From contig NJBH01000004.1 of NCBI GenBank assembly GCA_005223125.1, positions 32,001-96,000 of the forward strand: a DNA stretch of 64,000 nucleotides. Direction: 5' to 3'. This stretch comes from Promethearchaeota archaeon Loki_b32. GTDB lineage: Archaea; Asgardarchaeota; Lokiarchaeia; Sigyniarchaeales; SOKP01. This document shows positions 1 through 64,000 of this stretch, one piece after another. A program made the translations under genes and the position numbers. A model generated the notes under the pieces. It worked only from the letters and a program-made list of their open reading frames with translations. It was not told the origin of the DNA and did no database searches. Positions within the stretch are counted from its first letter, which is position 1, and each line of letters opens with the position of its first letter.

Positions 1-62
1 ATTTTAAGCTTATAAAAAGAAAATAAATAATTTTAAGGGAAAATTTATAAAAAATTTACGTG

Positions 63-854
63 TTATAAAAAGAATATTTTTACAAATGAAAATATACCTA
101 TTCCAAATGCATATAAGGGTATAAAATATTTCCAGATTTTATTAGGGATAACTCTTACTAAATAAGGGGCACAAAGAGCAGCAAAGAATCCTCCTGTAAA
201 TAATGATGGAAGAAGTACAAGATCTACTTCAACACCGGCAAAACTTATTAAAATGAATGTTAAAATCCCTACAATTGAGACAATCGATTCTGCAAAAGAC
301 ACGATTGCCGTAGCGCTCTTTTCATAAACTCCAGAAAAAATTAGGCCCATAGTAATGACTGGACCATAACCACCCCCTCCAATCCCTTTATTAAAACCTG
401 CTAATGCAGAAAAGCCTATTAACATCTTTGGGTGTGTTTTTAAGCTCTCAATTTTCCTTAATTTTATTCTGATAAAGCCTGAAATGCCCATAAAAATGAC
501 CAAGATTGCAACATAAATCTTAATTACTATATCAGGAAATTTAAATGTGTAATAACCTAGAAGAATTGAGGTTAATATAGCTAAACATCCAAAAAACGCC
601 ATGATTAGAGCAATTTTAGTAGCATCATTTAATGGACGAAAAGAATAACGGACGTTCTTGAATTCATGATCAAAAATCGTATCAGTTATCCCAGTTATTG
701 CCTCTGAAATTAAGATTACGGGAACTATTTGAAGAGGAGTGTATCCTAATAGGAATAATAATGGTGATAATGCTGTTCCAAAACCCATACCTGCCATAGA
801 ATCCATAGATTCAAATAAAAATGCCAATAAAATTATGAGTAAGATTAATTCCAT
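63..854 (-). CDS. TauE/SafE family sulfite exporter-like membrane protein
   Basis: Hydrophobic 263-aa ORF with GMGFG and GIGGGGYG repeat motifs typical of TauE/SafE. Confidence 0.8.
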   Translation of the reverse strand: MELILLIILLAFLFESMDSMAGMGFGTALSPLLFLLGYTPLQIVPVILISEAITGITDTIFDHEFKNVRYSFRPLNDATKIALIMAFFGCLAILTSILLGYYTFKFPDIVIKIYVAILVIFMGISGFIRIKLRKIESLKTHPKMLIGFSALAGFNKGIGGGGYGPVITMGLIFSGVYEKSATAIVSFAESIVSIVGILTFILISFAGVEVDLVLLPSLFTGGFFAALCAPYLVRVIPNKIWKYFIPLYAFGIGIFSFVKIFFL

Positions 855-866
855 ATTATTAGTGCC

Positions 867-1022
867 CTACAGGAAAAAATAGAATAATATCATTATTAGA
901 GAATAACAAAACAAAGCAATGCCAATTTTTTTAATAGAATTTTTTTCTACTTTCATTCTCTCAATAATTGGTTTTTCATCTAATTCACGTGCTTCTTTGC
1001 CAATTTCCCTGTTTATTGACAT
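867..1022 (-). CDS. small putative membrane protein (51 aa), not in ORF track
   Basis: Hand translation MSINREIGKEARELDEKPIIERMKVEKNSIKKIGIALFCYSLIMILFYFFL*; C-terminal hydrophobic helix; directly upstream of the TauE-like gene. Confidence 0.4.
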   Translation of the reverse strand: MSINREIGKEARELDEKPIIERMKVEKNSIKKIGIALFCYSLIMILFYFFL

Positions 1023-1296
1023 TTTTATTTACTCGATCTTTTAATTATGGGTCATTAATTATCATTAAGTATAGTTAAATATAATAACAATTTGTTATAT
1101 AAAGATTATGTTTTTTCAGCAGTAATAAATTTAAACGGATATTGTCCGATGATTCCCACTTTTTTCCGAATTCAATCCGAAACATTTAGATGTTATATTT
1201 TATAAATATTATATGGTAAGAGAAGAAAAAAATAATCTAATAAAAAAACTTTATATTGAATTATTCAATAAAAAATAAATTTAGGGGTGGTATTTA

Positions 1297-1620
1297 ATGT
1301 CAAAAGTAAAATCTCCTGAAGAAGCATATCAAAAAAATGAAAAAAAATCATTAATAATTATTGAATTGACTAAAGATTTAAAAATGGAAATCAAACACTT
1401 TTATCAACATTTATTAAACAGTTATTTTCCATTTGATGCTTTATGTTGGGCTCTTGTAGAACTCCAATTAATTTTTGAAAAAGGTTCCAAAAAATATTCT
1501 GAAAGTGATATTAAAAAAAGAGCTGAGAAATTTCTTGATTCAGACCTAGATTATGATACTCTCTGCTGGCTTATTTCGAGTTTTAAGACATATCTTGAAG
1601 AGATTAAATTATATCCCTAA
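1297..1620 (+). CDS. hypothetical protein with duplicated xDxLCW motif
   Basis: 107-aa ORF, GGGGTG SD-like upstream; internal repeat FDALCWAL / YDTLCWLI. Confidence 0.65.
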   Translation: MSKVKSPEEAYQKNEKKSLIIIELTKDLKMEIKHFYQHLLNSYFPFDALCWALVELQLIFEKGSKKYSESDIKKRAEKFLDSDLDYDTLCWLISSFKTYLEEIKLYP

Positions 1621-1654
1621 CAACTACAGATTCCTAATATTTTGAGGTGGCAAT

Positions 1655-2041
1655 ATGATTGAGGTATTAAATAAGAATAATAAAAGAATTGGATTTATCG
1701 AGGGAGAAAAATGCTTCAATAAAAAGCATAAATTAATAGGTTATTTAGAGGGAAATGAAGTTAAAAACAAAGAAGGGAATGTTTTTTTTAAGCTAGATAA
1801 ACATAATGCTGTTTTTATGGGAAATGATCAAGTAGGGTTTATTTATAATTCTGTGATATATTTTAGAGAACAACCAGTATTTGAAGTTTTAAAAGAAAAA
1901 AAAGAGATTTATACTTCAGATCAAAAGAAAGTATTAAGGTTAATAGGAAAACATGAAAAAGTCGATGATATAGATTTCTTTGCTATTGCGACGCTTTTTC
2001 TTAAATCAAATTGGATGGATATAGTATTCCAACATTATTAA
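1655..2041 (+). CDS. hypothetical beta-rich repeat protein
   Basis: 128-aa ORF with repeated (N/K)xxIG(F/Y)(I/L)EG units; GAGGTG upstream. Confidence 0.6.
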   Translation: MIEVLNKNNKRIGFIEGEKCFNKKHKLIGYLEGNEVKNKEGNVFFKLDKHNAVFMGNDQVGFIYNSVIYFREQPVFEVLKEKKEIYTSDQKKVLRLIGKHEKVDDIDFFAIATLFLKSNWMDIVFQHY

Positions 2042-2317
2042 TAAATTCAAAATGTATCTCTTTTTTTTTTACTACTTATAGTTAAGGTAATATAAAAAAA
2101 AACATAAAAAAGTGTTATTTGAATTCTATATTTTGATGTTTTTACGTTATTAATAATCTGATTTTATACTTCCTAAATTTATACCTTTAAATCTTTTTAG
2201 CAATGAAAGTAAAGAGGAAAAATGTGGAAATATTTGTAAAAATTGTGAAGCATATTTAGATGGTAAATGTGAGGGTTGTGGTAATTTTTAATTCTCTTAA
2301 TTGGATTTTAATCGAAT

Positions 2318-2689
2318 TTGGGTAAATTTAGAAGAAATTTTAAAATAATTAAATTTGCGGCGGTTGTTATTAAAAGCCAAATTGAAAAAGAAAAGAAAAC
2401 AATTGAAATAATGATTCAAATGTATTGTAGAAAGTTACATAATCCTGAAAATCAAATTTGTCAGTCTTGTTTAGTACTTTATGAGTATGCTGAAAAAAGA
2501 TTAGAAAATTGCCAATTTGGTGAAAATAAACCTACGTGCAAAAATTGCCATATTCATTGTTATAAACCAGATATGCGAGAAGAAATTCGGAAAGTTATGC
2601 GTTATGCTGGTCCTTGAAGGATTTATTCTCATCCCATAAAGGGTTTTCATCATCTCTTTAAAAAATTTAAAAAAATTGAAGAGTTATAA
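2318..2689 (+). pseudogene. YgbA / nitrous-oxide-stimulated-promoter family protein interrupted by an in-frame TGA (2615-2617)
   Basis: MIQMYCRKLH..C..C..RLENCQFGENKPTCKNCHIHCYKPDMREEIRKVMRYAGP* continues in frame as RIYSHPIKGFHHL to TAA 2687-2689, matching the family's GPRMxxxHP..H tail. Confidence 0.7.
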
Positions 2690-2737
2690 TATTCAGTTAT
2701 TGATGATTGTTTTAAATCAAGCTCTATTTTAATGCAT

Positions 2738-3661
2738 TTAATTTATAAGAATAGCTAAATTTCTTTTAATAACGGGAAGTATTTTATCTGCATTAGAAGG
2801 AGAGAACATTTTGAGCTTTTTAGATAAAGAATTTACCAATTTTTCATCTCTTTGTCCCTCTAATAATACTTTAGTTTCATTCTCTATAATGTCATCCAAT
2901 TTTTCTGTTAAATTGATTACTTCTTTATTACCTGGGCAAGGTTTTTGGCATCTCATACAGCCTATTAAAGCGTTATGTGCATCAGTAGGAATCCAGTCTG
3001 GAATTATACCTTGAATTTCATTATAAACAGAAATACATTTACTTGCATTAATAACAAAATTTTCATCAGAGATTAATGGGATCGCATTAGTAGGACAATT
3101 ATTAATACAGATTGTACAATTTTCACATTGATGCATCATTTTTATCTCAGTCCAATTATCTTCTTCAAATTGAAAATCTGTAAAAAAAGCAAATAAATTT
3201 ATCATACTACCCCATCCATCAACATAACAAATATTGTTCCTACCATATTTTCCAAGACCACTTCTAACAGCTAACAACTTTACATGAAGTTTGTTAGTAT
3301 ATTCAACTTGATATCCTGGTATCTTTATAATGTCATTTAATATTAAATTCTTGAAATCTTCTAATGTTGTTCCATCATCATAATAATTTGGTGGTATCAT
3401 AATTTCATGAATTTTACGATCTAAATGGAAGTTAACTAACCCTAACTTGCTAAATATTGCAAGTATTATTATCGATTTAGCATTAGGGAGACTTTCAGGG
3501 ATTTCAAACTTTTTAGTATCAATATAACTCCTATAGACTTCATTATTACTCAATTTTCCCTCTCTGCGTAATTTATCGATATCCTTTTGTAGTTCTTCTA
3601 AATGTTCCACAGAAATGGTACTATATTTATATTCAAAATCTATATTCTTGCCATTATACAT
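2738..3661 (-). CDS. QueG/epoxyqueuosine-reductase-like 4Fe-4S protein
   Basis: LAVRSGLGKYGRNN, CENCTICINNCPTNAI and GCMRCQKPCP motifs. Confidence 0.75.
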   Translation of the reverse strand: MYNGKNIDFEYKYSTISVEHLEELQKDIDKLRREGKLSNNEVYRSYIDTKKFEIPESLPNAKSIIILAIFSKLGLVNFHLDRKIHEIMIPPNYYDDGTTLEDFKNLILNDIIKIPGYQVEYTNKLHVKLLAVRSGLGKYGRNNICYVDGWGSMINLFAFFTDFQFEEDNWTEIKMMHQCENCTICINNCPTNAIPLISDENFVINASKCISVYNEIQGIIPDWIPTDAHNALIGCMRCQKPCPGNKEVINLTEKLDDIIENETKVLLEGQRDEKLVNSLSKKLKMFSPSNADKILPVIKRNLAILIN

Positions 3662-3914
3662 ATATTAATTCCTTTTAATTCTAAAAATCTAATTTGAAAA
3701 TTTAAAAATAGGTAGGACCACTTTTAATATTAAATTTTACTGAAGTTTCTTGTTTTGTTTGAATATTGTCCTTTAAATTCTTAGATTTGATATATTCTAA
3801 CAAATGCAAGTTTTTATATTAGGAACCCGAAATATGATTAAATTAAATTTAATTTTAATTTAAAAAAAAAATACACAGGTTTTGATGAAAAAATACCAAC
3901 TTAATTTGGAGTTT

Positions 3915-4769
3915 TTAAGTTGGAAATTTGATTTTATCCAATGCTATTTCAAAATCTTTCTCTTTCTTTATAAGGACCCCTAAAAATGGCACCCCTTGCT
4001 TTAATTCTTCCATAGTGATACCACTTTTCAATAATACTCCTATCCAATCAAGAAGTTCCGATGTTGATGGCATTTTCCTTAATTTTGTAATAGCTCTTAA
4101 AGCGTAAAAGTGCTGTAAACACTGATTTAATAAATGATCCTTCAAATTAGGATAATGCAATTTACAAATTTCTGCCATAAAATCTTTTGAGGGAAACTCT
4201 ATCCAGTGAAATACACATCTTCTTAGAAACGCGTCGGGAAGTTCCTTCTCATTATTTGAAGTAATAATTACGATCGGTCTAGTTTTTGCTTTCACGAACT
4301 CTTTTGTTTCTTTAACGTAAAACTCCATGACATCCAATTCTTGCAATAAATCGTTAGGAAACTCTATATCTGCTTTATCAATCTCATCTAGCAAGAGAAC
4401 AACTTGTTCATCAGAATCAAAAGCCTCTCCCAAAGGTCCTAGGGATATATAATCATGAATATTATTTACATCTCGATCTTCAGAGCCAAATCTACTATCA
4501 TTTAATCTTTGAACTGTGTCATACATATAGCAGCCATCAATGGCTTCAGCTGTACTTTTAATGTTCCATATTATCAATTTTTTATTTAAACTTTCTGCTA
4601 TAGCATGTGCCAGCATTGTTTTTCCAGTTCCGGGCTCTCCTTTGACTAGTAAGGGTCGAGCAAGAGCTATTGCTACATTTACAATATTTCTAAGCTGTGG
4701 ATCGGCAAGATATTTAATTTTTTCAGTTTTTACATCTCCTTGGAATTTATTAAAACCCATATTACTCAT
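3915..4769 (-). CDS. MoxR family AAA+ ATPase (CoxD-like)
   Basis: Walker A GEPGTGKT, Walker B LLLDEIDKAD, ITSNNEKELPDAFLRRC. Confidence 0.9.
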   Translation of the reverse strand: MSNMGFNKFQGDVKTEKIKYLADPQLRNIVNVAIALARPLLVKGEPGTGKTMLAHAIAESLNKKLIIWNIKSTAEAIDGCYMYDTVQRLNDSRFGSEDRDVNNIHDYISLGPLGEAFDSDEQVVLLLDEIDKADIEFPNDLLQELDVMEFYVKETKEFVKAKTRPIVIITSNNEKELPDAFLRRCVFHWIEFPSKDFMAEICKLHYPNLKDHLLNQCLQHFYALRAITKLRKMPSTSELLDWIGVLLKSGITMEELKQGVPFLGVLIKKEKDFEIALDKIKFPT

Positions 4770-4948
4770 AATTAAATGAAATTAATTCAAAATTAAATAA
4801 TTTTTCAATAATGCTTATTCGATTCAATCTAAAAATTCTAAAAACGATTAATTTTAACTAAAAGTGTTATAATGAATTGATATTGATGAGTCTTTTTTCG
4901 ATTTACTAAAATTTAAAAGTTCTCACTTGATTATGGTTTTGAGAAGAC

Positions 4949-5584
4949 ATGACTAGTACAGAAGATGCAACTTTAATAAACATGATCTGTCCGTACTGTA
5001 AAGAGAGTTTCAGAAAGCAAGTAGACTATCAAAAGAAGCAAGGTCTTTTTACAATATTAATAAAAAACCATTCTGATAACTCAGATTGTCCTCCTTTTAT
5101 TGCTTTTATAGATAATAATGGAAAACACAGAGGCTCTCAGAAGATAGATGACGTTGAAACTGAAGAAGAAATCTCTATTAATGACCAACTTCTTGAAGCT
5201 GCTCGAAACCGGATAAATGAATTAAAGGATGATATCCGATTTTATCATTTGAAGGTACCTCGGAGAGGAGGAAGAGGATTTGAGCATAAAGTTGCTAGTG
5301 TTTCGGATAGATCCTTTATGAGCTCTAAATTTTATCAATCTTTAATTGATTTTTTAACGGTTTATGAAGAAGATAATACATTTGGGGCAATTTCGATTGA
5401 AAGCGATACAATTTTTGAAGGAGGACTATTAGTTTATGGTAAATATCTTGGAATGATATATACTATGTTCTGGAAAGAACAAAAATCTCTATTTAGTAAA
5501 TCTTTAGATGACTTGAAAGCAGAAGCTAACCTTACAGTAGAAAAGCTTATAGAATTATATGATATTATGGATTTGTTCTTTTAA
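4949..5584 (+). CDS. hypothetical protein with N-terminal Zn-ribbon (CPYC..H..C)
   Basis: CPYCKESF...IKNH..CPPFIAFIDNNG; C-terminal alpha/beta domain not assignable by eye. Confidence 0.6.
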   Translation: MTSTEDATLINMICPYCKESFRKQVDYQKKQGLFTILIKNHSDNSDCPPFIAFIDNNGKHRGSQKIDDVETEEEISINDQLLEAARNRINELKDDIRFYHLKVPRRGGRGFEHKVASVSDRSFMSSKFYQSLIDFLTVYEEDNTFGAISIESDTIFEGGLLVYGKYLGMIYTMFWKEQKSLFSKSLDDLKAEANLTVEKLIELYDIMDLFF

Positions 5585-5767
5585 CAAGTCGCTTTATAAG
5601 AAACAACTTCGCATCATTTCTTGGATAATTTCATTATATTACAATCTAGACCTTGAAAATATCTCATTTACTAAAAAAAAAAAAATTTAAATAATCCTAT
5701 TTTATTGTATCATTTGTAATTTTTCTATTAAGTAAAATTAAATACTAAATGAAAAAAAAAAATTATT

Positions 5768-6943
5768 TTAATCTGCTTGACCTAAAATACTAACGCTGCA
5801 AACGCAAAATGCTCCACCAAGATTATGAGCTAATCCTATTTTAGCATCAGGTACTTGTCTTCCTTCAGCTCTTCCTTGAAGTTGTTTTGTTACTTCTTGC
5901 AACATTCTACATCCGGTAGCACCGATTGGATGTCCAAAGGCTTTTAGGCCTCCAGAGGGATTAACCGCAATTTCACCATCCCAATTAAATGTACCATTCT
6001 TTAATTCTTCAGCTGCCATTCCACTATCGCAAAACTTTAAATCTTGACAGTTTAAGAGTTCAGTAATTGTAAAACAATCGTGAACTTCGGCACAATCGAT
6101 CTGTTTTCTAGGATCTATAATCCCTGCTTCCTTATAGGCCATTTCTCCTGCTTTTAGTGTTGCTGGAAAGCTTGTGAATGTATGGGATGGTTGATACCAA
6201 GGAGTATTTGTTTGACAAGATATAGCATTCGCTTTTACAACTATGTAATCGTCTGAATGTGCATAACTTGGAGCATCTTCTACTCTTGTTAAAATCAGTG
6301 CTGCAGCACCATCACTCATAGCACAGCAATCACTACGCCCCAAAGGGTCCGCAATCATAATATCCCTCATTACTTTCTCAATTGTAGTTGGTCTTCGAAA
6401 ATGTGCTTTCGGATGATGAGATCCGTTATCGTGGTTTTTAACAGCAACTCGAGCTAAATCTTCCTTACTCCAACCCCATTCATGAAAAGATCTTGTTGCT
6501 GCCATGCTAAACATTGCAGGGGCAGAAGGTATAGGTAATGTTGGATGACCAAATAAATCAAAACCGGGTAATCCACTAGATGACTCATCCATTAATTTTT
6601 CCACACCACAAGCGAGAACAACATCATAGGCACCACTAGCTAGAGCGAAACAGGCATTTCTGAAAGCATCCATCCCCGAAGCACAATAATTTTCTGTTCT
6701 AGTAATTGGTTTGCCATCTAATCTTAAAGTATCTTCTACTGTAGCTCCTGAAAGTCCTGTAAAGAAATAAAATATTCCAACCCAAACTGCGTCTATCTCA
6801 TCCTTAGTTATCCCCGCGTCTTTATTAGCGCCTTGAACCGCTTCGAAGAGTAAATCATATTGATTTTTGTCCCATAGTTCACCAAATTTTGTTGCATCGC
6901 AACCTATTATAGCAATTTTATCTGCAATTCCTTTTCTAACCAT
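5768..6943 (-). CDS. thiolase family protein (archaeal/SCP2-type acetyl-CoA acyltransferase)
   Basis: ENYCASG catalytic Cys, EVHDCF, NPSGGLKAFGHPIGATG, HNLGG. Confidence 0.92.
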   Translation of the reverse strand: MVRKGIADKIAIIGCDATKFGELWDKNQYDLLFEAVQGANKDAGITKDEIDAVWVGIFYFFTGLSGATVEDTLRLDGKPITRTENYCASGMDAFRNACFALASGAYDVVLACGVEKLMDESSSGLPGFDLFGHPTLPIPSAPAMFSMAATRSFHEWGWSKEDLARVAVKNHDNGSHHPKAHFRRPTTIEKVMRDIMIADPLGRSDCCAMSDGAAALILTRVEDAPSYAHSDDYIVVKANAISCQTNTPWYQPSHTFTSFPATLKAGEMAYKEAGIIDPRKQIDCAEVHDCFTITELLNCQDLKFCDSGMAAEELKNGTFNWDGEIAVNPSGGLKAFGHPIGATGCRMLQEVTKQLQGRAEGRQVPDAKIGLAHNLGGAFCVCSVSILGQAD

Positions 6944-6958
6944 TTTTTTTCACCTCGT

Positions 6959-8395
6959 TTAAGGCCTCCCTCTTACAGGTCGGCATTTCCAATAATAATT
7001 ACGAAATCCTCCACCTTCATGCATTAACCTAAAGGTTAATTCAACAGGCATATCAATTTTGACATTTTCCTCTGGTTTGTCAATTTCAGTCATATCTAAC
7101 ATTATACGACCCCCACCCTCTAGATCTATTACACATCTCGGAACAGGAGTATTTAAGTAAGCTCCTCCATATAAATGATCTAAAGTGTAAGTAAAAACAG
7201 TACCTTTTAAAGCAAGTTTTACAAATTCAAATTGATTGTCTGTTCTGCAATTGTAGCAACTTTTATACATCATTGGATATTGAATAGTTCCGCAATTTTT
7301 ACATTTAATCCCATACATCTGATATAAAGATTTAGTATCACGCCAGATTGTAACAGCCGAACTCCTTCTCGAATATCTAGTTCTTTCAATAAGTTTCTTG
7401 TTTTCAATCAATGTATTATAATTTTTTATTGGTTCCATAGATTTCTGATGTTTTAATAAACCCATTCGACCTCTTGAAGCGTTTTTTAAAAGGTTTTTAT
7501 CTCTTACTTGTAATAAAATCGCATCTGCACCATCGCCGTACCCTGCGAAAATTATTTTTGCTTCAGGTTTAGGTCTTCTCAGAGCAGCTATTAAAAGCAG
7601 GAATGCCATTGGAGTTCCAGTACATCCTAGTTGGAGGAATAACCCATTTTGAGCAATTCCTGGAGGAAATTTCACCATTTTCGCGACTACGCCAAGTACC
7701 CTAGGATCATGATAATGATAAGCAGCAGTAGCAATTTCTTCAGGTTTTAAATTATTTTTTTCTAAAAGCACAGTCATAGCTTTTGTTAAGCTTTGAAAAT
7801 AAAATTTATTATCCATTTTATCCTGAAATGTCTTAATGAATTTATCTCCAGTTTTTTTCCAAGGACCAGTAACATTTGCCGAAACTGAATAATAATCTTC
7901 AATTGAAATTGGTAGTAAATCTTCTTCGGCAATAAGTAAGGCAGCAGCACCGTCAGATAAACTATATTCCCAAAATGTTCCTGGTTCAGGTTCTCTAGTA
8001 TCAGCAGCAATAATTAGAATACTTTTTACATCATTATTTGCTTTTATGGTTTCTACTGCTCTGCATACAGCAGTTGTTCCTGCCCTTAACGTGTCTGTGA
8101 AGTCTGTAGTTACAATATCATCCCTTAAGTCCAAGACATTAGCAATAAACGATGCTGAATTTTTCTCAGTATAAACCTGAGTGGTTGTAGCATAGAAAAG
8201 ACCATCAATAGTTTTAGGGTCAATTCCATATAAACAATCCAAACCGGCCTCAACTCCCATTGTAATGCTGTCTTCGTCAGCACTAGCTAATGCCTTAGTA
8301 CCAGGCATAGACGGAAAATCCCAAGCCTTAGCAACTAAATCCCTAGGTAATAAATACTTGGGTAAATAAGCTCCATATGATTTAATTCCAATCAA
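6959..8395 (-). CDS. HMG-CoA-synthase-like domain fused to DUF35 (Zn-ribbon + OB-fold) thiolase partner
   Basis: N-term GIKSYGAYLPKY..DEDSITMGVEA; C-term CKNCG..CYNC and VELTFR..YYWK; adjacent to thiolase. Confidence 0.85.
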   Translation of the reverse strand: MIGIKSYGAYLPKYLLPRDLVAKAWDFPSMPGTKALASADEDSITMGVEAGLDCLYGIDPKTIDGLFYATTTQVYTEKNSASFIANVLDLRDDIVTTDFTDTLRAGTTAVCRAVETIKANNDVKSILIIAADTREPEPGTFWEYSLSDGAAALLIAEEDLLPISIEDYYSVSANVTGPWKKTGDKFIKTFQDKMDNKFYFQSLTKAMTVLLEKNNLKPEEIATAAYHYHDPRVLGVVAKMVKFPPGIAQNGLFLQLGCTGTPMAFLLLIAALRRPKPEAKIIFAGYGDGADAILLQVRDKNLLKNASRGRMGLLKHQKSMEPIKNYNTLIENKKLIERTRYSRRSSAVTIWRDTKSLYQMYGIKCKNCGTIQYPMMYKSCYNCRTDNQFEFVKLALKGTVFTYTLDHLYGGAYLNTPVPRCVIDLEGGGRIMLDMTEIDKPEENVKIDMPVELTFRLMHEGGGFRNYYWKCRPVRGRP

Positions 8396-8737
8396 TTTAT
8401 TTTTCTCCCTTTTTGTTTTAAAAATTTAATTATATTCAATTGTAGTATATATTTAGAGTTTTTTATTATTTTTGAGAAAAATATTGAAAAATTTTGCGAT
8501 ATGTGGAATATTAGGTTTTTAGCCCGTAGTACCAGTAGAAATATTACCCATTGACCATGAAATTTCATGACCAAGTTTTTTAGGTTCGATTTAATCATTA
8601 ATTGTCTATTATCAGAATTATTTTTTATAAATTATAGTGTAAATATTTTTATTTATTCTATCTTAAATCTGTTTTACCAAAAATAATTTTATCTTAATTA
8701 TTTTTTATTTCTCTAGAGAATTATTGGTGTAAATAAA

Positions 8738-9196
8738 GTGTCTGCTGAAAAAATTGAACCTTCAGGTGTAACATATGGAGATTTTTGGCCAAGATTGATA
8801 GCTATTATTATTGATGTGATAATCATTGGTATGGTTAGCTGGCTGATTTCATTTTTAATTTTCCTACCGTACTACATATATCATCCTTTTAGAATTGAAG
8901 AAGGGTGGTATACCTTTCCTTTCGACTGGTTAATTGGTTTTTTATACTTCTGGCTCTTAGAGACTTTAAATAAAGGTCAAACTATAGGAAAATTAGCATT
9001 AAGCCTAAGAACGGTGGATGAAAAAACTTTTGGACCAACAACAACAGGAAAATATGCTCTTAATAATCTTTTGAAAGGTGGTGCTTTTCTAATAATAGAT
9101 TTCATTATTGGAATTATTAAGAATTCAGGTGAACCTGAAAAAAGATTAAGGATTATGCAAAATGTATCTGAGACTGTGGTAATATCGACAAAGTAA
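8738..9196 (+). CDS. RDD family membrane protein
   Basis: FWPRLIAIIID and GQTIGK motifs. Confidence 0.85.
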   Translation: MSAEKIEPSGVTYGDFWPRLIAIIIDVIIIGMVSWLISFLIFLPYYIYHPFRIEEGWYTFPFDWLIGFLYFWLLETLNKGQTIGKLALSLRTVDEKTFGPTTTGKYALNNLLKGGAFLIIDFIIGIIKNSGEPEKRLRIMQNVSETVVISTK

Positions 9197-9374
9197 TAAC
9201 TATCAGAAATTTAAAATAGTACTAATAGTTCAAATTTCCTTTTTTTTTTCACAAAAATAATAAAAAACTTAAAAATCCATACATAAAATTTTAACTTCTT
9301 TATTTCTTGAGAATTATTACTAATAATCTTGTAGAGCCACGCCAGATTCATTATCTCCTTCATAAAGGTTTTAA

Positions 9375-9425
9375 ATTGATGCTTTTAGCATCAATAATAT
9401 AGTTTAATATGCTTATAGCATCAAT
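9375..9425. promoter_or_regulatory. tandem palindromic putative operator sites
   Basis: ATTGATGCT-TTT-AGCATCAAT (9375-9395) and a second copy ATGCT-TAT-AGCATCAAT 30 bp downstream. Confidence 0.5.
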
Positions 9426-9524
9426 AAATAATATCATGAATAAGAATATCTAAAAGTAAAAAATCAGTTAAAATTTAGCTTTAAAATCATGGTTTTTTTT
9501 AAATTCCTATAACCAATTTCATAT

Positions 9525-9593
9525 TTACAAGTTTTACAAGATTATATTACAAGATTTACAAGATTTAAATAGTAATCTTGTATAAACTACAAG
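9525..9593. repeat. TACAAG repeat cluster (putative regulator binding array)
   Basis: TTACAAG at 9525, 9534, 9547, 9556 plus palindrome CTTGTA-N5-TACAAG at 9577-9593. Confidence 0.55.
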
Positions 9594-9980
9594 TTTTAAT
9601 CATGGATGCATTATTAAAAAACCTAAAAGAATGTTTATAACCCGTGAAGTATTATCCTAATCAATTTTAGAGAAAAATTTTACCTATGAAAAATTAAGTA
9701 AGATTCCTCTGAATATATACCTTAATTGATTTTATTATAATTTTAAATTTTTTAGAATTAATATATTTCATTAAATTAAAGTAAGAAATTTAATAGCCTA
9801 AATTTTTAACATAAATTCTATTTGATTTCCAGTTATAATCTTCTGAGTTTTGCCTCAATTAGAAAATCTGGTTGTTTACGTCTTTTTAGGGGAAACAAAT
9901 GGGCAACTCATTACAGAAATATTTTTCTGTTGTGATATAATTATCTAATTAAATCAAATATTTTTTAAGGGAGAATAATT

Positions 9981-11357
9981 ATGAATGGACCCGTTGAACC
10001 TTTTAAGATTAAGATGGTTGAACATGTTAAAATACCTTCTGAGAAAAGAAGAAAAGAAGCAATTAGGAATGCTGGATTTAATACATTTTTACTTTATTCT
10101 GATGATGTATTTATTGATTTATTAACAGATTCTGGAACTACTGCTATGTCTGATAACCAATGGGCAGGCATGATGCTCGGAGATGAGGCATACGCAGGCA
10201 GTAAATCCTTTTATAACTTTGAAAAAGCAATACAAGATGTATTGGGGTATAAATATGTTGTACCTACTCATCAAGGACGTGGTGCTGAACATTTGATGTA
10301 TGGTCATCTTACAAATCCAGGGCAAATTGTTCCAAGAAATATGTATTTCACAACCTCCAAAGCTCATGTAGAATTAGCAGGAGGAACCATGCTTGATGTT
10401 ATTATTGATGACGCTCATGATCCTGAGAATGAAAATCCTTTTAAGGGGAATTTAGATTTTAAAAAGCTTCAAAATCTAATTGATAAGTATGGACCAGAAA
10501 AAATTGCTTTTGTAAATGTAGAATTAAATGTTAATATGAGTGGTGGCCAACCAGTTTCAATGAAAAATTTACGAGAACTAAAGGAATTCTGTGATAAATA
10601 TAAATTAAAGATTATATTCGACGCCACACGCTCAAGTGAGAATGCTTACTTCATTAGAGAGCGAGAAAAAGGTTATGAAAATACACCAATAATTGACATT
10701 CTTAGAGAGATGATGAGCTATTCAGATGGGTGTATATATAGCGCGAAGAAGGATTGTTTAGTTAATATGGGTGGATTTCTAGCGACTCATAATAAAGATA
10801 TATTCGAATACACTAGGGGGATGGTTGTTTTATTCGAAGGTCTACATACATATGGGGGTATGGCAGGCCGAGATATGGAAGCTGTCGCTCGAGGCTTACG
10901 AGAAGGTGCTGAATATGAGTATTTGAAGTATCGTATAAATCAAGTTCGATATTTAGGCGAGCTATTGATGAAAGCGGGTGTTTCTATAGTAAAACCAATT
11001 GGTAGTCATGGTGTTTTTATTGATGCCTTGAAATTCTTACCTCACCTCCCACGGGATCAATGGCCAGCACAAACTCTTTCAGCTGCCATTTATGAAGATT
11101 CTGCCGTTAGGACAATGGAAAGAGGGGCAGTTTCTAAAGGCAGAGATAAGGAAACAGGTGAAAATATCTTTCCAAAATTAGAGCTTGTTAGACTTACAAT
11201 TCCTCGAAGAGTGTACACTAATACTCATATGGAGTACACAGCGGAATCAATTATAAGACTTTATAAGAAGAGGGATTCAATAACAGGTTTAAAAATGGTT
11301 TTTGAACCTAAACATTTGCGGTTTTTCCAGGCGAGATTCGAACAACTTAGTCTTTAA
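9981..11357 (+). CDS. tpl: tyrosine phenol-lyase / tryptophanase family beta-eliminating lyase (TPL-like determinants)
   Basis: IDLLTDSGT, PTHQGRGAE, PLP-Lys SAKKD; NMYFTT, MERG and LRFF match TPL rather than TnaA residues. Confidence 0.8.
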   Translation: MNGPVEPFKIKMVEHVKIPSEKRRKEAIRNAGFNTFLLYSDDVFIDLLTDSGTTAMSDNQWAGMMLGDEAYAGSKSFYNFEKAIQDVLGYKYVVPTHQGRGAEHLMYGHLTNPGQIVPRNMYFTTSKAHVELAGGTMLDVIIDDAHDPENENPFKGNLDFKKLQNLIDKYGPEKIAFVNVELNVNMSGGQPVSMKNLRELKEFCDKYKLKIIFDATRSSENAYFIREREKGYENTPIIDILREMMSYSDGCIYSAKKDCLVNMGGFLATHNKDIFEYTRGMVVLFEGLHTYGGMAGRDMEAVARGLREGAEYEYLKYRINQVRYLGELLMKAGVSIVKPIGSHGVFIDALKFLPHLPRDQWPAQTLSAAIYEDSAVRTMERGAVSKGRDKETGENIFPKLELVRLTIPRRVYTNTHMEYTAESIIRLYKKRDSITGLKMVFEPKHLRFFQARFEQLSL

Positions 11358-11867
11358 AAATTCTAAAACCTTTTTTTAAGCTTTTCGTGTATAATATGCC
11401 ATTAGGCTAGAATACATGTAATATCAAAAAGTTCTGGATAAGGGTTAATTTTCTAATGTTATACATGATTGGCTTCTGGAAAAAGAATATAAATTATTAA
11501 AAAAAAGATTTATAAAAAAATGATTTAAAAATAAAAGAAATCATCTGAATTAAGGAGCTCATTCACATCGGTTTGGGAAAATTGAATTTATATTGGTAAA
11601 TATGATACTCTTTTGGTTGAAAATGATGCATATTTCATAAAAGAAATTTAAATTTATTCCTAATTTACCAAAAAAAAAGAAATTATATTGTTATTCAAGA
11701 CAAAAAATTGGTCCAAATAAGAATCTGGATCGAAAAAGAAAATAATGCTTTCAATATATTAAGAGATATTGGAAAGGTAAAAAACTTTAATCATTTAAGT
11801 TTTTTTTATTTTTGTTAATTATATATTCCTTTGTTGTTTTAAATATTGTTTATTATCTGTATTGCAT

Positions 11868-13058
11868 TTAGAGTTGCTGGATCGCCTTCTTGATCCGATC
11901 GAGCCCTTCTTTTAGTATTTTACGGGGATACCCAATACTTAAACGTTGAAATCCTTCTCCATTCGCCAAGAAATCCCGCCCATCGTAAGGGATAATATGG
12001 GCATTTTTAATGAGATGCTGAAATACTTGATTTGGAGCCAGTGGAACTTTCCGAAAATCGAGCCAAATGAGCGGAGTGCCTTCACGGAGGATTAAATCAA
12101 TATTCATCTCGTGTTCTGTTAGATAATCTTGCACAAAACGAAAGTTATCATCCAAGTATTGGTTCAATAAATCTACCCATGGGGCACATTGATTATAAGC
12201 AGCTTGCATTCCGAGAATCCCAAATATATTAGGTGCATAAATAAATTTTTTATCAAAAAAGTGGAAAAAGGGTGCCCTTATCTCTGGATTTTTAATAAAA
12301 ATATTAGAGATTTTTAGGCCAGAAGTATTAAACGTTTTGGTCATTGAACTGAGAACAATCGTTTTTAACCCTAATTCAGGAGAAATATCCGCAATTGAGG
12401 TATAGTGATGCCCTTGCGAGATAAGATCACAATGAATCTCATCGGACACAATCATTACATTATAATTCAAGCATAAATCCCCTAGACGTTGCAATTCCAT
12501 TCGGGTCCAGACGCGTCCCACTGGGTTATGCGGATTACATAAGATAACGAGTTTGAGGGAATGCGTTTGAAACGTACGTTCAATCTGATCGAAATCCATA
12601 TGATAAGTGCCTTTTTCAAGGCGAAGAGGAACCATAATAAGTTTTCGAGCCTGATCAGTTGCAGCTTCTGCCAAAGGTCTGTAAATCGGTGGAAAAATTA
12701 AGATTTCATCTCCTGGATTCGTAAAAAATTGGATAACATTCCGTAAACTAAATATGACGCCCGTAGAATAGAGAATTTCTTCCCGCGAAAACTTGATATT
12801 ATGCCGATGTTGATACCATTGAATGACTGAATCATAATAATCGGGCTTGACTAACGTATATCCATATATCCCGTGATTATTGCGTTGTTGCAGAATATCA
12901 ATAATGGGTTGGGGACATTCAAAATCCATTTCTGCATGGTTAAATGGGAGAAGATCTGCTGTACCAAATCGTTCGATCATGTAATTGGGATCCCATTTAA
13001 TGGACCACGTCCGTGTTCTGTCCAGATATTTATCAAAAAGATCCAGAGAAAAGTCCAT
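11868..13058 (-). CDS. MalY/PatB family PLP-dependent C-S lyase (cystathionine beta-lyase-like)
   Basis: SIKWD, AEMDF, LCNPHNPVGRVWT, SDEIHCD, SMTKTFN. Confidence 0.9.
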   Translation of the reverse strand: MDFSLDLFDKYLDRTRTWSIKWDPNYMIERFGTADLLPFNHAEMDFECPQPIIDILQQRNNHGIYGYTLVKPDYYDSVIQWYQHRHNIKFSREEILYSTGVIFSLRNVIQFFTNPGDEILIFPPIYRPLAEAATDQARKLIMVPLRLEKGTYHMDFDQIERTFQTHSLKLVILCNPHNPVGRVWTRMELQRLGDLCLNYNVMIVSDEIHCDLISQGHHYTSIADISPELGLKTIVLSSMTKTFNTSGLKISNIFIKNPEIRAPFFHFFDKKFIYAPNIFGILGMQAAYNQCAPWVDLLNQYLDDNFRFVQDYLTEHEMNIDLILREGTPLIWLDFRKVPLAPNQVFQHLIKNAHIIPYDGRDFLANGEGFQRLSIGYPRKILKEGLDRIKKAIQQL

Positions 13059-13233
13059 GATATGAGTTATTATAGGAAAAATAGAAATTAAAACCCATCA
13101 AATTTTTTTCGTTATAATGATTTTCTAGAATTATTTTCAATTATAACTAAAATGATTTAACTTTCGGTTCTCTTAATAGAATTAGAGTGTCATCACTAAG
13201 ATTTGAGCATAAATCGAAAATCCAACTTCTTCA

Positions 13234-13312
13234 GTTAGACTCCATGAGAAGAGAGATATTATTCCTGGTTTAAAAATGATTTTTAGGACTAAAAATTTGC
13301 GATTTTTCCAAG
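13234..13312 (+). pseudogene. degenerate remnant of the tpl 3' end (third copy)
   Basis: Translates VRLHEKRDIIPGLKMIFRTKNLRFFQ versus IRLYKKRDSITGLKMVFEPKHLRFFQ in the intact gene. Confidence 0.7.
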
Positions 13313-13519
13313 TAATTTAGAAAGATAAAAAGTTGAGAATCAAATCGCTTCTATTTTATGATGAAAGGGGAACTCCAATGGCGTTTACTGATGAGAATAA
13401 ACATTTCTTTACTTTATTGTTGAAAGATTGTAAATATCTATGAAAAATCTGCGTATAATCATGGGGAAAAAAATAAATCAAAAAAAAAAGGTTTTAATTT
13501 ATTAAAGGAGAAGGTTCCA

Positions 13520-13852
13520 GCTTTAAAATTCTTACCTCACCTTCCACGAGACCAATGGCCAGCACAAACTCTTTCAGCTGCTATCTATGAAGATTCTGCT
13601 GTTAGGACAATGGAAAGAGAGGCAGTTTCTAAAGGTAGAGATAAAGACACAGGTGAAAATATATTTCCCCCCTTAGAATTAGTCAGATTTACAATACCAC
13701 GTAGAGTATACACAAATACTCATATGGAATATATAGCGGAGTCCATAGTTAGACTCTACGAGAAGAGAGACACAATACCAGGTTTAAAAATGGTTTTTGA
13801 ACCTAAACATTTAAGGTTTTTCCAGGCTAGATTCGAACAACTGGCTTTCTAA
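13520..13852 (+). pseudogene. 5'-truncated second copy of tpl (C-terminal ~110 codons)
   Basis: ALKFLPHLPRDQWPAQTLSAAIYEDSAVRTMER...FFQARFEQL, nearly identical to 11025-11357; no upstream homology. Confidence 0.85.
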
Positions 13853-13856
13853 AAAA

Positions 13857-14333
13857 CTAAAACCTTTTTTCTAGAACTGTAATAATCGGTTGAAAGCCTA
13901 CTTTACTAAATACATCAAGCAATTTTTTATCTGTAGTGTATGAGAGATTGATTCGTATAGAATCAGTTCCCCAAGATTCCAAAATTTGAATTGCCCTATC
14001 TGCTAAGATTTTACCCACACCCTTTCCAATAAATTCTTTTTTTGTAGCCCAATTATCTAAATAACCAATATATCTTCCAAGTGTATTTTTTACAGCTTCA
14101 ATCATCCCCATGCTTACAACTTGACCCGTGGATTTTAATTCTGCGATTAATGTAATTCGTTTAAGATTTGGTTTAAATTGCCTTAATCCTGAAGATTCTC
14201 TCCATTGTTTTTCATTAAACCCAATATCAAACATCTCATTTAATTCTTTTAAAATCTCTAAAGTGGCTTGATAATCTGAAGTACGGTAATTTCTAATAAT
14301 AATACCATCTTCTTGAATTTCATCTTTTGACAT
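13857..14333 (-). CDS. GNAT family acetyltransferase
   Basis: IRNYRTSD start, motif A-like FIGKGVGKILA. Confidence 0.75.
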   Translation of the reverse strand: MSKDEIQEDGIIIRNYRTSDYQATLEILKELNEMFDIGFNEKQWRESSGLRQFKPNLKRITLIAELKSTGQVVSMGMIEAVKNTLGRYIGYLDNWATKKEFIGKGVGKILADRAIQILESWGTDSIRINLSYTTDKKLLDVFSKVGFQPIITVLEKRF

Positions 14334-14347
14334 ATTTATTAACCTTT

Positions 14348-15397
14348 TTAATTAGATATTTTATTTATTAATTTTAAATCAATCCTATGTATAAGAATTT
14401 TTTCACTAATACCAATATCATCTTCTTGCTTAATAGTAACTAAATATTCATCAATATGAGGCACTATTGGTGTGACAAACAAGAGTTCCTCCTGAGGGAA
14501 CCAGAAATCAACCTTTTGGCTCATTACTTCTTTTTCAAAATATTCTTTTACATGAGTTATTATGACAGACATATTTGTTAGATCTTTATCTGTATTATTC
14601 TGAACTGTAATTTCAATTTCTTGGCTGTTTTCAATAAAATTAAGGTTTGTAATTACGAGTTGCGATAATGGTAAAATACTATCTGTTGCTTTTTTCGATG
14701 AATCAAAGAGTTCTATGTTTGTAAAGCCACCTTCTCCTTTTAAACTGCTAAGAGGAGAGAACTCAAAACCTTTAAGAGAAAAATATGATATAGCCTTCTG
14801 TGTCTTGAAAGATGGGGATTCTGCTCTTGTTTCAATAGCTTTTGAAAAATATTCTTTAATAGTTTTATCGATTAATTCCCTCATAAAAACCTTGGTTTTC
14901 ATTCCTTGAGAAATACGTTCTTGAATCTTTGGTGTCTTTATCACAAAATCTGTAACAATTTCACTTTCTATAACCTTATACAATTTATCTTCGAAATTAT
15001 ATCGTAATTCTTCTGTTAACCTTTTAATTAACTCATCTCCGAAAATATCTATTTCAACTGGTAGAGACACAATGATAACTATTGTTTCTGGAGTTTCTGC
15101 CTTAAGTCCTGCTCTCCTTTTTTGTCTTTCTGATTTTGCGAGAAATTTTTTTCCAAAAAATGTATATCCTTTATATTCTAAATCAATATGGTCGAGTTCT
15201 TCAGTTTCTAAGAACCAAACCGGATGATAATTTATGGGGCGCATGTATCTTGTATCATTTCTAAGCCGATCATCAGGATATATTAATAGTGGCACCTGAC
15301 CACGTTTTTCATCGAAAAACATAACATATACAACACATAAAGCTTCATTAGGATTTTTTTCCACTTTTATATCAAAAATATCCGACACGGCAACCAA
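14348..15397 (-). CDS. uDENN/longin-like domain protein with C-terminal beta-sandwich (Asgard ESP-like)
   Basis: N-term VYVMFFDEKRGQVPLLIYP resembles the uDENN/NPRL2-type start; C-term domain shared with 55865..57358 and 60539..61750. Confidence 0.55.
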   Translation of the reverse strand: MVAVSDIFDIKVEKNPNEALCVVYVMFFDEKRGQVPLLIYPDDRLRNDTRYMRPINYHPVWFLETEELDHIDLEYKGYTFFGKKFLAKSERQKRRAGLKAETPETIVIIVSLPVEIDIFGDELIKRLTEELRYNFEDKLYKVIESEIVTDFVIKTPKIQERISQGMKTKVFMRELIDKTIKEYFSKAIETRAESPSFKTQKAISYFSLKGFEFSPLSSLKGEGGFTNIELFDSSKKATDSILPLSQLVITNLNFIENSQEIEITVQNNTDKDLTNMSVIITHVKEYFEKEVMSQKVDFWFPQEELLFVTPIVPHIDEYLVTIKQEDDIGISEKILIHRIDLKLINKISN

Positions 15398-15711
15398 TTC
15401 AAGAAAAATTCTAAGGATAATTATAATTCCTTATTCAGAAGAAAAAAATTCTTCTTATTCTAAAAATTTAACTATAAAAAAGTGTAAATCTAATAAAAAT
15501 ACTTGTATTTTGCCCTTTTTTTTTGATTTAGACCGTTTGATTCTAATGCTGAGTGTTTGAGGTTTCAATGTGCTGATATTAAGAAGGTAATTCAATCATT
15601 TCAATATTCCTTTCTATAACATAAGAAATTAGTTTTATATGTATAGAAATTTCATAAAACTTTTTTATTTCAAAACGACTTTCTTTTTTATCAAAAAATC
15701 TCAAAACTTTA

Positions 15712-16806
15712 GTGAAACGAAAAATGCAAATTATAGATATTAAAACTCACTTAGTTCAGCTCAATTTTTCTATTAAAATTGGGAGCATGCCAAGGTTTAA
15801 AGCTTCAGGATTGTACACGCAAATTATAACTGACGAGGATATTGAAGGATGGGCATTATCTCATTGGAATTTGTCCAATCTTGCGCAAAAACAATTTATT
15901 GATGATGCTCTTAGCAAGCTACTAATTAACAAAGACCCTTTCATGACAGATGCGATTTATAACGAAATTTACCATGTAACAAATAGGATAATGTTTGGAA
16001 TACCTCAAGCTACGAGTGCAGTAATGATAGCATTAATGGATATCATTGGAAAAGCCACTAAGCAACCAATCTATAAGATACTTGGGGGCCGAAAGCAGAA
16101 AGTGAAGGCATACGCATCACTATTTCGAGTTTATAAACCTAAGGCAGCGGTAGGTGCAACTCAAGCCGCGATCGAGACAGGAGGGTTTAATGCTGTTAAG
16201 TTAAGGATCGGACAAGGTATTAAAAAAGATGAAGCCCTCCTAAAAGCTGTCCGAGACGCTTTTCCTGATATAGAATTAATGGTGGATGTTAACTCAGGTT
16301 ATACTTCAGTTATGGATGCCTTAAAGATTGCTAAACTTTGTTATAAATATGATCTGACTTGGTTGGAAGAACCTTTACCTTCTGATAATCTTAATGGCCT
16401 TGCCAAATTGAGAGAGCTTTCTCCAGTTCCAATTGCTGGTGGTGAAAATGACATGGGAATATTCCGATTTGAGGACATTCTGGATAAAAATTGCTACGAT
16501 ATAATCCAACCGGATGTAACTCGATGTGGTAGTTATATGGAGATAAAGAAGATTGATGCTTTAGCAGAGGTGAAAGGTGTGCGTTGTATTCCTCACATTT
16601 TTGGCTACGGTCATATCCTAGCTGCTAATCTTCATTTTATAATGGCTTCGAGATGTGAATTTTGTGAATTTCCTTATTATCCTGAGCAATTTCAAATGCT
16701 TGAAGAACCAATAAAAGTTGAAAAAGGATTTGTCAAAGCTATAGAAAAACCGGGATTGGGTGTAGAGATTAACAAGAAAATGTTTGAAGAAAATGTAATT
16801 AATTAA
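15712..16806 (+). CDS. mandelate racemase/muconate lactonizing enzyme family (enolase superfamily)
   Basis: KLRIG, LMVDVN, WLEEP, AGGEN, IIQPD motifs. Confidence 0.9.
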   Translation: MKRKMQIIDIKTHLVQLNFSIKIGSMPRFKASGLYTQIITDEDIEGWALSHWNLSNLAQKQFIDDALSKLLINKDPFMTDAIYNEIYHVTNRIMFGIPQATSAVMIALMDIIGKATKQPIYKILGGRKQKVKAYASLFRVYKPKAAVGATQAAIETGGFNAVKLRIGQGIKKDEALLKAVRDAFPDIELMVDVNSGYTSVMDALKIAKLCYKYDLTWLEEPLPSDNLNGLAKLRELSPVPIAGGENDMGIFRFEDILDKNCYDIIQPDVTRCGSYMEIKKIDALAEVKGVRCIPHIFGYGHILAANLHFIMASRCEFCEFPYYPEQFQMLEEPIKVEKGFVKAIEKPGLGVEINKKMFEENVIN

Positions 16807-16894
16807 TTGATTTTTAATTTAAAGATAAACTAGCGAAGATCGTATGAATTTTCAAATTAGTTAAAACAAAAATTTTTTTGCTTCCTTAGAAAAT

Positions 16895-17824
16895 ATGACA
16901 GACGTAAACTATATTTTCTTGTTATCTCTCACGATAATTGTAATAGGGTATATTCTCAAAAAACTAAACATAATTTCAGAAGAAAATGGCAAAACAATTG
17001 CAAAAGTAGTTTTTAATGTTACATTACCGGCTTTAATTTTAAATGTTATAATCTCTATTGAAATTACTCCCTCTTTAGGCCTGATAACCCTAATTTCCAT
17101 CCTTTATTGTATTCCTATTCTTGTTTTAGCTTTTACACTTTTTAGAAATTATCCAAAAGAAATAAAAGGATTAATTTTCATGGCAGTTATAGGATTTAAT
17201 GTAGGTCATTTTGCGTATCCTTTAATTGAAGGAATTTGGAATGAAGAAGGGCTTAAATATATTGCGATGTTCGACATTGGAAACGCAATGGTAATTTTTG
17301 TTATTTGTTATATTTTAGGGCTAATTTATTCACCTAATAATGAATTCCAGGATAAAAAAGAGTTAGCTAAGAATATCTTATTTAAGTTATTGTAATCAGC
17401 TCCATTAATGAGTTATATTATAGCTATTATCTTGAATTTCCTAAATATGGGATTCCCTATTTTTGTTTTAGATATATTAGATGTCTTATCAAGAGCAAAT
17501 ATGGCTTTAACTTTACTATTATTAGGAATTTTCTTAAATTTTAAGTTCGAAAAATCACAGTGGAAAAATGCTTTTATTGTACTTATTATTCGATATTCTT
17601 TTGGATTGGTAATTGGACTTATATTGTTTTTCTCATTACCATTTGATCAGTTATATAGAGGAATATTGGCTATTGCTCTAATTCTACCAATTGGTTTAGC
17701 AATTATCCCTTTTACAGTAGAATTCGAGTATAATGAGAGGTTTGCTGGAATGGTTGCTAATTTAACAATTATTATCTCATTTGTACTTCTTTGGGTCGTA
17801 ATTATACTCTTAGGATTCGGATAA
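16895..17824 (+). pseudogene. AEC (auxin efflux carrier/malate permease) family transporter split by in-frame TAA at 17393-17395
   Basis: Two track ORFs share a frame: FKLL*SAPLMSY; VFNVTLPAL and FNVGHFAYPL AEC motifs. Confidence 0.75.
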
Positions 17825-17893
17825 TATTAAAGAAAGTTTTTAATGAAAAGTTGGTTTAAAACCTAAATATAGAACAAATTTTGGAGAAATAAA

Positions 17894-18646
17894 ATGAGCT
17901 CATTGAAAATGGAAGAATTGAATTGGGTTGATATTAAACAAGCGATTAATAATGGTTTCAAAACTGTAGTCATCGGAGTAGGATCTACAGAACAGCATGG
18001 ACCGCACTTACCAACTCAGACTGATGCATTAACCGCAGAAGTCATAGCTAATTTAGTTGCTCGAAAGTTAAAGAATGCTTTACAAGCACAAACTATAAGA
18101 GTAGGGTGCTCAGATCACCACTTATCTTTTCCTGGAACAATATCATTAAAAAAATCCACTCTACAGGCGATTATTTATGATTATATTGACAGTCTTCAAA
18201 AACATGGATTTGAAAATATTGTTTTTATCCCAACACATGGAGGAAACTTTAATCCGTTACAAAAAGCTGTTGATAAAGCAAAGAAAAAATACCCAGATAT
18301 AAAAATAGTTGCTTACACTGATTTATTGGGTTATGTAGATACTCAGAATAAAATCGCGTCTGATTTTAAAATTACAGTGGAAGAAGCGGGAGCCCATGCT
18401 GGGGAAGTTGAAACATCCCAAATTCTATCCCTCGCTGAGAATCTTGTCAATAGAGAAAGATTTCAACCAGGATTTCTTGGTGTTCTAGGAGAAGAAGAAA
18501 TTGAAATGCTTTTTGAAAATGGAATGCCTAGTTTAACTGAAATTGGTGTAATTGGAGATCCAACAAAAGCAAGTAAAGAAAAAGGAAAAATCTATATTGA
18601 GAAAATAGCTGTATTTCTGACTAAGGAAATTAAAAAGCAATTATAA
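17894..18646 (+). CDS. creatininase/creatinine amidohydrolase family protein
   Basis: GSTEQHGPHLP..D, HGGN, HAGEVETS, GVIGDP. Confidence 0.9.
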   Translation: MSSLKMEELNWVDIKQAINNGFKTVVIGVGSTEQHGPHLPTQTDALTAEVIANLVARKLKNALQAQTIRVGCSDHHLSFPGTISLKKSTLQAIIYDYIDSLQKHGFENIVFIPTHGGNFNPLQKAVDKAKKKYPDIKIVAYTDLLGYVDTQNKIASDFKITVEEAGAHAGEVETSQILSLAENLVNRERFQPGFLGVLGEEEIEMLFENGMPSLTEIGVIGDPTKASKEKGKIYIEKIAVFLTKEIKKQL

Positions 18647-18742
18647 ATAGTAAATTTCCTTCATTTTGGAGGATCAATAATTAAGAGATAAAAATTATAA
18701 TTAACGTTTTAGCTTTAGGTACATTCAAAATTTTGATTTTTT

Positions 18743-20017
18743 TTATGATAAAATAGGCTCAAAATCTAAGTATAAATTAAATTCTTTTCTATTTTTATCA
18801 AAATTCTGTGTAGAGTTCTTGACGATTGACTCTATTGCATCATCGTTTAGCTTATTTATGAATGAATTATTAATTTTTGTCCAATGCGGCATTCCAACTA
18901 AAAATATATTCCATAAGTGATTCTTTTTTTTCTTAGCTCTTGTTTCAACCTCTCTTGAGAGGAGAGCCCAAAATAAAATTAATTTGTATGATATTCCTGT
19001 ATCTATTTTTAACCCCATTCGTTGAAAACTTCCAAATGCTAAGATCATCAATAAAGCCAAGCTATATTTCATTTGAATTTTATAAGAATGGAACAAGAAC
19101 TTTTTTTTTATTAATGCCCAATTAAGGTTACTGAGGAATTCATTATCTGTTTCCTGGATACTCTGCTTCAGTTTATTAAAATAAAACTCTTTGGTTAAGT
19201 GAGGCTTTGTTTCAACAAACTGGAAAATCCTAAGGGCTCCAGCTATTCTCCATTCTAACCATTCTTGAGAATATTCTTTCGCTTTCGTTAAAGAGGACTC
19301 TTTATCTGACCAAGAACGGAGTATCGTTTTTAGTTTATAATTAATCTCATCATAATACTTTACATAATGATCATAAATTTTAGCATAAGAATAGCCTAGA
19401 ATATCAATATAAGTAAAAATTTCTAACATATCTATGAATTTGTCAATGTAAATTTCATTAGAGAATAATTCGGTAAATTCTGGGTCGTTTAACAGAGAAT
19501 ATACTGCATAATAAGTAGATTCTCCAGTATAAATAGTTGCAAATAATAAATGATATTGTATAACCTTACTAATAAGTAAGTGATCAACGTCAGAAAGCTT
19601 ATAATGTTCAAGCAAATTCATGGTTGAAATTATTTGGTAACTATGATAGGGGTGGTGTTTTTTATCAATGAATCGTCCAATATCGTGATAAATAAGGATT
19701 AATGGAATTATTAATTCATTTTGAGAATTTTGTATCAAAATTTTTTTTCTAATAATATTTAAAGATTCTTGTGAAAGTGTTTCATGAAAAAATACTCCAT
19801 CTTGTATTAAATAGAATATTTTAAATAGTCTAAATATGTGTCTTATAGTTCTTTGAAATTCCTCATTATCTTTATCGCTCGCTTCTTGAAAAATATTCTC
19901 TAAATTTGGAAATATTAATAAAAGAGCATTAAATTCATCAGAAGTAAATAATTCTTCGGAATTATCTATCCACGAAAGATCCACGTTATTAAATAACTTG
20001 TATAACGAATTTTTCAT
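18743..20017 (-). CDS. hypothetical protein with HD-like motif
   Basis: 424 aa; LIYHDIGR..HPYHS..IQYH..YIDILG. Confidence 0.55.
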   Translation of the reverse strand: MKNSLYKLFNNVDLSWIDNSEELFTSDEFNALLLIFPNLENIFQEASDKDNEEFQRTIRHIFRLFKIFYLIQDGVFFHETLSQESLNIIRKKILIQNSQNELIIPLILIYHDIGRFIDKKHHPYHSYQIISTMNLLEHYKLSDVDHLLISKVIQYHLLFATIYTGESTYYAVYSLLNDPEFTELFSNEIYIDKFIDMLEIFTYIDILGYSYAKIYDHYVKYYDEINYKLKTILRSWSDKESSLTKAKEYSQEWLEWRIAGALRIFQFVETKPHLTKEFYFNKLKQSIQETDNEFLSNLNWALIKKKFLFHSYKIQMKYSLALLMILAFGSFQRMGLKIDTGISYKLILFWALLSREVETRAKKKKNHLWNIFLVGMPHWTKINNSFINKLNDDAIESIVKNSTQNFDKNRKEFNLYLDFEPILS

Positions 20018-20020
20018 ATT

Positions 20021-20977
20021 CTATTCAAGTTTTTTTTCTAATAATTGAAAGAATGGCTCTAAATCGATGTTCCCACCACTCAAAATAGCTCCTACTTTTT
20101 TATTATTTACCAAAATTTTCTTAGATAATAGAGCCGCTAATGGAACGGCACCTGAAGGTTCAACAATAATTTTCATACGTCTCCATAGAAATCTCATTGC
20201 TTCAATTATATCAATTTCAGACACGGTTACTATTTGGTCTACGTATTTCTGAATGAACTTAAATGTTTTTTCAGAAATAGACGTACGTAATCCATCAGCA
20301 ATGGTATTTGGATAAGTACTTGGTATTATATATCCTGCTTTAAGCGACCTAAGACCATCATCAGCTATTGAGGGCTCAACTCCAATCACTTGAGCATTTG
20401 GACATAGACCTTTAGAGGCAATAGCAGTTCCACTTAATAGACCTCCCCCTCCTAATGGGGCAATAACTAAATCAAGATCACCTACTTCTTTAATTAGTTC
20501 AAAGGCTGCAGTACCTTGCCCATTTATTATATTATCATTATCATAGGGGTGGATTAGAATTGAATTGTTTCTTTCAATTATCTCCTCAGTAGTTTGAGCT
20601 CTAGATTCTAGATTATTATCACAAAATACAATCTCAGCACCATAACCTTTTGTCGCATTGATTTTATTTACTGGGGCTCCTTTCGGCATAACTATTGTTG
20701 CTTTAATTCCTAATAATGACGCTGCTAGTGCAATAGCTTGGGCATGATTACCACTCGAGTGTGTAATAACTCCTTGTTTTTTTTGTTTTTCTGTAAGTAA
20801 ACTCAACGTGTTGTAAGCTCCTCGAAATTTAAAAGCTCCAACTCTTTGAAAATTTTCACATTTTAAATAATTTTTAGAACCCGTAATGCTATTGAGGGTT
20901 CGTGAAGTCATAACCGGTGTTTTATTAACAACCTCTATATTTCTATTATATGCATCCTGTATACCTTCAAAAGACAA
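20021..20977 (-). CDS. threonine/serine dehydratase (serine racemase-like), PLP
   Basis: LKCENFQRVGAFKFRGA, SSGNHAQ, GGGGLLSG, SGGNID. Confidence 0.9.
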   Translation of the reverse strand: MSFEGIQDAYNRNIEVVNKTPVMTSRTLNSITGSKNYLKCENFQRVGAFKFRGAYNTLSLLTEKQKKQGVITHSSGNHAQAIALAASLLGIKATIVMPKGAPVNKINATKGYGAEIVFCDNNLESRAQTTEEIIERNNSILIHPYDNDNIINGQGTAAFELIKEVGDLDLVIAPLGGGGLLSGTAIASKGLCPNAQVIGVEPSIADDGLRSLKAGYIIPSTYPNTIADGLRTSISEKTFKFIQKYVDQIVTVSEIDIIEAMRFLWRRMKIIVEPSGAVPLAALLSKKILVNNKKVGAILSGGNIDLEPFFQLLEKKLE

Positions 20978-21053
20978 ATTTAATACCTATTTTTTCTATT
21001 TTAATAGTTTTTAAAATTATAATTATAAAAAAGAATAGTTCAAGGTAAAAATA

Positions 21054-22037
21054 TTATTTAATCTCAACTAAGATTTTAACAAAATTCCTGCCAGTAGGAT
21101 CTAAAAATCTTTCAAATGTTTTTTGCATGTCTTCTAAGTTAATTACTTCAGAAATGAATTCATCAGCATCGACCATACCTTTAGCAAATAAATCAATTGC
21201 GGCTAGAATATCATCTCGATCATGACCTAAACATCCTTTCAAAGTGACTTCTTTAGAATTTAACATAAATAAAGGAAAGGTTATACTTCCTTTATGAATT
21301 CCTTCTAGTAAAAGGGTTCCACCTTTTTTGATAAAGTTAACCGCATTGGAAATTGTTTCTTCATTTCCTACACAATCGAAAATAAATGTAGGGGCTCCAA
21401 GTTTTTTTATGACCCTTTTTACTTTAGCTCTGCTTGTACCAACAGCATCAGTGGCTCCCAATTCTATAGCTTTTTTCCTTAAAAATTCATTAGGTTCAAC
21501 AACAACTACATAGTTTGGATCTTTTTCGATTAATAATGCTTTGAGAGCGGCTAGTCCAACGTTTCCTCCACCGATAATCAGTATGTTTTCTCCTTTCTCA
21601 ATCTTCGAAAGTTTAAAAGCTCTCATCATTAATGCAAATGTTTCTACCATCACGGCATCTTTAATTGGAACATTTTCTGGTATTGGAAATAGAGAGATCT
21701 TTGGGACTATAACATATTCAGCAAATCCTCCATCTTGAAACATCCCCATTCCTTTTAATTCGCCTTGGCTAACATCAAGTGACACGTTCACACAAATAAC
21801 TCTATCTCCCACATTCACATTAGAAATATTTTCTCCAATTTCCTTTACAATACCCGTTATTTCATGCCCCATTATCAATGGAAAATTATACATCTTCAAG
21901 CGAAAGTTAGTTATATCACTTCCACATATTCCACAATAATGAACTTTAACCAAAGCTTCATCTGGACAGGGAATTGGTTTAGGACAATCTTCTTTATATA
22001 CTATTTTTTGTATATCTTCAATAACAGCAGCTCTAAT
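21054..22037 (-). CDS. Zn-dependent medium-chain alcohol dehydrogenase; probable ATT start at 22037
   Basis: CGICGSD, GHE, GGGNVG; frame extends upstream as (I/M)RAAVIEDIQKIVYKEDCPKP behind a GGAG SD. Confidence 0.85.
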   Translation of the reverse strand: MRAAVIEDIQKIVYKEDCPKPIPCPDEALVKVHYCGICGSDITNFRLKMYNFPLIMGHEITGIVKEIGENISNVNVGDRVICVNVSLDVSQGELKGMGMFQDGGFAEYVIVPKISLFPIPENVPIKDAVMVETFALMMRAFKLSKIEKGENILIIGGGNVGLAALKALLIEKDPNYVVVVEPNEFLRKKAIELGATDAVGTSRAKVKRVIKKLGAPTFIFDCVGNEETISNAVNFIKKGGTLLLEGIHKGSITFPLFMLNSKEVTLKGCLGHDRDDILAAIDLFAKGMVDADEFISEVINLEDMQKTFERFLDPTGRNFVKILVEIK

Positions 22038-22134
22038 AGAATAATCATCTCCTAATCATTCTTATTTTATATCTTTTATTTAAGAATAATATTATAATTT
22101 TTGTAAAATTTAGAATAAAATGAAAAAAAAAGAT

Positions 22135-22884
22135 TTAAATTCCTAATAACGAACTCATACTCTTGGTTATGCTCTCAATTTCATTATCAAATACTTTAAC
22201 TTGATCGAAAAAGATATTGTTAACTTGCAGTAATTGTTTTACAACATATTCAGGTGATTGAGAGATTTGTTTTGCCAGGTTAATTGCCTCGTTTAATACC
22301 TCTCCCTTCTCAACTAATCTATTAATAATATTTAGACGATGTGCTTCTTCAGCAGAGATGAAAGTTTCTCGAGTTCCTGTATTTAAAGTTAATTCTAAAG
22401 CTTTTCCACGCCCAACAAGAGTCATATAAGGAAAAAAAAGTGGACAAGCACCAAATCTTATCTCAGGATGGCCAAAAAGGGACCCTTTTGAAGCAACCCG
22501 AAGATGACAAATAACAGCGAGGTCAAAAGCTCCTGCTAAAGCATAGCCGTTCACAGCAGCTATTAGTAATTTAGGAAACTCAAATATTGTTTGATGAAAT
22601 AGATGATTAGATTCAATAAAATGCTGATAATCCCCCTTTCCTTGAACTATTGCTTGTACCTCATCTCTATCAAACCCAGCAGAAAACAATTCTTCCCCTC
22701 CATAAAAAATCACAGCTTTTATCCTTTTTTCTTCTTTAAGAGTATTTAATGCATCAATAATTTCAGCTCTCATTGCTTCACTTAATGCGTTTTTCTTTTC
22801 TGGACGAGTAAATTTAATAATAGCAATTTTACCTTTTTTTTCAATACTAATAAACTGATAATTATTATCTTCCATTTTTTCCAA
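22135..22884 (-). CDS. enoyl-CoA hydratase/isomerase family
   Basis: RPEKKNAL, FSAGFD, IAAVNGYALAG, FGHPE. Confidence 0.9.
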   Translation of the reverse strand: MEKMEDNNYQFISIEKKGKIAIIKFTRPEKKNALSEAMRAEIIDALNTLKEEKRIKAVIFYGGEELFSAGFDRDEVQAIVQGKGDYQHFIESNHLFHQTIFEFPKLLIAAVNGYALAGAFDLAVICHLRVASKGSLFGHPEIRFGACPLFFPYMTLVGRGKALELTLNTGTRETFISAEEAHRLNIINRLVEKGEVLNEAINLAKQISQSPEYVVKQLLQVNNIFFDQVKVFDNEIESITKSMSSLLGI

Positions 22885-22988
22885 CTTAATTAAAATTTAT
22901 AAAAATTAAGTAATAATTAGATTAAGATATTTAAATTTCTTTTAATTATAAAAAAAAATTCTCTAAAAAAGTAAAAGGAACGAAGAAA

Positions 22989-23615
22989 ATGTTTTCTATA
23001 TGTACCGCATATATTGAAAATGGAAAACTAGATGAAACGTTAAAAGCTTACTCTGAATCAGAAGAAAAATTTACAAAAGAGATTGGTGTTCTCTTTCGAA
23101 AATTCTTTCAATGTAAGATACAACCTCACATTATTTGGTCGATTACCGAATGGGAATCTGAGAAGCATCATAATGATGCGGCTCAGTCAATAATGAAAAT
23201 CAGAAGAGATGATCGCTTTGCTTCTATAGGCTTTGGCCCAGAACCTTATTTTGAAATTTTTTGTAATGAGGATGAGGGATTAAAAGTTGGCAACTTTTTA
23301 GAAAGTTATGAATATATTATTTTAATTCATGGGTTAATTAGTGATAAAGTAAAAGATTCATATGTAAAACTAAGGAAAGAACGAATTGAAGAGTATAAAG
23401 AAAAGCTTCAATGGCTTAGTGTTTTTTATAACACATACAACTCAGATGAGTTTATTATAATTCTTGGATTTAATAATGAGGATTATTTTAGTAAAATTAG
23501 AAAAATAAATGATCTCTATTTAGAAGAATACTTATTTACTGGATTAAGAAACACTCTCGGAATGTCTTTTCTGGCTAATTATAATCAATTTATATGTAGA
23601 CCTATTAAATTTTAA
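22989..23615 (+). CDS. hypothetical, ABM-like dimeric alpha/beta barrel
   Basis: ITEWESEKHH motif in the N-terminal half; two-domain length. Confidence 0.45.
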   Translation: MFSICTAYIENGKLDETLKAYSESEEKFTKEIGVLFRKFFQCKIQPHIIWSITEWESEKHHNDAAQSIMKIRRDDRFASIGFGPEPYFEIFCNEDEGLKVGNFLESYEYIILIHGLISDKVKDSYVKLRKERIEEYKEKLQWLSVFYNTYNSDEFIIILGFNNEDYFSKIRKINDLYLEEYLFTGLRNTLGMSFLANYNQFICRPIKF

Positions 23616-23959
23616 ATTGAAATTATGAGACATCCAACATTTTTTAATTTCTAGGGAAACCTAATTATATAGTTTGGATAAAGTGTTCCTAATTAATTAG
23701 AGAACTTCTTTTTTAAAAAACTCTTAATAATTAAAAGAAAAAGTAATAAAAGAAATTTAATTCAATCACATTTTATAAATAAGGAGGGAAGATTAAACTT
23801 GTTGTTTAAACAAGGGCGAAATCCAATGAGTGATTAATTATGATTCCTTTAGATTAGATTAGTTAAACTAATTTATATATCTAAATGCAATTTTTGCATT
23901 TTATTTTATATAAGTTGAAGGTTTTAATATTTTAGACTTTATCATTCAAATAGGAGAAA

Positions 23960-24766
23960 ATGAATTTAGATCATAAGCAAGTCATCAGATATTCGCGTCA
24001 AATTGTGCTAAAGGAAATTGGAGGAATAGGCCAAAAAAAATTATTAAATTCAAAAATAACATTGGTCGGATTAGGTGCTCTAGGATCTCCGGTTGCATAT
24101 TATTTAGTTGCTGCTGGAATTGGTAATCTAAAAATAATTGATTATGATTCGGTTGAGTTATCGAATATACACAGACAGATTCTCCATTTCACAAAAGATA
24201 TTAACCGAAAGAAAACAGAAAGTGCTATCGAAAAACTTAATCTAGTAAATCCCGATTGTAAAATCGAGGTAATTCCTGAGAAAATTACACCCGAAAATGT
24301 TAAAGATATTCTTAAAAGCTCAGATTTTGTTATAGAAGGTTCTGATAATTTTCCGACTAAAATGTTAATTAATGATGCCTGTGTTTATTTAGAGATCCCA
24401 TTTACAATAGCAGGCGTACTAAGATTTCATGGTCAGATAATGACTATAGTTCCAGAGAAAAAAACTGCTTGTTATAGATGTCTTTTTGGTGATATTACTG
24501 ATGCCCCTACTGGAATGTCATGTTCTGAAGCAGGAGTTATAGGATTAATACCAGGAATTCTTGGATGTATGGAAGCTAATGAAGCTATAAAATGCATTTT
24601 AAATATAGGGGATCTAATAACTAATAAGATTATGTATATAGACCTTTTACGTAATGCCTTTAATTTTATCGACTTGCATAGAGATACAAACTGTTTAGCT
24701 TGCGGTGAAAACTCTATCGATTTGATAGAAAATTATGATTATAGAATTGAGAATGCATGTCAATAG
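23960..24766 (+). CDS. moeB: MoeB/ThiF/UbaA family E1-like adenylyltransferase
   Basis: RYSRQ, GLGALG, SNIHRQ, CYRC, SCSEAG, CLACG. Confidence 0.9.
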   Translation: MNLDHKQVIRYSRQIVLKEIGGIGQKKLLNSKITLVGLGALGSPVAYYLVAAGIGNLKIIDYDSVELSNIHRQILHFTKDINRKKTESAIEKLNLVNPDCKIEVIPEKITPENVKDILKSSDFVIEGSDNFPTKMLINDACVYLEIPFTIAGVLRFHGQIMTIVPEKKTACYRCLFGDITDAPTGMSCSEAGVIGLIPGILGCMEANEAIKCILNIGDLITNKIMYIDLLRNAFNFIDLHRDTNCLACGENSIDLIENYDYRIENACQ

Positions 24767-25026
24767 AAAATTTACTCCATTATAAGAATATGGTAATAAG
24801 AAAAATAGATATTAAAGGTCAACTATGTCCATTGACATTTGTATATACAAAACTTGCCCTTGAAGAATTAAATAAAGATGATTTGTTAGAAGTTGAATTG
24901 GATTTTCTTCCTGCAATTAAGAATATTCCTGAAAATTGTAAACGCCAAGGCTTAGCAGAGTTAGTAGAAGTAAGAGAATTAAACAAAAATAGAGATATTT
25001 ATGAACTTGTATTAAAAAAACTTTAG
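24757..25026 (+). CDS. TusA/SirA family sulfur carrier
   Basis: IDIKGQLCPLT motif. Confidence 0.85.
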   Translation: MSIENLLHYKNMVIRKIDIKGQLCPLTFVYTKLALEELNKDDLLEVELDFLPAIKNIPENCKRQGLAELVEVRELNKNRDIYELVLKKL

Positions 25027-25058
25027 TTTCTTAGATTCATTTTCAAAAAAAAGTAGAA

Positions 25059-25346
25059 TTACCCTCCAGCAATAGCTGGTAGAAAAGAAATTTCATCACC
25101 ATCTTTAATTATGGAGTCCAATCCATCAAATCTACGAATATCCTTTCCATTAATTCCAAGAATAATATACTTGTTTAAAGTACCCATTGAACTAAATATA
25201 TTTTCCTCAAAATTTCTTCCTATCATTGAACTTAATAATACTAATATCTCTCTAATTGTTAAAGGACTGTCAAAAGATAAAGAAATTTCTTCTTTACCCA
25301 CAATATCCGCTAATAAAGATAAGAAAGAAGTTTTTATATTTATCAC
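25059..25346 (-). CDS. MoaD/SAMP ubiquitin-like sulfur carrier
   Basis: C-terminal DGDEISFLPAIAGG. Confidence 0.88.
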   Translation of the reverse strand: MINIKTSFLSLLADIVGKEEISLSFDSPLTIREILVLLSSMIGRNFEENIFSSMGTLNKYIILGINGKDIRRFDGLDSIIKDGDEISFLPAIAGG

Positions 25347-25482
25347 ATTAAAATCCTTTAAAATTTAAATTTCAATTTGATTAGTATATTATTAAATTCA
25401 AAAAAAATATGGCATTTATCTATTTGGATTATAAAATTAAATAATTACTCTATTTTTTGCTTATATTAAAATACTCAATCAA

Positions 25483-26424
25483 GTGATTCTTATTAAAAAA
25501 GATAAATTAAACATCGGGCATCTTTCAACTGCTTATCATACTAATTACGTATTGATGGAATCCGAAGAGTTAACATCAGATTTAAATATCGATATAAATT
25601 GGATTCTGTTCGGAACAGGACCAGCTATGGTTAAAGCATTTAAAGAAGAAAAATTGGAAATAGGATATATGGGTTTACCCCCTGCAATTATAGGAATTGA
25701 TCAAGGGGTTCCAATCAAATGTGTAGCAGGAGGACATGTTGAGGGAACTATTTTGACTGCTAAAAAAGAATATAAAACACAGAAACAATTAGATAATAAT
25801 TTAAAAAAAGTCTTTTCTCAATTTATAGGAAAAGCTATAGGGGTTCCGAGTAAGGGATCTATTCATGATGTTATACTAAATTATTATTTAGAAAAATACA
25901 ATTTATTAGATGAGATTAATGTCAAAAATTATGGACAAGCAGAATTTATTGCTAAGGAAATGAGAGAGGGTATTTTAGAAGCAGGAGTTGGAACTCCAGC
26001 TTTAGCGGTTTTTGCATCAACAATTTTAGAGTCTTATTTAATTATTGAAGCTAAAGATCTATGGTCAGATAATCCTAGCTATGGTATATTTGCCCATAAC
26101 AAACTTGTTCAAACTGAACCTGAATTAGTTCTAAAATTTTTATATCATCATAAATATGCTTCTAGTCTACTTCGTGACTCTCCATTACTAGCCGCTGAGA
26201 AGATCGCTAAAATATTTGATATAATTGATAAAAATTATGCTGAGGCGGTTTTAAAAATATCCCCAAAATACTGTATCTCTCTCTCAGAGGGCTATGTAAA
26301 AGCTACAATGAAATTTGTAAATGTTCTTCATAAATTAGGATATACTAAACAAAAACTTAAATCAAAAGATATTTTTGACTTCCGATTTGTTAATAAAGTA
26401 CATCCAGAAATGGCACACTATTAA
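25483..26424 (+). CDS. NitT/TauT-type ABC substrate-binding protein (no signal peptide evident)
   Basis: FGTGPAMVKAF..IGYMGLPPAI, GVPSKGSIHD. Confidence 0.75.
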   Translation: MILIKKDKLNIGHLSTAYHTNYVLMESEELTSDLNIDINWILFGTGPAMVKAFKEEKLEIGYMGLPPAIIGIDQGVPIKCVAGGHVEGTILTAKKEYKTQKQLDNNLKKVFSQFIGKAIGVPSKGSIHDVILNYYLEKYNLLDEINVKNYGQAEFIAKEMREGILEAGVGTPALAVFASTILESYLIIEAKDLWSDNPSYGIFAHNKLVQTEPELVLKFLYHHKYASSLLRDSPLLAAEKIAKIFDIIDKNYAEAVLKISPKYCISLSEGYVKATMKFVNVLHKLGYTKQKLKSKDIFDFRFVNKVHPEMAHY

Positions 26425-26503
26425 CATAATAGCTTAATCAACTAACAAAGATACAGCAAGGAATTGCGATAAAACGCTCATATTAAATGAAACATTAAAG
26501 ATT

Positions 26504-26947
26504 TTAATGTTTGAGTGGCCCTAATTCTTTAATTTCGTTAGTAAATTCTGTTATTACCTCAGCAAACCTCTTCCCTTCAGAAGCACTCACCCATTCTAAG
26601 CGTACTCGTTTAGGATCTACACCTAATTGTTTAATTAAAATTCTATGTAACCTTTCGAATCTTTCTTGTGTATATTCATTTCCAGTAATATAATGACAAT
26701 CACCTATATGACAGCCACTAACAAGGACTCCATCGGCACCATTCTTTAGAGCTTTTAAAACAAATGAAGGATCTACTCGCCCAGAACACATTACCCTTAT
26801 AATTCTGATATTAGGAGGATATTGAAACCGCGAAACTCCTGCTAGATCTGCTCCAGCATAACTGCACCAATTACAACAAAATACTAAAATGTTGGGTTCA
26901 AATCCCTCTTTTTTTGCTTTCTTTTTTGACTTTGACATGATTATCAC
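26504..26947 (-). CDS. mvhD: MvhD/FlpD [2Fe-2S] subunit (Cys form)
   Basis: [37 protein letters not shown]. Confidence 0.93.
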
Positions 26948-26954
26948 CTAAGAG

Positions 26955-29900
26955 CTAATTCTTAACTTCCTCCTTTTCTAATAGGTAGGAATCAATCATT
27001 GTAGAAATTTGATCAAAATCATAATGTTTTACCATTATAGCTCCAACGGGGCATGTTGCAGCACACGTTCCACAGCCTTTACATACAGCAGCGTTGATAT
27101 TAGATTTTTTGACTTTAATACTTATATCCTCAAATTCTTTTATTATTTCTATGAGATCTATTGCTTTATAAGGACACACATCTTCACATTTACCACATCC
27201 AATGCATTTTGCTTCTGAAACCTCCGCTACTAATCCAGATGTAGTAATTTTATCTGCGCTTAGAAATCTACTTGCTCTACCAGCAGCACCGTTAGCTTGT
27301 GAAATTGAATCTTGAATATTCTTTGGCCATTGAGCACATCCGCATAAGAAAATTCCATCTGTAGCAAAATCTAAAGGTCTTAATTTAACATGTGCTTCTA
27401 AGAAGAAACCATTTTTATCTAATGGAACTTTGAGCATCATTGCTAATTCTTTTAAGTTATCTGCTGGAATCATAGGCGTGGAAAGTATTACTAGATCCGT
27501 CTCAAATTCAACATTATCTTTTAAATTAGTATCAAATACTTTTATCTGATATTTTTCAAGACTAACTTTTTTCTTTTTTACTTCTGGTAAAATTTCTAAA
27601 TCATATCTTAGAAAAATTGCGTCTTTTCTGCGTTCACGATAATATTCTTCGAATTCTTTTTTAGCCATTTGTAAATCTCTGTAAATTACTACAATTTCTA
27701 ATTCAGGCTTCAATTCTTTTAATACTCTAACATTTTTTATTGAATTCGCGCAACATATATTGGAGCAGTAAGTTATTCCTTCATTTTGTCTAGCATTTAC
27801 ACATAAAATTAATGTTATTCGATTAATCTGATCTAGCCAAGATTTATCCTTATTTTGCAATTTCTGTTCTAACTCCAATTGAGTAATTACATTCTTATTT
27901 TTATCATCATACTCAAAAAGACCTGATGGCTTAAATTCTTGGCCTCCAGTAGCAACTATTATTGTTCCAATTTTTACATCATGGATTTTGTTATTTGAAT
28001 CCTTTATCTCTACATCATAATTTCCAACATAACCTTTAGTATTTTTAATTTCACCATTTAGGAATACTTGAATATTGTTGTTTTTGTCTATTTTCTCTTT
28101 TAATTCACTTAATAATTCTAAGGCATTCTTATGAACTGGATACAAAACATTTAGAAATTTTAGGTTTCCACCTAACTCGCTTTCTTTTTCTACAATAAAA
28201 GTTTTAAATCCTTGATTAGCAATATTTAGCGCTGCGGTCATACCAGAAACGCCCCCACCAATAATTAATGCTGTATGTGTAATGTCAACTTTATCTTCCT
28301 TTTGTGGTTTTAATAATTTTGATTTAGCAACATGCATCCTAATTAAATCTATAGCTTTTTCTGTAGCTGCTTCTTTTTCTGCCATGTGAACCCAGGAACA
28401 TTGATCTCGAATATTTACAAGCTCAAAAAGATATTTATTCAGACCTCCTTCTTGACATGTTTCTTGAAATAATGATTCATGTGTTCTAGGTGTACAAGAT
28501 GCTACGATAAATCTATTTAAATCATATTCAGCAATTAATTCCTTAATTCTGATTTGAGAGTCAGATGAACATGAATATAAATTTGCTTCACAAACCACTA
28601 CATTTGGGAGGTTTTTAACATATTCTACAACTCCAGGGACATCTACATAGTTTCCTATATTAATTCCACAATGACAAACCATTACACCTATTCTTGGTTC
28701 ATCTGTAATTTTAATTTCTTTTTCCGGTACATCAAATACTTTCTCTTTCATTTGAGTATATTTGACGGAGTTTAATAAATCAGCAATTAGTGCTGCTACT
28801 CCACTAGCGTCTGCAACCGTCTCTGGGATATCCATTGGTCCTTGACAAAATCCACATAAGAAAACTCCATTTCTAGAAGACTTAAATTTATCAAAATACG
28901 ATTTTTCTTGGAAAAAATTATACTTATCTAACTCAATTCCTAAAGAGTTTCCTAATTCCTTTACTCCTTTTGACGGAACTAAGGGTGATGCTAAAACAAC
29001 CAAATTAGCACGAAAATCTTTAAATTCACCCGTCTTTAAATCTTCATAATGTATAAGTAAATCTTTAGTTTCGGGATCTTCTTTAATTGTACTTATTTTT
29101 GATTGAAAATATTTTACTCCATATTCTTGTTGCGCTCTTTGTGTGAATTCATAGAAATTTTTACCATACGCACGAATATCATGCCGAAAAACATAACATT
29201 CTGAATTATCCGAATGTTCTTGGGTTATTATTGCTTGTTTTGCCGTATAAGTGCAACAAACGCTGGAACAAAAAGGTACATTTTCATGAAAATCTCTTGA
29301 ACCTGCACATTGAACAAAAGCGATAACCTCAGGTTCTTTAGCATCGCTTAATCTCATGACATGCCCATCAAATGGTCCAGATGCACATAATATCCTTTCA
29401 TATTCAAGAGCACTTACAACATTTTCGTATCTATAACCCCATCTTGAAGATAAGTTTTCAGCAGGCATCTCAAAACCAGTTGCAACCACAACTGCTCCAA
29501 CTTTAATGTCAAATTCTTCAGGTTTCTGTTCAAAATCTATTGCATCAGCAGTACAAACTTTTTTACATACTTGACATACTCCCTTCTTTAAATATAAGCA
29601 CAATTCTGGATCAATTAAGTAGATAGGAGGTACTGCTTGAGGAAAAGGAATATAAACTGATTTTCTTTTACCAATATTCATTTCAAAGGGATTTGGTACC
29701 AATATTTTAGGGCATTTATTAGCACAATCTCCACATCCTTTACATTTTGTTTCATCAACATATCGAGGTTTCTTTAGAATTTTAGCAGTAAAATTACCAG
29801 GTTCACCATCAACTTGAAGAACTTCATGATAAGTCATTAATTCAATATTAGGATTCCGAAAGACTTCAACCATTTTAGGAGCTAAGATACATAAAGAACA

Positions 29901-30056
29901 ATCTAAGGTTGGAAATGTTTTATCCAATTGAGCCATTCTTCCTCCAATTGAAGGTGTTTTTTCTACTAAATAAACTTTAAAGCCTAATTCGGTGAGATCA
30001 AGAGAAATTTGAATTCCTGCTATACCTCCTCCAATTACCAGAACTGAACCTTCCAT
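26955..30056 (-). CDS. hdrA: HdrA-like flavoprotein, long two-FAD-domain form
   Basis: GGGIAG, QLDKTFPTLDCSLC, inserted ferredoxin, CHCGINI, second GGGVSG, EAHVKLRP, C-terminal ferredoxin. Confidence 0.92.
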   Translation of the reverse strand: MEGSVLVIGGGIAGIQISLDLTELGFKVYLVEKTPSIGGRMAQLDKTFPTLDCSLCILAPKMVEVFRNPNIELMTYHEVLQVDGEPGNFTAKILKKPRYVDETKCKGCGDCANKCPKILVPNPFEMNIGKRKSVYIPFPQAVPPIYLIDPELCLYLKKGVCQVCKKVCTADAIDFEQKPEEFDIKVGAVVVATGFEMPAENLSSRWGYRYENVVSALEYERILCASGPFDGHVMRLSDAKEPEVIAFVQCAGSRDFHENVPFCSSVCCTYTAKQAIITQEHSDNSECYVFRHDIRAYGKNFYEFTQRAQQEYGVKYFQSKISTIKEDPETKDLLIHYEDLKTGEFKDFRANLVVLASPLVPSKGVKELGNSLGIELDKYNFFQEKSYFDKFKSSRNGVFLCGFCQGPMDIPETVADASGVAALIADLLNSVKYTQMKEKVFDVPEKEIKITDEPRIGVMVCHCGINIGNYVDVPGVVEYVKNLPNVVVCEANLYSCSSDSQIRIKELIAEYDLNRFIVASCTPRTHESLFQETCQEGGLNKYLFELVNIRDQCSWVHMAEKEAATEKAIDLIRMHVAKSKLLKPQKEDKVDITHTALIIGGGVSGMTAALNIANQGFKTFIVEKESELGGNLKFLNVLYPVHKNALELLSELKEKIDKNNNIQVFLNGEIKNTKGYVGNYDVEIKDSNNKIHDVKIGTIIVATGGQEFKPSGLFEYDDKNKNVITQLELEQKLQNKDKSWLDQINRITLILCVNARQNEGITYCSNICCANSIKNVRVLKELKPELEIVVIYRDLQMAKKEFEEYYRERRKDAIFLRYDLEILPEVKKKKVSLEKYQIKVFDTNLKDNVEFETDLVILSTPMIPADNLKELAMMLKVPLDKNGFFLEAHVKLRPLDFATDGIFLCGCAQWPKNIQDSISQANGAAGRASRFLSADKITTSGLVAEVSEAKCIGCGKCEDVCPYKAIDLIEIIKEFEDISIKVKKSNINAAVCKGCGTCAATCPVGAIMVKHYDFDQISTMIDSYLLEKEEVKN

Positions 30057-31336
30057 TATTTTTCGCTCTCCGCTTTTTGATTAGAATCAACAATAGATAT
30101 TAAATTCACTAAAAATTCAGAAAAATCTACAATTTCTATTGAAGAGATATCCTCATAATCATTTTGTAAACACGTTAAATGTATTTTACATTTTGGGCAT
30201 GAAGTGACCATTATCTCCCCTGCATCTTTTGCTTCTAAAAGCCTTTTATATCGCAATGCTTTTGAACGGTCATTACAATTCATCCAAGAACTCACTCCAC
30301 AACACAAAGCATCAGTTTTATTATGTGTCATTTCATTGAACTCATATCCTAATTTTTTTAAATGGGAAAAGATTTCGCGTACATTTTCTATTATATTACT
30401 ATCTTTAGGTAAAAATCGACTTAGACGACATGGATCATGATAAGTGAATGGAATAGGTTGTTCTTTTTGAGAGGGGTTCTTAAACTCAATCTTATTTGCT
30501 TTCCAATTTTCATAAATATAGTCAATTAAATGTTTAACAACAAATTTTTTATTAAAATCTTCAAAAATGTTTTGATAATCTACTTTAAATGTCCTATAAC
30601 ATTCAGCACAGGCAGTAATGATTGTTTTAACTCCAGTTTCTTCAATTCTTTTAATATTTCTCTTTGCCAAATTGATAAATTCTTTGAGTTTTCCTTGACC
30701 CCAATATAGGTCATGTCCACAACAGATTTCATCTTGAAGAACTACTATTGGTTCTTTTTCAATCTGATACAGTATTTTTAATGTGCTTTCTGCTATAGAA
30801 TCTGAATTTTCAAACTCAAAATTAAAATAGGGTAAGCACCCAACATAATACATAATATTTCCTTGTTTTGAAATTTCACATCCCTTAGGAACCCATTCAA
30901 GAGATCTTTCTGGATTTATATGAGATTCACTCATTATTTCTGAAATAGTGGTATATACACCCTTATGAGCAACATAATCATCTGGGTTTTGACCATAGGA
31001 TTCTCGCATTTTATATTTAGCCATTCTTACAATATCTGCGAAATTTATTCCCTCTGGGCAATTTTGAAGACATGTATTACATGTTAAACAATCCCATAAT
31101 ACCCCACTCTCAATAATTTTATCTTCAAAACCCTCTAATATCATTTGGATTATCCTACTAGGTTCAAAAGTTTGAACCTTACTAAGTTGACAGACACCAC
31201 TACAACGAACACATTGATAACATCGATATAATAATTTCTTTATATCTGGTTCATAAATTTTTTCAAGATAAGAATCGATATCATCCTTGAGTTCTTTTGA
31301 ATCATCTGTTTTTGCAGTTTCAGTAATATTTTTCAC
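30056..31336 (-). CDS. HdrD-like Fe-S oxidoreductase (4Fe-4S dicluster + CCG domains)
   Basis: CYQCVRCSGVC, CLTCNTCLQNCP, ICCG, YHDPCRL, LCCG, SCPKC. Confidence 0.88.
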   Translation of the reverse strand: MKNITETAKTDDSKELKDDIDSYLEKIYEPDIKKLLYRCYQCVRCSGVCQLSKVQTFEPSRIIQMILEGFEDKIIESGVLWDCLTCNTCLQNCPEGINFADIVRMAKYKMRESYGQNPDDYVAHKGVYTTISEIMSESHINPERSLEWVPKGCEISKQGNIMYYVGCLPYFNFEFENSDSIAESTLKILYQIEKEPIVVLQDEICCGHDLYWGQGKLKEFINLAKRNIKRIEETGVKTIITACAECYRTFKVDYQNIFEDFNKKFVVKHLIDYIYENWKANKIEFKNPSQKEQPIPFTYHDPCRLSRFLPKDSNIIENVREIFSHLKKLGYEFNEMTHNKTDALCCGVSSWMNCNDRSKALRYKRLLEAKDAGEIMVTSCPKCKIHLTCLQNDYEDISSIEIVDFSEFLVNLISIVDSNQKAESEK

Positions 31337-31487
31337 TTTATTTGATTAATGCAAATTTTAATAATTTGAGCCAATAATGATTTAAAAAAAAAAGGAAATA
31401 ATTTATCTTTTCTGATTAGGTTTCATAATTCAATTGTCAAATGAGAAATTATAGATATGATAACGTTAGATTCTTTTTAATTTAAGT

Positions 31488-34400
31488 TTACGTTGCTAAT
31501 GTCCTAATCATAGCATTAATTTGTTCAAAATCGTAATGTTTAATAGAAATTGCCCCAACTGGACAATTCACCGCACAAGTTCCACATCCTTTACATAAAC
31601 CTGAATTTACAGAAGATTTTTTTATTGGTAGACTTACCTCTTCAAAATCTTTTAGGACGTTTGTAATTTCTATTGCGTTATAGGAACATGCTTCCTCACA
31701 TGTTCCACATCCGATACACAAATCTGCATCTACTTCCGCTATTAATCCAGATGTAGTAATTTCCTCTGCGCTTAAAAACCTACATGCTCTTCCTGCTGCA
31801 CCATTTCCTTGTGATATTGAATCTTGTATATTTTTTGGCCATTGAGCACATCCACACAAGAAGATCCCATCAGTAGCAAAATCTAATGGTCTTAATTTAA
31901 CATGAGCTTCTAGAAAAAAACCGTTTTTATCTAGAGGAACCTTGAGCATTTTTGCTAGCTCATCTAAATTGTCAGCTGGAATCATAGGTGTCGATAATAC
32001 TATTAAATCTGTATCAAATTTGATATTATCTTGTAAATTGGTATCAAAAACATTAATTTCAAACTTACTTGTTCCACTATTTTTCTCTTTAATTACAGGT
32101 GGATCGTCTAAATCATATCTCAAAAAAATAGCATCTTTTCTTCGCTCACGATAATATCTTTCAAATTCTTTCTTTGCCATTTGAAGATCTCTATAAAGAA
32201 CTATTAATTTGAGGTCTTGCTTTAATTCTTTTAGGATGTTAATATTTTTTATAGCACTTTCACAACATATATTTGAGCAATAAGTTATCCCTTTTTCTTG
32301 TCTAGCATTAACACATAATAGTGTAGTAATATGATTAAGTTTGGTAAGCCATGAGTTATCTTCATCTTTTAATTTCTGTTCTAGTTGTAATTGCGTAATT
32401 ACATTGTGGTTTGTATATTTATATTCAAAAAATTCATTAGGTTTTAATTCTTGTCCTCCAGTGGCAACAATAATAGTGCCAATTTTTAACTCATGAATTT
32501 TTTTATCTGAATCGATAAGTGAAACATTATAATTACCAAGAAATCCATTAATATCTTTTAAATCAGAATTTGAAAAGATTTGAATGTTCTTATTCTGTTC
32601 AACCTTTTCTATGGTTTCGTTTAGTAAGATTGAAGCATCCTCTTGAGTAGGATATAGCATATTTAAGTATCTTAAATTTCCACCTAAATATTTCTCTTTT
32701 TCTATAAGATAAACAATAAATCCTTGATTAGCTATATTTAAAGCAGCAGTCATTCCGGATATTCCTCCGCCAATTACCATTGCAGTTTGAGTAATTTTCA
32801 ATTTCTTTTCTTCTTGTGATTTTAATAATCTTGATTTAGCAACACCCATTCTTATTAAATCAATTGCTTTTTCCGTAGCAAGCTCCTTTTCTGTCATATG
32901 TACCCATGAACATTGATCACGGATATTCACCATTTCAAATAAGTATTTATTTAATCCCGCTTCTTGACATGTCTCCTGGAATAAAGATTCGTGTGTTCTT
33001 GGCGTACAAGAAGCTACAATAAATCTATTTAAATTATATTCACCTATTACTTCTCTAATTCGTTCTTGAGAATCTGAACTACAAGAATACAAGTTATCTT
33101 CACAAAAAACTACATTAGGCAACGTTTTTATGTGTTCTATAACCTGAGGAATATCAATATATTTTCCAATATTAATACCACAATGACAGATAAGGACCCC
33201 AATTCTAGGTATATCTGTTTCTTTAACTATTTTTTCTGGTATCCTAATAACTTTTTCTTTTGTTTCAGTAAATTTAAAGGAATTAAGTAAAGTCGCTACT
33301 TGTGAAGCCACCCCACTAGCGTCAGCTACCGTTTCTGGTATATCCATTGGACCTTGACAAAAACCAACTAAAAAAATACCTTCTTTAGAGGATAAAGATT
33401 TATTATAATATGATTTCTCTTTAAAAAAATTATAATCATCCAACTCGATATCTAAAACTTTAGATAATTCTTTAGTTCCAGCTGAAGGGACAAGAGGTGT
33501 AGCTAATACTACAAGATTTGCATTAAAGTCCTTAAATTCACCCGTTTTTAGATCTTCATAATGAATTACTAAATCATTTGTTTCTGGATCTTCTTTTATT
33601 CTGCTAATTTTAGTTTGGAAATATTTTACTCCATATTCTTCCTGAGCTCTCTGGGTAAATTCATAAAAATTTTTACCGTAAGCTCTAACATCATGCCTAA
33701 ATACAAAACATTTTGAGTTTTCAGAATGTTCCCGAGTTATGATCGCTTCTTTGGCACTATACATACAACATACTGATGAACAATAGGGAATTCCCTCACG
33801 TAAATCCCTTGAGCCCGCACACTGAATAAATGCTATTTTTTCTGGCTCTTTCTCATCACTAGGTCGTAAAATTTGACCCTCAAATGGTCCAGAGGCCGAT
33901 AATATTCGTTCATATTCTAAAGCACTTACCACATTTTTATAATTATAACCCCATCTTGAGGTTAACTCTTCTCCTAACACATCATATCCAGTAGCAACAA
34001 CGAGAGCACCAACGTTTAAATTGATTTCTTGAGGTTTTTGTTCATAATCTATTGCTTCTGCCGTACAAACTTTCTCACAAACCCCGCATACTCCTTTAGT
34101 GAGTTTTAAGCATAACTCAGGGTCAATTAAATATACAGGAGGTACTGCTTGAAGAAATGGAATGTAAACAGATTTCCTTTTACCTAGATTCATATCAAAG
34201 ATATTAGGGAATTCAATCTTCGGACATTTAACTGCACAGTCACCACATCCTTTACATTTAGTCTCGTCAATATAACGAGGTTTCTTAAGGACTGTAACCA
34301 CAAAATTTCCTGGCTTTCCAGAAACTTTTTGAACTTCATGATAAGTCATTAATTCAATGTTAGGATTTCTAAATACTTCTACCATTTTAGGGGCAAGAAT

Positions 34401-34568
34401 ACATAAACTGCAATCGTTTGTAGGAAAGGTTTTATCAAGTTGAGCCATTCTTCCTCCAATTGAAGGTGTCTTTTCTACTAAATAAACTTTAAATCCCAAT
34501 TCAGTTAAATCTAAAGAAGTTTGTATCCCTGCTATCCCACCACCAATAACTAACACTGATCCTTCCAT
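31488..34568 (-). CDS. hdrA: HdrA-like flavoprotein, long two-FAD-domain form (paralog of 26955..30056)
   Basis: Same motif order; near-identical N-terminus to 26955..30056. Confidence 0.92.
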   Translation of the reverse strand: MEGSVLVIGGGIAGIQTSLDLTELGFKVYLVEKTPSIGGRMAQLDKTFPTNDCSLCILAPKMVEVFRNPNIELMTYHEVQKVSGKPGNFVVTVLKKPRYIDETKCKGCGDCAVKCPKIEFPNIFDMNLGKRKSVYIPFLQAVPPVYLIDPELCLKLTKGVCGVCEKVCTAEAIDYEQKPQEINLNVGALVVATGYDVLGEELTSRWGYNYKNVVSALEYERILSASGPFEGQILRPSDEKEPEKIAFIQCAGSRDLREGIPYCSSVCCMYSAKEAIITREHSENSKCFVFRHDVRAYGKNFYEFTQRAQEEYGVKYFQTKISRIKEDPETNDLVIHYEDLKTGEFKDFNANLVVLATPLVPSAGTKELSKVLDIELDDYNFFKEKSYYNKSLSSKEGIFLVGFCQGPMDIPETVADASGVASQVATLLNSFKFTETKEKVIRIPEKIVKETDIPRIGVLICHCGINIGKYIDIPQVIEHIKTLPNVVFCEDNLYSCSSDSQERIREVIGEYNLNRFIVASCTPRTHESLFQETCQEAGLNKYLFEMVNIRDQCSWVHMTEKELATEKAIDLIRMGVAKSRLLKSQEEKKLKITQTAMVIGGGISGMTAALNIANQGFIVYLIEKEKYLGGNLRYLNMLYPTQEDASILLNETIEKVEQNKNIQIFSNSDLKDINGFLGNYNVSLIDSDKKIHELKIGTIIVATGGQELKPNEFFEYKYTNHNVITQLQLEQKLKDEDNSWLTKLNHITTLLCVNARQEKGITYCSNICCESAIKNINILKELKQDLKLIVLYRDLQMAKKEFERYYRERRKDAIFLRYDLDDPPVIKEKNSGTSKFEINVFDTNLQDNIKFDTDLIVLSTPMIPADNLDELAKMLKVPLDKNGFFLEAHVKLRPLDFATDGIFLCGCAQWPKNIQDSISQGNGAAGRACRFLSAEEITTSGLIAEVDADLCIGCGTCEEACSYNAIEITNVLKDFEEVSLPIKKSSVNSGLCKGCGTCAVNCPVGAISIKHYDFEQINAMIRTLAT

Positions 34569-35062
34569 TATTTACCACTTTCTAATTTTTTTGATAAAGA
34601 TTTGTTTTCCACATCTTTTTATCCGTTGATTAAAAAATAAAGAAATGTAATTATATAAATATTTTTATGAAAAATGATCAAGGTCCGACACTTTTTATTT
34701 TTAAATGGTCGGATTTCATGCATCTTTCACGTTTATTCTTTCATAAACAATCATAATTCTTTTGAGATTTAATTTTATACGACATTATGGGTATATTTAG
34801 TTAAATTTAACTTTCTCAGCGATCAATATTCTACATTATGCATGTTTACGAAAAAAATTAAACCCGAAATATCATAAAGTTACAAAATAATAAAAAAAAT
34901 CATTAATTCTGATAATTGTGTATGTCTTCCAAGAACTCTCATTTTAAAAGATTCATATAAAAGAAGATAAAATAATATAATATGATGAGCACACAGGAAA
35001 GGAAGATAGTAGAATAAAAGGGAAAATAAAAAAGTAGCTTAATTAGATTCAGTCATATAAAA

Positions 35063-35340
35063 AGATCCTTATACTTTTCTTTGATTTTTTTTAGAAGATC
35101 TTTTTTTTCCTTCTCATCCATTTCAGAAAGTTTTTCTCTTATTTTATGAATTTCCTCTAAAGATTTTTCTTCTTTTAATAAACCATTTCCTCTGGAGTAC
35201 AAATAATCACATCTTTTTCTTTTAATCTTTCATTTATGTTTCTAACTTGAAATTTAGTTTTGAATTTAACTATGTGGGTTAAATTCCAACTAACTATTGC
35301 ATCTATTTTATATTTTGTTGCTATAGCAATATGGAGGGCA
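35063..35340 (-). pseudogene. partial duplicate of PIN-toxin 3' end plus downstream small ORF
   Basis: 278-bp colinear match to 51458-51735 (ALHIAIATKYK..EEMVY* and KEEKSLEEIHKIRE). Confidence 0.85.
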
Positions 35341-35355
35341 CCACGGGGGAGGGAG
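35336..35355 (+). repeat. GC-rich direct repeat, left copy
   Basis: GGGCACCACGGGGGAGGGAG, identical to 36929-36948. Confidence 0.85.
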
Positions 35356-35556
35356 GGAACATTTTTTCTAAAAAAATCATTCTGTTCTCGTATTATTCTT
35401 TGATCTTCCCCCTAATATTCCTTTTATTTGAATGATCTGGAATAAGGAGTGTGTTTAAAAATCCTATCAACTTTTTTTGAATAAATATTAAAGCAATAAT
35501 TTTGATCAAAAATTATTTATAAATATATTTAGATATTTTTATTGAGGTAAATAATA

Positions 35557-35742
35557 ATGGCAACGGAAAAAGAAAATGTCATGCAAATGATAAAAGAACT
35601 CCCTGATGATATTACATTAGAGGATATCATGTATCATTTATATGCTAGGGAAAAGATCATCCGTGGTCTAAAGGATGCTAACGAAGGAAGAAAAGTATCG
35701 AACGAAAAAGCAAAAGAAGTTATTGAAAAATGGTTCGAATAG
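35557..35742 (+). CDS. putative antitoxin of RelE/ParE toxin
   Basis: 61 aa, LPDDITLEDIMYHLY..IIRGLKD..EGR; overlaps toxin start. Confidence 0.8.
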   Translation: MATEKENVMQMIKELPDDITLEDIMYHLYAREKIIRGLKDANEGRKVSNEKAKEVIEKWFE

Positions 35743-36014
35743 AATGGACTGAACGCTCTTTAGAAGACTTAAATGAGATACATGATTATATAGCGCGGGA
35801 TTCTAAAAGTTATGCAAACCTTTTTGTTAATAAGTTATATGATGCCGTTCAGAAACTAAAGGAGTTTCCGAATATAGGTAGAATTGTGCCGGAAGTCAAT
35901 ATTGCATCCGTAAGAGAAATCATTTTTCAAAATTATAGAATTATTTATAGAAATATGAATGATTATGTTGAAATCATTACAATATTTCATGGAAGTCGTT
36001 TGTTGAGATTATAA
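35730..36014 (+). CDS. RelE/ParE family toxin
   Basis: IEWTERSLEDL..FPNIGRIVPE..YRIIY..IFHGSR. Confidence 0.9.
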   Translation: MVRIEWTERSLEDLNEIHDYIARDSKSYANLFVNKLYDAVQKLKEFPNIGRIVPEVNIASVREIIFQNYRIIYRNMNDYVEIITIFHGSRLLRL

Positions 36015-36040
36015 GAATATAAATATTACAAAATTAATAA

Positions 36041-36060
36041 CGGGAGGATATTTTCTCCCG
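36041..36060. terminator. hairpin between convergent TA operons
   Basis: CGGGAG-GATATTTT-CTCCCG inverted repeat. Confidence 0.35.
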
Positions 36061-36150
36061 ATCCTGATCCCTGGAAGTAGGAAGAATACGATAAAATTAA
36101 TCAGGCAGTAAGAGTTTTCCAAAAAAAAAATGCCAAGTTAAGTCTCAAAA

Positions 36151-36552
36151 CTACCAAGATCTTAGTTGTAAATTGAACATTTCTTTAAGTTTTTTATCAT
36201 TAGAGTAAATAATGTTCGTATCGTGCTTTTTACACGTCATGGCGATGATTTCATCATGCGATTCGTGACTTTTAGCATTATTTAACATCAATTTAATGAT
36301 TGTCATATTAAAATCATCGATAATGATATTTTCTGAGCTTTCCCATCGATTGAGAGCCTCCTTAAATGCGCTTGTTTTCCCAGCTTTTCTCATTTTCCAA
36401 AGCAATTCTGCGATTGCAATTGTAGGTAGGATTACTGTTATTTCTCCATTTATTACTTTTTTTTTCAATTGTTGGAGTATTGGGGGAATTTTTTGATAGT
36501 CATAATGAAAATAGAATAGAACCTGAGCACCAATTACTGCCTTTTCTATCAT
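36151..36552 (-). CDS. PIN-domain (VapC-like) protein, first acidic residue apparently replaced by Gly
   Basis: AVIGAQV (usually VID), IAIAEL, HDEIIA, IYSNDK. Confidence 0.7.
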   Translation of the reverse strand: MIEKAVIGAQVLFYFHYDYQKIPPILQQLKKKVINGEITVILPTIAIAELLWKMRKAGKTSAFKEALNRWESSENIIIDDFNMTIIKLMLNNAKSHESHDEIIAMTCKKHDTNIIYSNDKKLKEMFNLQLRSW

Positions 36553-36580
36553 TTTATATCAAGAACCATCTATTTTTTGA

Positions 36581-36856
36581 TTATTCCTCAATAGGAAATA
36601 ACGATTTTTTTGCTTGATCTAACTCTTCCTCTGTAAATGGAGGTACATCTTCAAATAAATTATCTTCAATCTCAAGAGGATGTATTTTTTTTTTGATTAG
36701 AATAGTCTTATCGTCCTTCAATTCCATCTCAACCTCATTTTTATCTTCAATAGCTAACTTGTCTCTCCATTCTTTTGGTATTACAATCCTTCCATTTGAT
36801 GAGACTTTTTGAGTAATTTTTTCGGTCATTTGTATTTTCATTTTTCTAATTGTCAT
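36581..36856 (-). CDS. AbrB/MazE/SpoVT family antitoxin
   Basis: KVSSNGRIVIPKEWRDKL. Confidence 0.88.
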   Translation of the reverse strand: MTIRKMKIQMTEKITQKVSSNGRIVIPKEWRDKLAIEDKNEVEMELKDDKTILIKKKIHPLEIEDNLFEDVPPFTEEELDQAKKSLFPIEE

Positions 36857-36928
36857 TATAATATAGTAAATGACAGTTATTATATTTTTTCAAAACTAGC
36901 AATAGCTAAGAACTTATTCTTTAGGAGG

Positions 36929-36948
36929 GGGCACCACGGGGGAGGGAG
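36929..36948 (+). repeat. GC-rich direct repeat, right copy
   Basis: GGGCACCACGGGGGAGGGAG, identical to 35336-35355. Confidence 0.85.
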
Positions 36949-36984
36949 ATAATAGCGAAAGTAATAAATAAAAAATTTGTTATT

Positions 36985-37416
36985 TTAAATTGCTTGTAAT
37001 GGACCTAGTTTTTTAATTTTATTAGTAAATTCAGTGATAACTTCAGCGAATCGTTTTCCTTCAGAGGCACTTACCCATTCAAGCCTAAATCTTTTATCAA
37101 GATTAAATATTTTTAAAACTTCTCGAAAACGTTCAAATCTATCTCTCGCAAACTCATTTCCTTTCAAGTAATGACAATCACCAATATGACATCCGGTTAC
37201 AATAACTCCATCGATACCATCTTTAAATGCCTCTAAAATGAAAGCGGGGTCTACTCTACCAGAACACATTACACGTACTATTCTAATTGTGGGGGGGTAT
37301 TGAAATCGTGAGACTCCAGCTAAATCTGCTCCAGCATAACTACACCAATTACAACAAAAACATAAGATATTTGGGTGAAATTCCTTATTTTTTACTTTCT
37401 TTTCTTTACTTATCAT
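36985..37416 (-). CDS. mvhD: MvhD/FlpD [2Fe-2S] subunit (Cys form)
   Basis: [30 protein letters not shown]. Confidence 0.93.
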   Translation of the reverse strand: MISKEKKVKNKEFHPNILCFCCNWCSYAGADLAGVSRFQYPPTIRIVRVMCSGRVDPAFILEAFKDGIDGVIVTGCHIGDCHYLKGNEFARDRFERFREVLKIFNLDKRFRLEWVSASEGKRFAEVITEFTNKIKKLGPLQAI

Positions 37417-37436
37417 TTTCTTTTATTAATTATAAT

Positions 37437-40400
37437 TTAACTTTGAACTAAAAGTGCAGAAATCATAGCGTGAATTTGCTCAAAACCAAAATGTTTAATA
37501 ACTATTGTTGAGTTAGGGCATTGAGCACCACATGTACCACATCCTTTGCAAAGTGCAGGATTTATGTGGGATTTCAATATAGTCATTGTGAAATCTTCGA
37601 ACGTTCTTTCTTCCTCTATTAATTCTATAGCGTTAAATTGACAAACTTCAAGACAACTTCCACAACCAATGCAATTTTCTTCTATTACAACAGCTACAAG
37701 CCCAGATGTTACAAGTTTTTCAGCGCTTAAAATTTTTACTGCTTGGGCAGCAGCTCCATTGGATTGTGCTATTGATTCTCGAAGATCTTTAGGTGAATGT
37801 GCGCTCCCACATAAATATATACCATCTGTTGCAAAATCAATTGGTCTCAATTTAACATGAGCTTCCAAAAAGAATTTGTCCTCATTAAGTGGAACTTTTA
37901 ACATTTTTGCTAAATCTTCATTTTCTTTTATAGGTGCTACGAGACCTGTACTTAATACAATTAAATCAGGATTTATTTCAATTTCTCCTAAATCTGGATT
38001 GTTTACTATTATTTTTAATTGTTTATTTTTAATATTTAATTCTGGAGGTTTAGTTTCATCAAATCTTATGAAGATAACCTTTTTATCTCGTGCTAGGTTA
38101 TAATATTTTTCTTTAAAACCATATGTCCTAATATCACGATAAAGAATCACTATTTCTATTTTAGGATTGATTTCTTTTGCTTTTAACGCATTTTTAATGG
38201 CTTCTGAACAACAGATTCTGCTACAATATGGGTGATCTTCATTTCTGGATCCAACGCATTGAATCATAACTATTGATTTCACTCCTTTTACTTTATCTGT
38301 AGTAAAAAGATCTTTTTCAAATTCAGTTTGGGTTATAATTCTTTGGTCTTGTCCAAAATTGTATTCATTTGGTTGATATTCTTTTGCTCCAGTCGCTACA
38401 ACTATTATTCCAAGTTCAAGATCAACACTTTTGTTATTATTTCCGTAGTTTATATTTGTGGAAAAATTTCCAATATACCCTGATATTGAATTGATTTGAG
38501 CATTTTTAAATACTTGAATAAGTTGATTATTTTCAACATTTTTAATTAAATTTTTAAGATATTCCTGAATATTATCATTTTCAAGGGTCCGATAAAGATT
38601 TTTAGCAATTCCCCCTAGAGAATCTTCCTTTTCAATTAAGTAAACTTCATAACCTTGAGAAGCTAGATTTAATGCTGCTGACATTCCAGATACACCACCA
38701 CCTATAATCAAACCTTTATTTATTACAGCTATTTCTTGTTCCTGTAACGGGATTAATTGGCTAGCCTTTGCTACTGACATGCGCAATAAGTCTTTTGATT
38801 TTGCCGTTGCTTTTTCAGGTTCATGCATATGGACCCACGAACATTGATCTCGAATATTTACCATTTCAAATAGATATTTATTTAAACCAACTTCTCTTAT
38901 TGTCGCTTGAAATAAAGCTTCATGAGTTCTTGGAGTACATGATGCAACAATCACTCTATTCAGTTTGTTATTTTCTATTTTTTCTTTAATATTAGTTTGA
39001 GTATCTGCTGAACAGGTATATAAATTATGTTCGGCATAAACAACATTGGGTAAAGTTTTAACATATTCTACTACATTAGGAACATCAACAACCCCACCAA
39101 TATTTATTCCGCAGTGACATATAAATACTCCTATTCGCGGTGGTTGATCAGTTACATCCAATTCTTCGGGAAGTTCTTTCTTAGAGACTAATTTGTTTCT
39201 TGCTTCTGATAGAAGAACATTTACACATCCAGCAGCAGCACTAGCTTCAATAACAGTTTCTGGAATATCTTTAGGTGTTGCGAAAGACCCACAAACATAA
39301 ATCCCTGGTCTTGAAGTATCTACGGGAGTAAAAGTTTCAGTTTTACAAAACCCATATTCATTTAATTGGATATTTAATTTCTGTGCTAATTCTTTTGCTT
39401 GTTGATTAGGTTGCATTCCTACAGAAAGGACGACTAGATTAAAAAATTCTTCAATAATTTTTCCATTTCCTGTTTCATAATAAACTTTTAAATCTTTAGA
39501 GTCCGGAATTTCTTTAATAGAAGATATTCTGCGCCTGATATATCTTATTCCATACTCATCCTTTGCTCGTTCAATATATTTATCAAAATCTTTACCATAT
39601 GCTCTGATATCCATTGTAAAAATGGTTGGATCTATAATATTCATATGCTCTTTCGCTATAACTGCTTCTTTTGTAGTATACATACAACATACTGAAGAGC
39701 AATAATCATTACCCTGCTTTCTGTCCCTTGAACCAATACAATTTAAAAAGGCAATTTTTTTAGGAATAATTCCATCAGAAGGGCGAATTATTAAACCTGA
39801 GTGTGGTCCACTAGCACTTAGAATACGCTCAAATTCAATACTAGTGATTACATTTAGATATTTACCATAGCCGAATTGCTTTAAAGGGGTAGGATCGTAT
39901 TCATCAAACCCTATTGCTAATACTACAGCACCTACATTAAGGTTAATTTCTTTATTTTGAAGTTCATAATCTATAGCTTTTACTTTACATATTCCCTTAC
40001 ATATTCCACAACCTATACATTTGTCTTTGTCAATTGAAAACACTAATGGAACTGCCTGTGGAAATTTTACGGATATTGCTGCTATATTAGAAAGTTTCTC
40101 ATTAAAAAAATCTATAGCCTCTATTGGACATTGTTGAGCACACAAACCACATCCAGTACATTTATTTTGATCTAAACGAAGTGTTCTTTGAGTTAAATCA
40201 ACCTTAAAATTACCAGGTTCACCTTCAATTTTTTCTATTGAAGAATTAATTAAAATATCGATATTTTCATGTCGTCCAGTTTCTACTAATTTCGGGGCAA
40301 GAATACATATTGCACAGTCATTAGTTGGAAATGTTTTATCTAATTGAGACATAACTCCACCAATACTGGTTGTTGATTCTGCGAGATAAACTTTATAACC

Positions 40401-40478
40401 TGAATCTGCTAAATCTATAGAAGTTTGAATACCTGCAATTCCACCACCAATTACTAGAACAGCTCCGACTTTCTCCAT
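37437..40478 (-). CDS. hdrA: HdrA-like flavoprotein, long two-FAD-domain form
   Basis: GGGIAG, FPTNDCAIC, CIGSRD, CHCGINI, CVGSR, EAHVKLRP, terminal ferredoxin. Confidence 0.92.
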   Translation of the reverse strand: MEKVGAVLVIGGGIAGIQTSIDLADSGYKVYLAESTTSIGGVMSQLDKTFPTNDCAICILAPKLVETGRHENIDILINSSIEKIEGEPGNFKVDLTQRTLRLDQNKCTGCGLCAQQCPIEAIDFFNEKLSNIAAISVKFPQAVPLVFSIDKDKCIGCGICKGICKVKAIDYELQNKEINLNVGAVVLAIGFDEYDPTPLKQFGYGKYLNVITSIEFERILSASGPHSGLIIRPSDGIIPKKIAFLNCIGSRDRKQGNDYCSSVCCMYTTKEAVIAKEHMNIIDPTIFTMDIRAYGKDFDKYIERAKDEYGIRYIRRRISSIKEIPDSKDLKVYYETGNGKIIEEFFNLVVLSVGMQPNQQAKELAQKLNIQLNEYGFCKTETFTPVDTSRPGIYVCGSFATPKDIPETVIEASAAAGCVNVLLSEARNKLVSKKELPEELDVTDQPPRIGVFICHCGINIGGVVDVPNVVEYVKTLPNVVYAEHNLYTCSADTQTNIKEKIENNKLNRVIVASCTPRTHEALFQATIREVGLNKYLFEMVNIRDQCSWVHMHEPEKATAKSKDLLRMSVAKASQLIPLQEQEIAVINKGLIIGGGVSGMSAALNLASQGYEVYLIEKEDSLGGIAKNLYRTLENDNIQEYLKNLIKNVENNQLIQVFKNAQINSISGYIGNFSTNINYGNNNKSVDLELGIIVVATGAKEYQPNEYNFGQDQRIITQTEFEKDLFTTDKVKGVKSIVMIQCVGSRNEDHPYCSRICCSEAIKNALKAKEINPKIEIVILYRDIRTYGFKEKYYNLARDKKVIFIRFDETKPPELNIKNKQLKIIVNNPDLGEIEINPDLIVLSTGLVAPIKENEDLAKMLKVPLNEDKFFLEAHVKLRPIDFATDGIYLCGSAHSPKDLRESIAQSNGAAAQAVKILSAEKLVTSGLVAVVIEENCIGCGSCLEVCQFNAIELIEEERTFEDFTMTILKSHINPALCKGCGTCGAQCPNSTIVIKHFGFEQIHAMISALLVQS

Positions 40479-41755
40479 TACTTTCCCTCAACATTTTTAT
40501 TGGGTTCTATTATTTTTATCAGATCTACTAAAAACTCTGAAAAATCTAAAATTTCAATAGAAGAAAAGTCTTCATAGTCTTTTTTTAGACAATTTAGATG
40601 CATGCGACATTTTGGACAAGATGTAATCATTTTGGTTCCAACAGCTTTAGCTTCTAAAAGACGTTTATATCGCAATGCTTTAGACCGCTCATTACAATTC
40701 ATCCAAGAATTTACTCCACAACAATAAGAATTTTCTTTATTGTGTTCCATTTCTTTAAAATTATAACCAATAATTTTCAAATGCTTGAAGATTTCTCGGA
40801 CTTCCTCAATTATTTTATTATCCTTTGGTAAAAATCTACTTAACCTACAAGGGTCATGATAAGTAAAAGGAATAACCTCATCAGATTTATTAGGATTTTT
40901 AAATAGAACTTTTCCCTGCTTCCATTTATCAAAAATATATTCAATTATGTGTTTAACTTCAAATTTTTTATTAAACTCTTCAAACAGTTTTGGATAATCA
41001 ATTTTAAAGGTTCTATAACATTCAGCACAAGCAGTAACAATTGTTGTAGCTCCCGTTTCTTCAAACCGTTTAACATTTTTTTTTGCTAATTCAATAAAGC
41101 TTTCGAATTTTGCTTGACCCCAATATAAATCGTGTCCACAGCATATCTCATCTTTTAGAATCACTACCGGATCTTTTTCTAATTGACAAATAATCTTAAG
41201 TGTGCTTTCTGCTATAGATAATGAGTCTTCAAATTCATAGTTAAAAAAAGGTAAACATCCGACATAATATAAAATATTTCCCTTATCTGAAGTTTTACAT
41301 CCTTTTGGAATCCAATCTAAAGGTCTCTCAATTTCCATATTGTCTTGACTCATCATTTCTGACATCAAAGGATAAATACCTTTATGAGCAATAGAACGAT
41401 CAGGATTTTGAATATCTTTTAATCGCATTTTATATCTAGCAATTCTGACAATATCAGCAAAATTAATATCTTTAGGGCAATGTTCTAGGCAACTATTACA
41501 CATTAAACAATCCCATAATACCTGACTATTAATTATCTCATCTTCAAAGCCTTCTAATATCATTTGAATAATTCTACTAGGTGTAAATTTTTGAACCTTA
41601 CTGATTTGACATACACCCGAGCAACGGGCACATTGATAACACTTTTTTAGCAAATTAATTAAATCTGGTTCATAAATCTTTCTTAAGTATAAATTAGAAT
41701 CATTTTCTTCTTGTTTTACCTTTTTAAGATTTTCGATTTCAGTTATGAGATTCAC
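40478..41755 (-). CDS. HdrD-like Fe-S oxidoreductase (4Fe-4S + CCG), paralog of 30056..31336
   Basis: CYQCARCSGVC, ICCG, YHDPCRL, YCCG. Confidence 0.88.
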   Translation of the reverse strand: MNLITEIENLKKVKQEENDSNLYLRKIYEPDLINLLKKCYQCARCSGVCQISKVQKFTPSRIIQMILEGFEDEIINSQVLWDCLMCNSCLEHCPKDINFADIVRIARYKMRLKDIQNPDRSIAHKGIYPLMSEMMSQDNMEIERPLDWIPKGCKTSDKGNILYYVGCLPFFNYEFEDSLSIAESTLKIICQLEKDPVVILKDEICCGHDLYWGQAKFESFIELAKKNVKRFEETGATTIVTACAECYRTFKIDYPKLFEEFNKKFEVKHIIEYIFDKWKQGKVLFKNPNKSDEVIPFTYHDPCRLSRFLPKDNKIIEEVREIFKHLKIIGYNFKEMEHNKENSYCCGVNSWMNCNERSKALRYKRLLEAKAVGTKMITSCPKCRMHLNCLKKDYEDFSSIEILDFSEFLVDLIKIIEPNKNVEGK

Positions 41756-41759
41756 TTCC

Positions 41760-42872
41760 TTATTTTAAGTTTTTCATGAATTCTTTTCTTCGTTCTATTT
41801 TTGATTCTGAAAATTTAGCTATTAGGGTTTTTATATTTCCTTTTGTATTTTCATCAAGTTTTAAGTTTTTAATAATGTTTTTATCTAATGCCTTCTGGAG
41901 TAACTGCCTACCTTTTTCAGTTCGGGGTATTACAGTAGTAAATCTATCTGGGGATCCAAGCCCTCCAAACGAAATATCTGAATAAATATTGGTAAAATCA
42001 ATACATGAATGACAAGCTGGGCGTATATAATTAACTAATTTATTAAAAGGAATATGGATTATCTTTTCTTTTGAGTCTTTATCTTCTAGCTTTAAAATTA
42101 AATCCTCCTTAATATTTATTTTTATAATATCTTCGAATTTTATCTTAAATTCTTTTTCAAATATCTCGATTTGAGATTTTTCAAATAGAAAATTGTGATA
42201 ACAGAATAAACCTAAACAAATCTCAACATGTTCTGAAGGGGTAACTCCTAAAGTCTGCATACATCTTATAGTATAAATTTGACAAGGTGTTCCCACAATT
42301 GCTAACTTTTTAAATTTATAATGACTTAATTGAGGAATTGAGGTTGTATAAGTGCTAAACCTTTGTATTTCATCTACTTGTGGAGATATATTTAAAATTG
42401 TACCCGATGCTTTAATTAGGTCGTCTTTATTCTCTGCCAACATAGCTTCTCGAGAAAATGGACTCTCAGCTTTAGAGACTATTGCTCCATCGATAATTTT
42501 ATTTTCTAATAAGAAATTTAAAAGTGTATTTACCACACCTCCATCTGTCCCATGTTTTAGAAATTCTTTATCCGTACTTTGACAAGAATAGAAATCTTCA
42601 GCAAATCCGTAAGGCATTGATTTAAAATCAGTGAATTGATATGTCTTATTAAGATCATCATCTAAAATATGTGTTTGAGGGCACAAGTAATAACATATAC
42701 CACATTCAAGGCATGCATCCTTATTTATATATTCAGGAGGGGATTTAGGCTCTTTAAAGCCTATTACATTCTCGAATGTTGCCGAACAGAAAGAAGTACA
42801 TCCACCACATTCTTGGCAGATCCCTTTTTCATGAACTTCCTTAATTAAATCTTGAAATGTTTTTATACTCAT
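41760..42872 (-). CDS. FrhB/FdhB family (F420-binding) protein with ferredoxin domain; likely start MSIKTF
   Basis: CQECGGCTSFC, CLECGICYYLCP, DGGVV, VGTPCQ, GLFC, DISFGGLG. Confidence 0.85.
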   Translation of the reverse strand: MSIKTFQDLIKEVHEKGICQECGGCTSFCSATFENVIGFKEPKSPPEYINKDACLECGICYYLCPQTHILDDDLNKTYQFTDFKSMPYGFAEDFYSCQSTDKEFLKHGTDGGVVNTLLNFLLENKIIDGAIVSKAESPFSREAMLAENKDDLIKASGTILNISPQVDEIQRFSTYTTSIPQLSHYKFKKLAIVGTPCQIYTIRCMQTLGVTPSEHVEICLGLFCYHNFLFEKSQIEIFEKEFKIKFEDIIKINIKEDLILKLEDKDSKEKIIHIPFNKLVNYIRPACHSCIDFTNIYSDISFGGLGSPDRFTTVIPRTEKGRQLLQKALDKNIIKNLKLDENTKGNIKTLIAKFSESKIERRKEFMKNLK

Positions 42873-42888
42873 ATTAATAATTTTTATA

Positions 42889-44385
42889 TTACTCCTTTTC
42901 CAATTTGATTGGTTTACAATTTTTTCTTTTGATACCAGCAATCCTTTCTAATAAGGGTTGCCCTGGTTTAACCTCCTTTAAGCTTTTAGATTCTATTAAA
43001 CCTGCTTTAATTGCCTCTTTATAGATTTTTTCACCTATTTTTGTTCTTGTTATTACTGATGACCAGCCACTAGGTGAACCTATTGATCCTACAGAAATAT
43101 CAGCAAAATCGGCTGTTAAATCTTCACAATAATGACAATTATGGCGAGCATAGGACTTAACTTCTTTTAAGGGTACTCTTAGGTCCTCACCAGAATCTAA
43201 GTATATAATGAATTTACCTCCACTTATGTCCATTTTTGTTACTTTATTAAAATCTTTTTGAAATTGTTCTTTAATTAAGTTAAGTACGCCCTCGTAAGGA
43301 AAAGATTCCATGCAGAAAAGTCCTATTCTATATTTGATATTTTTGAAAAATGGTAATCCACTCGGAAACAAAGTACCCTTTTCAATAGCATTCATTATAC
43401 ATGGAGTACCTACAACAGCTATTTTGTCATATTTCTTGGCTTTATCTATAATAGCTAAAGTAGATGCATTTGCATATTTAGTTCCCCCAGTCTTATATAA
43501 ATCTTTCAAATCATCCACAATGACGGGTTCAGGCTTCCATTTCTCTTCTGAGTGCTGTACTGCTACAATTGCGTCAACCAGTTTATTTTCTAATAAGTAT
43601 TGTAAAATGGATGTAACAACACCACCATCTTGTCTTACTTTTTTAATATCATCCTTAGTGGTGCTGGCAGAATAAGTATTGATATAACCATTAATTTTTT
43701 CTGAAAATTTTAAAGATTTATCAAGCTTATTTATACTTCTGCCCGCTTGCTCAATTGAAAATGATTTCGGGCAAACAGAATAACATATGCCGCATTTCAT
43801 ACAAGTTTCATCATCGATCTCCAAAATATCTGCTGTTACTGTAATTGCGTTTACAGGACAAATTGATGAGCACCAACCACATTGACAGCATACTTCAGAA
43901 TCAAACACAATAGAAACAGGTTCAAAAAAATGTTCAATGAAGTCATCAGGCAGATCTTTAACTTGATATCTATAGAAATATTCTTTTTCCTCGACTTTTT
44001 TTTCTTCTCCCTTTATTTTCTTGATAACAGTTTTAGTCTTTATTTCGATATGTTCTTCAATATATCCCTGTTCTTTAAGATAAATTACATCACGAATTAC
44101 ATTTTCTCTAGGAAACTCTTTTAGAATTTTTGCAATTTCCTCTAAAAATAATGGTTCCTTACCTTTTAATGATTCTAACACTAATTTACGCTCTGTTTCA
44201 GCATCGATCATAGCATCCAGAATTTCATAAAACTCCTCCTCAGAAAGTTTTCCTACACTTAGAATATCATTCTTTGCTTCGAAGAAAGCTCGAATTTGAA
44301 AATTCTCAACTGCTTTATAGGTTGCATCCATTAAATTTTTTGGAGATACTCCATTGAAATTTACATTGTTTGAAATTTGAACCAT
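42889..44385 (-). CDS. FrhB family protein with N-terminal helical/winged-helix-like extension and ferredoxin
   Basis: CCQCGWCSSICP, QDGGVVT, GGTKY, VGTPC, GLFCMESF, CHYCED..ADISVG. Confidence 0.85.
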   Translation of the reverse strand: MVQISNNVNFNGVSPKNLMDATYKAVENFQIRAFFEAKNDILSVGKLSEEEFYEILDAMIDAETERKLVLESLKGKEPLFLEEIAKILKEFPRENVIRDVIYLKEQGYIEEHIEIKTKTVIKKIKGEEKKVEEKEYFYRYQVKDLPDDFIEHFFEPVSIVFDSEVCCQCGWCSSICPVNAITVTADILEIDDETCMKCGICYSVCPKSFSIEQAGRSINKLDKSLKFSEKINGYINTYSASTTKDDIKKVRQDGGVVTSILQYLLENKLVDAIVAVQHSEEKWKPEPVIVDDLKDLYKTGGTKYANASTLAIIDKAKKYDKIAVVGTPCIMNAIEKGTLFPSGLPFFKNIKYRIGLFCMESFPYEGVLNLIKEQFQKDFNKVTKMDISGGKFIIYLDSGEDLRVPLKEVKSYARHNCHYCEDLTADFADISVGSIGSPSGWSSVITRTKIGEKIYKEAIKAGLIESKSLKEVKPGQPLLERIAGIKRKNCKPIKLEKE

Positions 44386-44448
44386 ATTTACATCCTTTTG
44401 GATTACATTTTTTAAAAAATTTTATTTTTACTTGAATACTATTTAAAA

Positions 44449-44516
44449 ACCCCTTCCCTTGCGAGGTTGGTCTTCTTATAACTAGAATTTGTTTATAAGA
44501 ATCATTCCGTAGGGGT
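44449..44516 (-). promoter_or_regulatory. eukaryote-type (Loki) SECIS element
   Basis: mRNA: ACCCCU acgg AUGA U-UCUUAUAA acAAAuucuag UUAUAAGA-A GA ccaaccucgcaaggga AGGGGU; AUGA/GA core, 9-bp upper stem, apical AAA, 6-bp lower helix. Confidence 0.85.
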
Positions 44517-44963
44517 AGTTATAACTTGTTTTGCTTCAACTTTCGATTTATCATCTACTAAGTTAAGTGGACTTGGTCCGGCTTTGCTAACCTTTTTGTA
44601 AGCGTCCTCAACAGATTCGACAAATTTCCCAGCATCTCCTCCACTTAACCAATACATATTTATTCTTTGATTTCCGAAACCTCTGGATTCTAAGATCCTA
44701 TTTGCTAAGTCTACATGTCTTTGAGCAGTGAAATTTCCGTTTTTAAATTGACACTCATTAGGTCGTCAACCAACAATCATGACACCATCAGCTCCCGCGC
44801 GAATGCTATATAAAATGTGCTTAATGTCAATTCTTCCAGTACATCTTACTTTGATAATTTTTACTGCAGGAGTGTATTTCATTCGAGAAACCCCAGCTAA
44901 ATCCGCCGCGCTATATCCTCATTTTATGCAAGCAAAAACGATTAAATTATAAGTATTTTCCAT
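44502..44963 (-). CDS. vhuD: selenocysteine-containing VhuD/MvhD (153 aa, Sec15 and Sec66); absent from ORF track
   Basis: [51 protein letters not shown]..; TGA at 44919-44921 and 44766-44768 align to Cys of the two Cys-MvhD paralogs; SD GGAGGTG from the hdrA 3' end. Confidence 0.92.
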
Positions 44964-44969
44964 GTTTTT

Positions 44970-47008
44970 TTAACCACCTCCTAAAAGACCATCAATTTCA
45001 GCGAATAATTGGTGATCTCGATAATATCTGATGTCAATTGCTTGAGTAGGACAACAAGTAGCACAAATACCGCAACCGTCACAATTTATTTCATCAATAA
45101 ACGCTCCGATATCTTCTTCAATTCTAATAGCATTTTTAGGACATTCTTTTTCACATCGTCTACATGAAATGCAGAATTCACTATCTACTTCAGCAGTAAT
45201 AAGTTCAATATCAATTTCTCCTGGTGATGTTACTTCAGCAACTTTACTAGCCGCAGCTCTAGCTTGAGAAACGGAGTAAGAAATATTTTTCGGTCCTTGA
45301 GCAAATCCAGCAATAAAAATTCCTTTTGCCTTTGTTTCTTGTGGCATTAAACCGAAATGTGATTCTGTAAGAAAGCCATATATATTAGTATCAAGATTTA
45401 ATACCTTTACAATCTGTTCAGTACCTTTTGAAGGAAGTGCTGCTGTAGATAAAACGACTAAATCAGCATCAATTTTTACAATCTTATCTGTTAATGACGA
45501 ATATACACGAACTTTCACGTTTTTGGTTTCGGGATCTTCAGAGATTTCACCGACTTTTCCACGAATCATTCTGATACCTGCATCTTTAGCTCGTTCGTAG
45601 TATTCTTCAAATCCTTTTTCAGGAGTTCTTATGTCAATATAGCAAATAGTAATGTTCGCATCGGGAAATTCTTCGAGCAATAAGCGTCCATTTTTTAGAG
45701 CAAGCATACAGCATACACCACTACAATAGGTTCGTTCAGTTTCTCGACTTCCTACGCATTGTATAAATACAATTTCTTTGGGTTGTTTATTATCTGAAAG
45801 CCGGTGTACATGTCCTTCAAGTGGTCCATTCGGAGCTAGTATTCGTTCTAATTGAACTTGAGTTATAACATTTTCGAATTCTCCATACCCATATTCACCA
45901 AAAGGTTCATGTATGTCCCAACCAGTTGTTATAATGATCGTACCAACTTCGATATTGACTTCCATAGGTACTTGACTAAAATCAATGGCATCTAATTCAC
46001 AGGCATCTACACATGAGAAACATTCAACACAAGCATCTCGGTCAATATCATATAAAAACGGTACTGCTTGACCAAATGGTATATCAATTGCTCTTCGAGC
46101 TCCTAAATGTTCATCGAAATAATTACTTACATATACGGGGCAAACCTCACTGCATGCACCACACCCATTGCATTCGTCTGTTGTATATCGCGGTTTTTTT
46201 TCAATTGTTACGTTATAATTACCAACATAACCCTCGATTTTTTTGACTTCACTATAGGTTAATAATTCAATGTTCTCATTTCTGTTGATATTTAGCATAA
46301 CAGGACCGCAGATTCATATTGCACAATCATCAGTGGGAAAAGTTCTGTCCAATTGAGCCATTCGTCCTCCGATTGTCGTTTTCTGTTCGACTAAGTAAAC
46401 TTTTATACCTTGGTTGGCAAGATCGAGCGCGGCATTCATTCCAGCTATACCCCCACCGACGATTAAAGTGGCCTTCTTAACTGGAACAGTCTTAATAGGA
46501 ATGGGTTCTAAAAGTTTAGCTCTTTCAATACCGCTTTTTACTAATGTTTTTGCTTTTTCTGTAGCCTCTTCTTTACTATCCGTGCACCAATTTTGCATTG
46601 AGCAGTAAATCTGCTTAAAAAAAATCTGCAATGTTCACGGACGTTAACCATCTGAAAGTAATAAGGATTTAAATCTGTTTTAGCAATTGTACCCCGGTAA
46701 ATCACTTCATGCGTACGCGGTGTTCAAGCTGATGCCACAATCCTATTTAAACCTTTTTCCTTGATATCTTCTATTATCTCATTTTGAGCGTTATCAGTTC
46801 ATAGAAAAGCGTTTTTCTTAGAAATTACAATATCATCAAAATTTTTGGTTGCAAACTCTACGAGCTCGTCGCAATCAACCTTAGAACGGATATTAATCCC
46901 TCATTTGCCAAAAACAAGGAAATCATACTTTTTTTGGCAGGCATAATATCCAATCCTTAGCTGTTCATTATCTTTATTAATCTTCGTATCATTCCATTGA
47001 CTATTCAT
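44970..47008 (-). CDS. hdrA: selenocysteine-containing HdrA (4 Sec; 657 aa after removal of two putative introns)
   Basis: TGA at 46901-03 (C-x-U-GINI), 46799-801 (FL-U-TD), 46724-26 (SA-U-TPRTHE), 46314-16 (DCAI-U-IC), all at Cys positions of the paralogs; joins track ORFs 46314..46631 and 44970..46298. Confidence 0.88.
46591..46625 (-). other. putative 35-nt BHB-type mRNA intron (intron 2 of Sec-hdrA)
   Basis: Removal gives GAA CAT TGC AG^T TGG TGC = EHCSWC and restores frame; central helix UUGC/GCAA, bulges AG^A and AA^U, exon-exon stem GUCCGUG/CACGGAU. Confidence 0.72.
46904..46933 (-). other. putative 30-nt BHB-type mRNA intron (intron 1 of Sec-hdrA)
   Basis: Removal gives TGC CAA^TGA GGG = CQUGINI; central helix UGCC/GGCA, bulges AA^A and AA^U, exon-exon stem GGAUAUUA/UAAUAUCC. 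Confidence 0.68.
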
Positions 47009-47467
47009 TTTTTTCCCTCTTTCTTTTTTTCCACCTCTTATTTTTGTGACAATTCAACACTTATTTATGCGCAATAGTAAACATACTTACTGATATATAC
47101 AGTAGTGTAAAAATCTCTATGATAGCATAAATTTTGTAAATTAATATTATATCATTTAGATTTTATTCTTTTTAATATTTTTATTTCTTACTATTTATCT
47201 ATGTAAGCAAATTTTAGGATTGTGATTATAGATTCAAACCAAATTTTATCTTTATGAAAATTTAAGAACAAGAAATTTCGATAAGCATTAGGAAAAAAAG
47301 GGAGAATTGATTATTTTTGCACATTTTAATGAGAAAATTTGAGTTCATTATAAAAAAGAAAATATAAATTTAAATAAATTATAAGAAAAAAAAATTTAAA
47401 TAAAAATCAGATAATAATCTTACCATTAGAAATTTCATTGAATAAAATGTCTTAAAGATGTGAGAAT

Positions 47468-48277
47468 ATGGCGGATGGAATCTTTATAATACGAGGTGGT
47501 TTTTTCGGATGGGAATTTACTCTTAAACTCCTTTACGTTATATTTGGACTTATCCTTTGCATTTATGATTGGAAGAAAAATAAAAGAAAAGATTATTTCT
47601 GGGTATTTATATTTGGGACAATGTTGTATCTTGGATCTGAAATGATGCTATATTTCTTTGGAGGGCGCGTTATGCAGGAAAAGCTTTTATTCGGTATGGA
47701 TATCACTTCCATGGTTTGGCTATGGCTTCCCCTATTGGCAGTGGGGGATGTCGTAATGTTAGCAGTAATCGCTCTATTTTTCGCTGATAGAATAAGAAAC
47801 TCAGAAACGCGAAAAAAGTGGGGAATTCTTTTCATAGTATGGTTAGTTTGTAGAGATGTATTACCATACATAATCCTTTTTGGTTTGGGTTACACATTTG
47901 ACACTATTTCTATTGGAGACCCTCTCATTTATTCTAGAAGAAATATGATAGAAATGGGCACACTAATATCTTTATCAATTCTTGTTGTTATTGCAATAAT
48001 CTGGCTCGTTAAAACAGATAAGAAATCAAGAAAGCGAGGATTATATATGATTGGTATAATGCTTATTCTGATGATAGCATGGAGTTTCGGAGAATGGTTC
48101 TCAGGTCAACGATGGATCGAGGTTGGACCAGAAGAAGGTCCTTGGACTCTTGCTCCCCCTCTCCTACAGTTTGCGATGTTCGCATATGATATAGTAATTG
48201 AAATGGGGCTTTTTACAGTGTGTTTTCTAGCATTTCCCTATTTTTTCAAATTGATAAAATCTGAAAAACAAGATTAA
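47468..48277 (+). CDS. hypothetical multi-pass membrane protein
   Basis: 269 aa with about 7 hydrophobic segments. Confidence 0.7.
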   Translation: MADGIFIIRGGFFGWEFTLKLLYVIFGLILCIYDWKKNKRKDYFWVFIFGTMLYLGSEMMLYFFGGRVMQEKLLFGMDITSMVWLWLPLLAVGDVVMLAVIALFFADRIRNSETRKKWGILFIVWLVCRDVLPYIILFGLGYTFDTISIGDPLIYSRRNMIEMGTLISLSILVVIAIIWLVKTDKKSRKRGLYMIGIMLILMIAWSFGEWFSGQRWIEVGPEEGPWTLAPPLLQFAMFAYDIVIEMGLFTVCFLAFPYFFKLIKSEKQD

Positions 48278-48421
48278 ATTTTCATTTTTTTTAACCAAAG
48301 GTAAGCAAAACCCTTTCTTCATTTAGTAATGCTTTCTTTATGATAAATGAGAAAAATTCTATATTATAATCAAAAAAGGATTAATAGAAATTAATGAATA
48401 ATCAATATAAAAATACGAAAT

Positions 48422-49417
48422 TTATTGATTGAATTTGATAGGACCAGGATGATTGTTATTTAAATATTCTCTATAATAATGAGACTTATTCAATAGGTAT
48501 TTTTGCGCTATTGGTTTAAACATCATAGTAAAGAATCGTGAGAATACAACTTTTTTTCTTACTGCATTAAAGTAATCTTCGAGAGTATACCTTTGATAAT
48601 TCAGAAGTGCTTGACTTTTATCTGTTGTCATAAATCCGCAGTGAAAGCCCCTTCTACTAAAAGCTTCCTCAGGTAATTCATTAAAACCAATCCCAAAAAT
48701 ACCTAACATTTCATTAAGATATTCTCGATATGAAATCCGACATTTGTCTCCACCAGCAATATGCATAACTTCTCCCCAAATCTCTTCGCTTTCCACCGCA
48801 TTAGTAAGCGCGAGACCGACATCTTTTGTATCACAAATTTCAATACATGTTTCGAGGGGCATTTCAAACATTAAAGGATCCATTTGAAGTTTATTCAAAG
48901 AGACGATATATGTTAAGCGAAAGATTGCCCACTCCAGACTAGATTTTTTAATCAATTCTTCGCATATGATTTTTTGTTTTGCATATTCATCGTCATGATT
49001 AGGATTTAATGGATCCTCAGGTGTTATTAAAGGATTCTCGAGTCGATCTCCATAGATAGCAACTGAACTTGTAAATATAAGTTTCGGCTTTTTGGGTTGA
49101 CTTTCCATTGCTCTAATAATATTTGAGGTTCCGCCAATATTAACCGATTCTGCAAATTTAGGTTTTTTATCGGCTAAAGGTGGGATTATCGCCGCGACAT
49201 GAACAACAACATCTCTATCAGAAACAGCTCTTTCTACATCTTTATAATTTCTTAAATCGCCCCAAACAACTTCTACATCTTTTTTATATTTGTTTGCTAA
49301 TCTTTTGTTTCTTTTAGTTTTAATATCAAAAATTCTAATATCATAATTTCTTTTCATCAATTCTTTTAAAGTACTCAATCCAACATTACCAAAAGCTCCT
49401 GTCAATAAAACTTTCAT
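48422..49417 (-). CDS. extended SDR / NAD-dependent epimerase-dehydratase family
   Basis: TGAFGNVG, HVAAIIPP, YAKQK. Confidence 0.88.
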   Translation of the reverse strand: MKVLLTGAFGNVGLSTLKELMKRNYDIRIFDIKTKRNKRLANKYKKDVEVVWGDLRNYKDVERAVSDRDVVVHVAAIIPPLADKKPKFAESVNIGGTSNIIRAMESQPKKPKLIFTSSVAIYGDRLENPLITPEDPLNPNHDDEYAKQKIICEELIKKSSLEWAIFRLTYIVSLNKLQMDPLMFEMPLETCIEICDTKDVGLALTNAVESEEIWGEVMHIAGGDKCRISYREYLNEMLGIFGIGFNELPEEAFSRRGFHCGFMTTDKSQALLNYQRYTLEDYFNAVRKKVVFSRFFTMMFKPIAQKYLLNKSHYYREYLNNNHPGPIKFNQ

Positions 49418-49707
49418 AAATAAATACCTCTAACCTTTATGATTTGATTTTTATATTCTTGTCTGACTGATATTCAGTATTAAGATATATCAGAATCTAC
49501 TATAATATATATCTGAATCTACCATATATAAATCTTTGCATAAAAAAAACAATATAAGTAGAATTAAAAAATACTTTAATATTCGATAATGCTAAGAAAG
49601 ATTGAGTACTCCAAAAAGTTCAATTTAAATTATATGTATATATAACTTTTATATTATTGTGAAAATAACTATAAAAAAGTAAAATAATTATAAATAAGTG
49701 AAAGATA

Positions 49708-50457
49708 TTGATGAGTTTGAGTTTTGAAGATCTGAGAACTATTATAAGTTCTGGAAAAAAGACAGAATTTGCTAAAGCGATGGGTAATGTATTAACAGAA
49801 AAACAGAATAATCTTCCAGATTTTTACGATTTCTATGGTAAATTGATCAAAGAAGATATTATTTTTACATTGAGTAAATGCTATATTCGTTTTAGGAAAT
49901 ATGCACAAAGAATACTTTCACTAGATCAATTAATGGAAATGGATAAGATTCTAATGGAAAATTATGCATTAAGTAAGCATGAACCTATAGAATATTGTTT
50001 TTTAGGATCAATTTATAGAATAGGTGCTACGTGGGCTAGTTCGCTTTTTGGCGTTATATATATCACAAAATTAAGAGTAATAGGATTAGGAATATATCAT
50101 CAATCTTCTGGAGTAAGGGCTATTGCAAAAGCTGTATCCAGTTCGATCTATGACACATCACATAAGGCATTCAGACACTCGATGCAAAAAACACTGGGTG
50201 ATGATTTTTCTGAAGCGGAATTAACTAAATTCGATCATTTCTATCCTATTATTAATATGTATAATATTAAAAAAAAGAAGGATATCATAGTGTATACAAC
50301 TAAGCTTGAATATGAAAAAAAGGGTAAAACAAAGACAATAAAATTAACTATTAAATTAAAACCTGAAAAAGAGAAAAACGAAGATAAAATAGCTTTTACT
50401 ACAAAAAAGGAAGACCTTCTGAATAAAATTGAATCTTTCCTATTATCTTATCAGTAA
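49708..50457 (+). CDS. hypothetical protein
   Basis: 249-aa ORF; no recognisable motif. Confidence 0.55.
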   Translation: MMSLSFEDLRTIISSGKKTEFAKAMGNVLTEKQNNLPDFYDFYGKLIKEDIIFTLSKCYIRFRKYAQRILSLDQLMEMDKILMENYALSKHEPIEYCFLGSIYRIGATWASSLFGVIYITKLRVIGLGIYHQSSGVRAIAKAVSSSIYDTSHKAFRHSMQKTLGDDFSEAELTKFDHFYPIINMYNIKKKKDIIVYTTKLEYEKKGKTKTIKLTIKLKPEKEKNEDKIAFTTKKEDLLNKIESFLLSYQ

Positions 50458-50634
50458 GTTCAACTATGTTTCGCAAGACGATGCTTGTAAAAGATTAATC
50501 TTAAAGTTTTAATGAATATTTTTGGATTTAGTTTTGCATTGATAGTATTTTTTCAAACATGGTTTTTTGGTGAAATCGTGTTATATTTGCTATTTTTTAG
50601 AATACCTAATCTCTTTTATCTATTCTATATTGAA

Positions 50635-51273
50635 TTAATTTTTACTAAGGTTTAAGGTATCAATTCGATGGTTAATTTCATTGACGACATTTTGTAATTT
50701 TTCGATTATTTTTGATAACACTCCCTTTCTTTTTGAAAGGATTTTTAGTTTTTCATCATCTGTTTTTCCAATTAAACTTGTATCTTCAATTAATTCAGGT
50801 CCAAATAAGCTTTCAAAATCATTTGGGATATTCGTATCAGTTATTCCTATAGTTGACATTATCATTGAAAGAAGTGATTTTCGCATGTTTTGTTGTCTTT
50901 CAATAAGTTTTTTCAACGTTTTTTTGCCTTTCTCTGTAATTTCATAAACCTTTCGTTCCCGTTTTCCATCCATTTTAGTTGTAAATTGAATTAATTCTTT
51001 ATCTGTTAATGATGATAGATGCGGGTATAATGAAGAGGCAGTTGGGTTCCATACACCATATGTATCTTCCTTAATTGTCTGCATTAAACTATAACCGTGA
51101 GAGGGGCTTTTTTCTAATGCTAATAATATTAATGTACTAATATGACCTTTCTTCATGGATTGTTCAATAGCATCAGCAATCACATCAATTTTTTCTGAAT
51201 TTTTTACATTTTGGTTGTTATTAGTCGGAGTCATGTGAAAGATACCATAAAAAATAAAATGATCAAATATCAA
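50635..51273 (-). CDS. PadR family transcriptional regulator (true start probably downstream, MTPTN)
   Basis: SHGYSL..SLYPHLSSL..RKVYEITEKGK. Confidence 0.88.
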   Translation of the reverse strand: MIFDHFIFYGIFHMTPTNNNQNVKNSEKIDVIADAIEQSMKKGHISTLILLALEKSPSHGYSLMQTIKEDTYGVWNPTASSLYPHLSSLTDKELIQFTTKMDGKRERKVYEITEKGKKTLKKLIERQQNMRKSLLSMIMSTIGITDTNIPNDFESLFGPELIEDTSLIGKTDDEKLKILSKRKGVLSKIIEKLQNVVNEINHRIDTLNLSKN

Positions 51274-51450
51274 TTATAGATATATCAAAATACATAATAA
51301 ATATTTATTTTCTATAATAATAGAGTTAAAATAAAGTTAAAATTTTGAAGAATTTACTGATCTTGTTTTCTTTTTCTCAATGTTATCCATAAAAAGAATC
51401 CCGATATTTTCAGGCGCAATTTCTCCTGCGGGATAAAACCATAAAATAAA

Positions 51451-51573
51451 TTAAAATAGATCCTTATACTTTTCTTTGATTTTTTTCAGAAGATCTTTTA
51501 TTTTCTTCTCATCCATTTCAGAAAGTTTTTCTCTTATCTTATGAATTTCCTCTAAAGATTTTTCTTCTTTTAA
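51451..51573 (-). CDS. small charged ORF overlapping PIN stop (putative antitoxin; start unclear)
   Basis: KEEKSLEEIHKIREKLSEMDEKKIKDLLKKIKEKYKDLF*; conserved in the duplicate at 35063-35180. Confidence 0.45.
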   Translation of the reverse strand, partial: LKEEKSLEEIHKIREKLSEMDEKKIKDLLKKIKEKYKDLF

Positions 51574-52082
51574 TAAACCATTTCCTCTGGAGTACAAATA
51601 ATCACATCCTTTTCTTTTAATTTTTCATTAATAGCTTTTACTTGAAATTTAGTTTTGAATTTAACTATGTGGGTTAAATTCCAACTAACTATTGCATCCA
51701 TTTTATATTTAGTTGCGATAGCAATATGGAGGGCATCATTATAGTATTTTTTTGGAATAATCCCCTCATCTACATAAACTTTTGCTAAGTTTTCTACCTG
51801 TTCTGAACTTTCTAAAGCTCTCATTTTATATTCATTAATAACATTTGATAACAATTCTTTTTTTTGCTCTGTCGCTTGTTCAATTTCCAATAACACAATA
51901 TCAGAAATAAACACTTCATACTCATTTATTACATTAAAAAACTCCTGTGTAATTTTCATTTTCTCTGGGGCATCTTCAGCAAATAGAAAATTTATAACTG
52001 AAGTTTCTAAATATATTTTCATAGTTATCTCTTGCTGTGTTTCAATTATTATATCTTCTATTAAGTTTATATATTCTTCCAT
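51570..52082 (-). CDS. PIN-domain protein (likely start MKIYLETSV)
   Basis: IYLETSVI, VLLEI, NDALHIAIA, SWNLTHI, ICTPEE. Confidence 0.85.
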   Translation of the reverse strand: MEEYINLIEDIIIETQQEITMKIYLETSVINFLFAEDAPEKMKITQEFFNVINEYEVFISDIVLLEIEQATEQKKELLSNVINEYKMRALESSEQVENLAKVYVDEGIIPKKYYNDALHIAIATKYKMDAIVSWNLTHIVKFKTKFQVKAINEKLKEKDVIICTPEEMVY

Positions 52083-52320
52083 TCATTCTTTTAATTAAAG
52101 ATCCTATTAATTTAATGAAATAAATTTGAAAAAATTGTATAGATAGAAAAATACGCTCAATAAAAGATTGATATTAACTGCGTCGAATATTATAATTTTA
52201 GATTGTGTAGCAGATTCATATTTTATGGGTAATAATGGTTTTTTCCTGAAAATATATCCTTCCACACTTACTTTTTTTATTAAAGTTAATAAAAAAAAGA
52301 GATATTCAAATTAGATAGAA

Positions 52321-53061
52321 TTACTCAATAGGTCGAAATTCTTCTTTCATAAATAATATCAACGAAAGAGGGATGATCCAGACTAATATAGAGAAGAGTA
52401 ATAGCCATTCTAAGAGCGGGGTACTATCTATTAGATTTATAATAGCTACTGTTAATGGTCCAAGTATTCCATAGATACCAAGAAACTTTGGAATCTTAGT
52501 ATTATATAAAACTATCAACCAACCCATAAAGAATGCGCCAAGGGTAAATCCTCCAAAGGCCAAATATGACATAATACCATGTGGTCCTTGTCCTAGAACA
52601 GATAAATTTTCAAAATCACGATCCGCACTAAAGATTCCTACTCCGATATACCCAAAGTTTCCGATGATACTGAATAAGAAAGCATAACTACTTAAACGAA
52701 AACGCAGTCGTGAGAAATGTTCCCCTGTTGATTGAGTTCTCTTATGAAAAGGAGCGAGTAAATTTTCCATATAAAATGTTAGTGGTATAGTCATAGAGCC
52801 TGCTATGATACAAGCAATATCATATAAAAACGGAACTGGAGTGTGATTAAGTGACCCAAGATCAGAAATCCAGTTACTCCAAATAGTATAACCATCAGGA
52901 TCAAAAATTGCTGCTACGACAACTCCAATTATAAGCAATAAGACATACCCAATCATAACTATAAATGCACAATGTTTCACAATATTGAAATTGGTTACGA
53001 TTTTGTAAAATTTAGCTCTTGCCTTATTTATAGATTGACGTATTGACATAATGAATTTCAT
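52321..53061 (-). CDS. DUF998-like membrane protein
   Basis: YTIWSNWISDLG, GVGIFS, several TM helices. Confidence 0.6.
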   Translation of the reverse strand: MKFIMSIRQSINKARAKFYKIVTNFNIVKHCAFIVMIGYVLLLIIGVVVAAIFDPDGYTIWSNWISDLGSLNHTPVPFLYDIACIIAGSMTIPLTFYMENLLAPFHKRTQSTGEHFSRLRFRLSSYAFLFSIIGNFGYIGVGIFSADRDFENLSVLGQGPHGIMSYLAFGGFTLGAFFMGWLIVLYNTKIPKFLGIYGILGPLTVAIINLIDSTPLLEWLLLFSILVWIIPLSLILFMKEEFRPIE

Positions 53062-53231
53062 ACTTTATTTATTTTAAATATATTGAATGGATAATTTCAT
53101 TACTATAGAAAAAATATAATATTTAGTTTACTAATGTTATATTTGGATAATATTTTTATATTGTTATGATGTAATTTGATAATAATTATAGAATAAATTT
53201 ATAATTTCGAAAATAATTAGAGTCTTATCAA

Positions 53232-54827
53232 ATGCAGAAAATTAAGATTCAGCCGATAGAAATTTACCAAAAGAGCCAAGAATTTGGTTTAAAAACATCA
53301 GCAAATATGTTAACAGAAATAATAGAAACAGCTAAAGATGATAAAATAAGAAAGGACGCAATTAAATATCTCACGATGATATGTATCAACTCAAATGCCT
53401 TAAAAGAGGATTACTATGAAACTTTTGAAAGCCTTCTTATATCAGATGATACAATTGAAATTAAATGTGAGGCCGCCAAAGCATTAGGCAAAATTAAGTA
53501 CGAAAAAGCATTGAAACCATTAAAATGGGTATTGGAACAAGATCCTACCGATTATAATATCAGAATCTCAGCACTAAAAGCCATACATAAAACTCGTTTT
53601 GAGGAACCAGAGATAAGACTTTTTATAGATGAGTTAGATAGTACATATAATTCCATCAAAGATTATGTTTCAATTCAATTATTAAGTTTACCACCCAAAA
53701 AACTTATAGAAATTTTATTAGATTCATTAAAAAATAAAGGTTTTTCAAATATACATAAAGTAGAGTTTATAAAATTAATTGGATATGAGTTATCAAGCAT
53801 TAATGTCTCTTTTGAGGATATTAGTTATATAAAAGTGAAATATCCTGAAATTTTATCTAATTTAATTCAAAATAAAATCATTTTATTAGAAACTATCACC
53901 CAAATTTTAAAACAAGAAGATTCCAGTTTAATGGACTCTATTATTATAATTTTAAAAATATTAGGAAAGGAGATCGAAAAGGATATTACCAAATTATTAT
54001 TAATTGATGATTTTATTGTAAAGAAAAATGCTGTTGTGTTATGTGGAAAATTAAAATTCAATGATGCCGTAGATTTTTTAATTACTAACTTAGATAATAT
54101 TTATAATGAAGTAAGTATAGCTGCAATTGAAGCTTTGGGGGAGATCGGAGATTTATCAGCAGTACCAGAACTATTAGATATCTTAGATATTGAGGATGTG
54201 AGTTTTGAATATACAGACTTGGATATGAAGCTTTATATTTTAGATGCGATAAAAAAAATATATACCAATAATGCTGATGCTTCATTTGACTATCTGTATT
54301 CATCTTTAGCTAGAGATAATAATACTATAAGAGAAAGCGTTGCCTTCATTTTGGGTGAACTAGGGAAGGATAAATCCATTAAACCATTAGTAAAATTATT
54401 AGAAGTGAGGAATATTGATGTAAAGAAAAATACCATTATTGCTTTAGGAAAAATTGGCAATATCCAATCTTTAGAGCATTTACTTAAGATTTTAAGAGAT
54501 GAAAATGCTTATTGGCTTATAAAAAAAGTTATTGTTGACGCTATTTATAATATATATCAAAATAATTGGTATAGAGTCAAAGATGATAAACAAGAGATAG
54601 CAAGATTATTAAATAAAAATTTAGCAATTCTAACAGATCATTTGAGAACTCAAGAAGATGAAAATTATAAGGTAAAACTTAGTTTAATTAAGTTATTAGA
54701 GAATTATGGCGGAGAACAAACCTTAAGTGCTTTAATTAAAAGGGTTAATGATTTCCACAGAGTTGTTCGAATTTATGCCTCAAATGCGATTAAGAAAATT
54801 GAAGAAAGGCTCGAATTAGAAAATTAA
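53232..54827 (+). CDS. HEAT-repeat (PBS lyase-like) protein
   Basis: Repeated AAKALGKI / AIEALGEIGD / IALGKIG. Confidence 0.85.
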   Translation: MQKIKIQPIEIYQKSQEFGLKTSANMLTEIIETAKDDKIRKDAIKYLTMICINSNALKEDYYETFESLLISDDTIEIKCEAAKALGKIKYEKALKPLKWVLEQDPTDYNIRISALKAIHKTRFEEPEIRLFIDELDSTYNSIKDYVSIQLLSLPPKKLIEILLDSLKNKGFSNIHKVEFIKLIGYELSSINVSFEDISYIKVKYPEILSNLIQNKIILLETITQILKQEDSSLMDSIIIILKILGKEIEKDITKLLLIDDFIVKKNAVVLCGKLKFNDAVDFLITNLDNIYNEVSIAAIEALGEIGDLSAVPELLDILDIEDVSFEYTDLDMKLYILDAIKKIYTNNADASFDYLYSSLARDNNTIRESVAFILGELGKDKSIKPLVKLLEVRNIDVKKNTIIALGKIGNIQSLEHLLKILRDENAYWLIKKVIVDAIYNIYQNNWYRVKDDKQEIARLLNKNLAILTDHLRTQEDENYKVKLSLIKLLENYGGEQTLSALIKRVNDFHRVVRIYASNAIKKIEERLELEN

Positions 54828-55026
54828 TACTGTTTTTACTGACTTTTATAATTATTTGTAACTTACTCTTCCAAAAGTGTCTATTTTTAATCTCTATTTA
54901 TACTAGAAGCAAATACAATACTTCAAAAAGATATCATATTTAAATAGGATTATTGATACATTCATTTAATTTCTCACATAAGTTTACAAGAAATTAAAAT
55001 ATTGAAAATAATCTAAAGGTGATTTT

Positions 55027-55677
55027 ATAATAAAAAAATTTAATAAAAAAATATCGATTTTTGCAATTATTTTGCTTAGCGTAGTCATATTCGTTTCCAG
55101 TTTTCCATTAAATGTAGCAGGTGCTTATTTAGTGAATGCCGGTGACGAATAGACGTATATGACAAAAGAACAAGGCATTTCTCAAGGCACCGAAGGAATA
55201 AAATTAACTTCCGTACCCGCTCCTCCAGATTATCCGCTTGGAACAATGTATATTAACGGTACAGAATCCTCCATCAATCAAACGATAGATGAAGAATATT
55301 TAGTAAATGGGACTCTGATAGCCGCGTTGGAAGCAAATTACACTATAAAAACTAGAAGTTATGGTGGTATATCTTGTAGATGTGTTTATATTACATCAGA
55401 TTTTGGATATTTGTATGTTGATACTGCAACAGGAATTGTAGTAGAGATTTACGCCGTTTACACTCTTTTATTTGTTGAGGAGCAAATTAAGGTTCATACA
55501 TGGGTTATCTCGTGGTCAATTACAGACATTCCAGAAGATCCAAAAGAACCCTCTACTGGTGGTGGTGATGAAATTCCAGGATATGATATTTTATTCATTA
55601 TCGGAATAATAGCTGTTATTTCAACTGTATTAACAATAGGATTTAAAAAAAAGTTTAAAACTCAAAAAATTAGATAA
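55027..55677 (+). pseudogene. secreted Loki-CTERM protein interrupted by TAG at 55150-55152
   Basis: In-frame upstream signal peptide KKFNKKISIFAIILLSVVIFVSSFPLNVAGAY..GDE*TY; C-terminal IPGYDILFIIGIIAVISTVLTIGFKKK sorting signal. Confidence 0.7.
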
Positions 55678-55864
55678 CGATCTTACCGATTAAGGTACAA
55701 TTAGATTTAATGGGGGATTTTTAATTCCTTCCTTTTTTTTGACTAAAATTTCAAAAAACAGATTTCGTTATCTTTTAATTAATAATCTTTTTTTTACAAA
55801 ACCTATTTTATTTACTTGAACTTTCAAATATTTAATAATCAATTTAGAGTTTCAATACAAAATC

Positions 55865-57358
55865 ATGACCGAAGAGAAAACTGATCAAACAGAAACTCCA
55901 TATGAATACTCTTTTGAATACATTCAGAAAAAGCTTCAAGGCTCGAAAGATTCGTTCGGCATGCTGATGAAAGAGATCGTACGTACAGGAATATGTACTG
56001 AGTGCGGAACATGTGCAGCAGTTTGTGCTGTTCTAGAATGGGATGATCTGGTAGGACAACCAAAATTAATAGGAAAATGCACAGGGTGTGGTATTTGTTA
56101 TAATCAATGTCCAAGAACTATAACAGATCCTTATCAACTCATGGGAGAGTTTAAAACGGGATATGTAGCAAATACGAACATCCCAGAAGTAATTGGAGGT
56201 CAGGATGGTGGAACTGTAACAAGTCTACTCTGTTATTTATTTGATGAGCATTTAATAGATGCTGCTGTAGTCACAATGCGAGATCCCAATAAACCATGGC
56301 ATCCAGTAGCTCAAATTATAACAAGTAAAGATGATGCTATTAAATCTTCAGGTTCTATTTATTGTCATTCTCAAACTGTTGAGGCATTAATGGACGCTGT
56401 TAGGGAGGATTTCAGATCAATTGCATTCGTGGGTACTCCATGTAATATAGATGCTGTTTCTAAAATGTTCGACAGCCCTACTGGAATGTTAAAGTATTTC
56501 ATGCGATGTCATGTCTTAAAGATTGGATTATTTTGTATGGATTCATTTGCTCCGGAAGCGATATATCCATTTTTCGAGAAAGAAGGGATTGATTTATCAA
56601 AAGTACAAAAGATGGACATAAACAAAGGGAAATTTCACATTTTTTATGATCCACAAGGAGAACCTGTTAAATCATATACGATTAAGCAATTAGATAAGTT
56701 TAAATCCTCAAGTTGTAGTTTTTGTACAGACCTAGGTGCTGAAAATGCAGATATTTCTGTTGGCTCAGTTGGAAGTGGGGCAAATAAGAATACGGTCTTT
56801 GCTAGAACTGGTATTGGGGCCGAAATTATGGAAGATGCTGCTGAAAAAGGATATCTTAAAATCGAACCATTTAATGCTATTAATTTAAATGCTGTCTTGT
56901 TCTTAGCAAAACTTAAAAAAGTATCCCAATATACTGTACGGAAACGGAAAGTATTTATTGTTAGAGATGCTGCTGTTAAAGAAGAAAAAGCAAGAATAGA
57001 AACAAAACCAGAAGTAGAACAAGTAGATGTAAAACCTCCTCTAGGTACAAGAAAATTCCTCAGGGTTTCAAAAGATTTAAATGAAGAAAACAGAATTCTG
57101 AACGTTTCATTGACAAATACCATAGGTTATGTTTTAGAGGATATGAAAATAAGAATTGTAACTGTTGAAGAACTTTTTGAAAAAAAACCTTGGATAACAA
57201 CTATCACGGAATTATTTCCTTTTGAAACTATTGAAATAGGGTATCCTTTGGATGGTGAAGCTGGTGAACCTAATAAAGCTAACGTATTAGTTGAAGCTTC
57301 AACAGAAGCGTTTGGAAAAATCTTTTCCAGAACACTAAAAGTAGCACCAAAAGAATAA
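55865..57358 (+). CDS. FrhB family protein with ferredoxin and extra C-terminal beta-sandwich domain
   Basis: CTECGTCAAVC, QDGGTVT, VGTPCN, GLFCMDSF, ADISVGSVG; ~110-aa C-terminal extension. Confidence 0.85.
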   Translation: MTEEKTDQTETPYEYSFEYIQKKLQGSKDSFGMLMKEIVRTGICTECGTCAAVCAVLEWDDLVGQPKLIGKCTGCGICYNQCPRTITDPYQLMGEFKTGYVANTNIPEVIGGQDGGTVTSLLCYLFDEHLIDAAVVTMRDPNKPWHPVAQIITSKDDAIKSSGSIYCHSQTVEALMDAVREDFRSIAFVGTPCNIDAVSKMFDSPTGMLKYFMRCHVLKIGLFCMDSFAPEAIYPFFEKEGIDLSKVQKMDINKGKFHIFYDPQGEPVKSYTIKQLDKFKSSSCSFCTDLGAENADISVGSVGSGANKNTVFARTGIGAEIMEDAAEKGYLKIEPFNAINLNAVLFLAKLKKVSQYTVRKRKVFIVRDAAVKEEKARIETKPEVEQVDVKPPLGTRKFLRVSKDLNEENRILNVSLTNTIGYVLEDMKIRIVTVEELFEKKPWITTITELFPFETIEIGYPLDGEAGEPNKANVLVEASTEAFGKIFSRTLKVAPKE

Positions 57359-57451
57359 CAATCTAAATTATATTTTATTAAAAAAGTTAAAAGAAATGTA
57401 AAATTAAAAAAAAATATTAATAACTGAAAAGCAAAAAAGGTGAAATGTTAG

Positions 57452-58360
57452 TTGAAAATCGCTTTGATCGGATTAAGCGGCTGTGGTAAGACAAGCGTAT
57501 ATTCTGTTGCTTTTGCTGCTAAAAAGCCAGAAGAAACAAAAGGTTTAGCACCAACAATTCTTTATGAAACAAGGAGACACCCATTTTTAGGTTTACAAGT
57601 AGGTATCTTTGATTTCGGTGGACAGGAAGAGTTCCGTAAAGAATACATGGAAAAACCGGAAATTTTTCGAGGAACAGACATTCTTATCCCTATAGTTGAT
57701 TTGCACGATCCAAATTCCTATGAAGAAGCAAAAAAATATTTTATCGACCTATTAGATCTATATCGAAGGAATAATGAAAAACCCAAGATATTCTTATTTC
57801 TCCATAAATGGGACGTTGAGGATTATCAGAAAGAGCTCTTGGATACCAATGTCAAAAATGCAAAAGAAATTTTTTTGGAAATGTTTAAAGATTACGATTT
57901 TGATTACATGCTTACAAGTATTTATGAAGAAGACAAATTAGCAAAAGTTTTCAGAGATATTTTGATTTCTGAGTATGCGGATCTAAAAGCTCATGTAGAA
58001 AAAGCAGAAAAGCAACTTGATGAAATTAAAGCTAAAGTAATTATTGCTGATATTTCTGGAAATGTAATAGTTCATAATGTCCAAGGAGTTAGTAGTGGTT
58101 TAACATTACGAGGAGACTTAAGAGATTTCATCAATGCATGTAATACTGTTAGGGAAAACATCTTTATGTCTGACTCTGCAAAGTTTGGTGGGCGAGACGG
58201 AGATGGTAAGGAAATTGAGTTACATATCTTTAAATACATCATTTCTGTGTTGGTAATGAAGCAGGGAGAACTAAGCAGAGAGTCTCAAGATAAATTGAAC
58301 ATGCTACTTAATGACATGAAGCTTTTTGCAGATTTGATTATATCCGCACATACGGATTAA
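57452..58360 (+). CDS. Rag/Gtr-like small GTPase with C-terminal (roadblock/longin-like?) domain
   Basis: G1 GLSGCGKTS, G2 PT, G3 DFGGQ, G4 HKWD, G5 TSIY. Confidence 0.85.
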   Translation: MKIALIGLSGCGKTSVYSVAFAAKKPEETKGLAPTILYETRRHPFLGLQVGIFDFGGQEEFRKEYMEKPEIFRGTDILIPIVDLHDPNSYEEAKKYFIDLLDLYRRNNEKPKIFLFLHKWDVEDYQKELLDTNVKNAKEIFLEMFKDYDFDYMLTSIYEEDKLAKVFRDILISEYADLKAHVEKAEKQLDEIKAKVIIADISGNVIVHNVQGVSSGLTLRGDLRDFINACNTVRENIFMSDSAKFGGRDGDGKEIELHIFKYIISVLVMKQGELSRESQDKLNMLLNDMKLFADLIISAHTD

Positions 58361-58497
58361 TCTTTAAAATAATAACAAATATTATTTTCTTCATATCTTT
58401 TTTTCATTTCAAGAATTAATAAAAAAAAACCTTTGCCTATTAATTATGAAATTTTTAGAACAAAGATTTTATTTGATATATCCAATTAATAAATAAA

Positions 58498-59070
58498 ATG
58501 GTAAAAAGGTGTACGTGGGCTTCTAACGATCCACAGATGATAGAATATCATGATAAAGAGTGGAGTACTCCTGTTCATGATGAACAACTTCTTTTTGAAT
58601 TTTTAATATTAGAAGGTGCTCAAGCGGGGTTAAGTTGGAGTACTATTTTACATAAACGTGAGAATTTCCGAAAAGCATTTAATAATTTCGATTATAATAA
58701 GATTTCAAAATACACCGAACAACAAATTGAAGTTCTGATGAATAATAAAGGAATCATAAGAAATAGACGTAAAATCGAAGCTGTGATTGCTAATGCTAAA
58801 GCATTCTTACAGGTACAAAAAGAGTTTGGTTCTTTTGATAAATTTATTTGGAAATTTGTGAATTATAAAACAGTTGATAATAAGTTTAAAGAACTTTCAG
58901 AACTACCCTCTAAAACTGAGCAATCTGAACAAATGAGTAAAGATTTGAAGAAAAGAGGATTTAAATTTATAGGTCCTACAATTTGCTATGCTTTTATGCA
59001 AGCGGTTGGTATGGTAAATGATCACGTACAAGATTGTTTTAGATATGATGAAATCAATAACATTTCTTAA
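58498..59070 (+). CDS. tag: DNA-3-methyladenine glycosylase I
   Basis: RCTWA, YHDKEW, LEGAQAGLSW, MQAVGMVNDH..C. Confidence 0.95.
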   Translation: MVKRCTWASNDPQMIEYHDKEWSTPVHDEQLLFEFLILEGAQAGLSWSTILHKRENFRKAFNNFDYNKISKYTEQQIEVLMNNKGIIRNRRKIEAVIANAKAFLQVQKEFGSFDKFIWKFVNYKTVDNKFKELSELPSKTEQSEQMSKDLKKRGFKFIGPTICYAFMQAVGMVNDHVQDCFRYDEINNIS

Positions 59071-59410
59071 TACGTTTATCTAGTGCTAATAATATATAAT
59101 TGAATGTATTTATTAAACACAGATATTATTAGCGGGAATAGTGATTATATCTCTACTTAAGAGTTTAAAAATAATAAGGTTAAAAATAAATTATGTCATA
59201 TATAAAAGCCTTATATATTTGATTATAGAATAATTATTATTGCTTTTAGGGATATCATTCATTAAATTTTTATCAAAGAAAAGTATAATAGATTTTGTAT
59301 TTAATCTTAACTTTTATATAATAAATTTTGATGTAAAATTTTGGACAAAGGTTTATTGAGAATTTAATAGTAAAATTTTTATTCTTTTGTAAGAGAATGT
59401 ATGATGAATA

Positions 59411-59584
59411 ATGAGGTGCGAAGGATGCCTTCATCAAGAAAATTTGTACATGTGCTTCTTTACTGATAAAAACAAAGAGGTGTATTTATGTGCCAAATGT
59501 CTTGGTAAGAGGTTATTAGAGGAGCCTCCACCACCAATATATAATATGAGCAAACTTGCTTATACTTGGAAAAAGACTGACTAA
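59411..59584 (+). CDS. small Zn-finger protein (57 aa), not in ORF track
   Basis: MRCEGCLHQENLYMCFFTDKNKEVYLCAKCLGKRLLEEPPPPIYNMSKLAYTWKKTD*; CxxC..CxxC. Confidence 0.6.
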   Translation: MRCEGCLHQENLYMCFFTDKNKEVYLCAKCLGKRLLEEPPPPIYNMSKLAYTWKKTD

Positions 59585-59589
59585 TTTTT

Positions 59590-60306
59590 TTAAAGTAATT
59601 GTTTTAGATCCTCGAGTGTACCCCGATAATCAGGTTCAGGTATGTCGATCCCTAATTTAGTATTACGGCTATTTATTAGGAAAGTATGGATTCCTAAACG
59701 TTTTGAGACTAAATCCTTATCTTCATCCCCTACCATCAGACATGCTTCTGCAGGATACCCTATCTTACCTAAAATCTGCTCATAATAAAGTAAGTGAGTT
59801 AAGGATTTAGTAGCATGGCTATTTTCGATTGTTGTAATTAAACGATAGGGAAAGTCGGCAACCCCTGCCCATTCCAGGCGTTGTTCTATAGCTGTTGCTG
59901 GAAGGAGAGGTGTTGTAGCTATTACTACATCATAACCTTTATCGAAAACAGATTGAACTACAGACCTTGTTTCAGGTTTTTTTTTAGTATATTGGCGTAG
60001 CGCTGAAAAATCTTGCTCATAGAATTTATCAATAAACGGTTGAATTTCTTCACGAGTATACCCTTCTAAGGGAAAACATATTTCGGTATAAATATCATCA
60101 TTTGTATTTGTTCCATTATTTTCTTCGACAGCTTTCGAAGCCATCATGATTTTGGATATAAACTTCTTAGGTGTAATTATATGAGCCACACTTTGTGCTA
60201 ATAAATTTAAGTATTGTGGAATAAATTTATCTAAATTAACATCTAACAATGTTCCATCTAGATCGAATAGTATAGCTTTGATTTTACCATCAATTTTATC
60301 TTTCAT
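59590..60306 (-). CDS. HAD superfamily hydrolase
   Basis: FDLDGTL, ATTP, MVGD. Confidence 0.9.
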   Translation of the reverse strand: MKDKIDGKIKAILFDLDGTLLDVNLDKFIPQYLNLLAQSVAHIITPKKFISKIMMASKAVEENNGTNTNDDIYTEICFPLEGYTREEIQPFIDKFYEQDFSALRQYTKKKPETRSVVQSVFDKGYDVVIATTPLLPATAIEQRLEWAGVADFPYRLITTIENSHATKSLTHLLYYEQILGKIGYPAEACLMVGDEDKDLVSKRLGIHTFLINSRNTKLGIDIPEPDYRGTLEDLKQLL

Positions 60307-60538
60307 TGCACAGATTCATTATGATATTTAATCTTAAATAGTATAATTAAAAGTGATTCAAATTATTTACCTTTTAGATTCTTAATATTGACAAAAAAAT
60401 TGACATTCTTGAACAAAGAATCATCTATTAAAAGAGAGAATGGTTATTTCCATATTTCTTATTTAATAATAAAAAGTTTTTATAAAATTCTATCTTTTTA
60501 TAAAATTAATATAATAAATATCATGATATCTGTTTGGT

Positions 60539-61750
60539 TTGGTAAAGTTAGAGCTAAGCGACTTAAATAATGGAACTGCCTTTATTGGGGATAAGTTTAG
60601 AATTAATGTAAAATTCACGTTTGAGGAAGGGATGGACATTTTTTGGAGTGGAATTAGACTAATCACTAATCCTCCATGTGCCAAAGAACTTCAAGTTTCA
60701 AAAGAAGAAATATTTAGCAAAGGTAATTTTGAAGCAGGAGAATATATTCGTGAGAAATCGCTCTTAATCGCTAGTAATATTGTACCAACAATAAAAAACA
60801 GAAATCTAAATTATATTCTAAAATTGATCTTAAGACAACCAAATCCAATCAACCCAGAAGACGATTTAGTTATTAGTAAAACTCATGATGTTGAGATTAA
60901 AGCGAAAGATTCAGGTCTTCAAGCAAAATCACCTAAACCAATATCATTTTCAATTTCAGGATTAAATATTCTTCTAACAAAAGATATTTATAAACCTGGT
61001 GAAACTATAAAAATCAGTTATAGTTCGGAAGAGTTAAAACAAATAGAAGTTAGATTACTCCAAAATTCAAACCTAGTCTGTTATTGTGAAGCTTATGGCC
61101 AAAATTGTAGTAAAGTTGAGGAATTACCTCCCGCAATAGCAGGAGATGCAAGAACTCAGAATTTTGATAAAGATTTTCTACTATTAAAAGTCCCAGAAGT
61201 AGCTGAACCAACTTGTAATTGGCTATGGTCACCTTCTGAAAAAGAACAATTTGGTTTTAGATATGGTGCATATACAAAGTGGAGCTTACTGGTAATCGGA
61301 AAGAAAAAACCAGAATATGGCTTAGAACCAATAAAGTTTGAAGTTCCTATAACAATCTCATCAGGTCCGATATCCGTAGAAAAAGTTGGAATTGATTTTT
61401 TCTCAGAAGGAAATGCTGGAGCATCATCCTTGTTTGATGGTATTTCAAGATTCCAGAAAACCTATAAAGTACTCTCTATAGATTCTGATATTGATAAATA
61501 TAAATTAAGAATTAAGAATATCTCAAAGGAAGACCTTCAAGGTGTTACAGTAAAAATCACTGGATTGCAAGAAGGGTTATTTGAAACTGCTCCAATCTTA
61601 AAAGGATTTAACACGTGGAAAAAGGGAGAAGAGAAAGAAATTGTCTATGAAACTAAGCAAAATGTTACTGCATTGATTTCTATTTTGGAAGATAATAGCC
61701 AACAAACTATTAGGATACAATCCCCAGTAGCAGAAGCAAGTTTTTTCTAA
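60539..61750 (+). CDS. arrestin/Vps26-like beta-sandwich protein with extra C-terminal domain
   Basis: Two beta-rich repeats (AFIGDKFRINV; IYKPGETIKI) in an arrestin-like layout; assignment by eye. Confidence 0.5.
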   Translation: MVKLELSDLNNGTAFIGDKFRINVKFTFEEGMDIFWSGIRLITNPPCAKELQVSKEEIFSKGNFEAGEYIREKSLLIASNIVPTIKNRNLNYILKLILRQPNPINPEDDLVISKTHDVEIKAKDSGLQAKSPKPISFSISGLNILLTKDIYKPGETIKISYSSEELKQIEVRLLQNSNLVCYCEAYGQNCSKVEELPPAIAGDARTQNFDKDFLLLKVPEVAEPTCNWLWSPSEKEQFGFRYGAYTKWSLLVIGKKKPEYGLEPIKFEVPITISSGPISVEKVGIDFFSEGNAGASSLFDGISRFQKTYKVLSIDSDIDKYKLRIKNISKEDLQGVTVKITGLQEGLFETAPILKGFNTWKKGEEKEIVYETKQNVTALISILEDNSQQTIRIQSPVAEASFF

Positions 61751-61764
61751 TTAAGGTTAATATT

Positions 61765-64000
61765 TTATATTATAGGCTGAAAAATTCTTTTTTGAATTAG
61801 GTTGAGAATTGTTTCAGCATCCTTTACTTGAAATCCTTTCTTTTTCTCATGCAAGGATGACACAAAGAAATGGTCGGTATTTTTTTCTTTCATTATTTTT
61901 ATGGCTCGATTTATAATTATTTGTTCGTCCGGAGTAATTCTCTTAGCTTGAGTTATCACTTTTAATGGGTAGATTAAGGAAGTGGGGAGATGGTGATCAA
62001 GTAAACCTTTTATCTCACTGAATTGAGTAATATCTCCATCAAAATCTTTCAATAAATATCCAAATTTTTCTTCGATATCATATGATAAAGCGTTCAATGA
62101 ATCTAAAAAATCATGAGAAGGATTTTTCTCCATAATCAGAATTATTCTAATATTTTTATAATCTGACATTAAAATCTTTGAATTCTGATAATCCAATTTG
62201 ACACTTCGAGTTTGTTCATTAGCATCCGTTAATTCTATTCCAAAAACGCTCACCGCCTGTAAGAATCCAGATATTAATGAACTATTTAAACTTTTACCTG
62301 CAAAAAATTGTTCATAAACTGTTAGTCCAGAATTTTTATCAGACATAATAAAATAGTGAAGATTTAGCACATCAGCATATTTATTAAATATTTTTTGTCG
62401 ATATTCGTGTTTAATCTTTCTTTTTCTTTTTACTAAAACATAACTTGTTATGCTTGCTCCTAGAATAAGAGTTGCAAGTAAAATAACATTTAAAATAACT
62501 TCAAATTGTATTTTAAAAGGAACATTAACTGAAAATTCTTGAGTTTTAATACCTGCATCAGTACTATTATACCAAAATAAGTAAGCTTTATATATTCCCT
62601 CAATTGGATTTGCAGATAAATTACAACAAAATAAAGTTTCTTGAGAAATAACTATTTTTGTTTCCCTATATTCTTCAAAACCCAAAGCATCTATCAAGAT
62701 ATAGGTTATATTACCTTGAATATCTGGAACTATTACTGACAATTTAAGATCTTGTAATGGTCCAAATTCCGTTTTCGGGACATTTAAAGTAAAATCCACA
62801 GTGGGAGAATAAGCAGATATTAACCAAGTTTCTCCACTTGTTATTGTATTATTTGATATGAAGATAAAATTATCAGTGAGATTAAGATCTACATCAAATG
62901 TAATATCAATCCCATTTCTATATACTGTAAGATTATACCAACCTTTTGGATAGTAAAATTTTATTGAACAATTTGAATAAACTCTTGTAAATTCAGGAGT
63001 AACCGTCCATTTATTATCCAAATTTTCTCGTATCAAAGCTGAACCGTCCGAGAGAAATAAATGTTTAAGAGAAATATAATAGCTAAAATTTACTTTTAAA
63101 CTTATAGATAAATTATTTCTAAGAAATATGTTTAATTCCTCTTCCTGTGTAGAGAAATCAAGATTCTTTATAGAAAGAATCCCAGTACCTAATTTTGTTC
63201 CATCGGTTATAACATATGAATTACCATCGATTTCTACTGTCATATTAATTTCAGAGGGGAAATAAGATCGATTAACTCGTTGTACTATCTTATGGAGAAA
63301 CACATCTCCAGTCCTATTCTGCCATTCATTTAAATATTCATCATACCAGCTCATAGACAATTGTGATGTTGGATTATCATTATTAATATACCAGTAATAT
63401 CTATCATTCCAACTTATCCCAGTTCCATCAAGCACTAAACAGTACAATCCTGAAGATAAATAGACTGGAAATTGAAATTCTTGTTTATTCCATTGAGGAA
63501 TTCCTTCTGTCATATTTAATATGAAGGGAATACTATAAATTACTCCATTTGGTCTTCCTTCAATAGAATCCCATCCCTCTATTCGAACAATTACTGGTGA
63601 TGGGGAAGCGGTTTTAATCAACTTATAACCGAATATATCTACCGAATAAATAATCGTAGGTTCTGTAATATTTAGTTGCATCCCTAGAATTTCATAATAA
63701 TAACCTCTTAAAGTTTCAAATCCAGTTGCTTCTTCTTCAATTACCTTTATTTCAGAATTCATCTTAATACTAGTAAAATTAATATCTACTTCTGTTAGAG
63801 TCCAATTTGGAGATGGTAGATAAAGATTTACTGAAGTAGAATTTTCTATTACCCCATAATCTTCTGAAAATTCAATCATTTGAAAATTTGAAGTAATTAC
63901 TAGAGATTCCCCATTTTCTTGAGCATAGGAATAATTTATGCCTTGAACTATTCCAGCTACAAAAACAACTAATATAGAAAAGATAAATAAATGATTTTTA
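61765..64000 (-). CDS. large single-pass membrane protein with cytoplasmic longin-like domain; 5' end beyond window
   Basis: Frame is open from 63879 to the window edge and includes a hydrophobic signal segment; TM VILNVILLATLILGASITSYVLV; cytoplasmic KNSGLTVY..LISGFLQAVSVFG. Confidence 0.75.
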   Translation of the reverse strand, partial: KNHLFIFSILVVFVAGIVQGINYSYAQENGESLVITSNFQMIEFSEDYGVIENSTSVNLYLPSPNWTLTEVDINFTSIKMNSEIKVIEEEATGFETLRGYYYEILGMQLNITEPTIIYSVDIFGYKLIKTASPSPVIVRIEGWDSIEGRPNGVIYSIPFILNMTEGIPQWNKQEFQFPVYLSSGLYCLVLDGTGISWNDRYYWYINNDNPTSQLSMSWYDEYLNEWQNRTGDVFLHKIVQRVNRSYFPSEINMTVEIDGNSYVITDGTKLGTGILSIKNLDFSTQEEELNIFLRNNLSISLKVNFSYYISLKHLFLSDGSALIRENLDNKWTVTPEFTRVYSNCSIKFYYPKGWYNLTVYRNGIDITFDVDLNLTDNFIFISNNTITSGETWLISAYSPTVDFTLNVPKTEFGPLQDLKLSVIVPDIQGNITYILIDALGFEEYRETKIVISQETLFCCNLSANPIEGIYKAYLFWYNSTDAGIKTQEFSVNVPFKIQFEVILNVILLATLILGASITSYVLVKRKRKIKHEYRQKIFNKYADVLNLHYFIMSDKNSGLTVYEQFFAGKSLNSSLISGFLQAVSVFGIELTDANEQTRSVKLDYQNSKILMSDYKNIRIILIMEKNPSHDFLDSLNALSYDIEEKFGYLLKDFDGDITQFSEIKGLLDHHLPTSLIYPLKVITQAKRITPDEQIIINRAIKIMKEKNTDHFFVSSLHEKKKGFQVKDAETILNLIQKRIFQPII

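Follow-up and report, generated by a model that had tools for sequence, protein, structure and literature searches.

The window analysed here is a 64,000-nt stretch of contig NJBH01000004.1 from Promethearchaeota archaeon Loki_b32 (assembly GCA_005223125.1), and the genome to which it belongs (G000) is a 4.13-Mb MAG of 71 contigs with a completeness of 95.5%. Relatives of this genome are deposited as Promethearchaeota/Promethearchaeia, a name for Asgard archaea of the Lokiarchaeia type. On the minus strand of the window lies a selenoprotein gene, Sec-hdrA, which is followed directly by mvhD/vhuD (Table 1). Tandems of a multi-Sec HdrA and VhuD have been described in Lokiarchaeota (PMC4989117). 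The mvhD/vhuD gene contains in-frame TGA codons, of which the one at 44502-44504 probably acts as the real stop. Two short inserts interrupt Sec-hdrA, which are labelled introns 1 and 2 in keeping with the interpretation argued for below.

Table 1. Features of the Sec-hdrA locus in window coordinates, together with comparable inserts in orthologs and in other genes of the same genome (^ marks the position of an insert in the restored motif)
Feature	Position	Strand	Description
Sec-hdrA	44970-47008	-	four in-frame UGA at Cys positions; start ATG 47008
Exon 1, Sec-hdrA	46934..47008	-	25 codons, ending ...YACQ; from translation and from orthologs running directly into UGINI
Intron 1, Sec-hdrA	46904..46933	-	30 nt, in frame, no stop; hairpin h' 46932-46926 / 46916-46910
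Intron 1, central helix H	UGCC 46939-46936 (exon) / GGCA 46909-46906	-	bulges AAA 46935-46933, AAU 46905-46903
Exon 2, Sec-hdrA	46626..46903	-	278 nt; starts with Sec26 codon UGA 46903-46901
Sec60 and Sec85 codons (exon 2)	46801-46799 and 46726-46724	-	from translation
Intron 2, Sec-hdrA	46591..46625	-	35 nt, frame-shifting; internal hairpin AGCAG 46615-46611 / CUGCU 46605-46601
Intron 2, central helix H	UUGC 46631-46628 (exon) / GCAA 46596-46593	-	bulges AGA 46627-46625, AAU 46592-46590
Exon 3, Sec-hdrA	44970..46590	-	FAD/Rossmann and ferredoxin domains; Sec210 codon 46316-46314; stop 44970-44972
mvhD/vhuD (FlpD domain)	44493..44963	-	PF02662, E = 3.8e-41; in-frame TGA codons; 6 nt downstream of hdrA
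G024 intron			H UUGU/ACAA; bulges AGA, AAU
G020, G076 intron			H UGGU/GCCA; bulges AAA, AUA (G020); AAA, AAA (G076)
G067 intron			H GUAU/AUAC; bulges AAA, AGA
EF-2 insert			30 nt; AH^IDHGKTT
Proteasome alpha (psmA) insert			29 nt; FTQ^NAGVRPFG
CdhD (cdhD) insert			33 nt
GyrB (gyrB) insert			53 nt; LEGV^RRRPAMYIG

As read from the DNA, the gene is broken. The segment 46541-47008 is the first open piece of minus-strand Sec-hdrA, and its unspliced frame, with TGA read as Sec, runs from MNSQ...RIGYYACQ through ten extra residues into UGINI...NVREHC and then out of frame into stops. The remainder of HdrA, WCTDSKEE... to the stop at 44970, sits in another frame, and exon 3 has Pfam matches to Pyr_redox_2 and Fer4. 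The window also contains three long Cys-HdrA paralogs with the motifs RIGV(F/L/M)(I/V)CHCGINI and NIRDQCSWVH, and comparison with them confirmed that the two inserts, first noticed in a sequence-only reading of this DNA, lie in the middle of Cys motifs. Removal of both yields a coding sequence of 1974 nt and 657 amino acids with Sec at positions 26, 60, 85, and 210 and no other stop, and it restores the motifs CQUGINI and EHCSWC, as had been predicted for cuts after the second bulge nucleotide and as the orthologs agree.

All four Sec residues align with Cys of the HdrA paralogs, and the examined orthologs retain the TGA codons; of the two TGA within the query stretch, most orthologs have both and some have one. 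SepSecS is encoded in the genome (E = 9.5e-111). Rfam matched no family in 44000-47300 and hence gave no SECIS call, and the 107-nt spacer 3' of mvhD contains no obvious AUGA..GA core and has an unconvincing fold. A second group of Sec-HdrA paralogs has no inserts, and the single in-frame stop in its G023 copy is not an intron.

Both inserts were scored for a bulge-helix-bulge (BHB) structure at the boundaries set by orthologs. In each of them the central helix is paired at four of four positions and two 3-nt bulges lie on opposite strands, in the canonical register that the sequence-only reading had described. Pre-tRNA is cut behind the second nucleotide of the bulge. Applied to Sec-hdrA, this rule gives exactly the boundaries fixed by intron-less orthologs, which are also the joints found in RNA contigs, and the final six nucleotides of intron 1 consist of the H' strand GGCA and the bulge nucleotides AA. 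Shuffling the sequences of the two window introns produced a 4/4 helix in 1-3% of trials (intron 1, P = 0.012).

The exon-exon pairings of 8 bp and 7 bp that had been claimed are also present, although internal loops set both of them off from the central helix. For intron 1 the exon-exon helix is formed by GGAUAUUA (46951-46944) with UAAUAUCC (46895-46888), so that its flanks comprise an h' of 7 bp, an h of 1 bp, and then the 8-bp helix beyond the loop. The outer helix of intron 2 consists of CA/UG plus GUCCGUG 46642-46636 / CACGGAU 46584-46578, i.e., an h of 2 bp and a 7-bp helix beyond the loop, and its h' opens with a mismatch. As these flanking helices are imperfect, the structures count as relaxed BHB motifs and not as the strict hBHBh' form; relaxed motifs need (alpha-beta)2 or epsilon2 endonucleases for cleavage (PMC5829648). 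The outer exon helices and the greater part of the central helix appear in minimum-free-energy folds, but the A/U runs slide and the BHB conformer does not stand out. Z-scores were modest, from -0.6 to -3.3, and thermodynamic folding alone would have missed the introns.

A broader view of these inserts was obtained from orthologs of Sec-hdrA in 41 genomes of the genus and 80 species-level loci. About 75 species-level orthologs lack both inserts and read ...YACQUGINI... and ...EHCSWCTDSK..., with junctions at the DNA level of ...tgYcaRtgaggN... and ...caYtgYWSNtggtgY.... Intron 1 is missing in all of the about 80 orthologs, and the intron 2 site is empty in all except G024, which has a 34-nt intron of quite different sequence. 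Two further sites are occupied in other species: a 39-nt insert with an in-frame stop, common to G020 and G076, lies 12 nt upstream of the intron 2 site, and a 30-nt in-frame insert of G067 lies 9 nt downstream of the intron 1 site. All four intron sites fall in the first 118 of the 657 codons, whereas exon 3 is contiguous in all 80 loci (match over residues 1-539). A 4/4 helix with exactly 2 nt from the helix to each cut was present in all six occurrences (two in the window genome and one each in G024, G020, G076, and G067), and among 36 helix-to-cut geometries only the canonical 2+2 arrangement fits all four introns tested. Shuffling produced a 4/4 helix in 1-10% of trials per intron, with a product over four introns of about 2e-6.

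Presence or absence and covariation among orthologs had been named beforehand as evidence on the introns, and both fell in their favor: the inserts are absent from most orthologs, and a C-G pair in the central helix of intron 2 of the window genome is replaced by U-A in the G024 intron, which is a compensatory change. Between the introns of G020 and G076, 8 of 39 nt are changed; seven of these lie in the 14-nt loop and one in a bulge, with none at the 22 paired positions. Although the sample is small, the structure thus appears to be kept by covariation among homologous introns while their sequence drifts. In a gene tree of exon 3, all intron-bearing genes are found in one clade of 22 tips (support 0.963). 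Within a well-supported clade of five members (0.989), two carry the 39-nt intron, and the nearest relatives of each carrier are without it; this patchy pattern, seen in a gene tree and not a species tree, suggests precise losses. The exon-exon outer helix at site 1 is longest in the window genome (9 versus at most 7 elsewhere), and at site 2 G024 and the window genome rank highest (8 and 7), where ten intron-less genes also reach 7; longer outer helices in intron-bearing alleles may therefore be regarded as suggestive only.

Canonical BHB inserts of the same type, checked by geometry and by motif restoration, were also detected in housekeeping genes of the window genome, where their removal restores universal motifs (Table 1). 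The Sec-hdrA introns belong to a class of inserts of 29-53 nt, with gains and losses among the species of the genus. A genome-wide ORF-based BHB census gave about 610-745 candidate loci for the canonical geometry and just as many for decoy geometries that break the frame; the signal in such a census is drowned by chance fusions of adjacent genes, so that it is uninformative and provides no intron count. ARAGORN predicted no tRNA genes in the window, hence no local tRNA intron for comparison, and only 15 tRNA genes in this near-complete genome, seven of which have introns. These figures fit a lineage with heavily interrupted tRNA genes.

Transcripts of the locus were sought in public sequencing runs, which contained matches in the DNA of sediment and cold-seep metagenomes and in three RNA libraries. 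Two metatranscriptomes (X16 and X18) were compared with X6, a run from the same study that has no recorded type and was treated as DNA, and with X1, the best-matching DNA run. For intron 2, contigs in both X16 and X18 join 46590 to 46626 and skip the 35 nt with no ambiguous bases; the joint has 150 and 255 nt on its shorter side and shows no microhomology. The X18 contig, which is 1129 nt long and the sole RNA contig for intron 1, in addition lacks exactly 30 nt at 46904. The junctions in RNA, TGCCAA^TGAGGG and TGCAG^TTGGTGC, are those that had been predicted from the DNA. Depth over the intron bins equals that of the spliced contigs alone, which means that no unspliced RNA contig was seen, but assembled contigs drop rare variants, so that the ratio of spliced to unspliced RNA cannot be read from them. 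Identity between the RNA contigs and the window is about 98-99%, whereas the closest reference species reaches at most 83.5% over the same stretch, indicating that they come from the species of the window and not from an intron-less relative. The inserts are thus absent from RNA assemblies of the same species, and they have BHB geometry.

Taken together, these observations make it very probable that both inserts are BHB introns which are cut by the tRNA-splicing enzymes from an hdrA-mvhD mRNA that is read with UGA recoding. The original suggestion of an Asgard protein-coding gene with multiple introns, whose expression needs both splicing and UGA recoding, agrees well with the intron-less orthologs, the BHB geometry, and the RNA contigs. 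The genome encodes two EndA paralogs, in the regions C18:184510-184734 and C2:78506-78754, and one RtcB (C48). One of the EndA paralogs is closest to crenarchaeal catalytic subunits and has a His that is presumed to be catalytic; at the aligned position the other apparently lacks it. On the basis of geometry and gene presence, EndA and RtcB would be the enzymes for both introns, and splicing is presumably constitutive.

In the proposed mechanism, the hdrA-mvhD transcript would carry two BHB introns inside the N-terminal Cys/Sec-rich domain of the four-Sec HdrA. At each of them, four exon nucleotides ahead of a 2-nt overhang would pair with four intron nucleotides near the 3' end of the intron, and this pairing would leave a 3-nt bulge on each strand. 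Cuts after the second nucleotide of each bulge would be made by the splicing endonuclease, which is most likely an (alpha-beta)2 EndA assembled from the two paralogs, and RtcB would then join the exons to give ...YACQ^UGINI... and ...EHC(S)^WCTDSK... in an open frame of 657 codons. Removal of the introns would take place before, or during, translation, in which UGA would be read as Sec at codons 26, 60, 85, and 210 of the spliced message.

The sequence-only reading had gone one step further and proposed a switch between Sec and Cys isoenzymes gated by splicing. Under such a conditional gate, the activity of EndA and RtcB on this mRNA would be regulated (e.g., by selenium or redox conditions), and Sec-HdrA would be made under some conditions only, with Cys paralogs used otherwise. 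It is true that HdrA would be truncated if intron 2 were retained, that it would gain 10 residues beside Sec26 if intron 1 were retained, and that Cys and low-Sec HdrA paralogs exist in the genome; nevertheless, the RNA contigs are spliced only, in two samples, the same gene is intron-less in most species of the genus, and no regulatory element was found. Moreover, EF-2, psmA, gyrB, and cdhD carry the same kind of insert, and gating makes little sense there. This part of the earlier proposal therefore found no support, and we consider a conditional gate improbable.

It also seems quite unlikely that the RNA contigs derive from a coexisting intron-less allele of the same species, i.e., from a DNA polymorphism. 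Such an allele would suit the patchy presence of introns between species, and an intron-1-less strain is conceivable in view of the X18 contig, which differs from the window in a divergent 65-nt patch (46822-46887) that is absent from the DNA runs X6 and X1 and that makes the match between RNA and DNA strains looser for intron 1 than for intron 2. However, the DNA contigs of X6 (46398-46775) and X1 (46015-47100) are contiguous through the inserts, and neither deletion occurs in any DNA contig of these two runs, one of which belongs to the same study as the RNA. In the case of intron 2, the RNA contigs and the intron-containing DNA contig of X6 have the strain SNPs 46482 T>C and 46684 C>T in common. 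Two separate deletions would, in addition, have to coincide exactly with the BHB cut sites.

There is hardly any room for a decaying pseudogene or for an artefact of assembly or reverse transcription, to which the broken state of the gene in the DNA might point: the gene has no other lesions, its exon 3 protein is 94% identical to that of the nearest ortholog, homologous introns in other species keep their structure, the intron 2 joint in RNA is without microhomology, and misassembly, the refutation which the earlier reading itself had envisaged, is contradicted by independent DNA assemblies from two studies that keep the inserts. Programmed translational bypassing, in which ribosomes hop over inserts, is known from T4 gene 60 and the mitochondrial byp elements, and it is scarcely credible for these short, hairpin-containing inserts inside a coding sequence, since inspection revealed no take-off codon with a matching landing codon in the frame that bypassing requires and the inserts are already absent from the RNA contigs.

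Splicing of the Sec-hdrA message by tRNA-type enzymes would have several implications. The mechanism is known in kind, and what is new is the Asgard host, the presence of two introns in one coding gene, the selenoprotein mRNA, the turnover of sites, and the support by RNA in public data. RNA assemblies that lack the inserts at the predicted joints represent rare direct evidence for mRNA splicing of a coding gene in archaea. A selenoprotein gene of central energy metabolism would have to undergo two splicing events and four UGA recodings to be read, and gene callers and selenoprotein pipelines will report genes of this type as fragments or pseudogenes. With four different intron sites in the 5' fifth of Sec-hdrA within one genus, together with precise losses, this gene may serve as a natural system for the arrival and departure of protein-spliced introns in the lineage closest to eukaryotes. 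On a larger scale, the balance tips slightly towards the idea that EndA-type mini-introns with fast turnover are spread genome-wide in Asgard mRNAs, which would involve routine splicing of multi-intron messages and an active mechanism of gain and loss.

Among the closest known systems is the crenarchaeal cbf5 pre-mRNA, which has a BHB-type intron in its coding sequence (Watanabe 2002; Yokobori 2009, PMC2738675). Both cbf5 and Sec-hdrA have a coding-sequence BHB intron that is removed from mRNA, with lineage-specific presence and precise loss; in contrast to cbf5, Sec-hdrA is a different gene in Asgard archaea (Promethearchaeota), with two introns, four sites in the genus, and UGA-to-Sec recoding. 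In Haloferax volcanii, the splicing endonuclease acts both in vivo and in vitro on the HVO_1309 mRNA, which has a BHB intron in its 5'UTR (PMC7714728). The substrate is likewise an mRNA, but its intron lies in the untranslated leader and leaves the coding sequence intact. The searchable literature contained no paper on mini-introns in Asgard protein-coding mRNA, and the archaeal mRNA cases in it were cbf5 and the Haloferax 5'UTR intron.

Asgard tRNA genes are heavily interrupted (PMC11291895; bioRxiv 10.64898/2026.10.13.758758), and the Sec-hdrA inserts resemble tRNA BHB introns in the 4-bp helix, the two 3-nt bulges with a cut in each, the short length, and the often relaxed flanks, as well as in the two EndA paralogs of the genome. 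Unlike those of tRNA genes, the exons of Sec-hdrA are constrained by the protein and not by a tRNA fold, and the published accounts compared for tRNA BHB introns include no mRNA cases. With regard to the host gene, the HdrA-VhuD pairs of Lokiarchaeota contain up to four Sec at conserved Cys positions, among them the canonical one near residue 200 (Mariotti 2016, PMC4989117; PMC11227280), and the window has the same arrangement of a multi-Sec HdrA with vhuD/mvhD immediately downstream; the texts of PMC4989117 and PMC11227280 do not mention an interruption of Sec-hdrA.

A more distant parallel is found in eukaryotes. Splicing of HAC1/XBP1 is carried out by IRE1 together with a tRNA ligase or RtcB, and it is a regulated stress switch in which IRE1 recognises twin stem-loops. 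This unconventional mRNA splicing is named in PMC13149111. HAC1/XBP1 and Sec-hdrA are alike in that a very short, frame-shifting intron would be excised by a protein endonuclease acting at an RNA structure, with RtcB-type sealing and no spliceosome, and they differ in the nuclease and its target, which is IRE1 with twin stem-loops under regulation in the former and a BHB structure in the latter. With Sec-hdrA, the parallel to RtcB-dependent HAC1/XBP1 splicing becomes testable in archaea.

Inserts with bulge-helix-bulge (BHB) geometry were also found in four housekeeping genes of the genome that holds the window (G000), which encode elongation factor EF-2, the proteasome alpha subunit, CdhD and GyrB (one insert per gene, 29-53 nt long). 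In all four inserts the central helix is fully paired (4 bp), the bulges are 3 nt long and the inner stem has 4 bp or more, and excision of the inserts regains universal motifs, namely AHIDHGKTT in EF-2, FTQNAGVRPFG in the proteasome alpha subunit, and LEGVRRRPAMYIG. Beyond this genome, BHB introns are present in Sec-hdrA of four other species, where one of their sites is shared with G000 and two are new, and all four Sec-hdrA intron sites known from these genomes lie inside the first 118 of the 657 codons. How the introns are distributed across the gene tree implies that some were lost precisely. In one ortholog, L106 (JARRLT010000004.1), the N-terminal region cannot be recognised ahead of ...FLCTESGQ...; truncation or a larger insertion there may account for this.

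Inserts in housekeeping genes and other carriers of Sec-hdrA introns
Feature	Location	Strand	Remark
EF-2 insert	G000:C3:75804-75833	+	gene broken; BHB geometry
Proteasome alpha subunit insert	G000:C4:22685-22713	+	gene broken; BHB geometry
CdhD insert	G000:C45:47178-47210	+	gene broken; BHB geometry
GyrB insert	G000:C56, about 2.6 kb from contig end	-	gene broken; BHB geometry
Sec-hdrA BHB intron	G067		loci L050/L038
Sec-hdrA BHB intron	G020		loci L051/L020
Sec-hdrA BHB intron	G076:C4		loci L058/L037
Sec-hdrA BHB intron	G024		loci L065/L023

ARAGORN recognised only 15 tRNA genes in G000 (4.13 Mb, 95.5% complete), seven of them intron-containing; the 64-kb window yielded none. Probably the majority of this genome's tRNA genes are too interrupted for recognition.

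Within the Sec-hdrA N-terminal domain, a variable patch (window 46822-46887) differs from the metatranscriptome contig of run X18 at about 12 positions, with two compensating 2-nt indels. The X18 allele was not seen in the DNA runs compared, and the patch suggests strain-level hypervariability or recombination.

A second HdrA paralog group, roughly 50% identical, includes G000:C36:16950-17213 (outside the window), L131 (G011:C80) and L129 (G023:C1). Both L131 and L129 have two in-frame stops at the Sec26- and Sec210-equivalent positions (scored as stops, whatever their letters), and L129 has an additional one at ...CSFVS*GDK.... Separately, an FrhB/FdhB-like ORF (window 55739-57358, plus strand) is open only with readthrough of one TGA, and represents either another selenoprotein or two neighbouring genes. 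No SECIS element was recognised, by Rfam or by eye, in the spacer that follows mvhD (window 44386-44501, minus strand), the place that corresponds to the SECIS position in published Loki HdrA-VhuD pairs.

Follow-up and report, generated by a model that had tools for sequence, protein, structure and literature searches.

Short inserts in a four-selenocysteine hdrA gene of a Lokiarchaeon are probable BHB introns of its mRNA

Can the hdrA gene of Promethearchaeota archaeon Loki_b32 (genome G000) encode a full-length protein when its reading frame is broken by a 35-nt insert? The gene lies in a stretch of 64,000 nt of contig NJBH01000004.1 (the window; positions without a contig label refer to it). 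The original prediction regarded the insert as a BHB intron rather than the site of a programmed -1 ribosomal frameshift. It described this insert, but neither a second intron of the same gene nor the class of similar inserts across the genome, both of which are reported below.

Organization of the hdrA gene

Alignment of hdrA with 18 and then with 31 same-genus orthologs revealed exactly two extra pieces, one of 35 and one of 30 nt. The predicted 35-nt insertion was confirmed by the 18 orthologs and by the intron-free gene of genome G014. For brevity, the two putative introns are called intron 1 and intron 2. The locus is organized as follows.

47008 (ATG) to 44970, minus strand: hdrA gene
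46934-47008, minus strand: exon 1; ATG at 47008, last codons Cys-Gln of the CxU motif
46904-46933, minus strand: intron 1; 30 nt, in frame, stop-free; central helix UGCC/GGCA, bulges AA^A and AA^U, 9-bp stem, G-AUUUC-C loop
46626-46903, minus strand: exon 2; first codon is the UGA of Sec26; Sec60 at 46799-46801, Sec85 at 46724-46726
46591-46625, minus strand: intron 2; 35 nt, frame-breaking, relaxed BHB; interrupts the Ser codon (AG^U) of REHC-S-W
44970-46590, minus strand: exon 3; FAD and ferredoxin domains; Sec210 UGA at 46314-46316; stop TAA at 44970-44972
44502-44963, minus strand: vhuD/mvhD (FlpD family), directly downstream of hdrA; two in-frame UGA (Sec)
44471-44505, minus strand: lokiSECIS (AUGA, 9-bp stem, 11-nt loop, GA), common to hdrA and vhuD

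When both inserts were cut out, an hdrA of 657 codons resulted, with selenocysteine at positions 26, 60, 85, and 210 and no other stop. Its in-frame UGA codons are conserved among the orthologs. An intron-free ortholog from the same genus matched solved HdrA chains over its full length (E 2e-199); scores of hdrA with the NCBIfam HdrA models were under their cut-offs. The HdrA fold, UGA at Cys positions, the downstream vhuD, and the SECIS shape identify the gene as a multi-Sec hdrA. The lokiSECIS shape given for hdrA-vhuD pairs by Mariotti 2016 (PMC4989117) is the one seen here, and host gene, tandem order, and four Sec likewise agree with the multi-Sec HdrA and shared HdrA-VhuD lokiSECIS described there and in PMC11227280. 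However, neither introns nor frameshifts are described in the accessible part of the former paper, and the words intron and frameshift do not occur in the latter, whereas the gene studied here contains inserts.

The N-terminus of HdrA (46955-47008, minus strand) is about 10 codons longer than that of most orthologs, and the region upstream could not be aligned to theirs. Downstream, a cluster at 37437-44385 (minus strand) comprises two FrhB-like genes, of which one carries a long extension at its N-terminus, as well as an HdrC/D-like gene and a gene for a 1013-aa all-Cys HdrA-like protein. Comparison with relatives detected no inserts in this cluster.

Geometry of the two inserts

The elements of intron 2 and its flanks are listed below.

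46578-46642, minus strand: outer exon-exon stem GUCCGUG (46636-46642)/CACGGAU (46578-46584), which closes the BHB and is also predicted in L296
46628-46631, minus strand: central helix, exon strand UUGC
46593-46596, minus strand: central helix, intron strand GCAA (ACAA opposite UUGU in G024)
46601-46615, minus strand: terminal hairpin AGCAG-AUUUA-CUGCU; the distance from the closure of the G-AUUUA-C loop to the intron end is 14 nt, which is also the case in the 30-nt class
46616-46622, minus strand: U_UUU_UUA heptamer, in frame, inside a T8 run

The claimed geometry, i.e. UUGC/GCAA between the bulges AGA and AAU with hairpin and outer stem, was found in the sequence itself as well as in its predicted fold. 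Cuts at AG^A and AA^U rebuild AGU UGG, the Ser-Trp junction seen in intron-free relatives, and the BHB cut sites fall on the borders of the alignment gap with zero shift. The unspliced frame reads EHCRFFLSRF...KKQKH and stops at TAG 46541-46543 after 155 residues, as had been stated; this count requires reading of three UGA as Sec and includes ten codons of intron 1. The peptides predicted at the junction are EHCSWCTDSK for the spliced form versus QIYCSMQNWCTDSK. Imperfect pairing beside the bulges had been claimed as well. This proved correct for the intron-side helix (2/5 paired, the first pair being U.U) but not for the exon side, where A-U and C-G are good pairs. Because of the weak intron-side helix, intron 2 misses the strict BHB criterion. 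Its fold taken alone was not significant, with a z of -1.3 and 25 of 200 shuffles equalling it. With so weak a fold and so poor an intron-side helix, the case for intron 2 rests on comparison with relatives.

Intron 1 directly precedes the first Sec codon, and its excision yields Cys-Gln-Sec. It is missing from the 31 genus orthologs, and here too the gap matches the BHB cut sites with zero shift. Its intron-side helix is fully paired (5/5), and its exon-side helix has one pair. Thus, neither insert has the strict hBHBh' form; both are relaxed, and the central helix of each consists of four Watson-Crick pairs out of four. At the 3' cut of intron 1, the U of the Sec26 UGA is the third bulge base.

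Inserts in hdrA of related genomes

At the same base as intron 2, G024 and the metagenome contig L296 harbor 34-nt inserts of different inner sequence. In G024, the central helix is UUGU/ACAA instead of UUGC/GCAA, a compensatory change from C-G to U-A. The BHB versions of G024 and L296 are near the strict form, and their shape differs from that of intron 2 and the 30-nt class. Left unspliced, both inserts lead to a stop within 22 codons, and neither contains a slippery heptamer.

This contrast separates splicing from frameshifting: a -1 shift rescues 35 but not 34 nt, whereas splicing rescues both. Frameshifting at U_UUU_UUA would yield HdrA in full length, its C-S-W motif enlarged by about 12 residues, and it draws on a heptamer that is in frame, is followed by a hairpin, and gives access to a -1 frame open to the end of the gene. 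The hairpin, though, is weak and starts at the base right after the heptamer, leaving no spacer of 5-9 nt. In-frame U_UUU_UUA is also common in this genome (716 cases in 589 of 3607 ORFs), no insertion occurs at this site in any intron-free ortholog or solved HdrA, and intron 1 and the stop-containing inserts would stay unexplained. With no spacer and no conservation, the heptamer was judged incidental. As the 34-nt inserts sit at the same base, lack the heptamer, and would require another shift, -1 frameshifting is excluded as the general mechanism, and we consider it extremely unlikely for intron 2. The earlier preference for BHB splicing is upheld by these inserts, which keep the BHB register.

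Miscalling of the T8 run by one base is conceivable in a metagenome-derived genome. Independent assemblies, however, have differing inserts at the same base, and a homopolymer error cannot produce 35 nt with a customised helix, which brings the probability of an assembly or sequencing artefact close to nil. The original prediction had counted T6 or T9 reads, together with the non-spliced peptide and a lack of spliced cDNA, as a refutation of the BHB, which is partly mistaken. Such reads would indeed restore the frame, but they could not tell the two readings apart, since an insert of 11-12 codons and an intact BHB would remain.

L285 and L286 likewise have an insert at the intron 1 site, and that of L286 contains an in-frame TAA. 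Further inserts were found at codon 19 (G048), codon 80 (L307, L309), and codon 102 (G020, G067; 39 nt with stops), so that hdrA inserts among relatives occupy five sites, namely codons 16, 19, 80, 102, and 108. The central pairs were complete (4/4) in ten inserts covering the five sites and numbered 3/4 in one; the chance of 4/4 is 2.5% per placement. Insert lengths of 30, 34, 35, and 39 nt represent all three frames, some with stops, and only removal rescues all of them. All sites lie within the first 110 of about 650 codons, i.e. in the iron-sulfur domain with three Sec. Gaps at codons 6-10 (L286, L289, L297, L305; open and in frame) and a 13-nt gap in L315 had no BHB geometry; they were ascribed to a variable N-terminus and left uncounted.

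In the gene tree, monophyly of the three codon-108 insert carriers was rejected (p-AU 7.5e-6), and insert carriers mostly have intron-free sister genomes. These observations point to repeated gain at favoured sites, repeated loss, transfer, or recombination, among which the p-AU test cannot separate.

The occurrence of each insert in few genomes, mostly beside intron-free sisters, would also suit a recent insertion that knocked out hdrA, the hairpin shape being a by-product of DNA insertion. The genome encodes further HdrA-like genes; the selenocysteine hdrA need therefore not be essential, and paralogs could compensate for its loss. Against a dead gene stand 657 codons without another lesion and the retention of four UGA and the SECIS. 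The median dN/dS of the joined hdrA versus 12 relatives was 0.044, equal to that among the relatives (0.043), at a dS near 1. Moreover, three genomes that do not form a clade have an insert at one and the same base, the register of the cuts matches that of EndA exactly, and stop-containing inserts occur in EF-2 in a third of the genus (see below). Loss of function is thus a very improbable explanation.

Inserts in other protein-coding genes

An ORF-guided census between G000 and 2.4 Mb of G006 covered about 1490 genes in each direction. Six frame-breaking inserts of 30-31 nt in conserved motifs were detected in G000 and three in G006. With the two hdrA introns, the protein-gene inserts of G000 found by comparison with relatives amount to eight. 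Names of the three G006 genes of the census were assigned from motifs and are to be taken as presumptive. The six inserts of G000, five of them listed as BHB-type members of the 30-31-nt set, and those of G006 are as follows.

G000 C3:75804-75833, plus strand: EF-2, P-loop insert of 30 nt with in-frame stops
G000 C32:11030-11060, plus strand: Fe-S protein, BHB-type
G000 C64:72108-72137, minus strand: metallo-hydrolase, BHB-type
G000 C4:82075-82105, minus strand: NDP-sugar epimerase-like gene, BHB-type
G000 C63:17590-17619, plus strand: small GTPase, BHB-type
G000 C32:33892-33921, minus strand: lsrF-like aldolase, BHB-type
G006: CinA-like, UppS-like, and mevalonate kinase-like genes, three frame-breaking inserts
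G006 C1:2089461-2089490, minus strand: BHB-type insert of 30 nt with a stop, inside a CxxC zinc-ribbon motif at the C-terminus; detected solely by a motif scan

A fixed BHB criterion, applied within three bases of the gap, was matched by eight of nine frame-breaking inserts of 28-40 nt versus none of seven open in-frame indels of like size; the ninth fits a BHB in a wider register. The background of this criterion is 1.9% per placement or about 15-20% per insert with the allowed slack, which gives a probability on the order of 1e-5 for 8/9 by hand calculation. Interpretation of the lsrF-like insert as a duplication was dropped, as the BHB fits 13 bases further on. Inserts with BHB geometry whose removal restores the motifs were also seen in psmA, gyrB, rpl11, and an FAD enzyme, a judgement made from geometry and motif rather than by ortholog check. 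An RNase HII candidate was not reproduced in a peptide search. Inserts of several other genes likewise lie near the 5' end, yet two are near codon 178.

For EF-2, 17 of 50 full matches in the genus had a stop-containing insert within the first 120 codons. The corresponding span was 390 instead of 360 bases in 16 of the 50 and 420 in one, each with in-frame stops. In other genera of the family, stops were present in this stretch in six genomes; none were found in 18 genomes of three other families. Two EF-2 inserts read at the sequence level occupied different codons, 35 and 64, and each had 4/4 central pairs. The sole other EF-2-like gene in G000 is 34% identical.

Nucleotide tiling of G000 versus G006 without coding context had been noisy, with intergenic indels giving chance helices, and was replaced by the ORF-guided census. 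A de novo scan for loop motif plus BHB returned 107 hits versus 76-81 in shuffles, so the motif alone does not mark introns. G000 and 2.4 Mb of G006 were screened for donor copies of the introns, but the introns matched only themselves, each being single copy. At 30-39 nt and with no catalytic RNA core or encoded nuclease, the inserts are not homing-endonuclease or group I/II introns.

Relation to tRNA introns

ARAGORN made only 15 tRNA calls in this 95% complete genome. Additional tRNAs were uncovered by taking BHB pieces of 29-31 nt out of T- and D-loops. T-loop introns of 29-30 nt missed by ARAGORN are located at the following positions.

G000 C4:19335-19364, C4:18445-18474, and C32:27328-27357, minus strand: tRNA T-loop introns
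G000 C57:17550-17579, C57:28521-28550, and C22:33819-33847, minus strand: tRNA T-loop introns

When aligned at their termini, the 30-mers (eleven from mRNA, six from tRNA) share one layout: one bulge base, a 9-bp stem enclosing a 5-nt loop, four helix bases, and two final bases. The first base of the 3' bulge was A in 17/17, and the stem register was 81% paired versus 42-50% in neighbouring registers, values to be read with the fact that the tRNA 30-mers were picked for BHB and one mRNA 30-mer for its loop. A loop NNUUC (positions 11-15, with UUC at loop positions 3-5) was found in six of the ten mRNA 30-mers identified by homology. In intron 2, a loop of the same type lies equally far from the 3' end, and the 5' arm contains five U in excess; this intron may thus be a 30-mer whose U-run was enlarged by five through slippage.

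Uniform size and the recurring NNUUC loop suggest a protein partner beyond EndA, and an unknown RNA-processing enzyme, ribosome bypassing, or DNA-level excision might in principle remove or skip the inserts. For bypassing, no matched take-off and landing codons reach the right frame, and the repeated UGC lands in the unspliced frame; most borders are without direct repeats. The register of a helix plus two bases and the A at the first 3' bulge base are those of EndA. Such another route is accordingly judged very unlikely.

Repeated independent gains of non-canonical tRNA introns at BHB-forming sites, with no shared sequence family and by an unknown route of arrival, have been reported for Asgard archaea (bioRxiv 10.64898/2026.10.13.758758). 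The hdrA class resembles them in its putative repeated gains and in the lack of a shared sequence family, and the T- and D-loop introns of the present genome are also 29-31 nt long. That census dealt with tRNA genes only and did not mention mRNA, whereas the inserts described here are in protein genes. From these sequence likenesses we infer, with more reserve than for splicing itself, that the hdrA introns may be mobile or repeatedly gained elements of about 30 nt, of the same class as the non-canonical tRNA introns of the lineage.

Enzymes and proposed pathway

The genome encodes two EndA paralogs (PF01974), one with the catalytic Tyr-His-Lys motifs, and one full RtcB gene. Asgard EndA is a two-subunit enzyme with a loop permitting relaxed motifs, of the broad-specificity type by sequence (PMC5829648). 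Because a two-subunit EndA accepts relaxed motifs, the relaxed forms of introns 1 and 2 are acceptable.

The inserts with their exact borders, the geometry, an intact gene under selection, and the enzyme genes are established. Everything after transcription, i.e. cutting, joining, and Sec reading in the cell, is deduced from sequence. In the proposed pathway, each insert and its flanks in the hdrA-vhuD transcript would fold into a 4-bp helix flanked by two 3-nt bulges. EndA, as a two-subunit enzyme, would cut past the second base of each bulge, and RtcB would join the exons, so that removal of 30 + 35 nt would give the 657-codon HdrA. The four UGA would then be read as Sec by means of the SECIS located behind vhuD. 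Retention of intron 2 would end translation at 155 residues, and retention of intron 1 would place ten extra residues between Cys24 and Sec26. Coupled translation could unfold the BHB before cleavage. Intron 2 very probably represents a BHB intron of the mRNA for a four-selenocysteine HdrA, and it is highly likely that both inserts are archaeal BHB introns of protein-coding mRNA, excised by EndA and joined by RtcB.

Discussion

Splicing of a coding sequence at a BHB has been shown by cDNA for the cbf5 pre-mRNA of Desulfurococcales and Sulfolobales (Yokobori 2009, PMC2738675; also Watanabe 2002). Like the hdrA inserts, the cbf5 intron is short (16-44 nt) and too short to encode a nuclease, often has a relaxed BHB, splits a codon in a conserved motif, and is patchy in its presence. 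It differs in occupying one site in one gene and in being cDNA-proven, whereas splicing at hdrA, with two introns per mRNA and five sites across relatives, is predicted from sequence. In contrast to cbf5, the inserts in the Asgard lineage amount to eight genes' worth or more within a single genome. A BHB intron of 46 nt in the 5' UTR of HVO_1309 of Haloferax volcanii, reported with cbf5 as the only other mRNA case (PMC7714728), is an EndA mRNA substrate as proposed for hdrA but lies outside the coding sequence. The literature on archaeal and Asgard mRNA introns, searched mostly outside subscription journals, contained no report of the hdrA-type class and coding-sequence splicing for cbf5 only. 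New at hdrA are the contrast of 34 and 35 nt at one base, the two introns in a recoded selenoprotein mRNA, and the five sites in one domain.

Taken together, it is likely that one Lokiarchaeia family routinely splices mRNAs with tRNA machinery, affecting at least a dozen genes in each genome, EF-2 among them. The introns would be spreading BHB elements of about 30 nt with a fixed stem-loop, reappearing in unrelated branches at identical conserved codons, and hdrA would need two splicings plus four Sec recodings.

Archaeal coding sequences are regarded as intron-free except for cbf5. Eukaryotes retain the EndA-type enzyme family for tRNA splicing, and RtcB is also used there for XBP1 mRNA. Should the inserts indeed be spliced, many mRNAs would be processed ahead of translation in the prokaryotes most closely related to eukaryotes, by the enzyme family that serves eukaryotic tRNA splicing. 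The BHB mechanism is separate from that of spliceosomal introns and says nothing direct about spliceosomal origin. Splicing would also mean that Asgard gene catalogues include false pseudogenes and truncated proteins, raise the question of how it competes with coupled translation, and provide many independent, recent gains for studying the origin of BHB introns.

A further observation was made on the 30-nt codon-80 intron of L307 and L309 (1083-1112, plus strand), which holds a 12-base copy of its own flanking exon, possibly a trace of origin by local duplication. L309 derives from an LAZR contig.

Follow-up and report, generated by a model that had tools for sequence, protein, structure and literature searches.

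The window, a stretch of 64,000 nucleotides of contig NJBH01000004.1 from Promethearchaeota archaeon Loki_b32, carries on its minus strand an hdrA gene with four Sec codons (Sec-hdrA). Its coding region contains two short inserts, here termed introns 1 and 2, which divide the gene into three exons. The locus has the following features.

44970..47008, minus strand: Sec-hdrA gene, with the ATG at 47008 and the stop codon at 44970-44972, in three exons
46934..47008, minus strand: exon 1, encoding M1 to Q25, with the 3' end ...UGC CAA
46904..46933, minus strand: intron 1 (very probable), 30 nt, without counterpart in 41 orthologues and missing from an RNA contig
46901..46903, minus strand: first Sec codon UGA, aligned to Cys13 of 5ODC_A
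46626..46903, minus strand: exon 2, encoding U..REHC plus AG, with Sec codons at 46799-46801 and 46724-46726
46591..46625, minus strand: intron 2, 35 nt, frame-breaking, with a bulge-helix-bulge (BHB) of UUGC/GCAA and bulges AG^A and AA^U
44970..46590, minus strand: exon 3, starting with the U of a Ser codon, then WCTD..., with a Sec codon at 46314-46316 (DCAIU)
44502..44963, minus strand: vhuD/mvhD with two Sec codons, immediately downstream of Sec-hdrA
44471..44505, minus strand: Loki-type SECIS core, folding into AUGA, a 9-bp stem, an 11-nt loop and GA

Once both inserts are removed, Sec-hdrA encodes a product of 658 residues with 4 Sec, in which the sole stops are four UGA codons, all at conserved Cys positions and common to the orthologues. 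Exon 2 matches residues 13-103 of the HdrA structure 5ODC_A at an E value of 4e-23. Codon alignment against the orthologues gave a dN/dS of ~0.05, which indicates strong purifying selection on the spliced gene. The arrangement of hdrA and vhuD is that described for Lokiarchaeota (PMC4989117), and the two genes are transcribed together. The SECIS core is the sole SECIS candidate for both genes, with features that agree with those of lokiSECIS (PMC4989117). A search of positions 44200-47300 against Rfam returned no family at E ≤ 1.

Exon 1 ends with ...Y-Y-A-C24 (46939-37)-Q25 (46936-34), followed by insert 1, the UGA and G-I-N-I. In this genome insert 1 consists of ten in-frame, stop-free codons, KKYDFLVFGK (46933-46904, minus strand). 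The earlier note held that this peptide would disrupt the CxU motif; indeed, it separates Cys-Gln from Sec, and removal of the 30 nt yields ACQUGINI, the canonical HdrA CxCGxNI motif with Sec replacing the second Cys. The alignment of orthologues, proposed in that note as a check on the CxU spacing, gave a uniform picture: exactly these 30 nt are missing in 41 of 41 Sec-hdrA orthologues of the genus, all of which read TAT GCx TGY CAR TGA GG without interruption and keep the TGA. The gene-tree sister of this genome (G003) is likewise without insert 1.

Within the species, insert 1 is kept in six further DNA assemblies that are 97-99% identical (L054 and L145-L149). Three separate assemblies (L145, L146 and L147) carry a TAT>TAA change that places an in-frame stop within the insert; in this genome (G000), L054, L148 and L149 the insert keeps the frame and contains no stop. 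Insert 1 varies at 4 of its 30 sites, compared to 1 of 111 in the adjoining exon sequence (Fisher p = 0.007); across the seven strains, no variation is seen in the central helix, in either bulge or in the exon stems. L148 carries three changes in insert 1, two of them synonymous; in this strain, G46928>A turns a G.U pair of the inner helix h' into an A.U pair. Insert 1 is thus lineage-specific and non-coding, and its in-frame, stop-free state in this genome is incidental. The suggestion that standard annotation would never flag the insert holds for this genome, but not for the sister strains with a stop in it. A joined open reading frame on contig L143 (P0125), the closest in the 90% protein cluster, was considered as a possible intron-less allele. 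Its N-terminus is short, as is usual in other species, and the frame was rejected as belonging to another lineage, with 87% nucleotide identity overall. A whole-genome short-word BLAST search with both introns found no second copy; therefore, they are not a repeated mobile element.

The boundaries of insert 1 coincide with a BHB motif composed of the following elements.

46936..46939, minus strand: 5' strand of the central helix, UGCC in exon 1, pairing 4/4 with GGCA
46906..46909, minus strand: 3' strand of the central helix, GGCA in the intron, pairing 4/4 with UGCC
46933..46935, minus strand: 5' bulge AA^A, with the predicted cut between 46934 and 46933
46903..46905, minus strand: 3' bulge AA^U, with the predicted cut between 46904 and 46903, the U being base 1 of the Sec codon
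46926..46932, minus strand: 5' arm of the inner helix h', 7 bp with 46910-46916
46910..46916, minus strand: 3' arm of the inner helix h', 7 bp with 46926-46932

As the earlier note had proposed, the U of the UGA is the third nucleotide of the 3' bulge (A46905 A46904 ^ U46903). The alternative boundary placements permitted by the AA repeat leave only 3/4 and 1/4 pairs in the central helix, and the BHB boundaries are identical to those derived from the orthologues and to the joint in the RNA contig. When placements in this genome are drawn at random, 2.5% give a 4/4 helix; for insert 1 alone, with three possible placements, the chance is therefore ~7%, and for the five lineage-level inserts of Sec-hdrA jointly it is 1.7e-7. 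The predicted outer helix h at the 3' bulge has a single C-G pair and an internal loop, followed by an exon stem of 8-9 bp. This modelled geometry departs from the canonical hBHBh' and fits a relaxed, HBh'-like motif, of a class that is cut by (alpha-beta)2 and epsilon2 enzymes only (PMC5829648).

The insert is flanked by a stem formed between the two exons.

46944..46951, minus strand: 5' arm of the exon-exon outer stem, GGAUAUUA
46888..46895, minus strand: 3' arm of the exon-exon outer stem, UAAUAUCC

The corresponding inverted repeat (GGATATTA at 46951-46944 and TAATATCC at 46895-46888) is perfect, and according to the computed folds it would persist after splicing as a hairpin around the UGA, as had been suggested. 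The predicted free energy of this spliced exon hairpin is -17.7 kcal/mol, compared to -3.3 to -10.1 kcal/mol in the 41 intron-less orthologues, so that the modelled stem of this genome is an outlier among them. A bacterial-type SECIS hairpin, which would directly follow the UGA within the coding sequence and be conserved with Sec, was rejected as an explanation of the local structure, as the hairpin here is on the 5' side of the UGA and is missing from the 41 orthologues that keep the UGA. A second perfect inverted repeat (TGCCAAAAA at 46939-46931 and TTTTTGGCA at 46914-46906) could form the competing, fully paired stem described in the earlier note: the continuous stem GCCAAAAA/UUUUUGGC belongs to the computed minimum-energy fold, and the BHB fold is predicted to be ~5.7 kcal/mol less stable.

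Intron 2 is missing from most orthologues, varies in length with strain and species (35, 34 or 32 nt) and has no repeat at its ends. The pairing at its site is compensatory, with UUGC/GCAA in this genome versus UUGU/ACAA in G024. Two other interpretations of this segment were rejected. A 26-nt insert joining REHC to SMQNW disagrees with the orthologues and the RNA joint, which give 35 nt and restore C-S-W; a -1 frameshift at U_UUU_UUA is opposed by the skipping of the segment in RNA and by the varying length of the U-run among strains. The same BHB geometry is found in all six inserts at four Sec-hdrA sites in the genus; none of the three sites other than that of intron 1 adjoins a Sec codon, and no support emerges for a function of this adjacency at intron 1. 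Elsewhere in this genome, a radA paralogue (contig C33) contains a 31-nt frame-breaking BHB insert. The shortened open reading frame of a Sec-hdrA paralogue in G023, examined as a sign of an intron, is due merely to an extra TGA.

Transcript data agree with the removal of both segments. A metatranscriptome contig of 1129 nt (X15) is without exactly 46904-46933, being joined precisely at the boundaries of intron 1, and also skips 46591-46625; the 35-nt intron 2 is likewise skipped in a second RNA run (X16). Both inserts are retained, and no joined form is found, in the DNA runs X1 and X6. The RNA signal does not stem from DNA carry-over, because coverage is restricted to the hdrA-vhuD operon. 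Moreover, the RNA-specific SNPs beside intron 2 (46482C and 46684T) are found in DNA contigs L145-L153, which have intron 2. The RNA runs X18-X20 contain <0.1 of the sampled words and do not enter into the evidence. For intron 1 the RNA support is a single contig of a single run (X15), and the support as a whole consists of contigs, which cannot reveal the amount of unspliced RNA. A programmed -1 frameshift or translational bypass was rejected, as the RNA contigs are without the segments.

The absence from orthologues, the in-frame TAA in sister strains, the BHB geometry, the RNA contig and the outlier exon stem together argue that insert 1 is very probably a BHB (tRNA-type) mini-intron in the pre-mRNA of a four-Sec hdrA of a Promethearchaeota (Lokiarchaeia-type) archaeon, as the earlier note had claimed, with its 3' cut immediately preceding the U at the start of the first Sec codon. 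We propose that in the pre-mRNA the exon UGCC would pair with the intron GGCA to expose two 3-nt bulges, AA^A and AA^U, each of which would be cut once by the archaeal splicing endonuclease, presumably EndA. RtcB would then presumably ligate CAA to UGA, thereby restoring the Cys-x-Sec motif, and removal of intron 2 (46625-46591, 35 nt) by the same route would restore the reading frame. The genome encodes two EndA paralogues (PF01974; in the regions 184510-184734 of contig C18 and 78506-78754 of contig C2), and RtcB on contig C48; Asgard EndA is of the broad-specificity (alpha-beta)2 type (PMC5829648). The efficiency and timing of splicing, and any regulatory role, are likewise matters of inference.

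One alternative concerns the function of the intron and is compatible with its existence. Splicing might be conditional, the stable continuous stem hiding the 5' bulge so that a retained form with a broken CxU motif alternates with the spliced form, for instance depending on the supply of selenium. The competing stem does exist and is favoured by ~5.7 kcal/mol in the computed fold, the cut site touches the Sec codon, and retained insert 1 has no stop in this genome. Against this, the stop within the insert of sister strains means that the retained isoform is no conserved product, and the frame is broken by intron 2 anyway. In addition, the three other intron sites lie away from Sec codons, and the sole RNA contig over intron 1 is the spliced form. 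We therefore regard conditional splicing as improbable.

Less credible still is the view that KKYDFLVFGK is a tolerated, translated insertion and that the RNA contig came from a strain whose DNA is without it. It draws on the open frame of insert 1 in four of the seven strains, on the two synonymous changes in L148 and on the indirectly known genotype of the RNA strain. Over 46832-46887, at a distance of 17 nt from intron 1, the X15 contig carries 11 substitutions and two indels, a private patch that was sought in ten DNA contigs and matched none; thus, the DNA of the transcribed strain itself is unseen at intron 1. However, a metagenome scan open to both forms found only the intron-containing form, and two DNA runs and ten contigs likewise contained no intron-less DNA of the species. 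Furthermore, ten DNA runs contain >0.81 of the sampled words, so both inserts cannot be missing from them. The translated peptide would also split a CxU motif that shows no variation among 41 orthologues, three assemblies have an in-frame TAA in the insert, and the BHB geometry is present, which together leave this view close to refuted.

An even smaller chance is given to the 30-nt gap being an artefact of reverse transcriptase skipping the hairpin, a contig mis-assembly, or a ribosome bypass as in T4 gene 60. The strong flanking hairpin and the short AA repeat could be thought to favour such events, but the deleted segment is identical to that missing from the orthologues, and the neighbouring 35-nt skip occurs without an end repeat in two RNA runs. 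A bypass would moreover call for matched take-off and landing codons, of which there are none, and the removal occurs at the RNA level. Finally, that Sec-hdrA is a decaying pseudogene with small insertions, as its two inserts (one frame-breaking) and four in-frame UGA codons might suggest, is refuted by the conserved Cys positions of all four UGA, the low dN/dS, the co-transcription with vhuD and the full-length frame left once both inserts are removed.

Insert 1 being read as a BHB mini-intron, a broader and speculative proposal, to which we give only a low probability, is that the 5' part of Sec-hdrA is a hot spot of ongoing mini-intron gain, loss and lateral spread. All four intron sites fall within the initial 27% of the gene and are spread over at least six lineages, with a pattern discordant with the gene tree. 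A possible reason would be the delayed translation of Sec: translation beyond codon 26 would need the SECIS 2.4 kb downstream to be already transcribed, and with this delay translation might no longer be coupled to transcription, so that splicing would have time to occur. Together with the stable exon hairpin, intron 1 might then act as a gate against the premature arrival of ribosomes at the first UGA.

The closest known case comes from Crenarchaeota, where the cbf5 pre-mRNA has a BHB intron (Watanabe 2002; Yoshinari 2006; Yokobori 2009, PMC2738675); according to PMC2738675, pre-mRNA splicing had been confirmed for no other archaeal gene. That intron and intron 1 are both short, lie in an archaeal coding sequence with a BHB at the exon-intron boundaries, and are gained and lost among relatives; a hetero-oligomeric splicing endonuclease presumably excises both. 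They differ in that intron 1 lies in an Asgard archaeon (phylum Promethearchaeota), in a selenoprotein hdrA with two introns in the gene and four sites in the genus, leaves the reading frame open in this genome, and has a motif relaxed at the 3' outer helix. The 5' UTR processing of Haloferax volcanii (PMC7714728) similarly involves the splicing endonuclease acting on a BHB motif in an mRNA, but at an untranslated site, in a euryarchaeon and with an alpha'2 enzyme, whereas intron 1 lies within a coding sequence. Non-canonical tRNA introns are known in Asgard archaea (bioRxiv 10.64898/2026.10.13.758758), among them a 31-nt intron in the tRNA-Sec of Lokiarchaeota (PMC4989117); the former study does not cover mRNAs and has no RNA evidence. 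Compared to these, the host RNA of intron 1 is an mRNA, in which no tRNA body aids recognition and the codon sequence must be restored. In eukaryotic HAC1/XBP1, a small mRNA intron (26 nt in XBP1) is likewise excised by a protein endonuclease at paired stem-loops and a tRNA ligase, which in animals is RtcB, seals the exons, but there Ire1 takes the place of the tRNA splicing endonuclease, and the reaction serves as a regulated stress switch.

In the literature searched, splicing of protein-coding RNA by the tRNA machinery is confirmed for one archaeal gene family, cbf5. The case of Sec-hdrA comes from an Asgard archaeon, of the group closest to eukaryotes, and its evidence joins transcript contigs, population variation and genus-wide comparison, with repeated recent gains in one gene. 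As intron 1 is in frame without a stop, it is invisible to gene callers and frameshift checks. Asgard proteomes may therefore hold unrecognised 10-residue "insertions" that are in fact introns, and such hidden introns affect structure prediction, motif analysis and phylogenies. Intron 1 also provides a concrete substrate for the specificity of Asgard EndA on mRNAs.

The host gene encodes HdrA (subunit A of heterodisulfide reductase): its exon 2 aligns with residues 13-103 of the solved Methanothermococcus HdrA, 5ODC_A (E 4e-23). The genome, G000 (4.1 Mb, 95% complete), has MAGs labelled Promethearchaeota as its nearest relatives, and the window corresponds to G000:C36:32001-96000. The locus comprises:

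47008 (ATG) to 44970-44972 (stop), minus strand: Sec-hdrA, read with TGA as Sec
46903-46901, 46801-46799, 46726-46724 and 46316-46314, minus strand: four in-frame UGA (Sec) codons at conserved Cys positions
44963-44502, minus strand: vhuD with two Sec, directly 3' of Sec-hdrA
44471-44505, minus strand: Loki-type SECIS (AUGA, 9-bp stem, 11-nt loop, GA), 3' of vhuD

vhuD terminates at the very UGA that forms part of the AUGA core of the SECIS; a TAA follows three codons further on. The same hdrA-vhuD-SECIS arrangement was given for Lokiarchaeota by Mariotti et al. 2016, where mRNA introns are not mentioned (PMC4989117). The Sec residues occupy three N-terminal-domain Cys positions and a DCxxU site resembling the Cys197 position. 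As HdrA ligates its N-terminal Fe-S cluster through N-terminal-domain Cys together with the partner subunit's Cys197 (PMC9012536), one Fe-S cluster of Sec-HdrA might, by analogy, be largely Se-ligated. A second Sec-hdrA paralogue family (G000:C36:16950-17219 and relatives L020 and L024; ~50% identical) reads C-R-U-G-V-N-I, with Sec at the CxU position and Cys at the two inner N-terminal positions; its copy in the genome G023 has an extra in-frame TGA after CSFVS.

Ten extra codons, KKYDFLVFGK (46933-46904), separate Cys24-Gln25 (46939-46934) from the first UGA. Taking them out leaves ACQUGINI, a Sec version of the canonical CxCGxNI motif. A genus search yielded 41 orthologous Sec-hdrA genes, 70-92% identical in amino acids and with the TGA codons retained in every case. 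The alignment bears out the CxU spacing expected if these 30 nt are an intron, as the earlier note had proposed: the insert is found in 0/41 orthologues, all of which read TAT GCx TGY CAR TGA GG. In the gene tree, G003, the sister of G000, lacks both G000 introns; intron 1 was therefore either gained on the G000 branch or has been retained there alone.

Among the public runs containing the stretch, two are metatranscriptomes (X15 and X16), whose contigs were mapped to 40000-52000. RNA contigs are confined to the hdrA-vhuD operon (~44539-47157), whereas two DNA runs cover the whole of 40000-52000; the RNA contigs are therefore not DNA carry-over. In the X15 contig (1129 nt), exactly 30 nt are missing at 46904, as is intron 2 (46591-46625); the X16 contig omits these 35 nt too and leaves intron 1 uncovered. 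Both inserts are kept in the DNA runs X1 and X6, the latter from the same study as the RNA, and no joined form occurs among the DNA contigs of these two runs. In ten DNA runs, >0.81 of the sampled words are present, above the maximum possible with both inserts missing. With 97.5-98.8% identity to the window and a match to the species-specific N-terminal extension and 5' leader of G000, the RNA contigs derive from the same species. They carry SNPs missing from the X1 and X6 contigs; those flanking intron 2 (46482C, 46684T) are found in DNA contigs L145-L153, all with intron 2. The RNA evidence on intron 1 is subject to a caveat: its single contig (X15) carries a private mosaic patch (46832-46887) that is absent from every DNA contig examined. 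This strain-level patch consists of 11 substitutions and two compensating indels, and converts VEFATKNFDD into IEYVKNFGEE, similar to sequence of the G001 type. In both runs the RNA contigs reach as far as 47140-47157, which suggests a transcript start ~130-150 nt upstream of the ATG, and RNA cover stops near 44539.

Searching proteins with exon 3, together with exact look-ups, added ten further DNA contigs, and a metagenome scan added another, L054. Intron 1 is reached by six same-species contigs (97-99% identical) and is present in 6/6. Three of them, from different assemblies (L145, L146 and L147), carry an in-frame stop inside it (TAT>TAA). L148 has three changes in it: an inner-helix G.U pair becomes A.U, an A-U pair is lost, and the third change is in the loop. 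Across seven strains, 4/30 positions vary in intron 1 vs 1/111 in the flanking exon (p = 0.007), with no variation in the central helix, both bulges or the exon stems. Intron 1 is thus not maintained as coding sequence, because of the TAA in three assemblies and its higher variability than the flanks. That the frame stays open in G000 is accidental; from base composition, a 30-nt AT-rich insert is estimated to be stop-free in ~4 in 10 cases.

Conditional splicing of intron 1 is an unlikely possibility that has found no support. Neither an RT nor an assembly artefact accounts for the segment gone from the RNA being the very one that orthologues lack. A translated insertion is contradicted by both the stop in sister strains and the RNA contig without the 30 nt, and a pseudogene by the dN/dS of ~0.05 for the spliced gene and by its expression. 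Removal already takes place in the RNA, which contradicts frameshifting or bypass.

The predicted fold around intron 1, at the comparative boundaries, is a relaxed (HBh'-like) bulge-helix-bulge (BHB), where ^ marks the cut:

46939-46936 (UGCC) with 46909-46906 (GGCA), minus strand: central helix
5' bulge: AA^A
inner helix: 7 bp
3' bulge: AA^U, with the Sec codon starting at the U
outer side: a lone C-G pair, separated by an internal loop from an exon-exon stem of 8-9 bp

The inverted repeats named in the earlier note are both present and perfect. Its competing stem is also real in the computed fold: the minimum-energy structure (81 nt, -24.5 kcal/mol) contains the continuous stem GCCAAAAA/UUUUUGGC and no 5' bulge, and forcing the BHB fold costs ~5.7 kcal/mol. 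After splicing, the exon stem is predicted to persist, as claimed, as a hairpin with the UGA in its loop (-17.7 kcal/mol), compared to only -3.3 to -10.1 kcal/mol for the same 51 nt in 41 intron-less orthologues; strong exon-exon pairing thus accompanies intron presence. The pattern recurs at the intron-2 site: GUCCGUG and CACGGAU are both present only in the intron-bearing G000 and G024 among 19 loci, and both recur in a further intron-bearing lineage (L144).

Whole-gene alignment across the genus revealed six short inserts at four sites, all within the first 27% of Sec-hdrA:

site A: intron 1 of G000, 30 nt
site B: G048 (L040), 30 nt, in frame and stop-free, 12 nt downstream of site A; GUAU/AUAC, bulges AA^A / AG^A
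site C: G020 (L016) and G067 (L050), 39 nt, in-frame stop
site D: intron 2 of G000 (35 nt) and an insert in G024 (34 nt), both frame-breaking

At the alignment-given boundaries, 6/6 inserts show a perfect 4-bp helix with two 3-nt bulges. Such a helix arises in 2.5% of random placements, giving a joint chance of 1.7e-7 for five lineage-level cases. The site D helix covaries (UUGC/GCAA in G000 vs UUGU/ACAA in G024).

The site B insert is identical to intron 1 at 16/30 positions, which would fit independent gain and intron sliding alike. The site C introns are clearly related in sequence, yet in the gene tree G020 and G067 are each sister to an intron-less species (G059, G062), which implies several losses or a transfer. 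Intron 2 is 35 nt long in G000, 34 nt in L054 and 32 nt in L144, the difference lying in a U-run. The lineage of L144:100-180 (JGI 3300041075) shares only ~80% identity in the exons on either side (650 nt compared), yet has a site D intron with an identical 26-nt core; its Ser codon there is TC|T instead of AG|T. This intron thus exceeds the gene in conservation, a hint of lateral spread, gene conversion or constraint acting on the intron itself. Another contig, L143 (JAGLVA010000853.1), is intron-less, and its N-terminus is short, as in other species. Its identity to G000 is 97.7% downstream of the site D junction and 86.7% over the whole of 46883-46151, implying ~70% upstream; L143 is a mosaic with a recombination breakpoint at or near an intron site.

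The U of the first Sec codon does lie in the 3' bulge of intron 1, as the earlier note held, with the cut between A46904 and U46903, so that exon 2 starts with UGA. This adjacency is probably coincidental, because the UGA is left whole and none of sites B, C and D adjoins a Sec codon. A link between intron clustering and delayed translation imposed by the distant SECIS is speculative and quite improbable.

The genome encodes two EndA paralogues and one RtcB, which would be the enzymes splicing intron 1; Asgard archaea are reported to have an (alpha-beta)2 endonuclease whose L1 loop permits relaxed motifs (PMC5829648). ARAGORN found only 15 tRNA genes, 7 with introns, which fits the reported heavy interruption of Asgard tRNA genes (bioRxiv 10.64898/2026.10.13.758758); most tRNA genes of G000 are presumably hidden by non-canonical introns. 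Moreover, a radA paralogue (G000:C33:460-1100, L139) has a 31-nt frame-breaking insert inside GGNIVAHG, removal of which restores the motif, with the same geometry (GGGA/UCUC, bulges AU^A / AA^A, 6-bp intron stem). Therefore, mRNA mini-introns in this organism extend beyond hdrA. Within archaeal coding sequences, the papers searched give splicing as confirmed for cbf5 only, as PMC2738675 states outright, and a BHB site is described for a Haloferax 5' UTR (PMC7714728); the literature found on archaeal mRNA splicing reports no Asgard mRNA introns. Intron 1 combines unusually complete support with invisibility to annotation.
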